Source: a virus
Lineage: Duplodnaviria > Caudoviricetes
IMG/VR virus record: IMGVR_UViG_3300017722_000930
Location: 1 to 35,933 of that record
Reading direction: 5' to 3' (one strand)
DNA length: 35,933 bases
In this document: positions 1-35,933 of the stretch, piece by piece
Position numbering within the stretch: position 1 is the first letter of the stretch
Layout: each line of letters opens with the position of its first letter
The notes under the pieces: generated by a model
Told to the model about the DNA's origin: nothing
Seen by the model: only the letters and a program-made list of their open reading frames with translations
Databases searched by the model: none
Position numbers and translations under genes: made by a program

Positions 1-123
1 AATTGTTTCATTGCGGGCATTGCCGCCGACCACAGAATTGCCCGCTGCTAGGTCGTAATCATCAAGTCCACCGTAAAGTTTATTCGTCACAACAGCCGCG
101 TTGATAGGCAACGTAACTGTGTC
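1..123. repeat. Terminal direct repeat (identical to 35811..35933); circular-assembly overlap
   Basis: The first 123 nt (aattgtttca...aactgtgtc) exactly match the last 123 nt. The repeat lies inside an ORF that reads through the join. Confidence 0.95.
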
Positions 124-1521
124 AAAACGTACACCGTGCCGGAACACGTTGCTATTCGCGCTATCGACTGTGATCCCATTGTTGATGTCGCGAATCTGCG
201 TGTCACTGATATGCAAGTCGCCAGAAACCAGCCAGACGCCGTGCGTTCCGTCATTCCACAGCGCGCCGCCGACAATCGTGGTATTCACCCCGTTTTGCGT
301 TTGAATCTTGATGCCCGCCAAGGTCTGCGCTGCCACGCGCGGCGCAATGATCTGGCCGTCCTCGCAGCCACCCGCAGTTCCGTCAATCACGATACCAATG
401 GAGTTGGCGTAGGTCGTGGTACCGTCTGCCTGCGCGGCCAACAACAGATAATGGTTGCAATCCTCAATCTTTGTTCCGACATTGTAGCCGTAACTGAAGC
501 AAGCGGTAAGGGTCAGCCAGTCTGCCGTGTTTTTGAAGTGGTAGGCAGGGCCGACACGATCAGCCCAATTTGAAGGCTTTGATATAGTAGCGATTCCAGA
601 AAAGGGCCAAGCATGGCAAAAGCCAATGTGAGGATTATCCAAGCAATTCTCAATATAAACGCCCGCCTCGCAATCAAAATAGAAATAGTCCAAGCGGGGA
701 CGTTGCCAGCCAACGCTATTGAACGCTTGGTCGAATCCAAGCACCATGCAGTTTGTGACGCTTGCATCATCACCGCCTACCGTGAAGGCAGTTCCGGCAA
801 ACGTGGTCGAGGTAGAAGCCGGAAACGTCATACCCTTACGGTAGACCAGCAATCCGTTAATAGTTGTTCCACCTTGCAGCGTGATCGTCACCGCCGAGTT
901 AACGATAAGCGCACCACCAAGGGCGCCATAAGGCGCGTTCGCGTTGTCATCAGGCGAGCCAACAAATTGATGTGGGCCAACAAGCGAAACATTCGGCTTC
1001 ACCGTCAAAGCGGTATCGATCAGGCATTTTGCGCCGTTTGGAATAGTAACGGTGCCACCCGCTGCGCCTAGGCTGTCAATCGCCGCCTGAATCGCCGCTG
1101 TGTCATTGGTCGTGCCGTCGCCAACCGCACCAAAGTCCTTGACGCTAACGTTCTCGCGCAGCTTGTCCTGCGCCGAACGCGCTACAGCACCCACGCCTGC
1201 TTGGATAAACGCCACATTGGCAGCGTCGATGCTCACAACATTGAGATCACGAAACACGACCTCGCCGGTTGACGTTGCGATAATGAGCGAGAACTCAAGC
1301 GCCGCAGTCTGGATATTCGAAGGCGCACCGATATACACCGGATAGCCGCCGACCGTGCGGATCGGCTGCGCCCATGCGATAGTTAGCGCTTCGTCCTGGT
1401 ACACCGCGATAGGGTTTGTACGCGGATCAAGCCCTGCCGTGCCGATGTAGATTTTGCCCGCCTCAAGCGCGTTGCCTGCTGCGTCGGTGAAATAGGGATA
1501 AGGTGCGGGGATGGTGGTCAT
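1..1521 (-). CDS. P22-like tailspike, N-terminal part (head-binding domain + pectate-lyase-like beta-helix); continues across the join, about 594 aa in total
   Basis: Absent from the ORF track because it runs off the contig edge. ATG at 1521 overlaps the upstream stop (ATGA). My translation MTTIPAPYPYFTDAAGNALEAGKIYIGTAGLDPRTNPIAVY...AQPIRT resembles the P22 tailspike head-binding domain. It is followed by QDKLRENVSVKDFGAVGDGTTNDTAAIQAAIDS, the Pectate_lyase_3 start motif. It is in frame with 35547..35921. Confidence 0.9.
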   Translation of the reverse strand, partial: MTTIPAPYPYFTDAAGNALEAGKIYIGTAGLDPRTNPIAVYQDEALTIAWAQPIRTVGGYPVYIGAPSNIQTAALEFSLIIATSTGEVVFRDLNVVSIDAANVAFIQAGVGAVARSAQDKLRENVSVKDFGAVGDGTTNDTAAIQAAIDSLGAAGGTVTIPNGAKCLIDTALTVKPNVSLVGPHQFVGSPDDNANAPYGALGGALIVNSAVTITLQGGTTINGLLVYRKGMTFPASTSTTFAGTAFTVGGDDASVTNCMVLGFDQAFNSVGWQRPRLDYFYFDCEAGVYIENCLDNPHIGFCHAWPFSGIATISKPSNWADRVGPAYHFKNTADWLTLTACFSYGYNVGTKIEDCNHYLLLAAQADGTTTYANSIGIVIDGTAGGCEDGQIIAPRVAAQTLAGIKIQTQNGVNTTIVGGALWNDGTHGVWLVSGDLHISDTQIRDINNGITVDSANSNVFRHGVRFDTVTLPINAAVVTNKLYGGLDDYDLAAGNSVVGGNARNETI

Positions 1522-4289
1522 TGCGTGCGCTCCGAAGGGACAAGCGATCTAGCGATCTTCTTTTTGATCTCGTTATCCTTCACGCCCTGCCTAATCATCT
1601 TGAACCCCGTCACCAAAGGAACAGGGATAGGCGAGCCGGTTAAGTATGCGCTTAGGCCACCCGTGGCCGTCATTTCGCCCATCATCGCCATAAGCGTCCT
1701 TGCGGTGCCGCTAGTGTTAATGTTGGTGCCTGGCGGGACTGTGCTGACGTATTGGATAACGTCCCGAAGGTCGCGCAAGGTCTGCGCTTTCTTGGGATCA
1801 AATATCACATCTAGCCGACCAACATCATCCAGACTATTGATCGCATCCTTCATTTTTGCAGCCGAAACGATAGGCATATCGTCAGCCGTCATGCTGGCGT
1901 TTCTGGTCACGCTTTCCAGAAGATGGCGGACGGTAGCGCCCTCAAGTTCTTTCCATGCCTGACGACCATCTGCGCCGCTTGTGCGAAGCGTCCGACGCAA
2001 AAATTGAATTTCTTCTGGCGCAGCGTTCAAAATGGACTTTTGAAAAACCTTGTCCGCAGAGACTTTGGGGTCGTCCATGTTTTTGATGTTTGAAACAAGG
2101 CGCGCGACAACAGCCCGATCCTCAAACTTGCGGGCCTGCTCACGCCGCAGCTTTCGGGCTTGTATGTACAAATCACCGCCCTTGCCTTCAGTCGTCGCGT
2201 CAATCAGGCCCTTTAACTGCCCGCCGTAAACCTCGCCAGGTGTGCCGCGCTGTGTGTTTTGGCTGATTAGCTTGCGGATGTTTTCCATAGTCGCAACACT
2301 GATTTGCCCGGTCTTGTCGGGGTCATTTTTGGCGAGCTGTTGCGCAACGCTTTTCAGAACTGGCGCAATCTCTTTTGTCGCCTCATCCTGCGCGTTGATG
2401 AACTGCTGAACATCAGCATAGTCTACAAGTTCTTGCGCTTCGGGCGCTTGTTCCGCACGCTTGTAGGCAACGTTGACCTTGTTTTTTGCAGCGTCATAGG
2501 ACTTTGTGAGCGCGTCAATCACGACGTTGCCGGTGCTGGTTCTGTTTACAGTTTGCGCACCTGTTTGGTTGATAAGCTGGTCAAAGTTTTCAAGAATTTG
2601 CAAATTGTTCTCTTCAGCACGGCGGCGCAAAGGACCGCCAAGCGCCCCGAAAAGCTGCTCCTTCTCAAATGCCAGTTGCTCTGCATCGCGCGTGACTGCG
2701 CCTAATGTCAGTTCAACAGGAACCGGCAAGCCCTCCGCCTTCATGCGGCGGATTGTCTCTAGTGAAGTTCCCGACGATCCAGCGTCGTTAAATCGGAAAG
2801 TTTCCGGAACAAACGTCTCATCCGCTGCTTGCATTGCAGCTTCACCAGCCGCAGGTGCACCGCCCGCAGGAGCGCCGCCTGTAGGCATACCACCAGCAAG
2901 AGTGCCACCCATAGGCGGAACGCCGCCATCAGGCGGAACGTCGCCGCCGCGCCGAAACAACCCAGAGACAACAGGAGCCGCACGGCTAACACCGGCACCG
3001 ATGGCACGCCCGCCAAGCGAACCCGCAGCACCTAGCGCAAGGCCCGTGCCAATGTCCTCACCAGTGTTAGCAGCGTACAAGCCGCCAAAACCGCCCTCAG
3101 TAGCCAGTTCGCGAGCCACTGCGCCTGTAGTACCACCACCAGCAAGTCTTGTGGCCAAATTTGGAGCTAATGCCCTAGTCAACCCCGCCGTGGCGTTGGC
3201 AAGCCCCGCAGTGCCGACTAACGAACCGACCCCCTCACCAATCATGCCAGACAAAGGATTAAGCGCCTCTAGGCCCTGCACCTGATCGCCAGCGACCTGA
3301 GAGAGAAGGCCGACGCCTGCCGCGTTGACAGCGCCCGTAACGCCCGTGCCGAGCGGGGTTGTCAGAAACTCCCCGATGCCCTGCGCGATAGGATTGCGCG
3401 TGCCGGACTGCCGCGTGTTGAACGTGACCGGCTGACCTTTCGCGCGGGCTTCTACAGCCTGCTGGAACGCCGACACATCTTCAGCAGTGACGTTAGCGCC
3501 CGCTCCTCGCGCCGCTTCCACAAGCTGCTGCACGTTCGCGCCAGACGCGAATGCCTGATTGACCGCTGCGCTGATCGCCTTGTCAGCTTCAGTGCTGAAC
3601 CGTTCGCCGCCAGTGATGGCGAGTTGCTCCGCCCCCGGTGTGCCTTTGTCTTTCCAGTATTTATCAATCTCTGGCGCGAACTTGTCACCGAATGGCGTCT
3701 TGCCGATAACCAGTTCAGGGTTAACGCCAAACTCAGGGGCTTGCGCAGTCTCAGCATACATCTGCCGTGACACATCGTAAGCCTGTTTGCGCTGCTCTAA
3801 GATATTGCGCAGTTCAACCCGCAAGCCGTCACGGGCTTGGTCGGTAAACTTGCCATCTGACAAACGGAGTTGACGCAATACGTCTTGAGCCGCAGCAGGC
3901 AAGCGCGCATCTGTGGTGCTGATGCTCTGCATGTCGCCTGTGCCGACCGTGCTGGTTGGGTCAATGGTCTTGGCATAGTGGTAGACAAGCGACAGATCGC
4001 CCGATCCGTTGGGCTGCGTTTTCAGCGCCGCCACATAGTTAGGTAGCGCGCCTTCGTACTTCTTAACGTTCTCATCCGAACGATACCGCGATTGCAAATC
4101 TAAAGCAGCCTTGCGCACTTCCTCGCGGCCTTGGCGGGCCTCACTGGATACGTTGATGTCCGTACCTGTTTGCGCGCGAATGTCTGCCGCCATATCTTTC
4201 GGCGCGGCAGGAATGACCACACCTTGCCCCGTTGCCGGAACAGCGCCAACCACCTCGTCATCTTGGCCCCATGTTTGCGCTTCGGCCAT
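1518..4289 (-). CDS. Large internal virion / DNA ejection protein (P22 gp16-like position)
   Basis: 923 aa, Ala/Gly-rich helical protein with a central Gly-rich hydrophobic segment. Lies between the other ejection genes and the tailspike. Confidence 0.7.
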   Translation of the reverse strand: MAEAQTWGQDDEVVGAVPATGQGVVIPAAPKDMAADIRAQTGTDINVSSEARQGREEVRKAALDLQSRYRSDENVKKYEGALPNYVAALKTQPNGSGDLSLVYHYAKTIDPTSTVGTGDMQSISTTDARLPAAAQDVLRQLRLSDGKFTDQARDGLRVELRNILEQRKQAYDVSRQMYAETAQAPEFGVNPELVIGKTPFGDKFAPEIDKYWKDKGTPGAEQLAITGGERFSTEADKAISAAVNQAFASGANVQQLVEAARGAGANVTAEDVSAFQQAVEARAKGQPVTFNTRQSGTRNPIAQGIGEFLTTPLGTGVTGAVNAAGVGLLSQVAGDQVQGLEALNPLSGMIGEGVGSLVGTAGLANATAGLTRALAPNLATRLAGGGTTGAVARELATEGGFGGLYAANTGEDIGTGLALGAAGSLGGRAIGAGVSRAAPVVSGLFRRGGDVPPDGGVPPMGGTLAGGMPTGGAPAGGAPAAGEAAMQAADETFVPETFRFNDAGSSGTSLETIRRMKAEGLPVPVELTLGAVTRDAEQLAFEKEQLFGALGGPLRRRAEENNLQILENFDQLINQTGAQTVNRTSTGNVVIDALTKSYDAAKNKVNVAYKRAEQAPEAQELVDYADVQQFINAQDEATKEIAPVLKSVAQQLAKNDPDKTGQISVATMENIRKLISQNTQRGTPGEVYGGQLKGLIDATTEGKGGDLYIQARKLRREQARKFEDRAVVARLVSNIKNMDDPKVSADKVFQKSILNAAPEEIQFLRRTLRTSGADGRQAWKELEGATVRHLLESVTRNASMTADDMPIVSAAKMKDAINSLDDVGRLDVIFDPKKAQTLRDLRDVIQYVSTVPPGTNINTSGTARTLMAMMGEMTATGGLSAYLTGSPIPVPLVTGFKMIRQGVKDNEIKKKIARSLVPSERTQ

Positions 4290-4292
4290 GCC

Positions 4293-4640
4293 TTAATTCC
4301 TTAACGCGCGCATGTTGCGCATCACATAATTGCGAGTTTCAGCGGGGACTTTTGACAGCCAACCGTTGCCATACTTTGCCAAAGCCTTATCCAACTTGCC
4401 CGGTCCCAGATTGTATGCTGCCCATGCTTTTGCAGCGTCGTTACCGTAGCGTTCCATCATGGCTGACAGGTATTCACGCCCCACACGCACATCATCGCCA
4501 GCGGTCCCCCGTGAAGGTGTTACACCGAAGCCAGGATCGCGCGAAGTGCTAGGCATGACCTGCATCAGCCCGCGCGCTCCCTTGGGGCTGATAGCGTTAG
4601 GATTACCGCTGCTTTCCGATTGAACCGTGATGGCTTCCAT
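4293..4640 (-). CDS. Lytic transglycosylase (SLT/GH23) domain; possibly expressed as a +1 frameshift extension of 4642..5484
   Basis: Motifs ESSGNPNAISPKGARGLMQVMP, AAYNLGPG and ETRNYV. The first ATG (4640) is only 8 codons before the catalytic Glu. Confidence 0.9.
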   Translation of the reverse strand: MEAITVQSESSGNPNAISPKGARGLMQVMPSTSRDPGFGVTPSRGTAGDDVRVGREYLSAMMERYGNDAAKAWAAYNLGPGKLDKALAKYGNGWLSKVPAETRNYVMRNMRALRN

Positions 4641-4641
4641 T

Positions 4642-5484
4642 TTACTGAAAGCCGCCGGTAGCGTTGCCGCTACCACCTCCCTTGCGTTTAACGCTGTTGT
4701 CACGCGAATCAAAATACTGCGTTTCCGGTGGCAAGTCGTCATATTGCTGCTTTGTGAGCGGTGATGGAAGTTTGCTGGGTTGCTGCGCGTTCGTCCCATA
4801 ACGGCGGTAATACTCCGATTGCCGACCTATAAACTTGCCTTGGTTAGGCGTTTCCATTTCGACAAGCGGGTCAATCTGGAGTTCTACAAACTGCGCAGAC
4901 TTACGAATGCCTTCTGGGCTGTTTGGATCAATTTTTGCCGCCACCAAATTCTTTTGGAAAGCTGTCAACTCAGACTTGCCGAACAGGTTTTCGTAAAGCT
5001 TGGAATCAATCGCGGCCATCTTCATGCCAAGCAGAGCTTTACCGGCTTGCGGCTCCTTGGCGATCATCTGCGCGACAGCTTCTGTTCTAGCAGCCTCATC
5101 CTCACGCCCCGGTGTTTCTTTCAAGGCCTTGATGCGCGACTGCATAAGCGCGTTCGCCTGATCGGTTGCGCCGTTTGTCAGCAGCGAAAGTGCGCGCGAG
5201 GTAAAGTCCAAGTCATCCGCTTTGGCTGCGTCGGTTAAAGGCTGGCGCGCGGCTTCGAACTGCTCCTTGTAGGCGGGATAGGCCATATAGAAGCGTGAAA
5301 TGTTCTCAGGCGTTGGGTTGTCATAGACCATCTGCATAGCGGCGCGGGCCTGCTGTGCCTCTATGGCCTTCTGCTGCGCCTGCTGCTGTGCTTGCTGTTG
5401 CGCGGCGATCTGCTGGCCGAATGCATAGGATGCTTGGAAAGCGCTTTGCGGGCTAGGGATCGTATAGTCGAACGGTTGCGCCAT
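4642..5484 (-). CDS. DNA ejection/internal virion protein (P22 gp20-like position)
   Basis: 280 aa with a Gln/Ala-rich N-terminus (MAQPFDYT...QQQAQQQ). Directly follows the gp7-like gene. Confidence 0.65.
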   Translation of the reverse strand: MAQPFDYTIPSPQSAFQASYAFGQQIAAQQQAQQQAQQKAIEAQQARAAMQMVYDNPTPENISRFYMAYPAYKEQFEAARQPLTDAAKADDLDFTSRALSLLTNGATDQANALMQSRIKALKETPGREDEAARTEAVAQMIAKEPQAGKALLGMKMAAIDSKLYENLFGKSELTAFQKNLVAAKIDPNSPEGIRKSAQFVELQIDPLVEMETPNQGKFIGRQSEYYRRYGTNAQQPSKLPSPLTKQQYDDLPPETQYFDSRDNSVKRKGGGSGNATGGFQ

Positions 5485-6320
5485 TAGAAAATCTTCCCCA
5501 GCGCGGTTTGGCCTGCGGGCGATGTGGCAAACCCTGTAATCTGCCCAAGTGCGTTATTGAACGCAGCGCCCTGGCCCAAAGCGCCGCCAGCCCGTGCCTG
5601 TCCAGCCTGCGTCAATGCGTTACCGATCTGGTTAGCGGCTTCCATGCCACCCGCGCCAACGCCTGCCGCTGACCGCTGACCTAGCGTAGTGATGCCGCCG
5701 AGGTTTTGGAACTGCTGCTGTATCTGTTGGTTCAAGAGCGCCGGTCGAAACTGGCCCAACGCGCCTTGAAGATTGCCGCCGCGAAGCCCGCCGGTTGCCG
5801 CTGCGTTTTGAAGCAGCGCATCTTCGCCTTGGCGCGCAAGAGCCTGGAACATGGGCGACTGCTCGAACTGGTTGATCGCCTGCTGCTGCCCTTGCGCGCC
5901 CCCGGTCTGAAACGCAGATAGATCACCTCCCCTCGTTTGCTGCCATTGCTGTGCGAACTGTTCTAGTGGCATACGCTGACCGCCAGGGATCATCACGTTG
6001 CGGCCCATGATGTTGACCATTTGCCCGCCGCCCTGCTGATTGTACGCCGCCATTAGTTCAGGGTTAGACTGCGCGAAGGCTGTCCAGTTGGTTCCCTGCG
6101 GCGCAATACCGAGCAAGTTCATCTGCGCTTGTAGTGCCGGAATGCCAGCGGATGAATAAGGCGCAAGAAGCGTTCTCAGTTCCTCGCGCGCCGCCCGCTG
6201 TTCTGCTGCTGCTGCGTCAGCGGCCTGTGTCTGCGCCTGCGCTGCCTTACTTGCGCTCTTGGACGCAACGACACCGCCAATAACGGCACTGCCTACAACA
6301 GCGGCTGCTACGGCTGACAT
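5484..6320 (-). CDS. P22 gp7-like DNA ejection (pilot) protein
   Basis: Hydrophobic Gly/Ala N-terminus (AAAVVGSAVIGGVVASKSASKAA), then LAPY..AG..AL and NAAATGGLRGGNLQGAL, typical of gp7-like DNA transfer proteins. Confidence 0.8.
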   Translation of the reverse strand: MSAVAAAVVGSAVIGGVVASKSASKAAQAQTQAADAAAAEQRAAREELRTLLAPYSSAGIPALQAQMNLLGIAPQGTNWTAFAQSNPELMAAYNQQGGGQMVNIMGRNVMIPGGQRMPLEQFAQQWQQTRGGDLSAFQTGGAQGQQQAINQFEQSPMFQALARQGEDALLQNAAATGGLRGGNLQGALGQFRPALLNQQIQQQFQNLGGITTLGQRSAAGVGAGGMEAANQIGNALTQAGQARAGGALGQGAAFNNALGQITGFATSPAGQTALGKIF

Positions 6321-7132
6321 TAACAGCCCCCCAATGTATCGCGGTAGTCCACGGTAATTTCCTCGCCAATCATGCCGCCCCGGCTCCCCGCAATGTCCCG
6401 CAAGGCAAACAGGTAAATGTCATTCCCCATGCGCGCCATGATGGCATTAGGAACCTTAGCATGGTTGGTATAACGGCCTGCTGGCGTCCGCATCCCATCA
6501 AGCAATGATGGGGCAATCGGCTCAAGCCGTGCAATGTCACCCGTAGCGAAAAGCCCACGGCCTTCGATCTGAGAAGGCGCAACCATCACCTTGTATTCAC
6601 CGAACGGAAACGGGCGCTGATCTGCGAGGTTTTCCGAAATGGCGCGCACTTGGTCAGGCGTGAAACCCGCCGCCGTGATGGCGTCCAAAAAGTCTTTCAC
6701 ATCTTCGGCGTGGTCGTATTCCAGCAGCGGCACAGACTTGAACGTGTCGCTAGGCTCAAACAGTTCTGCCTCAAGCTCTGCCACATCAGTCAAAGGCGTG
6801 GCGTAGATGTTCTGCCAGATCATATCCTCGTGGACGTATGCCATCTTGCGTCCAGGCGGTGCGACAAACGTCGTCGGCCCAGTCAGTTCCGTTTGACTGC
6901 CATCCTCAAGGAATATCGAAACGCGGCCAGACACAAGCGCGTTCATATGCGCATGACGGTGCGAATGCCCAATGACATAAGCGCCTGCATTCACCGCCAG
7001 TTCGCGGATGTAGATGTCCGGCCCGAAGCGATGGGTAACCGAACACGCGGCCTGATCCATGCCCAGAAAGGCACCTTCCAGCCGCTCCACATCTGCGGGC
7101 GTGTACGCTTTGGAAAGAGAAACCGCGCTCAT
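6320..7132 (-). CDS. Cupin-like domain fused to a SET-domain (lysine methyltransferase-like) protein
   Basis: N-terminus VTHRFGPDIYIREL...GHSHRHAHMNALVSG looks like a His-rich cupin. C-terminus carries SET motifs SQIEGRGLFA, RYTNHAKVPNA and GEEITVDY. Confidence 0.85.
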   Translation of the reverse strand: MSAVSLSKAYTPADVERLEGAFLGMDQAACSVTHRFGPDIYIRELAVNAGAYVIGHSHRHAHMNALVSGRVSIFLEDGSQTELTGPTTFVAPPGRKMAYVHEDMIWQNIYATPLTDVAELEAELFEPSDTFKSVPLLEYDHAEDVKDFLDAITAAGFTPDQVRAISENLADQRPFPFGEYKVMVAPSQIEGRGLFATGDIARLEPIAPSLLDGMRTPAGRYTNHAKVPNAIMARMGNDIYLFALRDIAGSRGGMIGEEITVDYRDTLGGC

Positions 7133-7185
7133 TCCATGCCTCTAGCTGGAACGGCCCACCGGCAGGCCTGTTGCGCGGTGAGCGT

Positions 7186-7214
7186 ATAGTGCCACACCGG
7201 AGAGGCGAACGCAA
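7186..7214 (-). promoter_or_regulatory. Putative sigma70 promoter for the cupin-SET/ejection operon
   Basis: TTGCGT-N17-CACTAT with an extended TG, in an 84-nt intergenic gap. Confidence 0.45.
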
Positions 7215-7216
7215 CC

Positions 7217-7555
7217 CTAGTTGCTGACAGTGCGACCGCTCGACCGGATGTTGATAGCCGAAGCCGTGCCTGCCAGTGTCGAGATGAACATGCCAGACAG
7301 CAGCGTATGCCCGACGATCTCAGGGAACACATACGTCTCAGAAGGCTGCAACACCTTCGCCTTGACGATCAGGTTGTTGTTCCCAGCCGATCCGCCCGAC
7401 GCGACAAGGTTGATCGACAAGCTCGCCGCCGTGGCCGAATAATTTGTGGCCGTGAACTTGTCGATGATCGTCGTCACGTTCGTGCTAGTGTACTGCGCGG
7501 TATCCACGTTTTCGGCCGTCTTGGCAGCGATCAAAACTGTCTGGATCGTACTCAT
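7217..7555 (-). CDS. Small virion structural protein (beta-rich)
   Basis: 112 aa, Thr/Ser/Ala-rich, within the tail module. Confidence 0.65.
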   Translation of the reverse strand: MSTIQTVLIAAKTAENVDTAQYTSTNVTTIIDKFTATNYSATAASLSINLVASGGSAGNNNLIVKAKVLQPSETYVFPEIVGHTLLSGMFISTLAGTASAINIRSSGRTVSN

Positions 7556-7558
7556 GTT

Positions 7559-9001
7559 TCACTCCCACCCGTAAACCGGTTGCCACACGAAGTTGATCGT
7601 CTGCGATGCCGTGGCCGTGCCGACCAAGAACTTGCCGACGATCTGCACAAACTCGCCGGGATTGACGTAGACCGGCGCATCACCAAAATCGACAGCGAGC
7701 GCGCCTGTCTGCGGCTGCGCGCCGATGGCAGCACCGACCGGCCAAGTCATGTAGCCCAGCGCCAGACGGCGAGGTGCCTTCGTCGTTGCGGCTTCCAGCG
7801 TTGCCAGTGAAACCGCCGTATGCCCGAACGCTAGGCTGAACTGCACCGTGGTCGCCGTGGTCGCCACTGCCGCGCCCGTATTGACTGCATCAATCCTGAC
7901 ACCGCGCAGCACCAGACGCCGACCTTGGACCGACACCGTTCCCGCTGGCACCTGATAGCTGCCCCAGATGCCGTCAGTTACAGCGGCAACCGCAGCAATA
8001 ACTGAGCCTTGCCCGCCGAGGCCGTTGGGAAGGTTGGCCGTTAGCGAAGCGTTTGCCGGTGCTGCAGCCGTAGGGTTGGCGCTGTTAGCGTAGGATGCCA
8101 GCGACCCCATCGTGCCACCTGACAGGCCCTGATAAGACCCTAGCGCCTTCTGTCCGATCACGCTTGGCCGTTCCGCCATCGCAGGACCGCCGATGGTCAC
8201 AGCGTAATCGTTCAGGACGAACGAGATGGCCGCGCCTGCTGAACCCGTATTTGCGTGACGCAGGCCGACCGGCAGCGAACCAGACATGCACGGCTGACCT
8301 TGGCCGACCGGCGTGCTGATCGTCGCGTACAAGGTGCCATCTACCCAGAACCGCACTTCCTGCTCGTTCGCGACGATCTGGAACTGATACTTGCGATTGA
8401 TCACATGCACGAACGCCACCGCATCGCTCACCAAGGCTGCGGTTGTTTCCGTGCCGTTGAAGTTGATGACGCCCTGCCATCCCGCAGCGGTCAGGCGGAA
8501 CATGATTCCATCCGTAGGCGCGAAAGGCGTGGTCGTGTTTGCGAGGAAAAACCCGAAGTCAATGACCATGTTGGTCGTCGTGTTTGCGTTTACCGATCCT
8601 TCAAACTCGCCGTAAAGTTGGCTTGCGCCGATCAACGGAAAATAGGCGTAAGACTGAACTAGCGTGCCACCTGGCAGCAAGGTGTTGGCGCTGTTCGTGG
8701 TCAGGCCCGCGTTGGACCATGTGTTCGTCATCGTCGAGTTACGGTAGATGTGCTTGCCGGTGTTCTGAGCGGCATAATTGAACGTCTCCCAGTCGTAGAC
8801 GCTCTCCTGCGCGAGCCGCAGCCGGTAATCGGCGTCTGTCTCAGGGCTGATAATGTAATTACTGGTGGGATCGTTATCGCTGTAGAACAGCACGGCACCG
8901 ACTTCCGCCGGATCGTCAATCGTGGCGAGGCTGATCTTTATCCGGTTGTTGGCATCAACCTCTGCGAGGTTCGCACTAATGCCGCCTTCGATTACCGCCA
9001 T
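7559..9001 (-). CDS. Tail-associated beta-sandwich/lectin-like protein
   Basis: 480 aa, Thr/Gly/Ala-rich. The segment EVRFWVDGTLYATI resembles a ConA/LamG-like strand. Confidence 0.55.
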   Translation of the reverse strand: MAVIEGGISANLAEVDANNRIKISLATIDDPAEVGAVLFYSDNDPTSNYIISPETDADYRLRLAQESVYDWETFNYAAQNTGKHIYRNSTMTNTWSNAGLTTNSANTLLPGGTLVQSYAYFPLIGASQLYGEFEGSVNANTTTNMVIDFGFFLANTTTPFAPTDGIMFRLTAAGWQGVINFNGTETTAALVSDAVAFVHVINRKYQFQIVANEQEVRFWVDGTLYATISTPVGQGQPCMSGSLPVGLRHANTGSAGAAISFVLNDYAVTIGGPAMAERPSVIGQKALGSYQGLSGGTMGSLASYANSANPTAAAPANASLTANLPNGLGGQGSVIAAVAAVTDGIWGSYQVPAGTVSVQGRRLVLRGVRIDAVNTGAAVATTATTVQFSLAFGHTAVSLATLEAATTKAPRRLALGYMTWPVGAAIGAQPQTGALAVDFGDAPVYVNPGEFVQIVGKFLVGTATASQTINFVWQPVYGWE

Positions 9002-9002
9002 A

Positions 9003-9551
9003 TCACGCGCTCACCTGATAGTTGAACTTGAAGTTGCCCTTAACACGTCTCGCGCTTGACCAATAGGCCGTGATCGTCGCCGCGTCCGTCACGCTTGCCG
9101 CGACGTTGACTTGATCCATCTCAGCCTCATCCGGCAGCGTGCCTTTGCCCGTGTACGGCCCGACCGCCTGATTGATTAGCACGGGCTTGCCGACCGCCAG
9201 CGCAGCGCCCGCTATCGTAAACGATCCGCCGCTCTTGGGGACCGATCCAACATTGACCTCAACCGTTGTCAGCGTCACGCCCGCGCCGCCCGATGCAGGC
9301 GGAATAACGATCTCTTCGCGCGGTGCTAGTTCAAGATACCGAACGCGGGCGTCAAGGTCCACCGCTAGGCTGTTTGCAGCGTTCGCGGTTGCCGACACCG
9401 AACCTAGCACCGTGTCGCTTTCGTCAACCGTCCCTTGGTTCAGATACAGGTCAACCAGCGCAGTCAGCCGCTCAAACTGCTTGATCTGCTCCGGGTCTTT
9501 CAGGAACGACGCAAGCTGGTTGCGCGTCAGTTTGAGGCTGTTCAGCGCCAT
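9003..9551 (-). CDS. Tail needle-like/virion protein (P22 gp26 position)
   Basis: Starts MALNSLKLTRNQLASFL, with TAATG coupling to the gp10-like gene. Coiled coil followed by a beta domain. Confidence 0.55.
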   Translation of the reverse strand: MALNSLKLTRNQLASFLKDPEQIKQFERLTALVDLYLNQGTVDESDTVLGSVSATANAANSLAVDLDARVRYLELAPREEIVIPPASGGAGVTLTTVEVNVGSVPKSGGSFTIAGAALAVGKPVLINQAVGPYTGKGTLPDEAEMDQVNVAASVTDAATITAYWSSARRVKGNFKFNYQVSA

Positions 9552-10957
9552 TACCAAGCCAGCGGCTCTAGCCGCGCCTCCAACCGCGCAAACGACAGGA
9601 ACGCGTCACTGGTCCCCTGAAAGCGTTGCACGCGCCAATTGCGCATTGCGCCCTGCTGGAACCATGCCAGACGCTTCTGGCGCTGTCCTAGCGTACCTGC
9701 GCTGATCGTGCGGCCCATAGACCACTCTTCGCCGTCCAAGCTGTAGCTAGTCTCAATGAACGGCTCTAACCCAAATGCCCCCCGGCCTGGCAGCGCGACA
9801 AGTTCAAGCTCATGAAATACAGCCCCGGCGCTTTCGTTGTAGACGATGCCCGTCGCAAACTCCCAGCGCACACGGTCGCCATAGTGGCTGCTGATCGTGT
9901 CTGTCATCCGGCCAAGGCTTGTCCCCGACGGGTCGCCAGCAATCCAATCATTGCCATTCCACACAAACCCGCGCGCTTTATAACGGGCATAGCCTTCCAG
10001 TTCGCTCGTCAGTTCATGCCAAGCCGGTTGCCCGATCTCCTGCGAAGCCGCTGCGTCGTAAACCAAAGTCCGGTCTGGCAAGTGGATGTAGAGAAGCTGG
10101 TTTGCCTTGTCGTTGCGCGCTTCCACGACAGTAGCCGCCAATTCTGTATCAGTGTAGGCTAGCAGGAGCGTGTCAATCTCGCGCGTGCTGACCTTGGTGG
10201 CCATCGCATTTGCACCGATGTAAACGCCAGGAGCCTCATTAAACCCGCTGCCGACAAACGCGATGGCATCTAAATAGATGCAGCACGCATCCTTGCCAAT
10301 GCAGCCCTTTTCAATCTGCGCGCCTTCGATTCGCTGAAACGGAAAGAGCTGCCCGCCGATGTTGTCAAACAGTTCAATGGTGTGCCGGTTCAGCGCCGCG
10401 ACCTCGTTACGCACCTTCAAGAGCGCGATAATCGGGTCAGGGTCAGCCTCAGACGATCCATATTTGAGCGGGTTTACAGAGAACGGGTCGTTCAGTTCAG
10501 TGACAACGAGAAACTCGCCATCGGTGGTCATGTAAAACCCATCGACCCAGAGCACATCGTTGACCGCGCCTAGATCGGGATCGGTCACTTGGGTCAAGGC
10601 CGTCCCAGACCAGTAGAACAGCTTATCGTTCGATGAGATGGCGAGATAGTCAAAGCCGTAATCCAACGTCACCGGCTGGCCATCGTTGTCCACATCGCCT
10701 AACACCGTGACCGCGCCGACCGCCGACACGCTGACCAGTTTGCTGCCCATCACGCGGTAATGGACGCCTTCCCAGACGATGCCGCCCCGATCATTGCCTG
10801 GACCCGTGCCGAACGCCACAATGCCATCAGCGGGCCGCAAATAGCCGTTGCTGATGCCCTGCGCCTTTGGGACGGGCAGCAAATTGACCGGCATCGACGT
10901 TCTAAAATCCGCCGCGCCGTCTGTGTATATCCCCGAAATGATCGGGATTTGAACCAT
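9551..10957 (-). CDS. P22 gp10-like tail hub / DNA stabilization protein
   Basis: About 468 aa, starting MVQIPIISGIY...SMPVNL.PVPK...GYLRPADG, with beta-propeller-like repeats. Phage_stabilise family pattern and synteny. Confidence 0.9.
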   Translation of the reverse strand: MVQIPIISGIYTDGAADFRTSMPVNLLPVPKAQGISNGYLRPADGIVAFGTGPGNDRGGIVWEGVHYRVMGSKLVSVSAVGAVTVLGDVDNDGQPVTLDYGFDYLAISSNDKLFYWSGTALTQVTDPDLGAVNDVLWVDGFYMTTDGEFLVVTELNDPFSVNPLKYGSSEADPDPIIALLKVRNEVAALNRHTIELFDNIGGQLFPFQRIEGAQIEKGCIGKDACCIYLDAIAFVGSGFNEAPGVYIGANAMATKVSTREIDTLLLAYTDTELAATVVEARNDKANQLLYIHLPDRTLVYDAAASQEIGQPAWHELTSELEGYARYKARGFVWNGNDWIAGDPSGTSLGRMTDTISSHYGDRVRWEFATGIVYNESAGAVFHELELVALPGRGAFGLEPFIETSYSLDGEEWSMGRTISAGTLGQRQKRLAWFQQGAMRNWRVQRFQGTSDAFLSFARLEARLEPLAW

Positions 10958-11289
10958 TACCAAATATCGCCTGGCGTTACGATGATGGCACCGTCAACCG
11001 CCGTCGCGATGGTGCGGACAACGCTAAGGCCGGGGCCAACATACACCATAATCTGCTGGTTAGGCAGGATCGGTAGGCCGTTGGAAGTGGTCGGCACTTC
11101 GCCCGTAGGCAGCGCCCCGCCTTCGCTCTGATACTCAGTCAGCACCACATGGACGCGGGCCGTCGCGCTCGTATTGGTCAGCACCAGTGCGTTCGCCTGC
11201 TTCGGAATCGCAACCGCAGCCGTCGCCGTGGTGTCGTTCGTAATGCTAATCGTTGAACCCCACGCGGGCGAAAATACGCTACTCATCAT
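10957..11289 (-). CDS. Hypothetical virion protein
   Basis: About 110 aa, beta-rich, coupled to both neighbours. Confidence 0.65.
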   Translation of the reverse strand: MMSSVFSPAWGSTISITNDTTATAAVAIPKQANALVLTNTSATARVHVVLTEYQSEGGALPTGEVPTTSNGLPILPNQQIMVYVGPGLSVVRTIATAVDGAIIVTPGDIW

Positions 11290-11618
11290 CCGATCCTCCA
11301 AACGCCGTTATCAACAAAGACCGGCACCATGTTTGAGCCGCCACCGACCACCGCAGCGTGAAACGTAGTCACCGTGGCATCGCTTACCGTTGCCCGCGCG
11401 CCATTTCCTGCTGTGGCGGCTGCGGGGAGTGCAGACACCGCCACAGCAGGAAGGCGCACGTAGCTGCTAACAGTCAGCGACGTGAACGCAGACGAAAGAA
11501 ACGATACCAAAGTGGTCAGCGAGAACTTGCGCCCGTCACCTTGCGAGGCAGACCAGACCGGCACCTGATCGTCGCTGTTAAGGCTGTCCACTGCGGAAAG
11601 CTGGTTGATTGTCGGCAT
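11286..11618 (-). CDS. Hypothetical virion protein
   Basis: 110 aa. The C-terminus LPAAATAGNGARATVSDA...VPVFVDNGVWRIG is a common phage structural tail motif. Confidence 0.7.
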   Translation of the reverse strand: MPTINQLSAVDSLNSDDQVPVWSASQGDGRKFSLTTLVSFLSSAFTSLTVSSYVRLPAVAVSALPAAATAGNGARATVSDATVTTFHAAVVGGGSNMVPVFVDNGVWRIG

Positions 11619-12094
11619 CAGAAAAACTCCAATGGGCTGTTACTGCCGTCGGTCAGAATAGGTTCCGCTTCAGGTGTATACGGATCATACCACCGCCAAG
11701 GCTTGTTGCCAGCGCCAGACGGAATCTCGCCAAGCTGCATCTCGACCGGCTGCGAGAAGTTCAGCAGCATCACATCGTAAGCGCGCTTGGCGTTCAGCGC
11801 CGTGGCAGGCATGGGAGACTTGCCGTACATCGGTGCGATACGCAGCGCGAGGTTCGTGATGATCGCTTCGTTCGCGTTGTCTGGCACGTTGCTATCAGCG
11901 TCCAAGTCAATGTCGGCCGGATTGCTGTAGAGCGTTGCGCCTAGCCGTATGCCGCGCGCGTTCCACTCTGCAAGCATGGAGTTCATCCGCTTGGCCGCGC
12001 TCAGAAGCTGATCGGGCGCTGCGTCGAACACATACGCAGCCATGCCGATCTCTTCCAACGCGCTTTCAACAAACTGGCGGATCGTGTAGCTCAT
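11618..12094 (-). CDS. P22 gp4-like head-tail adaptor
   Basis: 158 aa with ALEEIG...RMNSMLAEWNARGIRLG...NLALRIAPMYGK...PSGAGNK, the P22_Tail-4 pattern. Confidence 0.85.
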   Translation of the reverse strand: MSYTIRQFVESALEEIGMAAYVFDAAPDQLLSAAKRMNSMLAEWNARGIRLGATLYSNPADIDLDADSNVPDNANEAIITNLALRIAPMYGKSPMPATALNAKRAYDVMLLNFSQPVEMQLGEIPSGAGNKPWRWYDPYTPEAEPILTDGSNSPLEFF

Positions 12095-12483
12095 GGCTTC
12101 ATTTCCGGATTATAGCCTAATTTATCCCAATATGACTTGTAATTCTTGGAAAACCAATCGGCATCTTCGCTCTTGTCAAATGCAATAAAATCACGGCGGC
12201 GCATAGCCTCATCGAAAGCGGTTTTGCCATAGTTCTTGAGCGCGCCTTTGTTCTCTGGGTCTTCCATCACAGTCGGATAGACGTAAAACTTTCCATCAGC
12301 CTCGCCCCAAGCCATCTTATGCGTCATAACCCGCTTGCCCTTGGGGTCTTCGTCATCAATCGCAACAGGCGCTTTAAAGGGCAGCATGATCCGCTGCACA
12401 AACCGCTTGGAATTGTTGCGCGTGAGATATTCCTCTATCCGCCTAGCAGTTTCTTCCTGCTCCTTGGTTGGCTCCTGGCTCAT
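12091..12483 (-). CDS. Hypothetical protein (lower GC, Lys-rich; possible insertion)
   Basis: 130 aa ORF with ATGA overlaps at both ends and more AT-rich sequence than its neighbours. Confidence 0.7.
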   Translation of the reverse strand: MSQEPTKEQEETARRIEEYLTRNNSKRFVQRIMLPFKAPVAIDDEDPKGKRVMTHKMAWGEADGKFYVYPTVMEDPENKGALKNYGKTAFDEAMRRRDFIAFDKSEDADWFSKNYKSYWDKLGYNPEMKP

Positions 12484-12803
12484 GCAGCCGCAATCCGCTG
12501 GATCAAGGTTGCGTCACTTGTGCGCGAGTTGAACGACACGCCTAGCGCCTTGGCCTTGGCTTCCAGCACATCGCGGGTTTCATCCGTCACGGCCTCGATA
12601 GCCTCTTGCGCCTCGACCACCTCATCGACCACCGCCTGCGCATCAACCGCTGCGATGGCTTCGGGCATGGTCAGGTGCCAGCCTGATGCCAACGCTTCGT
12701 CAAGTTCAGCCTGATCGTTCACGCCAAGATAGCTGTAAGTCTCGCCGTTCTGCCCGCGATGCAGGCCAGGGACGCGATAGACCATTTCAGGGAACGCGGT
12801 CAT
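12480..12803 (-). CDS. Hypothetical protein with a C-terminal HeH/LEM-like motif
   Basis: 107 aa ending RDVLEAKAKALGVSFNSRTSDATLIQRI. Confidence 0.7.
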   Translation of the reverse strand: MTAFPEMVYRVPGLHRGQNGETYSYLGVNDQAELDEALASGWHLTMPEAIAAVDAQAVVDEVVEAQEAIEAVTDETRDVLEAKAKALGVSFNSRTSDATLIQRIAAA

Positions 12804-12967
12804 TTCTTGCGGCTTTTCGCAGTCTTTGCAGATTGCATAAATGCGGCAGCAGTCGGAGCGCCCTTGCTTCCAACCTTACGCATGGTTTCGACCTTATCAC
12901 CGGCAGCCTTCTGCGATTTGATGCGCTTTTGCTTGGCGTTGATGTTAGCGTACAGTCCTGCTTTCAC
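12800..12967 (-). CDS. Small basic phage protein (55 aa), not in the ORF track
   Basis: GTG start after AGGGGAG. Translation MKAGLYANINAKQKRIKSQKAAGDKVETMRKVGSKGAPTAAAFMQSAKTAKSRKK*, with an ATGA overlap onto the next gene. Confidence 0.8.
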   Translation of the reverse strand: MKAGLYANINAKQKRIKSQKAAGDKVETMRKVGSKGAPTAAAFMQSAKTAKSRKK

Positions 12968-12982
12968 GTTGCACTCCCCTTT

Positions 12983-13012
12983 AAAATAGGGGCGAGCCTA
13001 AACCCGCCCCCC
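12983..13012 (-). terminator. Rho-independent terminator
   Basis: GGGGCGGG-TTTAGG-CTCGCCCC hairpin followed by TATTTT, after the decoration gene. Confidence 0.7.
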
Positions 13013-13018
13013 CAATCA

Positions 13019-13594
13019 TCACGACAGACGGTAAGACACGAACGTGCTGGCCGCAGTCTTGAGCGTGCGGAAACGGCCCGAGGTGCTGAGAGCGACCGCG
13101 CCAGCGCCAACGACAGTGTGGCCAGAAGAAGCCGTCACGGTAAATGCGTTAGTTGCGCCCGTGTTGATGGCAGTCCAATCGACAAAGTCACCGATGGCGA
13201 ACGTACCAGCGGCGTCCATGATTGCGCCTGTGTCGAGCGTGGCAGTCACAGCAGCGGTAGTGGTCGAGGTGACAATGCCGCCGAAGATGAGCGCCGCAGT
13301 CAGCGTACCCGTGGCGTTCAGTGTGCCAGGCGTCGGCTGGAACGGATACTCCGGCACGATGGCCGCAGTGCCGACGTTATAGAACACCTGCGAACGATCA
13401 CCGCCGGTCACTTCAATAGTCGCGCCAGAAGCAAAGGTCGAAGATGTGTAAGAGCCAGCGCCAGCGAACAGCGGAACGCGGACGCTTCCGAGAAGCTGAG
13501 TGACGGTGTAGAACGAGGTAGAATAGACGGCGATACGTGCGTTTGCGGGCAGCGTAACGACCGAAGGCGAAAGAACCGGAAGTGAACTAGACAT
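13019..13594 (-). CDS. Putative capsid decoration/cement protein
   Basis: 191 aa, Thr/Ala-rich, strong RBS (GGAGG), immediately after the coat gene. Confidence 0.6.
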   Translation of the reverse strand: MSSSLPVLSPSVVTLPANARIAVYSTSFYTVTQLLGSVRVPLFAGAGSYTSSTFASGATIEVTGGDRSQVFYNVGTAAIVPEYPFQPTPGTLNATGTLTAALIFGGIVTSTTTAAVTATLDTGAIMDAAGTFAIGDFVDWTAINTGATNAFTVTASSGHTVVGAGAVALSTSGRFRTLKTAASTFVSYRLS

Positions 13595-13622
13595 GATTTA
13601 ATCCTCCAAAGAGGTGAGAGCC

Positions 13623-13650
13623 AAAAGGGCGGGAGCCGAAACCCCCGCCC
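13623..13650 (-). terminator. Rho-independent terminator after the coat gene
   Basis: GGGCGGGGG-TTTCGG-CTCCCGCCC hairpin followed by TTTT. Confidence 0.8.
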
Positions 13651-13657
13651 ATAAGTC

Positions 13658-14914
13658 TTACGGCTGGCCGAACAGGATGACGCCGTTCATTTCCGGTGCC
13701 AGGTTCACCACGCCGTAAAACGTGTCGAACGTGAAACGGGTCACAAACGTTGAGGTGTCGAAGAACTTGGTCATCACCAGTTCAAGGCCCTGATCGGTCG
13801 TGCCGCGCATCACATCCGCGCCCTGATCGTTAGGAACGGCATAGCGGCCAGGCAGAAGCTGGATGCTATCCTTGTGCCAGAACGGGCAAAGGTTGGCCGT
13901 GTTGCGGGTCAGGAACGTGAAGCTTGCCGTGGCTGAAGTGGTCACAACTTCGATATTCTTGTACTGGCGCTCAACGTCGGTCGGAGCCGAGTTTGCACCG
14001 ATCATCGGCGGGCTGATCGTCATGGTCGTGGCGCTGTCCACCGAGATGACACGGAAGGTCTTAAGCTGACCAGTCGGGTTCTTGGTGATCTGATGCACGC
14101 TTTCCAGACCGGCAACCTGGAACGCTTGACCGGCTGCAACGTTGGTCGTGCTGCTGACCGTGATCTGCTGCGTGCGGTTGTCAACGTTGTTGCCGTTGGC
14201 ATCCAGCGTGCGAGGTACGAAACGAACCAGCGCGCCGTTAGTGGCCATCGTGACAGTCGGGTTGGCACCAGTCTGGCGGATTGCGCCGTCAGAGCGGTAA
14301 ATGTCGAAGCTGGCAATGTTCTGGCCCAGTTCCGAACGCTCGAAAGCGTCATCCGACTTTGCATTTCCGAACGAGCGGTTCACGTTTGCAAGGTTACCGG
14401 CGATGCCGTTGGCTTCACGCGGCGGGAGGAACATATAACGGTTTTCAGCAGGAACGCCCTGCTCGTCCATGATCGACTGCGCGAGAGCGACGTTGTCGTA
14501 GGAGCCAGCAGCGCCAGTGATCGGCACGACAAGCGTCCCCTGCGTTGCAGCGACAGTACGCACCGAAGTGTTAATGTCCGACGCGACACGCTGGCGCGAA
14601 CCACGACCGATGTTGCCTTCTTGGATCGCATCGCGCAGTTCCAGAGCGGTCATGCTCCAGGTGACGTTGCGGTTGATGTTCAGGCGCGACGGCACGGTAA
14701 GCTGGTTGACCACCTGAGCGGTAACCGGCGTGCCGATGGTGCGGGTCTGCGAAGCCATGATATACGGAACCGGACGCCAGATGGTGTCATTGGCGCGCTC
14801 CATAAGCTGGCCATTGGTGCCGAAAACAGAGACGGCCTTCGATTCGACCATCAGGTCGTTGAAGCCTGCGAGTTCGTCCTCAAAGAGAACGCGTTCTTCC
14901 TTGGAAAAAGCCAT
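13658..14914 (-). CDS. P22-like major capsid (coat) protein
   Basis: 418 aa starting MAFSKEERVLFED...MERANDTIWRP.PY and ending YGVVNLAPEMNGVILFGQ. P22_CoatProtein pattern, downstream of the scaffold. Confidence 0.92.
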   Translation of the reverse strand: MAFSKEERVLFEDELAGFNDLMVESKAVSVFGTNGQLMERANDTIWRPVPYIMASQTRTIGTPVTAQVVNQLTVPSRLNINRNVTWSMTALELRDAIQEGNIGRGSRQRVASDINTSVRTVAATQGTLVVPITGAAGSYDNVALAQSIMDEQGVPAENRYMFLPPREANGIAGNLANVNRSFGNAKSDDAFERSELGQNIASFDIYRSDGAIRQTGANPTVTMATNGALVRFVPRTLDANGNNVDNRTQQITVSSTTNVAAGQAFQVAGLESVHQITKNPTGQLKTFRVISVDSATTMTISPPMIGANSAPTDVERQYKNIEVVTTSATASFTFLTRNTANLCPFWHKDSIQLLPGRYAVPNDQGADVMRGTTDQGLELVMTKFFDTSTFVTRFTFDTFYGVVNLAPEMNGVILFGQP

Positions 14915-15035
14915 AGCGATTGTCCTAAATATGTGATGAGCGGAGAGGCAAACGCCTCGATCTACTCACCCATATTTGAGGGCCGGGTGGCGGGCCGCTA
15001 TGTCTGCCGGATTTATAGACTGGCGAGGTCTGCGG
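14915..15035 (-). ncRNA. Putative structured cis-regulatory 5' leader of the coat gene
   Basis: Two candidate H-type pseudoknots and a long hairpin adjacent to the RBS (see findings). Confidence 0.45.
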
Positions 15036-15038
15036 GGG

Positions 15039-15067
15039 ACGATAACACTGAACCGGCCCCCGCGCAA
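15039..15067 (-). promoter_or_regulatory. Putative sigma70 promoter for the coat gene
   Basis: TTGCGC-N17-TATCGT, starting just after the scaffold stop codon. Confidence 0.55.
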
Positions 15068-15068
15068 G

Positions 15069-15893
15069 TCACCCCGCTTTAGCCTTCATCTGGCGGCGAT
15101 ATGCGGACACCTTGGTGTAGTCTCCGGTGCGTTCAGCTTCGGCCCGCAGCTTCTCCAAATGGTTGTCCATCGACGAACTACGCGCCGTCGAAGTCAGCGT
15201 GCCTTCTGGCTTGGCGCTGGGTTTGCGTGTTGACACTTTCACTTGCTCCTCAAGTTTGGAAACCGCGAAAGCAAACGCAATCGGGTCTTTGATCGCTGCC
15301 AGTTCCTTAGCCTTCTCAGGGTTCTTGCCGATGGCGTAGGCCAACACCGCTGCATCCTTGGCACCGTGCACGATAATGCCCTGCTGCGTCTGATCAAACA
15401 AACCCTGCACCAAATCTTCGGCTTCCTCAAAGTCTGGCACACGAAGGCGCTTCTTGCCTTCCTCGTAGCTTGTCAGCTTGGTTTGCCAGCGTTCCTGCGC
15501 TTCTTCAGCCTCTTTGCGCTTGGCGTCCTTGCGCTGCTCGACCTCTTTGGCTTTAGCGTCCCATTCGCGCCAAGCGGTCTTAAACGCGTCGGTGTCGTAG
15601 TCGTAATCCTCAAGGTCAGGCTCTTTGCCAAGGTCAGGCTCTTCTACGACCGGCGCGGCCTTGGCCTTCAGGTCGCGGTTTTCCTTTTCAAGCTCGCGCA
15701 GCCTCTTGCGCCGATCCTCTGCCGTCTCGCGCAGCTTCTTCGCCCACCCTGGCGCTTCGTCCGGTAAATCAATCTCATCGTCGGCTTCGGGTTCATCGCC
15801 CAATGTGACGACGACAGGCGCGTCGGTATCTTCAGGCTCCTGACCTTCGCCTTCGATCAGTTCCAGTTCTTCAATGTCTGTGTCGGTATCCAT
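15069..15893 (-). CDS. Scaffolding protein
   Basis: Acidic N-terminus, coiled coil and basic C-terminus (TGDYTKVSAYRRQMK). Lies between portal and coat. Confidence 0.85.
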   Translation of the reverse strand: MDTDTDIEELELIEGEGQEPEDTDAPVVVTLGDEPEADDEIDLPDEAPGWAKKLRETAEDRRKRLRELEKENRDLKAKAAPVVEEPDLGKEPDLEDYDYDTDAFKTAWREWDAKAKEVEQRKDAKRKEAEEAQERWQTKLTSYEEGKKRLRVPDFEEAEDLVQGLFDQTQQGIIVHGAKDAAVLAYAIGKNPEKAKELAAIKDPIAFAFAVSKLEEQVKVSTRKPSAKPEGTLTSTARSSSMDNHLEKLRAEAERTGDYTKVSAYRRQMKAKAG

Positions 15894-15916
15894 ACGCACT
15901 CCCCAATCGCGCCCAT

Positions 15917-17998
15917 TTACGCAGCGGGCGGCGGCTGCATTCCGATCTGCATGGCAGCGCCTACGTCTAGGCCCAGCTTGACCATCGTCTCTGTTGCATC
16001 AGCTTCAGACCGGCGGGCGTTCGCGCGCGACAGTTCCGTGTCGGCAATAGCCTTCTCAGCCAGTGCCATTTCCTTCTGAGCCGCTGCTTGCAGATAGGCC
16101 TGCTGCGGATCGGGCTGCTGCAGCTGCGCTGCCGCTTCTGCCGCTGCTGCCATTTCCTCGCGCTCCTGATCGTTGGGCATCAACACGCCCATGCCGACCA
16201 GCTTCTTCCTGTAGTATTGCTTAATCTCGCCCAGGCCTTCAGCTTCCATGTTCATGATCGCCATCGCGGACAAAATGGCCATGTCCTGCGGATCGGTCGT
16301 CATCTGCATTAAACCCGTAAGCCCGCGCACCATGCTTTCACGGCGGCTGTTGAACGATGGGCCAACGTCAACGGATACGTCAAAGTCCGCGCCGGTCAGG
16401 TCGTTGCGGAAGGTTTGGACGCCTTCCTCATCAATAAACGGCTGGTTCAGCACGACAGCCTCAGAGCCGCCCTGTTCGCCGATGCCCTTCATTTTGCGGC
16501 CTTCCTCGACGTAAATCTCCCGGGCCATGTCGAGCCAAATCTCGCCGCAGCGCTGCATTCCCTTCGCGAAGTTCGACATGTAGATAAACGACTGCATGTC
16601 CACGCGCTGCTGGATCAACTCCACAGCCTTGCCAGACATGCTTGGCTGCATAACGTCGGCTTGCTGCTGACTGCCCAGTATCTCAGCCATGTCCTGTTCT
16701 GTAAGCTGTAGCAGCGCAGCCATCGCGGGCGGGATCGCGGGCGGCTTGGTGTAGCCCAGCGGGCCAGCGGCCTGCATGTTGCCTGCCGCGTCTTCAATCT
16801 TGTTAACCAACAAATATGGATTGTTCTTGAGGTTGTCCTCTGCCCAAAGCACCTGATGGCCAGCCATCTGCTCCGGTGTGAAGATCGGCTTCTCGACCGG
16901 CGACAGCGCAGCCAGTTCTGCGAGCTTCGATAGCTGCATGTTCTTAACGCGCTGCGGGTCTTTCGCGAGCCGCACCTGACCCATGAACCGCTCGACGTTG
17001 TCGATGAACCAGCGCTTGCCGTAGACCGGAACGATGGGGATACACTTGCCCGCGATATAGCCGCAGTCGTCAAGCACCTTGCCGCCGCTCATGATGTATT
17101 TGCGAATCTTGCGCTTCTTCACGCGCTTCTCGCGCAGCTTGTCGGTGCCTTCCATCGCAAGCATCTCAATGCCAGCGTCCACCGATCCCTCAATGTAGTC
17201 GCCGTTGTCGTCCTCGACGGTTTCCGACATATCCTCTAGGTCGTCGTCGGTGTATCGCAGTTCTTCGCCGGTCAGCGTCTTGAACACATGGATCGTTTCG
17301 CGCTTTTCCTCGACGCAATAATATTCAGCCAGATACACCACATCCGGCGTAGACCAATCAAACAGCGTCGTCTCGCTGTCCTTCGGCCATGTCGCGGGAT
17401 CATCGCCCCACTCATCCATATAGCCGTTGCGCGTGACGGAATACACGACCCAGCAATGCTTTGCGTCGGACTTGTCCTGGCGCTTGCTATCGGCATCGAA
17501 GAACACGCTCGTATCGGCATCGTAGATCGGTTCTATCCGGATGCGCTGCCGTTCGTCCTCATCGTCGTACTCGTTTTCGTATGCGGTCCGCAGACGCCAT
17601 GCACCGAAGCCGCCGCCGACCGCTTCCTCGAATGCATTGTCATACGCTTCCTGAGCGCCGCTGTCCTGCTCATCAGCCCGATAGAGAGCATCGCACGTAT
17701 CAGCCAACCTGTCGGTTGCGGTGCCGTCCTTGGACGTAAAATCGACCGTGATGCGATTGTTGCGGTATTCGTTGATGATCCGCATCACCGACAAGTGAAC
17801 CTTGTTCACCTCAAGCCGTGGACGGCGGGCGAACAGTTCGCGAAACGGGCCTTCCCATTGCGCGCCGGGGATGCTGTAGAACCGACGATCCTCGACAGCC
17901 TGACGCCGTTCATCCGCACAGCCTTCATAGGCGCGGTTGAAGCCGTCAATTGCTTCTGCGTGAACCTTTGCGAGCCGCTCGGCTTTAGTCCGTGCCAT
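15917..17998 (-). CDS. P22-like portal protein
   Basis: 693 aa with EDRRFYSIPGAQWEG, AYDNAFEEAVGGGFGAWRL and IPIVPVYGKRWFIDNVERFMG. P22_portal pattern. Confidence 0.93.
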   Translation of the reverse strand: MARTKAERLAKVHAEAIDGFNRAYEGCADERRQAVEDRRFYSIPGAQWEGPFRELFARRPRLEVNKVHLSVMRIINEYRNNRITVDFTSKDGTATDRLADTCDALYRADEQDSGAQEAYDNAFEEAVGGGFGAWRLRTAYENEYDDEDERQRIRIEPIYDADTSVFFDADSKRQDKSDAKHCWVVYSVTRNGYMDEWGDDPATWPKDSETTLFDWSTPDVVYLAEYYCVEEKRETIHVFKTLTGEELRYTDDDLEDMSETVEDDNGDYIEGSVDAGIEMLAMEGTDKLREKRVKKRKIRKYIMSGGKVLDDCGYIAGKCIPIVPVYGKRWFIDNVERFMGQVRLAKDPQRVKNMQLSKLAELAALSPVEKPIFTPEQMAGHQVLWAEDNLKNNPYLLVNKIEDAAGNMQAAGPLGYTKPPAIPPAMAALLQLTEQDMAEILGSQQQADVMQPSMSGKAVELIQQRVDMQSFIYMSNFAKGMQRCGEIWLDMAREIYVEEGRKMKGIGEQGGSEAVVLNQPFIDEEGVQTFRNDLTGADFDVSVDVGPSFNSRRESMVRGLTGLMQMTTDPQDMAILSAMAIMNMEAEGLGEIKQYYRKKLVGMGVLMPNDQEREEMAAAAEAAAQLQQPDPQQAYLQAAAQKEMALAEKAIADTELSRANARRSEADATETMVKLGLDVGAAMQIGMQPPPAA

Positions 17999-18041
17999 CG
18001 TAACCCCGATGCCCCACTGTCATCGCGACGTTGGGCGCGTT

Positions 18042-18070
18042 TGCATACCATGCTGCTAGGTCAAGGGCAA
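18042..18070 (-). promoter_or_regulatory. Putative sigma70 promoter for the portal gene
   Basis: TTGCCC-N17-TATGCA with an extended TG, in the terL-portal gap. Confidence 0.5.
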
Positions 18071-18071
18071 G

Positions 18072-19415
18072 TTAGCGCCAAGGGGACTGCACGGGGATCA
18101 CTTCAAGCTGCTGCGGGCCACGGTCAGACTGATGCGATAACATGGCTTCAGTCAACGCCCAGACCAATGCGTCTACGCGGTCGGGTGAACCTTCACCAGC
18201 GTATCCGGCCATCGTCATTAGCGTCATCTGGTCCTCAAGATCGGACAAGCCCCTAACGTGCGATACGCGGCCTTGCTCGTACAACGCAGCGATAGGCTCA
18301 GCTCGCGCGCTCTTGCCCCGGCTCGCGGTCACTTCCTTGAACGACACGTTGCGGTCTGCCGTCCTGACCACGCTCTGCACCATTGCGCCGCCGAAGTTGC
18401 GCTCTGCTACCAAACGGTCAGCCTTGTGCCTGTAGTAGGCTTCTATGGCGCGCCTAGCCCATGCATCAGGCGATAGCTTGCAGGTCAGGTCCTCAATCAC
18501 GTACCCGCGCCCGTCGATGCCTCGACCAGCCACGACAATGCCGACCTCGTCCCCATCATCCGCGCCGTTTGTTCCGCTGGGATCAATGGCAACCACAACG
18601 CGCACCATCTCGGGCAGATCGTCGCAATACGTGCGGTCTATCATCGCCCGCGTCCACAGCGCGCCTGGAACGTCGTCCAGTATCTCGCCGTCCAGTTCCT
18701 GCCTGCCAAGCCGCGTTCCGGCGTATTTGTCCACCACAGCGGCGATGAACGCTTCGGCCAGGTTGTCCTTGTTCTCCATCGTAGAGCCGCGCGTAATTTC
18801 CGTCGACGGGTTCGCCATAATCTCGCGCAGGACGGGGATGGGCCGGGGCGTTGTCGTTGCCAGAACGCGAGGATCGTCGCCGCGCCGCATCGTAAATTGC
18901 AGCATGTCCCATAGCTCGCGGGCATAGCGGTACTTCGCAAGTTCATCGACCCATGCCGTATCAAACTCAGGTCCGCGTAGCTGATCGGGTTCAGTGCCGT
19001 TGTAGCCAAGGGCTTCAGCGCCGTTGGGCCAGATCAGGCGGACAGGCTTGTATCGCACCTTGGGCATCATGTCGGGCGGGCTGATCTTCAGCAGCCGCGC
19101 AACCATGACCTCTTCCAAGTCCTTCTGCGTCTCAGCCACTAACGCGATTGACCTAGCGCCGTTCTCGACACGCTGTCTAATCCATTGCGCGCCTGCCTCA
19201 GTCTTGCCGAAGCCGCGCCCTGCCAGAATCAACCATGTTCGCCAATCGCCATCGGGTGCCATCTGATTAGGACGCGCCCAGAATGGCCAGTGCCATCGAA
19301 GCGCGGCCTGTGTCTCAATGCTCAGTCCGGCTAGGTGCGATTCCCGTTCCTGCTCTGGCAGCGAGGCTAGCAATTGTGCGGGCGAAAGCATCTGCATCGG
19401 TCTGCACCTGTTCAT
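18072..19415 (-). CDS. terL: Terminase large subunit (true start may be 19397 or 19391)
   Basis: Walker A AGRGFGKT, Walker B AWVDE, motif III TTTP, and nuclease VAIDPS...PDRVDALVWA. Confidence 0.95.
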   Translation of the reverse strand: MNRCRPMQMLSPAQLLASLPEQERESHLAGLSIETQAALRWHWPFWARPNQMAPDGDWRTWLILAGRGFGKTEAGAQWIRQRVENGARSIALVAETQKDLEEVMVARLLKISPPDMMPKVRYKPVRLIWPNGAEALGYNGTEPDQLRGPEFDTAWVDELAKYRYARELWDMLQFTMRRGDDPRVLATTTPRPIPVLREIMANPSTEITRGSTMENKDNLAEAFIAAVVDKYAGTRLGRQELDGEILDDVPGALWTRAMIDRTYCDDLPEMVRVVVAIDPSGTNGADDGDEVGIVVAGRGIDGRGYVIEDLTCKLSPDAWARRAIEAYYRHKADRLVAERNFGGAMVQSVVRTADRNVSFKEVTASRGKSARAEPIAALYEQGRVSHVRGLSDLEDQMTLMTMAGYAGEGSPDRVDALVWALTEAMLSHQSDRGPQQLEVIPVQSPWR

Positions 19416-19686
19416 AACGGATCGGCGCGCCGTCTTCGCCTGTCACCTGCACTGGGATGAGCTTGGGATAGATCGTCGCCCAGAACTTGCTTTCGTTCTC
19501 AGGGTCCTCTTTTGCCCAATCAACCAGACGCTGAACACCGCCAAGTTTTTCGGCAGCTTCGGCAATGACAGACTTGGCAGCAGCGGTGACTTTGTTGGGA
19601 ACGCCTTTCGGACGACCACGGCCAGCGTTAGTCAGGTTGACGCTGGGATTATATTTCCCGCCAGTATTTTGTACATTTGCGGCCAT
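19315..19686 (-). CDS. terS: Terminase small subunit
   Basis: GRGRPKGVPNK motif and QVTGEDGAPI. Overlaps the terL start. Confidence 0.8.
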   Translation of the reverse strand: MAANVQNTGGKYNPSVNLTNAGRGRPKGVPNKVTAAAKSVIAEAAEKLGGVQRLVDWAKEDPENESKFWATIYPKLIPVQVTGEDGAPIRYEQVQTDADAFARTIASLAARAGTGIAPSRTEH

Positions 19687-19689
19687 GCC

Positions 19690-20076
19690 TCAATCTACCT
19701 TGTCTGAGCGCGATGGGCAAGGGCTGTCAGTCTCATCGTTTAGATCGCCAGCCATGCCATTAGTAAACGCTGCCAGTTCTCGCACAGCGGCTTCGTATGC
19801 GGCTTTGGTTGCATGAACGCGGCCAACAAGAGCGCTTAATCGCTCAAGCGGTGGGATCGCCTTCATTTTGGAAAGGCTCACTCCGTAAATGCTAAAGACC
19901 TCCTTTATCTCGTTAAGTGATTTGCGCCCAAAGTTTGGCAACCTCAAGAGTTCCTGTTCACTTAGGCCTACAACCTCGCGGATCGTCGTGAACCCCATGT
20001 CGAGGCAAAGCACATTTGTTGTGCGGGCTGACAGTTCCAGCTCGTCCAGCTTGATGTTTAACGGGTCAATTCTCAT
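19690..20076 (-). CDS. RNA polymerase alpha-subunit C-terminal domain (alpha-CTD)-like protein
   Basis: LDELELSARTTNVL...ELLRLPNFGRKSLNEIKEV closely matches the alphaproteobacterial RpoA CTD. No alpha-NTD is present. Confidence 0.9.
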   Translation of the reverse strand: MRIDPLNIKLDELELSARTTNVLCLDMGFTTIREVVGLSEQELLRLPNFGRKSLNEIKEVFSIYGVSLSKMKAIPPLERLSALVGRVHATKAAYEAAVRELAAFTNGMAGDLNDETDSPCPSRSDKVD

Positions 20077-20079
20077 TTT

Positions 20080-20157
20080 CTAAAACTCAATCTCGCCGGG
20101 TTCCCAATCGTACAGGTCCCAGCCGAAGTTGATGCGGAGGAAGTCGCGTAGGGTCAT
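20080..20157 (-). CDS. Micro-protein (25 aa) MTLRDFLRINFGWDLYDWEPGEIEF
   Basis: ATGA overlap with the HTH gene. It fills the gap almost exactly, ending 3 nt before the alpha-CTD start. Confidence 0.55.
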   Translation of the reverse strand: MTLRDFLRINFGWDLYDWEPGEIEF

Positions 20158-20360
20158 GATCCGCCTTGCTCCATGTAACGTGCGGGCAGTTCGTCCCGAT
20201 CAAGCATCTCTAAAACAACCGACGCTGGACCGCTGATATTGCGCTCGCCGGTTGCCCAGCGATGCACGGTTGATCTGTCTGCAATGCCAAGGATGCGAGC
20301 TATCTGTGCGATAGATAGCCCCTTGGTCTGGCGGATGCGGTTGAAGTCGGCGGGGGTCAT
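20154..20360 (-). CDS. XRE-family HTH protein
   Basis: MTPADFNRIRQTKGLSIAQIARILGIADRSTVHRWATGERNISGP. Confidence 0.85.
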   Translation of the reverse strand: MTPADFNRIRQTKGLSIAQIARILGIADRSTVHRWATGERNISGPASVVLEMLDRDELPARYMEQGGS

Positions 20361-20650
20361 GCGGCCTCCCCTTCTTCATAAAAGCCAGCGTCCTCGAAAA
20401 CCGTGTGGAACGGCTTGTCGGCAACGCCATAGGAAAAGATGCGACGGCAGGAAGCGCCGCGCGCTCCCATTGTGTGCACCCAGTGGTGGGCCAGATCGGC
20501 AGCGTGAAGCTGGTCGTCTGCGTGAAGAAGGAACCATTCCCCCTTGCTGTTTTTAACGGCAACCGCAAAGCGAATGCCTTGCGCAAGGAGAGCTTGGCAA
20601 GCCAGCGGAGTGGCTTCGGTGATGGCGGAAAAGAGAGAAGCGTGAAACAT
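20357..20650 (-). CDS. Hypothetical protein
   Basis: ATG at 20650 preceded by GGAGG, with an ATGA overlap onto the HTH gene. Confidence 0.7.
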   Translation of the reverse strand: MFHASLFSAITEATPLACQALLAQGIRFAVAVKNSKGEWFLLHADDQLHAADLAHHWVHTMGARGASCRRIFSYGVADKPFHTVFEDAGFYEEGEAA

Positions 20651-20693
20651 AAGAACCTCCGAAAGAGTGGGCAGTGCCCGTTGCGTTGAAACC

Positions 20694-20722
20694 ACCTTAG
20701 CGCCAGCGTTGCGGATTGCAAC
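20694..20722 (-). promoter_or_regulatory. Promoter with an overlapping palindromic operator
   Basis: TTGCAA-N16-TAAGGT. The palindrome GTTGC-GGATT-GCAAC (20708-20722) covers the -35. Confidence 0.55.
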
Positions 20723-20802
20723 ACCTATTTTGCATCCGGCTCAATTTTTCTCACGGCGACAATATCCCCGCCCGATCCCGTGTGTATCCTGGCGCAGGTA
20801 TG

Positions 20803-21225
20803 TCAGCTAACATCGGCTTGCATGGTCTTGCGAACCTCGCGGGTGATCGTTCCGTTGGCGACAAGCTCGTTGAACCGCTCTTGCGTCATGCCGGTGGCAA
20901 TCGCGCGGGCTACTACGGCATTGGTTGCTTCGATCTCGCCGGGTTCAGGCGTCCACGGGTCAACAGGGCGGGCAGGAGCTTCGCCAGGCTTGATATTGCC
21001 AGAGTGGTCCACATACCAATACGGCGATTGCGGTGATCTGCGGCGCGCGTTGTACGCATCTGCCAAATCGTAAGGATAAGCGCGATTAGTTCGAATGAAC
21101 ACGATAGGCTCAGCAATCTCTTTGCCCTTATCGTCCTTTACGAGGATCGTGACAGTCTCGCCGGGGCGCGCATCGCGTCCGGTTGACAACATGGTCAGGC
21201 CATCGCGGCGAAGTGGATTGCTCAT
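20803..21225 (-). CDS. Hypothetical protein downstream of the replication initiator
   Basis: 140 aa with an ATGA overlap onto rep. Confidence 0.65.
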   Translation of the reverse strand: MSNPLRRDGLTMLSTGRDARPGETVTILVKDDKGKEIAEPIVFIRTNRAYPYDLADAYNARRRSPQSPYWYVDHSGNIKPGEAPARPVDPWTPEPGEIEATNAVVARAIATGMTQERFNELVANGTITREVRKTMQADVS

Positions 21226-21944
21226 TGGTCGTAGTTTCCTTCAAGGATTTTCTGAAAATTGGCGCGCTTAAATACCCAATCAAACGTGCAGCCGTGCCAG
21301 CCGTTGTCACCTCGCAAAAATGGCGAGCGTTCGATCTTGCCGAAAACGTCCTGAAAGTCACTGAGCTCGTATTGACCTATGCGGGCCTTAAGCAATTCGC
21401 GGCGGGCAGGCGTGAGGCTGCGGACTGTGGGCTTGCCTAGCCTAGGGGCAGTGTCGTTCCATATCTCGACAACATGCTCAGGCTTGAGTGCATCGCCAGA
21501 TGCACAAATAACTTCTTTATCTATCTCTACATCTATCTCTGCATCTATCTCTGGTGCGTGACTATGCGTGACAGCGTGTGACACAGCGTCCGCTTGCGCT
21601 CTTTCGCGTTCCCTTTGCGCGGCTTTGCGTGCCGCTGCGCCATCATCTTCGCGCTTCGGTTGGCGCTTTTCCCAGCCGGTTAAACGATTGGTTTCAAGCA
21701 CTTTGCCTTGCATGGCTGCGATGATAGCAATTACCGCTTCTGGCTCCATATCAAGCGCGGCTGCTGCATCATCATCATTCCAGTTGTACAGCGTCCCGCG
21801 TTCGTCGACGTTGCTGCTGGCGTTGACCATGATGAGATTAAACAGCGCAATGACGCATGGCAGAGGCTGACCGCTTTTGCGTGCTATCGTTCGCCACTTA
21901 GGATCGGTCGGCATATCGTGCCAAAGGCGCACCCATCCTGTCAT
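21222..21944 (-). CDS. Lambdoid replication initiator (O-like)
   Basis: N-terminus WVRLWHDMPTDPKW, low-complexity linker with iteron-like repeats, and C-terminus SPFLRGDNGWHGCTFDWVFK..NFQKILEGNY. Confidence 0.8.
   Translation of the reverse strand: MTGWVRLWHDMPTDPKWRTIARKSGQPLPCVIALFNLIMVNASSNVDERGTLYNWNDDDAAAALDMEPEAVIAIIAAMQGKVLETNRLTGWEKRQPKREDDGAAARKAAQRERERAQADAVSHAVTHSHAPEIDAEIDVEIDKEVICASGDALKPEHVVEIWNDTAPRLGKPTVRSLTPARRELLKARIGQYELSDFQDVFGKIERSPFLRGDNGWHGCTFDWVFKRANFQKILEGNYDQ
21519..21590. repeat. Iteron-like repeats within rep (putative origin)
   Basis: Three 12-nt ATCTATCTCT(AC/GC/GG) repeats next to spaced GTGAC repeats. Lambdoid origins lie inside the initiator gene. Confidence 0.55.
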
Positions 21945-21991
21945 GAGTAAATGGCCTTGCGGTCGGCAACTGATCTGGATATAAAACGCAT
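21941..21991 (-). CDS. Putative leader peptide (16 aa) coupled to rep
   Basis: RBS AAAGGGGG, then MRFISRSVADRKAIYS*. The stop overlaps the rep ATG (ATGA). Confidence 0.45.
   Translation of the reverse strand: MRFISRSVADRKAIYS
21957..21985 (+). promoter_or_regulatory. Putative antisense promoter facing the rep leader
   Basis: TTGCGG-N17-TATAAA on the + strand, with no + gene downstream. Confidence 0.55.
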
Positions 21992-22064
21992 ATTCGGTTG
22001 CCCCCTTTCGGCACGTAAGCGACCAAAATGCGCGCCTGCCCAGAAGCGCAATTGGTTGGCCGAC

Positions 22065-22093
22065 CTTATACCCTTATCGTTAATCACTTGCAA
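22065..22093 (-). promoter_or_regulatory. Putative sigma70 promoter for rep
   Basis: TTGCAA-N17-TATAAG. Confidence 0.6.
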
Positions 22094-22460
22094 GTAAGTC
22101 GGGGCAAACTGCGCTTACCTCGATGACAAACGAGCCGGTGCGCGTGTCTGCGAACTCAACGACAGGCGCGCGAAACCGGCGGTCGTTGACCTTCAGCGCA
22201 TCCGCGATTCCGTCCAAGTAGGCTTTGCAGGCGGAAGCGCAGTTATCCCGATCAGGGAGCGGCCCGCGTGGCTTGGCAGACACGATCAGCCTAATGGCAA
22301 TGTCACCTTCCTCTGCTGGCCACGATCTAGCGTAGCGCCATGTCTCAGCAGTCGCCCATCCGCGATGTTTCTTCTTCTGACCGCTGACAGCATGGTGATT
22401 GCCGCGCGAGCCGTTGGGCCAAAGCAACTGGTGCGGCCAGGGGAGTGTCAGCCGGATCAT
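22080..22460 (-). CDS. rusA: RusA-like Holliday junction resolvase
   Basis: LTLPWP...LWPN and PDRDNCASACKAYLDGIADALKVNDRRF (the D-x-DN...K...D pattern). Confidence 0.8.
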   Translation of the reverse strand: MIRLTLPWPHQLLWPNGSRGNHHAVSGQKKKHRGWATAETWRYARSWPAEEGDIAIRLIVSAKPRGPLPDRDNCASACKAYLDGIADALKVNDRRFRAPVVEFADTRTGSFVIEVSAVCPDLLASD

Positions 22461-23146
22461 TTTGACCTCACGTATTTCGCTGCGATCTTGCGCATCTTGT
22501 CCGTTGCGTTTGCCTCGTACATCTTGAGCGCGTGTAAGATCGTGCTGTGGTCGCGGTTAAGCCATCGGCCCACCTGGCACGATGAATTGCCGCGCTGGAT
22601 CAAAACCCAAGCGCACGTATTCCGTGCCGTTACAAAGTCACGCTTGCGCCGGTCGCCGACAACGTCCGTCGGCTGAACGCCAAACGCCCATGCGATACAG
22701 GCGATGATCTCCGGTGCAGAGACGGGACCAAGCGCAGCGCGAACATCCTTACGCTCTGCGAGCGATTGTAGCGCTTCAATGTGCTTTCGCTGGCGTACAC
22801 GCTGCTGAGCGCGGCGCTCAATCTCTCTGCGCTTCTCACGGGCTTCTAGATGCTGTGCGTCGTTGGCGTCCTTGATGGCCTTGTCAGAAGCGATCTGCGC
22901 TTGCGTGCGCTTCTGACCATCTTCGGCCTGAACGGCCTTCTCGACCTCGCGCAGGAACAATTCACGCTGGCGCTGGTTATCGTTTTCAACAACAGCGCGC
23001 ATGGCCTTAATCTGTTCGCGGGTCACATCGTGATAGCCGTATTCGCGGTTAAGCTGCGCTAGGATGAACCCTGCATCGCTGTGCCGCTGCGCGAGCTTGG
23101 CCGCGTAAGTCATGGGCAAACCCATTGGATGATTGGCGTGGCTCAT
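22457..23146 (-). CDS. Protein with a DnaA domain IV-like HTH
   Basis: C-terminus RRKRDFVTARNTCAWVL...SSCQVGRWLNRDHSTILHAL matches the Bac_DnaA_C signature. A coiled-coil region precedes it. Confidence 0.8.
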   Translation of the reverse strand: MSHANHPMGLPMTYAAKLAQRHSDAGFILAQLNREYGYHDVTREQIKAMRAVVENDNQRQRELFLREVEKAVQAEDGQKRTQAQIASDKAIKDANDAQHLEAREKRREIERRAQQRVRQRKHIEALQSLAERKDVRAALGPVSAPEIIACIAWAFGVQPTDVVGDRRKRDFVTARNTCAWVLIQRGNSSCQVGRWLNRDHSTILHALKMYEANATDKMRKIAAKYVRSK

Positions 23147-23289
23147 CGTTGCACCTGTGAATAGGCTCGCCGCACCGCCTTACGGGCCGCTAGGCGCTCG
23201 TTAAGTTCAGCCTCGCCCTGTGGCAATAAATCAGGACGGATGCGCTCACGGGCCTTGGCTGGCAGGATGGCGATAAGGTCGCGGATCAT
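23143..23289 (-). CDS. Hypothetical protein (48 aa), not in the ORF track
   Basis: MIRDLIAILPAKARERIRP...; ATGA overlaps at both ends. Confidence 0.6.
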   Translation of the reverse strand: MIRDLIAILPAKARERIRPDLLPQGEAELNERLAARKAVRRAYSQVQR

Positions 23290-23474
23290 TCTTCACTTCG
23301 CAGTTTGTAAAACGCGCGCAAGGCATCCGGCCCTTCGCGTGTAGCGTGGGCTTTCGCAATGGCGATTAGCAAGACCCGCGATCCTTCGCGCATCATCTTC
23401 TCGTTTATCCGTTCCGATGTAGTGCCTTCGAGATCGTTGTGCGGTTGGTATTTCCGCCAGAGATACTGGGTCAT
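23286..23474 (-). CDS. Hypothetical protein
   Basis: 62 aa, coupled by ATGA overlaps. Confidence 0.6.
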   Translation of the reverse strand: MTQYLWRKYQPHNDLEGTTSERINEKMMREGSRVLLIAIAKAHATREGPDALRAFYKLRSEE

Positions 23475-23686
23475 GCTGCTGTCTCCCGAGCTTGGCGAAC
23501 GACCGGGCTAAGGTCCGACGCATTAACCGCGCCGTCCGTAGCCTTTTCAACCGCAAGCGCAATTGCTCCAGGCCAATCTTTTGAATGCCGCAACTGCGAC
23601 AATCGGCCCTTGGTTACGCCAATGGCCTTAGATAGATCGGTCAGCCGAAGCGAACCGGGGCGAGTGAAATATTGGTCTAGGGTCAT
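23471..23686 (-). CDS. cro: Cro/YdaS-like HTH regulator (possibly leaderless)
   Basis: MTLDQYF...LSKAIGVTKGRLSQL...ALAVEKATDGAVNASDL. It is the first gene of the leftward arm. Confidence 0.8.
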   Translation of the reverse strand: MTLDQYFTRPGSLRLTDLSKAIGVTKGRLSQLRHSKDWPGAIALAVEKATDGAVNASDLSPVVRQARETAA

Positions 23687-23693
23687 GCGCTCT

Positions 23694-23783
23694 TTCATAC
23701 CGCCGGATTGGGTTAGCGCAACTGAATTATTTTTGCCGCGCTAAACTTTTATGCTTGCACGGTGCAATTCCCGCGTTTAGAGA
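23694..23783. promoter_or_regulatory. Divergent early promoter/operator region
   Basis: Leftward TTGCGC-N16-TATGAA, 7 nt before the cro ATG. Rightward TTGCAC-N17-TAGAGA. Perfect palindrome TTGCAC-G-GTGCAA at 23755-23767. Confidence 0.55.
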
Positions 23784-23820
23784 TATGCAACAGCGGCACG
23801 GTGCCGCAGGGGATACTACA

Positions 23821-24108
23821 ATGGCCGCTTATTCTTTTCACGCTGAGTTTGGCAAATGCCTGACTGCGATCCGTGGCGCTAACGAGGGCGACACAGTTAC
23901 CCTGTCTGTTGGCAGCTACGCCTACAGCCTTCCGCGCAATGGGTTTGGTTTGCAGTCGAGCCAGTGGACGCAGTATGTGTTGCCCGCGCCGGTCGGCGTT
24001 GATTGTTTCGGCGCGCAGTTGTTTGATCTTGATGGCCTTGGGCAGTGCCCGATTGATGGGTCATTTCAGCATGAAGCGACACGCCTTGCCGCGCAGGTGG
24101 CAGCATGA
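23821..24108 (+). CDS. Hypothetical early protein
   Basis: ATG at 23821 after AGGGGA. First gene of the rightward arm. Confidence 0.65.
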   Translation: MAAYSFHAEFGKCLTAIRGANEGDTVTLSVGSYAYSLPRNGFGLQSSQWTQYVLPAPVGVDCFGAQLFDLDGLGQCPIDGSFQHEATRLAAQVAA

Positions 24109-24407
24109 ACCCCGCACACAAAACAGACTGGCTCGCAGTCACGCGCGAACGCAACCTTACCGACGCGCGCAAGCTCGCCGCAACTTCAGCCGCATACCTT
24201 GCAGCGCTGGAAGCCGCAGACGGTGACTACACTCGCCTCGCACAGCGCGCCGAAGTGCCGATGCTTGAGGCAATCTTTAGCGTGACCGAGTGCATGGACG
24301 TTTGGAACCTGCTCGCAGACCGCGAGGCTGAACTGGCTCCGGTTGGCTGGCGCGGCGATGATGAGCGCTGGCTGGACGACGGGTTTTATTGCGGGGGCGC
24401 GGCATGA
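24105..24407 (+). CDS. Hypothetical protein
   Basis: 100 aa with ATGA coupling. Confidence 0.65.
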   Translation: MNPAHKTDWLAVTRERNLTDARKLAATSAAYLAALEAADGDYTRLAQRAEVPMLEAIFSVTECMDVWNLLADREAELAPVGWRGDDERWLDDGFYCGGAA

Positions 24408-24610
24408 GCGCCGCTGACCAAGCCGCGATCATTGGCCGCGCTTCGTCGCATGTCGCATGGGCGCTGGCCGCAGCCGAAGCGGGCGACATTGGCGGCGCTC
24501 GCGTGTTCCTGAACCGCGCTGCTGCTGCGCTGGGCGTTGATGGGCCTTCGCCGCTCTACATCGCGCATGTGCCCAGCTTCGCGCGCCAGCACAGTGAAGA
24601 AGCCCACTGA
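24404..24610 (+). CDS. Hypothetical protein
   Basis: MSAADQAA..., with ATGA coupling. Confidence 0.6.
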   Translation: MSAADQAAIIGRASSHVAWALAAAEAGDIGGARVFLNRAAAALGVDGPSPLYIAHVPSFARQHSEEAH

Positions 24611-24903
24611 TGGCCAGCACTGCGCAATACAAGTGCAAGAATTGTGGATGCCAATTCACCGCACGCACCGCCGATAGGGCACGCGGTTGGGCTCGATTTT
24701 GCTCTAAGTCTTGCAAGGCTGGCGAGCAGGTCAAGCGCACTGGCGTTGCAGGTCCGACCGCGAGGCGCGATTATTATTGCAGCGAATGTGGCGAAACTGC
24801 ACGCAAATACATCGGCGCGGGCCAGATCGAATATCTGTGCAACCATCACGCTGCCATGTGGGAACACCCGTTTTCGTCTGATGGGTTGGGGCAGTGGGCG
24901 TGA
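24610..24903 (+). CDS. Zinc-finger protein
   Basis: CKNCG..F...RGWARFCSKSC plus CSECG...LCNHH. Confidence 0.75.
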   Translation: MASTAQYKCKNCGCQFTARTADRARGWARFCSKSCKAGEQVKRTGVAGPTARRDYYCSECGETARKYIGAGQIEYLCNHHAAMWEHPFSSDGLGQWA

Positions 24904-25013
24904 CCGCCGCCCTCCGCCTCATCCGCAACCACCCGCGCGAGTTCATCACCGGCCTGCCTGTCATGGCCTTGGCTTGCGCGCTGTTTACTCTTGTTTGGAT
25001 TGTAACGCCATGA
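24900..25013 (+). CDS. Small membrane protein (37 aa)
   Basis: GTGA/ATGA overlaps; MTAALRLIRNHPREFITGLPVMALACALFTLVWIVTP. Confidence 0.55.
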   Translation: MTAALRLIRNHPREFITGLPVMALACALFTLVWIVTP

Positions 25014-25705
25014 AAATCTCTGAACTTATCGCCCGCTGGAACCTTGGTGAAGGCAAGCCTTATAAGGGGAGCCTGATAGATTACGACGCGTATGTCCCCG
25101 GCGAACTCGGGTGTATGTGTGCGCAGGGTCAGGTGCTGCATGTTGTCGCAGGCTGGTCGGTCGACCAGTTGAACAACACAGCACAGGCCGAAGCGGACAT
25201 TGCGACGGCCAAAGCGTTGAACATCAGCCGCGCCCATTCGGTGCTGCTGCGGAACATTAACGACAACGCAGACGGTGCGCCGTCCATTGTTCTGACCGAG
25301 CCCGGCAAAGTGCTTGGTGACCAATGGAGCAAACTGCTCGACTTCTGGCACTTCATGGACGGGCTGGATAGAGATGGCTGGCAGAAAGTGGTCGCCGCTT
25401 GGGACGCCGCTTGGGCCGCTGCTAGGTACGCCGCTAGGGTCGCCGCTGGGGCCGCCGCTAGGGACGCCGCTAGGGTCGCCGCTGGGGCCGCCGCTTGGGA
25501 CGCCGCTAGGGTCGCCGCTGGGGACGCCGCTTGGGACGCCGCTTGGGTCGCCGCTGGGGACGCCGCTTGGGACGCCGCTTGGGAAATTCAAGGCGCAGCC
25601 GTCCTTGCCGCAAAAGGCCGCCCGCTGTTCTTTTTGCCCATGTTTGGCTTTGCGTCGCAGGATGCGATCCCGGCGCGGCCTGCTGATTATGGAGTCGTGG
25701 CGTGA
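25010..25705 (+). CDS. Hypothetical protein with AAWD-type tetrapeptide repeats
   Basis: Starts MKISELIARW at an ATGA overlap and contains 16 AAxx repeats. Confidence 0.75.
   Translation: MKISELIARWNLGEGKPYKGSLIDYDAYVPGELGCMCAQGQVLHVVAGWSVDQLNNTAQAEADIATAKALNISRAHSVLLRNINDNADGAPSIVLTEPGKVLGDQWSKLLDFWHFMDGLDRDGWQKVVAAWDAAWAAARYAARVAAGAAARDAARVAAGAAAWDAARVAAGDAAWDAAWVAAGDAAWDAAWEIQGAAVLAAKGRPLFFLPMFGFASQDAIPARPADYGVVA
25394..25585 (+). repeat. 16 x 12-bp tandem repeat, consensus GCCGCT(T/A/G)GGG(A/C/T)C
   Basis: Counted directly from the sequence. Confidence 0.9.
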
Positions 25706-25829
25706 TCCTGCACCACCTCTCGCAGCCGCGCATCATGCGCCCGCAACCTGGCAACCGCCAATTCATCGCGCCGCTCGCTGCTTATCGCAGACCGGCCATC
25801 ATGCCCAAACAGCCTTCGGAGAACAGCAA

Positions 25830-26459
25830 GTGAGCGCTCAAACCAAAATCGCAGTCGATACGCTGCATTCCGCTATGGCGCTTGCCTTTGGCGAGATCGA
25901 AAGCGCGACCAAATCCGCAACCGGCCAGGTCGGGCAGCAAAAATACAAGTACGCCAGCTTGACCGGCGTGATTGAGGCCATCAAGCCCGCGCTGATCAAG
26001 CACAATCTGTTTTTCACGCAGCACCCAGTTCCGCACGACAGAGGCGTACAGATCGAGACGCTTCTGCACCACGCTAGCGGAGAAAGCATGTCGCTAGGGG
26101 CGCTGTTTGTCCCCGCCAGCAAGCAAGACGCCCAAGGCTTCGGCTCTGCAATGACCTACGCGCGCCGCTACGCACTTGTGACTGCGTTTGGTGTTCCTGT
26201 GGAGGACGATGACGGAACTGCAGCCGTGAAGGCGTCTCAGCGGGTCGAGAGCGCGCCTGTGACTGATGTAGCTGACAACGACACCGTCGCCCAGATGATC
26301 GGCCTGTGCGAAGCGCTCGGCGGCAATCAGGCCGGTATCATCTGCGAAGCTTATCGAGTGTCGGCTTTGTCCGAATTGACCACCAAACAAGCTGCTGGTG
26401 CGATTAAGCGCCTGGGCGAAAAGCTGGCCGAACGCGCAAAGGAAACCGAACATGCTTGA
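25830..26459 (+). CDS. erf: ERF-family single-strand annealing protein
   Basis: KYKYASLTGVIEAIKPAL...LHHASGE...QDAQGFGSAMTYARRYAL...EDDDG. GTG start at 25830. Confidence 0.9.
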   Translation: MSAQTKIAVDTLHSAMALAFGEIESATKSATGQVGQQKYKYASLTGVIEAIKPALIKHNLFFTQHPVPHDRGVQIETLLHHASGESMSLGALFVPASKQDAQGFGSAMTYARRYALVTAFGVPVEDDDGTAAVKASQRVESAPVTDVADNDTVAQMIGLCEALGGNQAGIICEAYRVSALSELTTKQAAGAIKRLGEKLAERAKETEHA

Positions 26460-27078
26460 ACAGCGCACTGATGGCTGGTTGGCAGTTCGCACCGGCAAGG
26501 TCACTGCCAGCGCGATCTACAAAGTGATGGCGCGCACCAAGACGGGATATGGCGCAGATCGGGCAAACTATCACGCCCAGCTTGTCACCGAGCGCTTGAC
26601 CGGCCTGCCTACTGACAGTTTCCGCAATGCCGCGATGGATTGGGGCATCGAAACCGAGGCGCAGGCCCGCGCGGCATATGCCTTTAGCGTCAACGATCCG
26701 GTCAGCGAGACAGGCTTCCACCCGCACCCGTTCATTGACTTTAGCGGCGCGTCACCAGATGGCTTAGTTAGCGAGCGCGGCTTGCTTGAGGTCAAATGCC
26801 CAAACACGGCCACGCATATTCAGACCCTGACCGGCGCGTCAATTGACCGCAAGTATATGCTCCAGATGCAATGGCAGATGGCTTGCACTGAGCGCGATTG
26901 GTGCGACTTTGTGTCGTTTGATCCGCGCTTGCCTGAGCCGATGCAACTGCATGTTTGTCGCGTTGAACGTGACGCTGAACTGCTGGCCGAGATGGAGCGT
27001 AAGGTTGCTCTGTTCTTGGCCGAAGTGGCCGCAACCGTGGCCGATCTAGAAACCCGTTACATGAAGGAAACAAAATAA
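26452..27078 (+). CDS. YqaJ/lambda-exonuclease family
   Basis: EQRTDGWLAVRTGKVTAS, AMDWGIETE, GASPDGLV, LLEVKCP and QMQWQM. Confidence 0.93.
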   Translation: MLEQRTDGWLAVRTGKVTASAIYKVMARTKTGYGADRANYHAQLVTERLTGLPTDSFRNAAMDWGIETEAQARAAYAFSVNDPVSETGFHPHPFIDFSGASPDGLVSERGLLEVKCPNTATHIQTLTGASIDRKYMLQMQWQMACTERDWCDFVSFDPRLPEPMQLHVCRVERDAELLAEMERKVALFLAEVAATVADLETRYMKETK

Positions 27079-27347
27079 TGGCACAACGGTACGACGCCTG
27101 CACTCCACGCAAGAGCAAAGACGGCAAGACCTTCTGGTTAAAAATTGGCAGCGGCTGGCAATCCGATAAGGGAATGCAGGTAGTGCTTGATGCGCTGCCG
27201 ATCCCCGATGCTGAAGGCCGAGTAGTAATAAACCTGTTTGAGCCGAAGCCGCGCGAGCAAACCGGCAATGGCGGACGGTCCGGTAAAACGTCTTCAGGTG
27301 ATCTGGACGACGCAATTCCCTTTATTTCCTCTAACGGAGTGTGGTGA
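27078..27347 (+). CDS. Small SSB-like protein
   Basis: KTFWLKIGSGW...VVLDALP beta core and an acidic DLDDAIPF tail. Adjacent to ERF and the exonuclease. Confidence 0.7.
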   Translation: MAQRYDACTPRKSKDGKTFWLKIGSGWQSDKGMQVVLDALPIPDAEGRVVINLFEPKPREQTGNGGRSGKTSSGDLDDAIPFISSNGVW

Positions 27348-27348
27348 C

Positions 27349-28176
27349 ATGGCTACAGCTTATAAGTTTGATGCCGACAGTCTCGAAACCAGCTTGATGC
27401 TTATCACGCCTGAACTTGCGTCAAAGTGGCTGGAAGACGCGAACACATCCAACCGTAACATTAGCCAGCGCCAAGTTGATAAACTTGCGCATGATATGGT
27501 CAGCGGCAACTGGCGAACAACACATCAAGGCATTGCGTTTTACGACGATGGCGCGCTAGCCGATGGTCAGCATCGTTTGGCTGCTATTGTTAGAAGCGGT
27601 ATCGCTCAAACCATGCTTGTTATCACGGGTTTGTCTCGTTCCGATTGCATTGGCATTGATCAGCATCGCCCGCGTTCAGTTGTTGACACAATCCGAATTT
27701 CTGAAGGCGAAAACTGGATTAACAAAAATGTTGTTTCTGTCTCGCGCTTTTTGATGTCGCTGGGAAACAACCGCGTAGCGACAATCAGCCAAATTCGTGA
27801 ATTTGCGCACGCCCACAAAGACTGCATCCTTTTTGCGCTTTCGACCTTCGGGAAAAGCCGCCGCTATATGTCAACCGCACCTGTTTTTGCTGCCATGGCT
27901 GTCGCTGCGATGAACGGCGTAAACCGCGAAAAGCTTGCTCAGTTTTCCGAAATACTTCTGAACGGAGCCGCTACATCGCCAACGCACTTGGCTGCGATCC
28001 GGCTGCGTGAATGGCTTATGAAGCCAGAGCGGGCATATGGCGCTCTATACCAAAATTCGGTTTATCTTCGCTCGCAGCGCGCGATTGAAGCTTTTGCTGC
28101 AAGCCAGCCTTTGGGCCGTTTGTACGAACCAGCAGAGCCGATCTGGACCGTTCCGCTTGCTGATTATCAGGGCTGA
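27349..28176 (+). CDS. ParB-like (DGQHR) N-terminal domain protein
   Basis: ITPELASKWL...NRNIS...DMVSGNW...QGIAF..DG.LADGQHRLAAIVRSG. Confidence 0.8.
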   Translation: MATAYKFDADSLETSLMLITPELASKWLEDANTSNRNISQRQVDKLAHDMVSGNWRTTHQGIAFYDDGALADGQHRLAAIVRSGIAQTMLVITGLSRSDCIGIDQHRPRSVVDTIRISEGENWINKNVVSVSRFLMSLGNNRVATISQIREFAHAHKDCILFALSTFGKSRRYMSTAPVFAAMAVAAMNGVNREKLAQFSEILLNGAATSPTHLAAIRLREWLMKPERAYGALYQNSVYLRSQRAIEAFAASQPLGRLYEPAEPIWTVPLADYQG

Positions 28177-28181
28177 TTGCC

Positions 28182-28550
28182 ATGCTCCCGCCCCGCAAAC
28201 CCAAAAAGGCTAAGTCTGAAACCCGCTGGCGCTCACAAGCGCACCTTGGGTTTGTGCGTAGCCACTGCTGTTCTGTCTGCCATACTGATGCGGGGATTGA
28301 GGCGGCACACGTTCGCATCGGTTCCGGCGCTGGCATGGGGCAAAAGCCTGACGATTGGCGCGTCGTCAGTTTGTGCCGCGATTGCCATCGCAAGCAGCAT
28401 GAAGTTGGAGAGTATTCGTTTTGGGGCTTGGTGTGCGGTGAAAGGGACGAAAGATGGACCGTCGCCGATCCTTACGCGCTGATCGACGCCTTCTGCCAGA
28501 CCAGCCCCAAAGCATCCGAGATCAAACGCATTAGGCAGGAAACAGCATGA
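28182..28550 (+). CDS. DUF968/HNH-like Zn nuclease
   Basis: RWRSQAHLGFVRSHCCSVC...EAAHVR...GMGQKPDDW.VVSLCRDCH. Confidence 0.8.
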   Translation: MLPPRKPKKAKSETRWRSQAHLGFVRSHCCSVCHTDAGIEAAHVRIGSGAGMGQKPDDWRVVSLCRDCHRKQHEVGEYSFWGLVCGERDERWTVADPYALIDAFCQTSPKASEIKRIRQETA

Positions 28551-28882
28551 ACGCGCCCGCTAACATTGAGAACGCCATTGACGAAGCCGAACGCCTGTTT
28601 ATCCAAGCAGGCCAGGCGAAGGTTCGCGCCGAGCAACTGGATTATCGCCGCAAATCAGTACGCGCGGCTATGTTTGTGAAGCATAAGGCGACAGTCAAAA
28701 GCGCCGCAGAAGCTGCTGAACTGGCCAAATGCGATCCAGTGTACGAACTAGCGAAGGAGGATTGGTTTGCTGCCGCGATGGAAGCCGCAACGATGCACGC
28801 ACAGGCTGAAGCTAAACGCTTGCGTTTTGAGGCATGGCGTACAAGCCAAAGCACGATGCGCGCACAAATGAACCTTCGCTAA
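28547..28882 (+). CDS. Helical hypothetical protein (possibly UvsY-like)
   Basis: 111 aa, all-helical, ending RFEAWRTSQSTMRAQMNL. Confidence 0.6.
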   Translation: MNAPANIENAIDEAERLFIQAGQAKVRAEQLDYRRKSVRAAMFVKHKATVKSAAEAAELAKCDPVYELAKEDWFAAAMEAATMHAQAEAKRLRFEAWRTSQSTMRAQMNLR

Positions 28883-28884
28883 TT

Positions 28885-29082
28885 ATGTCAGGAACCCCAC
28901 CCATGACCGACACATGGAAAGTTTACTGCGTCGACACCTTTGACGGCACAAAATGGCTTGATGGTGAATTTGCCACAAAGGAAGAGGCTGAACGCCGCGC
29001 ACAACTGCGAGGGGGCACAATGCTTCGCGCACACCTTGAAGCGCCACAGGGCTACCGCACAGCCTCATACGGCACATCTTGA
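28885..29082 (+). CDS. Hypothetical protein (start 28885 or 28903)
   Basis: Open frame WKVYCVDTFDG...GEFATKEEA. Confidence 0.6.
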   Translation: MSGTPPMTDTWKVYCVDTFDGTKWLDGEFATKEEAERRAQLRGGTMLRAHLEAPQGYRTASYGTS

Positions 29083-29400
29083 ATGAAAGGGCAAGCCATG
29101 ACCGACATACCCGAAGTGTACTTCGCTGAAGCCCTGCGACGGCTGAATGACAGACAATTGCAGTGCTTCAATAGAAAAAACCACTCTTCGCAAATTCTCG
29201 CCAGCACCCTCCAAGAACTGGGCTGGACCCCACCGATTGACGAGGCCCGCATGGCTAAGGCGCGGAAGGTAGCGGCGGCTGTGATGGAGGCGACATTATG
29301 CCCCTCCCATGCGGACGATATACGAAAGAACAAAGAACATCCGGACAGTTATGGTGAATTTGCCATCCAAGCTGCCTATAAAGCGCTAGGGGAGGACTGA
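29083..29400 (+). CDS. Hypothetical protein
   Basis: 105 aa, in the tightly packed early operon. Confidence 0.6.
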   Translation: MKGQAMTDIPEVYFAEALRRLNDRQLQCFNRKNHSSQILASTLQELGWTPPIDEARMAKARKVAAAVMEATLCPSHADDIRKNKEHPDSYGEFAIQAAYKALGED

Positions 29401-29401
29401 C

Positions 29402-29698
29402 ATGACCGACGAAGAATTCATCGACTTCTTCGAAACCACCATCGACGACAGCTTCGACCTAGGCTGGACTTCACTGGACGCAGCCAAGCTGATCGTCTCG
29501 CGGATGCAGGATAAGGGGCTGGTGATTGTGAAGATCCGGCCAGATGCTGTGGACCGTGTGGCGCGGGCGTTGTGCATCGCTGACGGGCTTGATCCTGAAC
29601 ATGATTTAGCGGGACCAGACGAACGGTACGCACCCGAATGGCATCAATTCCGCGACCTCGCCACCGCCGCCATCGCTGCGATCACGGGGAGGGTGTGA
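29402..29698 (+). CDS. Hypothetical protein
   Basis: Strong RBS (GGAGG). The motif VDRVARALCIADG.DP...A.AAIAA is common in alphaproteobacterial phage ORFs. Confidence 0.7.
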   Translation: MTDEEFIDFFETTIDDSFDLGWTSLDAAKLIVSRMQDKGLVIVKIRPDAVDRVARALCIADGLDPEHDLAGPDERYAPEWHQFRDLATAAIAAITGRV

Positions 29699-29862
29699 TG
29701 AGCTTGTTCCCGATCACCCGCCGCGCGCTTTGGCGGTTCCGTTTGGCTTGGGCTGACCTGCGGTATGCCATGGCGGCAAACGCGGTTGGTGACGCAAGAC
29801 GCCGCGCAGATAAAGCCCATGCTACTTTGGTACGCATTCGCGATCAGGAACCTAGACCATGA
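29698..29862 (+). CDS. Hypothetical protein (54 aa)
   Basis: TGATG coupling and RBS GGAGGG. Confidence 0.55.
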   Translation: MSLFPITRRALWRFRLAWADLRYAMAANAVGDARRRADKAHATLVRIRDQEPRP

Positions 29863-29922
29863 CCACCCCCACAGAACAATCCATCCGAGACGAGTGCGAA
29901 AATGCGCTCGCACTATGCGCTG

Positions 29923-30182
29923 CAGCCCTGAAAGGATCGACTAATGGATGACCTGATCCGCGACCTGATCGAGCAGCTTCAAGCATGGAGTGATCTAGAT
30001 ATTAAGTATCACCATGACGCTCGCGGCAAAGCCTTACACCAAGCCGCCAACGAGATCGAACGCCTCACCGCTGAACTGCGCACCCTGCGCGCGGAGCGGG
30101 ATGCAGCCCTTGCCGGAGTGTCCGAAAAATGTAGACATACTTCGGACAGAAATAGAGCAGCTACAGCCCTGAAAGGATCGAC
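29923..30182 (+). repeat. 19-bp direct repeat CAGCCCTGAAAGGATCGAC (29923-29941 and 30164-30182)
   Basis: Exact match. Each copy contains an RBS and is followed 2 nt later by ATG. Confidence 0.85.
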
Positions 30183-30234
30183 CGATGCCGCCTGCGGTAC
30201 GCTGGGCGACAGCGATGGGGACGACGGCGCTTAA
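29944..30234 (+). CDS. Hypothetical protein
   Basis: MDDLIRDL...QAANEIERLTAE coiled-coil motif, RBS AAAGGA. Confidence 0.6.
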   Translation: MDDLIRDLIEQLQAWSDLDIKYHHDARGKALHQAANEIERLTAELRTLRAERDAALAGVSEKCRHTSDRNRAATALKGSTDAACGTLGDSDGDDGA

Positions 30235-30572
30235 CCTCGCACTGACAAAGACAGCGCAGCCAGATCGTCTGCAATGTCAGACAAGGGCCGCGTCAACATA
30301 GCCAGCCCGATCAGCGCCAGAGTGCCAAGCGCACCCGAAACGCGCGGAGACAATTCATCGAACGATTCCGCGCAATGTCCGAGCCTTTGTATCAAAGCGA
30401 TGTGGTGCCGCCCGTTGATCGCGGCCATGCCTTGCAACGGATATGGTTCGTTCGCGCCGTCAGATTTATCGTATATTATGCCGTCGGATGTATCGCATAT
30501 GCTCCCGTCCGGTAACATTTCGCCAGATTGCTGCCATTTGGCAGTTGTTTCGTCCCGAACAGGATCATTCAT
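30231..30572 (-). CDS. Hypothetical protein (last gene of the late arm)
   Basis: 113 aa, converging on the early arm. Confidence 0.55.
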   Translation of the reverse strand: MNDPVRDETTAKWQQSGEMLPDGSICDTSDGIIYDKSDGANEPYPLQGMAAINGRHHIALIQRLGHCAESFDELSPRVSGALGTLALIGLAMLTRPLSDIADDLAALSLSVRG

Positions 30573-30696
30573 CGGCCTGCGCGTCGGTATGATCTACCTC
30601 AAACGCCTCTCGTGCGAGTTGGCGCTGCGTTTCGTATTCGTCTGCTATGGCCTTGGCGTCCGCGCCTAGCCAGTGCAATAAATCGCGTGTGTTCAT
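30565..30696 (-). CDS. Hypothetical protein (43 aa)
   Basis: MNTRDLLHWLGADAKAIADEY...; ATGA overlap with the phosphoesterase gene. Confidence 0.5.
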   Translation of the reverse strand: MNTRDLLHWLGADAKAIADEYETQRQLAREAFEVDHTDAQADE

Positions 30697-31859
30697 GCTG
30701 GAGTCCTTAACATTTCGGGCGTCACAAACACCCGCCCCACTTGTCCAAACCCCTTGCTATACGTGATGCTCTGCACTGCCCGATCTGCAATCCACCCGCC
30801 CCGCGCTGCGTAGGCATCGCGCGCTGCAATGGTCGGATGCTGAACGACCGTGACGCCGTTGTACTCTTTCTCATCGCAGTGGTGCCGGTGACCGCAGTGG
30901 ATGGCCCGCCGAAGCGTTCGCCCCCATACGTTAGGAAACTGCGCGGCAAACAGCAGCGGTAACTGCTCGTTTTTTACCTTGTGCCCGTGATGGAAGCCAA
31001 GCATGGTTTTGCCCCATTCGAACACGTAGAACGGTAGCTCTGAAGCGTTCACTGTAACGCGCGGTTCTTTCTCGTACAACGCCTGGAACATGAGCCGCAG
31101 CCAAACAGAACTGGCTTCATCGTGGTTGCCTTCGCAGATAACCACATGAACCTGCGGATGCTTTTCCAGCGCCATGTTTATCAGTGCGCGGATTGATCGG
31201 ATCGCCACCGAGACGATCCGGCTAAAACGTCCGTCCTGATCCAGAACGTGACGATGGGCTGGCGTGACCGGCAACAGTCCATCTGAATGCAGCATGTCGC
31301 CTTGGATGTTAACAATGCCGGTGTGGGCTGGCGGGGATTGATCTAGCATCATGGCAAAGCTGCCGATCAACGTTCGCTCTGCAATCTTAATGTCCCAGTT
31401 CGCGCCGCCTTCCTCTTCTTGAGCTAACATCCCAAGATGAAAATCGGAATAAGTGTAAAGGTTGCACAAATCGTCATTTGCGTTGTCTGGCGCAGGGATA
31501 GGCTCGACCGGCTCAATAGGCTCTAGAATGCCCGCGACAGCCTCTCTGAGCGCATCTAGCGCAGCCTCTGCTGTTGGGTGCTGGCGTTCCCATGTTCGTT
31601 CTACAGAGCCGTCCGCTGACCGCTGGATCGTCACCTTGCCCATGCGGTTGCCTGGCGCAACGCCTTGCTCAAAATGCCCCGGCGCGTAGCCTTGGCTGGC
31701 CGCGTATTTCATCAGCCGCCGGATCGACGATGCTATCGTGTCAAGCGTTAGACCCTGCTGCAGTTCCGCTGATCTGAAGCTTGGAAAGCCCTCCAGCAGT
31801 TCAATGTATTCCTTTTGGCGCGGGGTCGCATACTCAAGCAGTCGCGGATCAAATCGCAC
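30693..31859 (-). CDS. Calcineurin-like metallophosphoesterase with an N-terminal HTH-like region
   Basis: Motifs SDFHLG, QGDMLH, EGNHD, FHHGH and GHRHH. Confidence 0.85.
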   Translation of the reverse strand: MRFDPRLLEYATPRQKEYIELLEGFPSFRSAELQQGLTLDTIASSIRRLMKYAASQGYAPGHFEQGVAPGNRMGKVTIQRSADGSVERTWERQHPTAEAALDALREAVAGILEPIEPVEPIPAPDNANDDLCNLYTYSDFHLGMLAQEEEGGANWDIKIAERTLIGSFAMMLDQSPPAHTGIVNIQGDMLHSDGLLPVTPAHRHVLDQDGRFSRIVSVAIRSIRALINMALEKHPQVHVVICEGNHDEASSVWLRLMFQALYEKEPRVTVNASELPFYVFEWGKTMLGFHHGHKVKNEQLPLLFAAQFPNVWGRTLRRAIHCGHRHHCDEKEYNGVTVVQHPTIAARDAYAARGGWIADRAVQSITYSKGFGQVGRVFVTPEMLRTPA

Positions 31860-31922
31860 ATGTCTAATCCTTGGCCGTTGGTCCGGTTTACGTTCTGCGC
31901 TAGAGGTGGAGTTAAAGTTTAT

Positions 31923-32414
31923 CTATTCGCCGGTTTGTAAACCGAGCGCCCAGTTGCGCGCAGTTTCAAGCCTAAGCGTGTTTTCAGTACATATGCCAAT
32001 ATCATCCTCTGTCACTGCAACCATGACGGGCGTTGTATTGGCTTTTCCAATACGTCCGGTATCGTCACCTTGGGCGATGGCAGTGGGTCCGCTGGCCTGA
32101 CACGAATCGGTTTGGACGCGCATCCGGTCAATGTAAGCATCAGCGCGGCTGCGAGCATTGGCAATTTTGGCCACATATTCATGTTCAGACTCCTGCGCTT
32201 TGGTCACGTATATGTGTTCTTGACGGCGAAGCGCCTCGCGTGCGATCAGCGCCGCCTCTGCCTGCGCTTGCCCGTAAGCAGCCCTGTCTGCCTGTCTCAG
32301 CGCCTTCTCTGCATGGTAAGCGCTGCGGTAGTGCCAGGACGCCAGCGTAAGCCCAAGCAGCGCCGCAGCGAGCGCGATCAGGATGCGGTGGCGAAGGATG
32401 AGGGACAGAATCAT
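31923..32414 (-). CDS. Rz: Rz-like inner-membrane spanin
   Basis: N-terminal TM segment and periplasmic coiled coil, with an embedded lipoprotein ORF. Confidence 0.8.
   Translation of the reverse strand: MILSLILRHRILIALAAALLGLTLASWHYRSAYHAEKALRQADRAAYGQAQAEAALIAREALRRQEHIYVTKAQESEHEYVAKIANARSRADAYIDRMRVQTDSCQASGPTAIAQGDDTGRIGKANTTPVMVAVTEDDIGICTENTLRLETARNWALGLQTGE
32012..32182 (-). CDS. Rz1: Rz1-like outer-membrane lipoprotein spanin embedded in Rz (+1 frame)
   Basis: AGGAG RBS, then MNMWPKLPMLAAALMLTLTG/CASKPIRVRPADPLPSPKVTIPDVLEKPIQRPSWLQ*. Lipobox LTGC and a Pro-rich mature part. Confidence 0.85.
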   Translation of the reverse strand: MNMWPKLPMLAAALMLTLTGCASKPIRVRPADPLPSPKVTIPDVLEKPIQRPSWLQ

Positions 32415-34561
32415 GCGTAAGCCCCGACCGAGCCGCGTGTGCGCGCCGTGCCTGCCAGATCGAACGGGAACACTTCATCCGCAGCAGCTACACGGCCCAG
32501 CAGTGGTGATACACCGGGCAGCGTGTACGTCCCGCCGCCAGCACCAGCCACGGCCGACGCGCCGCTTGTGGTTGTCGCCTGCCAGTTGGTCCACGCCGTT
32601 GTCGCGGGAACTTGAACGGTCTGCGAGGTGGCGATGGTTGAGCCAATGCCGGGATATTCTGGTCCTTCGTTTGCGCCGACGATGTTCGCGCCCGTGTTGA
32701 CTAGCAGCGTGACGAGGTTCTTTGCCCCGACGCCATAAAGCGCGTGCCAGTTGCCAATGTGGTTTGGCGCATCACCCGGGTTAGGTGTGCCGTTGCCGTT
32801 TAAGCCAAGGAAAACATCCTCCTTGATGTAGAACCCGCCCGCCACGGTGTTTTTCAGGCGGCAGAACTTGTGTGTGCGGTTGGTCAGCGCCGTTTCGTCG
32901 TAAAACAGATTCATGCGCCCGACCTGATAGTGGCCCGCCGCAATAGTGTTGTTGTCTATCAGTACGTGGGTGAGGTTCTGCAAGCCGCTGTCAGACGACG
33001 CGCGGATGCCAGGGTTGCTAGTGGTCGTGTGGATAGCCTCAATCAAGTTCTGCGAGAACGAGCCTTGGCTGACCGGCGTTGATATGGTGGTTGAATTGCC
33101 AAACTCCCAAACAGACTGCGTCGTGCTGGCGTAGGCCAAAAAGCGGTTGAATTGCACGATGGCACCGCTTTCGGAACGCGTGCCGTAGTTCAACACGCCG
33201 GGTGCCGTTATTGTGCTGCCCAGCACAAGCCAGCCTTCTGTCTGAGCGCCCGCGCGATTGACCGACAAACCGCGCACCATGCGGATTTCGCCTGTAGCTG
33301 CTGAAAGCACGCCCGCTGCAGTTGCGTTGGTCATCGTGCAGCCGTCAAAAAGAATATGTGAATTGGCCAGCATCGTTCCGGTCTGGCTGTTGTTGTTAAA
33401 ATCAACGTCGTCTGCAATCATCACTCGCAGTTGGGTTCCGGCTTCGCCTTGAAGTGTAAATGCGCCGCCGCGCACGAACGTCAGATCGCGGAACAAAACC
33501 GCGCCTTCGGTAAGGCCTCCGATAAGCGTTCCAACGCCAAGCCGCGCACGCCATGTTGCCGCTTGCGTCACGATGGCCGCAGCCTTGGAAACCAGCGGGT
33601 CGCGCTCGACAATGACAGCCGCGCAAAGCTGGTTGCGCGCCGCGCCGGGGTCAGTCCCTAGATTAACACCATCGACGACGCGGATGCGACACCCGTCCAC
33701 ATTGGTTACCGCCGTCATTAGCCCGTTGATCGCACCCTGCACGGTCAGGAATGGGGTTGCCTTGGCCGTCACCGCATTCGTGGAGACGACACCCGTCGCG
33801 TCAATACCAGTGCTGGCGACATAGGCCAGCGGCGGGGCAGCGAAGCGCGTCACGTCCTTGTAGAAATAGCGCGGGCTAAACTCGCGCGCGACCGATGATG
33901 CTGAACTGTCAGCCACTGATCCAGTCGCCAGAGTACCGATCCACGGGTAGACCTTGGCGTTGCAGGTTATCAGCCCGGTCGCCAACGTCGTCGTGTCCAG
34001 TGTGGCCTGATAGACCAGCACCGCGTTCTTGTCGCCGGTATGGCCCGATACGGTCATGGTCGTCGTCGTGGCGGTCACTGTGTTGGTGCCATCGGTCGCC
34101 GTGAACACCACGCAGCGGAACGGACGGCCCGAGCGCGCCGACCAGTGGTTGCCGGTCACCTCAAGCGTGAGGCTATTGCCGATCAGTTGCCGGTCAAGCA
34201 TCGCCCAATTTGCAATTGGCTTTGGCATCGTTTCGGTGCTGTTGTTCGTCGCGCCGGAAACGGTGTCGGTAGAGAGGATGTAATCGGACAGCGCCACGGT
34301 CAGAGCGGTCAAGCTGGCCTCATTTGGAAATGCCTGCCGCGTCCGCTGCGTTGCAGTCAGCGTGTCTGTAATTGTCGTCGCCGTGCCTGTGTCGCTGAAG
34401 CCCGCGCGGCTGACCGAGAACGTCGTGAGCGGGTTCAGGCTTGGCGGGGTGGCTGCGTAGTCCACATTCCAGCCAAGCGTGTTGACGCTGGCGAAAGGTA
34501 CGGGCGCACCACCACCGACCTTGCGCGGACCTAAGCCTAGATCGATGCCAAGCCCTAGCAT
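32411..34561 (-). CDS. Large beta-helix-like protein (putative depolymerase/receptor-binding), about 716 aa
   Basis: Starts MLGLGIDLGLG at a TAATG overlap. Contains YVASTGID, PFLTVQGAI, Asn-ladder-like strands, and the C-terminus YTLPGVSP...DLAGTAR..GSVGAY typical of parallel beta-helix proteins. Confidence 0.7.
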   Translation of the reverse strand: MLGLGIDLGLGPRKVGGGAPVPFASVNTLGWNVDYAATPPSLNPLTTFSVSRAGFSDTGTATTITDTLTATQRTRQAFPNEASLTALTVALSDYILSTDTVSGATNNSTETMPKPIANWAMLDRQLIGNSLTLEVTGNHWSARSGRPFRCVVFTATDGTNTVTATTTTMTVSGHTGDKNAVLVYQATLDTTTLATGLITCNAKVYPWIGTLATGSVADSSASSVAREFSPRYFYKDVTRFAAPPLAYVASTGIDATGVVSTNAVTAKATPFLTVQGAINGLMTAVTNVDGCRIRVVDGVNLGTDPGAARNQLCAAVIVERDPLVSKAAAIVTQAATWRARLGVGTLIGGLTEGAVLFRDLTFVRGGAFTLQGEAGTQLRVMIADDVDFNNNSQTGTMLANSHILFDGCTMTNATAAGVLSAATGEIRMVRGLSVNRAGAQTEGWLVLGSTITAPGVLNYGTRSESGAIVQFNRFLAYASTTQSVWEFGNSTTISTPVSQGSFSQNLIEAIHTTTSNPGIRASSDSGLQNLTHVLIDNNTIAAGHYQVGRMNLFYDETALTNRTHKFCRLKNTVAGGFYIKEDVFLGLNGNGTPNPGDAPNHIGNWHALYGVGAKNLVTLLVNTGANIVGANEGPEYPGIGSTIATSQTVQVPATTAWTNWQATTTSGASAVAGAGGGTYTLPGVSPLLGRVAAADEVFPFDLAGTARTRGSVGAYA

Positions 34562-34770
34562 TATGCGTCCTTTCCGAGCGGCGTGCTTTCCGGCGCGGGA
34601 AACAGGCTGCGGCTGATCGTGCCAACGTGCTGCCACGCGAGGGTTACAAGGATGATGGCCGCTTCATGCGCACCGTCCGGCAAATGGCGGAACAAAACGA
34701 TCCCGGTCAGGATCGGCGCTGACACTGCAATGGTGAGCGCGACGTAGCTGCGGAGGTCCGAGGGGTTCAT
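34561..34770 (-). CDS. Small 2-TM membrane protein (holin/antiholin-like)
   Basis: Two hydrophobic segments, directly after the lysozyme. Confidence 0.6.
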   Translation of the reverse strand: MNPSDLRSYVALTIAVSAPILTGIVLFRHLPDGAHEAAIILVTLAWQHVGTISRSLFPAPESTPLGKDA

Positions 34771-35234
34771 TCGTCTGGTGTCCCGTATAATGCAGCTTCG
34801 GCTTCACGGCGGCGTGTCAGCCCCCGCATGACCTTGCGATCGTTCTTGTCCCACAAAAGGAACGCAACCTGCGCTGCGGGATAATTCCCCGCTTTATGGC
34901 GGCTCAAGACGGTCGAACCCGCAAGCGCCGTTGCCCCGATGTTGTAAGCCAGCGAAACGAGCGCAGCCATCTGGTGCGCGGTCGTCGGCGCATCATCCAA
35001 GAGCTTTGCGACCCTGTCCCCGAAAGCCGACAGGTCGGTCAAGAAGCGCTCATCTGCCTGCTCTTGCGTCCATACGACACCCGGCCCGATGCCCGCACCT
35101 GTCGAACCCCATCCAATCGTCCACGGATGCCCGTCGCGGCTTCCAGGATCAGGATAGGCCTTCAGCCTGCATCCTTCGAACTGGTGCATCAACTTGGTCG
35201 CAAGCGGTTGCCATGCCGTGACGGTAATGCTCAT
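34767..35234 (-). CDS. Endolysin, GH24 lysozyme
   Basis: FEGCRLKAYPDPGS...WTIGWGST (E-8x-D...T), ALVSLAYNIG and GLTRRREAE. Start at 35234 via ATGA overlap. Confidence 0.93.
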   Translation of the reverse strand: MSITVTAWQPLATKLMHQFEGCRLKAYPDPGSRDGHPWTIGWGSTGAGIGPGVVWTQEQADERFLTDLSAFGDRVAKLLDDAPTTAHQMAALVSLAYNIGATALAGSTVLSRHKAGNYPAAQVAFLLWDKNDRKVMRGLTRRREAEAALYGTPDE

Positions 35235-35425
35235 TTGCCGCCCTTTTTTCCAAGCATATTCTGCACCGTTTGCGTTTCGAATATCCGCAGCGCGGTCCAG
35301 ATGATCGTAAGGATCGCGGCAACGTGCGGCAGCATTTGCGTGAGCGTCCCCAACAGAGTTGTGATCGAAAGCATATCGAGCGCGAGCTTGATCCCGCCCG
35401 GTGTCTGTTCCCATAGATCGCGCAT
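35231..35425 (-). CDS. Holin-like protein
   Basis: 64 aa with hydrophobic segments and a basic C-terminus (LGKKGGK), just upstream of the endolysin. Confidence 0.7.
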   Translation of the reverse strand: MRDLWEQTPGGIKLALDMLSITTLLGTLTQMLPHVAAILTIIWTALRIFETQTVQNMLGKKGGK

Positions 35426-35547
35426 CACGCTAATGCCTTTGTCAGCGCTGCGATGACTTCAGCAGGCGCAGATGGAAACCATGAGATATAGCGCCCGCAA
35501 TCAATGCCGACCGCCACGCCGTTCCAGTAGATTAGGTTCTCATCCAT
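35425..35547 (-). CDS. Hypothetical protein (40 aa)
   Basis: MDENLIYWNGVAVGIDCGRYISWFPSAPAEVIAALTKALA*, with TAATG and TGATG overlaps. Confidence 0.55.
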   Translation of the reverse strand: MDENLIYWNGVAVGIDCGRYISWFPSAPAEVIAALTKALA

Positions 35548-35933
35548 TACGCCGTTCTCCCCACCTCAAACCACTGAACCCCGTTGTGCGCGATTGTGAG
35601 TGTGCTGTTGGCTGCGCTAGTGTAATTAGCCGCACCACTTAGGCGCACATTGTTGCTCGCGCCTGTGCTCGTTAATACAGATAAAATGCCGCTGAAAATA
35701 AACGTCACTCGACGCCCGGCCCATCCGCCATTAATGGATCCGAAGTTTGTAGTGCCGGTTACGTTGAATATTTCCCCGCGAGTGGGCAGATTAAGGATTG
35801 CCGCCGAGGCAATTGTTTCATTGCGGGCATTGCCGCCGACCACAGAATTGCCCGCTGCTAGGTCGTAATCATCAAGTCCACCGTAAAGTTTATTCGTCAC
35901 AACAGCCGCGTTGATAGGCAACGTAACTGTGTC
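35547..35933 (-). CDS. Tailspike, C-terminal part (continuation of 1..1521)
   Basis: Same frame through the 123-bp overlap. Ends in a beta-rich domain ...LTIAHNGVQWFEVGRTA*. Confidence 0.85.
   Translation of the reverse strand, partial: DTVTLPINAAVVTNKLYGGLDDYDLAAGNSVVGGNARNETIASAAILNLPTRGEIFNVTGTTNFGSINGGWAGRRVTFIFSGILSVLTSTGASNNVRLSGAANYTSAANSTLTIAHNGVQWFEVGRTA
35811..35933. repeat. Terminal direct repeat copy (identical to 1..123)
   Basis: Direct comparison of the two ends. Confidence 0.95.

Follow-up and report, generated by a model that had tools for sequence, protein, structure and literature searches.

A conserved GGAGG-hairpin-UUU_Y cassette in uncultured P22-like phages and the +1 frameshift it probably programs

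The ejection block and the signal within it

The DNA analyzed here, hereafter the window, is a complete viral record of 35.9 kb (35,933 nucleotides, IMGVR_UViG_3300017722_000930) with direct terminal repeats at its ends, and it encodes coat, portal, terminase, scaffold, and head-closure genes of the P22 type. The order on its minus strand is a P22_gp7 gene, an ORF of 280 aa, a lytic transglycosylase (SLT) frame lying in +1, a gene of 923 aa, and the tailspike gene. The features of the locus are as follows:

5484..6320, minus strand: gp7-like DNA ejection gene, upstream (PF25688 P22_gp7 and phrog_598)
4642..5484, minus strand: frame-0 gene of 280 aa, putative ejection (periplasmic tunnel) protein, in the gp20 slot of P22
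4676..4680, minus strand: SD-like GGAGG, 30 nt 5' of UUU, with the frame-0 codons GGA GGN
4656..4675, minus strand: 8-bp hairpin with a GCAA loop, directly 3' of GGAGG (folding and covariation)
4651..4655, minus strand: 5-nt spacer including the E-site codon GGC
4647..4650, minus strand: predicted slip site UUU_C, where the P-site tRNA-Phe would move from UUU to UUC (conservation)
4642..4644, minus strand: frame-0 stop TAA, two codons past UUU
4638..4640, minus strand: AUG, one base 3' of the frame-0 stop, not conserved in the alignment of relatives
4632..4653, minus strand: second predicted hairpin, specific to the window, over the slip site and the AUG (folding)
4293..4649, minus strand: +1-frame SLT, 117 residues after the shift (PF01464)
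1518..4289, minus strand: 923-aa gene in the gp16 slot, 3' of the SLT frame (position)

Because this gene order is shared with RSK1 and PfAn1, cultured relatives with the same three-gene ejection block and a transglycosylase annotated in gene three, we place the 280-aa protein in the gp20 slot, between a gp7-like and a gp16-like gene of a P22-like morphogenesis module. The original prediction called the product an ejection protein, a label that its position supports, while homology in sequence or fold is limited to weak profile matches. The protein itself matches no Pfam or PHROG family, six of 80 aligned relatives match phrog_917 ("released from the phage upon host infection", best E 1.4e-5), and hhalign against the slot proteins of RSK1 and PfAn1 returns probabilities of 3% and 14%, respectively. 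Its predicted structure is helical (pLDDT 88) and gives weak Foldseek matches to named DNA-transfer proteins (E 0.03-0.09), and no PDB match was found by sequence or by fold search. On gene position and these weak profile matches, the 280-aa product is a putative ejection protein.

The gp16 slot is annotated as a transglycosylase in the related records RSK1, PfAn1, MW202867, and MW202475, from all of which the signal described here is absent. No hydrolase domain was detected in the window's 923-aa gene, which has no match in Pfam, PHROG, or our cargo HMMs. Neither a sigma-70 promoter nor a terminator was found on the coding strand of 4100-5700. Upstream of the gp7 gene, positions 6320-7132 (minus strand) encode a cupin-like N-terminal part (with a PHROG short-tail-fibre label) joined to a SET-like domain (PF00856, E 1e-5).

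The motifs named in the original prediction lie where it put them: GGAGGT at 4680-4675, the GCAA loop, TTT C at 4650-4647, TAA at 4644-4642, and an ATG at 4640. Its hairpin is also present (GGTAGCG at 4674-4668 with CGCTACC at 4663-4657), with a stem of 8 bp rather than the 7 bp proposed, since U4675 pairs with G4656; the stem therefore follows GGAGG without a gap, and 5 nt separate its end from UUU. The folding z score is -3.07 for 4641-4685 (3/200 shuffles as good) and -5.99 for 4630-4700. The SLT frame is in +1 of the 280-aa ORF and matches PF01464 (E 7e-20, 71 bits vs. a cut-off of 21.3), with its predicted catalytic Glu codon at 4616-4614. Decoding of TTTC in a single step yields GGFSKMEAITVQSES, which is open through to the SLT stop; the predicted product is 396 aa long, in agreement with the transframe form of about that size that had been proposed.

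We regard a broken gene or an assembly error as having a negligible probability. In-frame fused versions in relatives would fit such an origin, but a 1673-nt contig from run X7, a run that is not marked as the source of the record, covers 4300-5108 with 0 differences and 0 gaps, so that the junction is not an assembly slip, and the same break with the same signal recurs in 117 distinct sequences carrying three unrelated cargo families, a degree of conservation that already refutes it. In run X4, two short unrelated contigs from the same sample (records 11 and 12) match only the 34-35-nt signal (window 4647-4681); as they share the signal alone, other phages in the sample carry it. Rfam returned no family match for 4200-5600, its only hit being a chance match (E 5.7) elsewhere in that interval.

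Frame, start codons, and slip site among relatives

A search with the SLT protein yielded 107 viral loci, which were sorted by the setting of the SLT. A small stand-alone SLT behind an ORF of at least 150 codons was found in 24 of these (L042 and L028 being near-copies of others), and all 24 have the SLT in the +1 frame, as had been predicted for the downstream ORF, and carry GGAGG-hairpin-UUU_Y. The signal occurs in none of the other loci, which comprise 76 with an SLT inside longer ORFs and seven unrelated SLT genes. Among 20 aligned relatives the SLT columns E9, GLMQ, and AYN are invariant or nearly so, consistent with membership in PF01464. Relatives of the 280-aa protein show a more varied picture: L001, L003, and L007 have the same signal with an M15-like cargo instead, L009 has the signal and a cargo that runs off the contig, and L002, L005, L006, and L008 have neither signal nor cargo.

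Two further observations concern these loci. In L021, L022, L035, and L072 an in-frame SLT 57-67% identical to that of the window lies in the middle of ORFs of 690-740 codons, and these SLTs are a possible source pool for the cargo. L004 (3780-3900), a near-copy of L003, lacks the DNA between a point inside the hairpin and a point inside the M15 cargo; this deletion may have been promoted by the hairpin, or it may be a misassembly.

IMG/VR was also scanned with DNA patterns blind to protein content, namely pattern A (57 loci, stem unspecified) and pattern B (120 of about 190 loci, stem partly specified), a match being counted as hairpin-forming if it folded at -8 kcal/mol or better. Among the hairpin-forming matches of both patterns, 152/158 end a long frame-0 ORF within 1-15 codons past UUU (2-4 codons in 129) with the +1 frame open, two of the 152 being cut short by the contig end, vs. 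0/19 hairpin-less matches. The six exceptions consist of one truncated locus and five with the same cargo in frame 0. For pattern A alone the arrangement is present in 36/38 folding vs. 0/19 non-folding matches (Fisher p = 5e-14 excluding the truncated locus, for loci that are related). These counts overstate independence, as the loci are related to one another and some are duplicates (117 distinct 35-mers).

The frame-0 proteins behind the signal belong to one family (115/116 distinct), which ties the cassette to a gp20-type gene slot. Judged by sequence, the cassette is widespread in uncultured P22-like phages. A gp7-based scan, intended as a less biased sample, gave nine loci, too few to estimate the share of the clade that carries the cassette. 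Among GenBank phages, queries with the SLT, M15, gp7, and gp20-slot proteins returned distant or unrelated matches and no cultured phage with the cassette.

The signal could conceivably serve a hydrolase made as a separate small protein, through termination-reinitiation at AUG 4640 or through an SD bridged by the hairpin, and the start codons of the +1 frame bear directly on this idea. The window's TAA-A-ATG would suit it, and an SD followed by a hairpin is a known initiation layout, found in T4 genes 25 and 38. Some ATG, GTG, or TTG follows UUU in 56 of the 130 sites with a domain anchor, four anchorless sites having been left out of the count. The positions of these starts are scattered, however: ATG is absent between UUU and the anchor at 112/130 sites, all three codons are absent from that interval at 74/130, and at 13/130 none occurs anywhere upstream in the +1 frame. 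The window's own Met is not conserved, its column being Leu or Ile in 18/19 relatives, with one TTG. The absence of a conserved SLT start that the original prediction called for is thus what the relatives display, and the +1 ORF is conserved without a conserved start, as expected for a programmed +1 shift. Two further points against a separate protein are that the fixed point 3' of the SD is the frame-0 TTT-Y and not a start codon, and that in-frame fusions exist. Given the scarcity of starts at the 130 anchored sites, independent initiation is not the general route, and we consider a separate hydrolase improbable, although a small amount of initiation at AUG 4640 may occur in this genome.

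The slip site is as constant as the frame. TTT is present in 26/26 distinct protein-selected sites and is always followed by a pyrimidine (22 C, 4 T), so that the predicted conservation of TTT-C holds in the form TTT-Y. Background Phe codons are 69 TTT vs. 135 TTC, with G after TTT in 44/68; an in-frame UUU plus pyrimidine is thus conserved beyond coding need. The E-site codon is AAC in 51/123 and GGC in 39/123 distinct sites, a preference partly fixed by pattern A, and the frame-0 junction peptide follows the pattern GG-x6-(G/S)-x-F. At 116/123 sites a sense codon occupies the frame-0 A site, mostly CGC or CAA (CAG in the window), and a stop stands in the A site with UUU_U in the other 7/123. 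A rare A-site codon was sought across the 123 sites and none was found, CGC and CAA not being rare in these genes. tRNA-Phe has the anticodon GAA. A -2 slip was ruled out by reasoning, since it would require tRNA-Phe to re-pair on the RC-U codon upstream, which it cannot do.

A nascent hairpin might instead act on the polymerase and cause transcriptional slippage with deletion of one base. Hairpin-stimulated slippage of this kind exists, having been described for a Roseiflexus IS element (excerpts of PMC5009743), and the distance from the cassette stem to the end of UUUC is about one hybrid length. The sites nevertheless offer no homopolymer longer than 3-4 T, the spacer is of mixed sequence, the TTT is always in codon phase, and the SD-like motif is conserved, all of which make transcriptional slippage highly improbable in our view.

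Covariation of the hairpin and the position of GGAGG

No consensus structure emerged when all 26 sites were placed in one alignment, which mixed two stem registers, and splitting the sites by register solved the problem. Register A (39 distinct sites) spans -25 to -6 and register B (77 distinct sites) -25 to -5 or longer; the hairpin of L015 is longer than either. In register A, 312/312 cells are paired and two-sided changes occur at all eight pairs; as the set was picked for a stem in that register, the perfect pairing is partly built in, and the two-sided changes are not. The covariation score is 0.89 vs. 0.39 for shuffled and at most 0.30 for slid alignments, and the stem covariation that had been predicted is therefore present. 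The cassette thus has a stable, covarying stem a few nucleotides 5' of the shift site, as expected of an upstream-hairpin +1 stimulator. No conserved structure or stimulator was found on the 3' side, where the downstream folding z score averages 0.02 over 124 sites.

The hairpin varies in length. GGAGG lies 27 nt before UUU, with a shorter hairpin, in L381, L383, L389, L391, L399, L405, and L410, and 33 nt before it in L015. A 27-nt pattern matched 25 loci, comprising six ejection-slot cassettes, three N4-like ATPase ends, and 16 without the arrangement. What remains constant across the 27-, 30-, and 33-nt types is that GGAGG abuts the stem and that the stem ends 3-5 nt before UUU; fixed gaps with a varying hairpin length suggest that looping out of the hairpin brings the SD near the P site.

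The role of GGAGG admits a second reading, a variant of the main explanation and not an alternative to frameshifting, in which the shift is real, GGAGG is structural (pairing with RCUUUC in free mRNA or encoding Gly-Gly), and the refolding hairpin is the sole stimulator. The pairing of GGAGGU over the slip site that the original prediction raised is mostly possible, with -25:-2 paired in 96/117 and -26:-1 in 100/117 sites, and the slip site is paired in the minimum-energy fold at 86/124 sites. Because GGAGGY can also pair with RCUUUC, conservation of GGAGG need not mean SD action. The linear gap from the end of the SD to UUU is about 21-28 nt, far outside the known 3 nt, and falls to 3-5 nt only with the hairpin looped out, and hairpins alone can stimulate +1 shifting (available text of PMC3639245 and PMC6321510). 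A purely structural role is harder to reconcile with the mismatches tolerated at -1 (17/117) and -2 (21/117), with the absence of any drift to A-U pairs, which would match UUU equally well or better, and with retention of the synonymous A of GGA, codon -10 being GGA in 24/27 protein-selected loci vs. 75/697 background Gly codons. We consider it possible but rather unlikely that GGAGG is only structural.

Cargo exchange, in-frame fusions, and losses

SLT, M15-peptidase-like, and lysozyme-like domains replace one another as the +1 cargo, the distinct proteins being 88 M15-peptidase-like, 49 SLT, and eight NNPG-type. Cargo representatives match PF08291, PF01464, and phrog_873 (endolysin); the L239 type, the largest M15-like group, has no library match and was assigned by motif and BLAST. 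The cargo HMM for M15 was contaminated by mislabelled SLTs, and its cross-hits were disregarded. On a FastTree of the N-terminus of the next gene (103 rows) the cargo changes 22 times, and at least 13 SLT/M15 changes are forced by starred branches, a count that may be inflated by recombination between the two genes. In L334 (1431-2003, minus strand) the M15 domain of the +1 cargo is preceded by an additional domain of unknown family and about 100 aa.

The same cargo lies in frame 0 behind an intact signal in L214, L277, L281, L289, L365, and L398, and 7/64 protein homologs contain PF08291 or PF01464 in frame. The in-frame fusions P0061 and P0064 keep the GG-x6-G-x-F junction. The in-frame fusions demonstrate that such a product occurs naturally, and their junctions agree with the predicted one, although some of them may be assembly slips. 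P0049, P0050, P0053, P0054, and P0063 are in-frame M15 fusions with the junction GGATGNRPF, two codons shorter than the usual signal.

Close relatives without the signal and without a cargo-HMM match are L002/L412 (87-96% identical in the matched parts), L414, and the prophages L380 and L382, which indicates that the extension is accessory. The gp20-slot protein of L002/L412 and L414 has a different C-terminal third, and no hydrolase match was found in their ejection block. The C-terminus together with the cassette behaves, as far as these comparisons of sequence reach, as a swappable module.

The cassette also occurs in prophages. The frame-0 family profile matches 8/401 genomes in the family of G001, which holds the Sphingomonas record L143; of these eight, five have the cassette with an SLT or M15 cargo, two have neither signal nor cargo, and one is interrupted by a contig end. 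A profile search of genome contigs based on the SLT alignment found nothing beyond generic cellular SLTs.

Proposed mechanism and relation to known systems

The comparisons of frame, start, covariation, and TTT-Y all agree with what a +1 frameshift would predict. We conclude that the cassette very probably drives a programmed +1 frameshift that would yield the 280-aa protein and a 396-aa form with a predicted peptidoglycan hydrolase. In the proposed mechanism, when a ribosome stands at UUU the hairpin would refold in the mRNA exit path, looping out about 20 nt so that GGAGG could pair with the 16S anti-SD at an effective spacing of 3-5 nt plus the stem base. The hairpin and the SD duplex would then bias the P-site tRNA-Phe from the wobble pairing at UUU to the exact UUC. 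The minority fusion would be packaged with the other ejection proteins and would cut the cell wall during DNA delivery, its hydrolase replacing the transglycosylase that related phages have in gp16, and the shift may set the hydrolase copy number per virion. While the mRNA is untranslated, GGAGGY paired with RCUUUC could hide the SD, which would prevent free hydrolase.

A description of the cassette was not found in the literature searched, which included the available text of PMC10885494, PMC3711429, PMC8954989, PMC10386132, and PMC8579659, with supplements (e.g., GeneTack cluster tables) and most subscription papers outside it. The conserved +1 frameshift is very likely programmed, and its putative SD-plus-hairpin stimulator appears to be undescribed in that literature. 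We give about even chances to a broader reading, that the cassette represents a natural, portable class of +1 signal in which a refolding exit hairpin delivers a distant SD, no slow A-site codon is needed, and the signal acts as a socket for different wall hydrolases at a set ratio.

The N4-like roseophages provide a separate lead. The end of their gp24-like AAA ATPase gene is matched by the 27-nt pattern, and an SD-like motif and a small hairpin precede TTT-TRA there; the loci concerned are L421:787-1168, L422-L426, L428, L387, L394, and L400. The gene ends TTT-TGA or TTT-TAA in 9/10 loci examined, and in eight of those nine the +1 frame reaches a shared GKG(K/Q)SY motif, which in EE36phi1 lies in another frame; RD-1410W1-01 is without the TTT-TRA site. 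The distance from GGAGG or GGGGG to the site is 21-30 nt, and the hairpins differ more from one another than in the ejection cassette. A conserved acidic tail is encoded in the +1 frame and has been annotated either as a hypothetical gene of its own or not at all. We regard this ATPase end as a separate and weaker candidate for +1 frameshifting, though one in cultured phages, on which our literature search found no paper. If the portable-class reading is true, this layout would be an independent second use.

Were the cassette to act as proposed, it would be a natural 5' hairpin stimulating +1 shifting in bacteria, for which we otherwise found only engineered reporters in the literature, and a 35-nt test case for control of the reading frame by structure in the mRNA exit and SD pairing. 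Ready-made mutants are available in the form of over 100 natural variants, among them length variants and in-frame revertants, and the prophage copies make the cassette testable in bacteria. Our analysis also suggests that only some ejection-tunnel subunits carry the wall hydrolase, and that gene callers may miss or mis-start these enzymes clade-wide.

Among known systems, prfB (RF2) resembles the cassette in its +1 P-site slip and in the SD-like sequence upstream, and 7/123 cassette sites likewise combine UUU_U with an A-site stop. In prfB the SD lies 3 nt from CUU_UGA, and a slow stop is required (excerpts of PMC5009743 and PMC6321510). The cassette, in contrast, has a hairpin of 18-23 nt between the SD and the site, its A-site codon is usually sense, and by linear gap its SD does not stand 3 nt before the shift codon. 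The frameshift genes of the rhizobial element ICE-MlSym are msi172-msi171. The portion of PMC5009743 available describes UUU_Ynn as +1-prone in bacteria and places +1-stimulating SDs 3 nt from the site, and bacterial UUU_Y sites, that of ICE-MlSym included, share the slip tetramer of the cassette. The ICE site differs in having a conserved Trp-Gly four codons upstream, and no hairpin is mentioned for it in that portion of the source; the cassette has neither Trp-Gly at the fourth codon before UUU nor the ICE spacing.

Closest in architecture are the engineered upstream hairpins that stimulate +1 shifting (Cho 2013, PMC3639245; Huang 2018, PMC6321510; both as excerpted), which are also stable, lie a few nucleotides 5' of the shift site, and act on 80S and 70S ribosomes. 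Those hairpins derive from the SARS -1 attenuator, and hairpin and SD were tested as alternatives; the cassette is natural and has both in tandem. The effect on 70S ribosomes in vitro was seen only without RF2, that is, with a pause (PMC6321510, same excerpts), in contrast to the mostly common sense codons in the A site here, a difference that counts against the proposed frameshift.

Phages offer parallels at the level of the products. The capsid proteins of T3/T7, the capsid and tail shaft of Listeria PSA, and Lactobacillus A2 also obtain two virion proteins from one gene, with an optional, swappable C-terminal domain (available text of PMC5009743); unlike the cassette, which would join a wall hydrolase to an ejection-slot protein, those systems mostly add Ig-like domains to capsid or tail at other sites. 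In T7 gp16 and K1E/K1-5 gp35, hydrolase domains switch between ejection proteins of the gp16-like and the gp15/gp20-like type (PMC8954989), much as the cargo does here, but these fusions are in frame, and the available part of that review mentions no frameshift.
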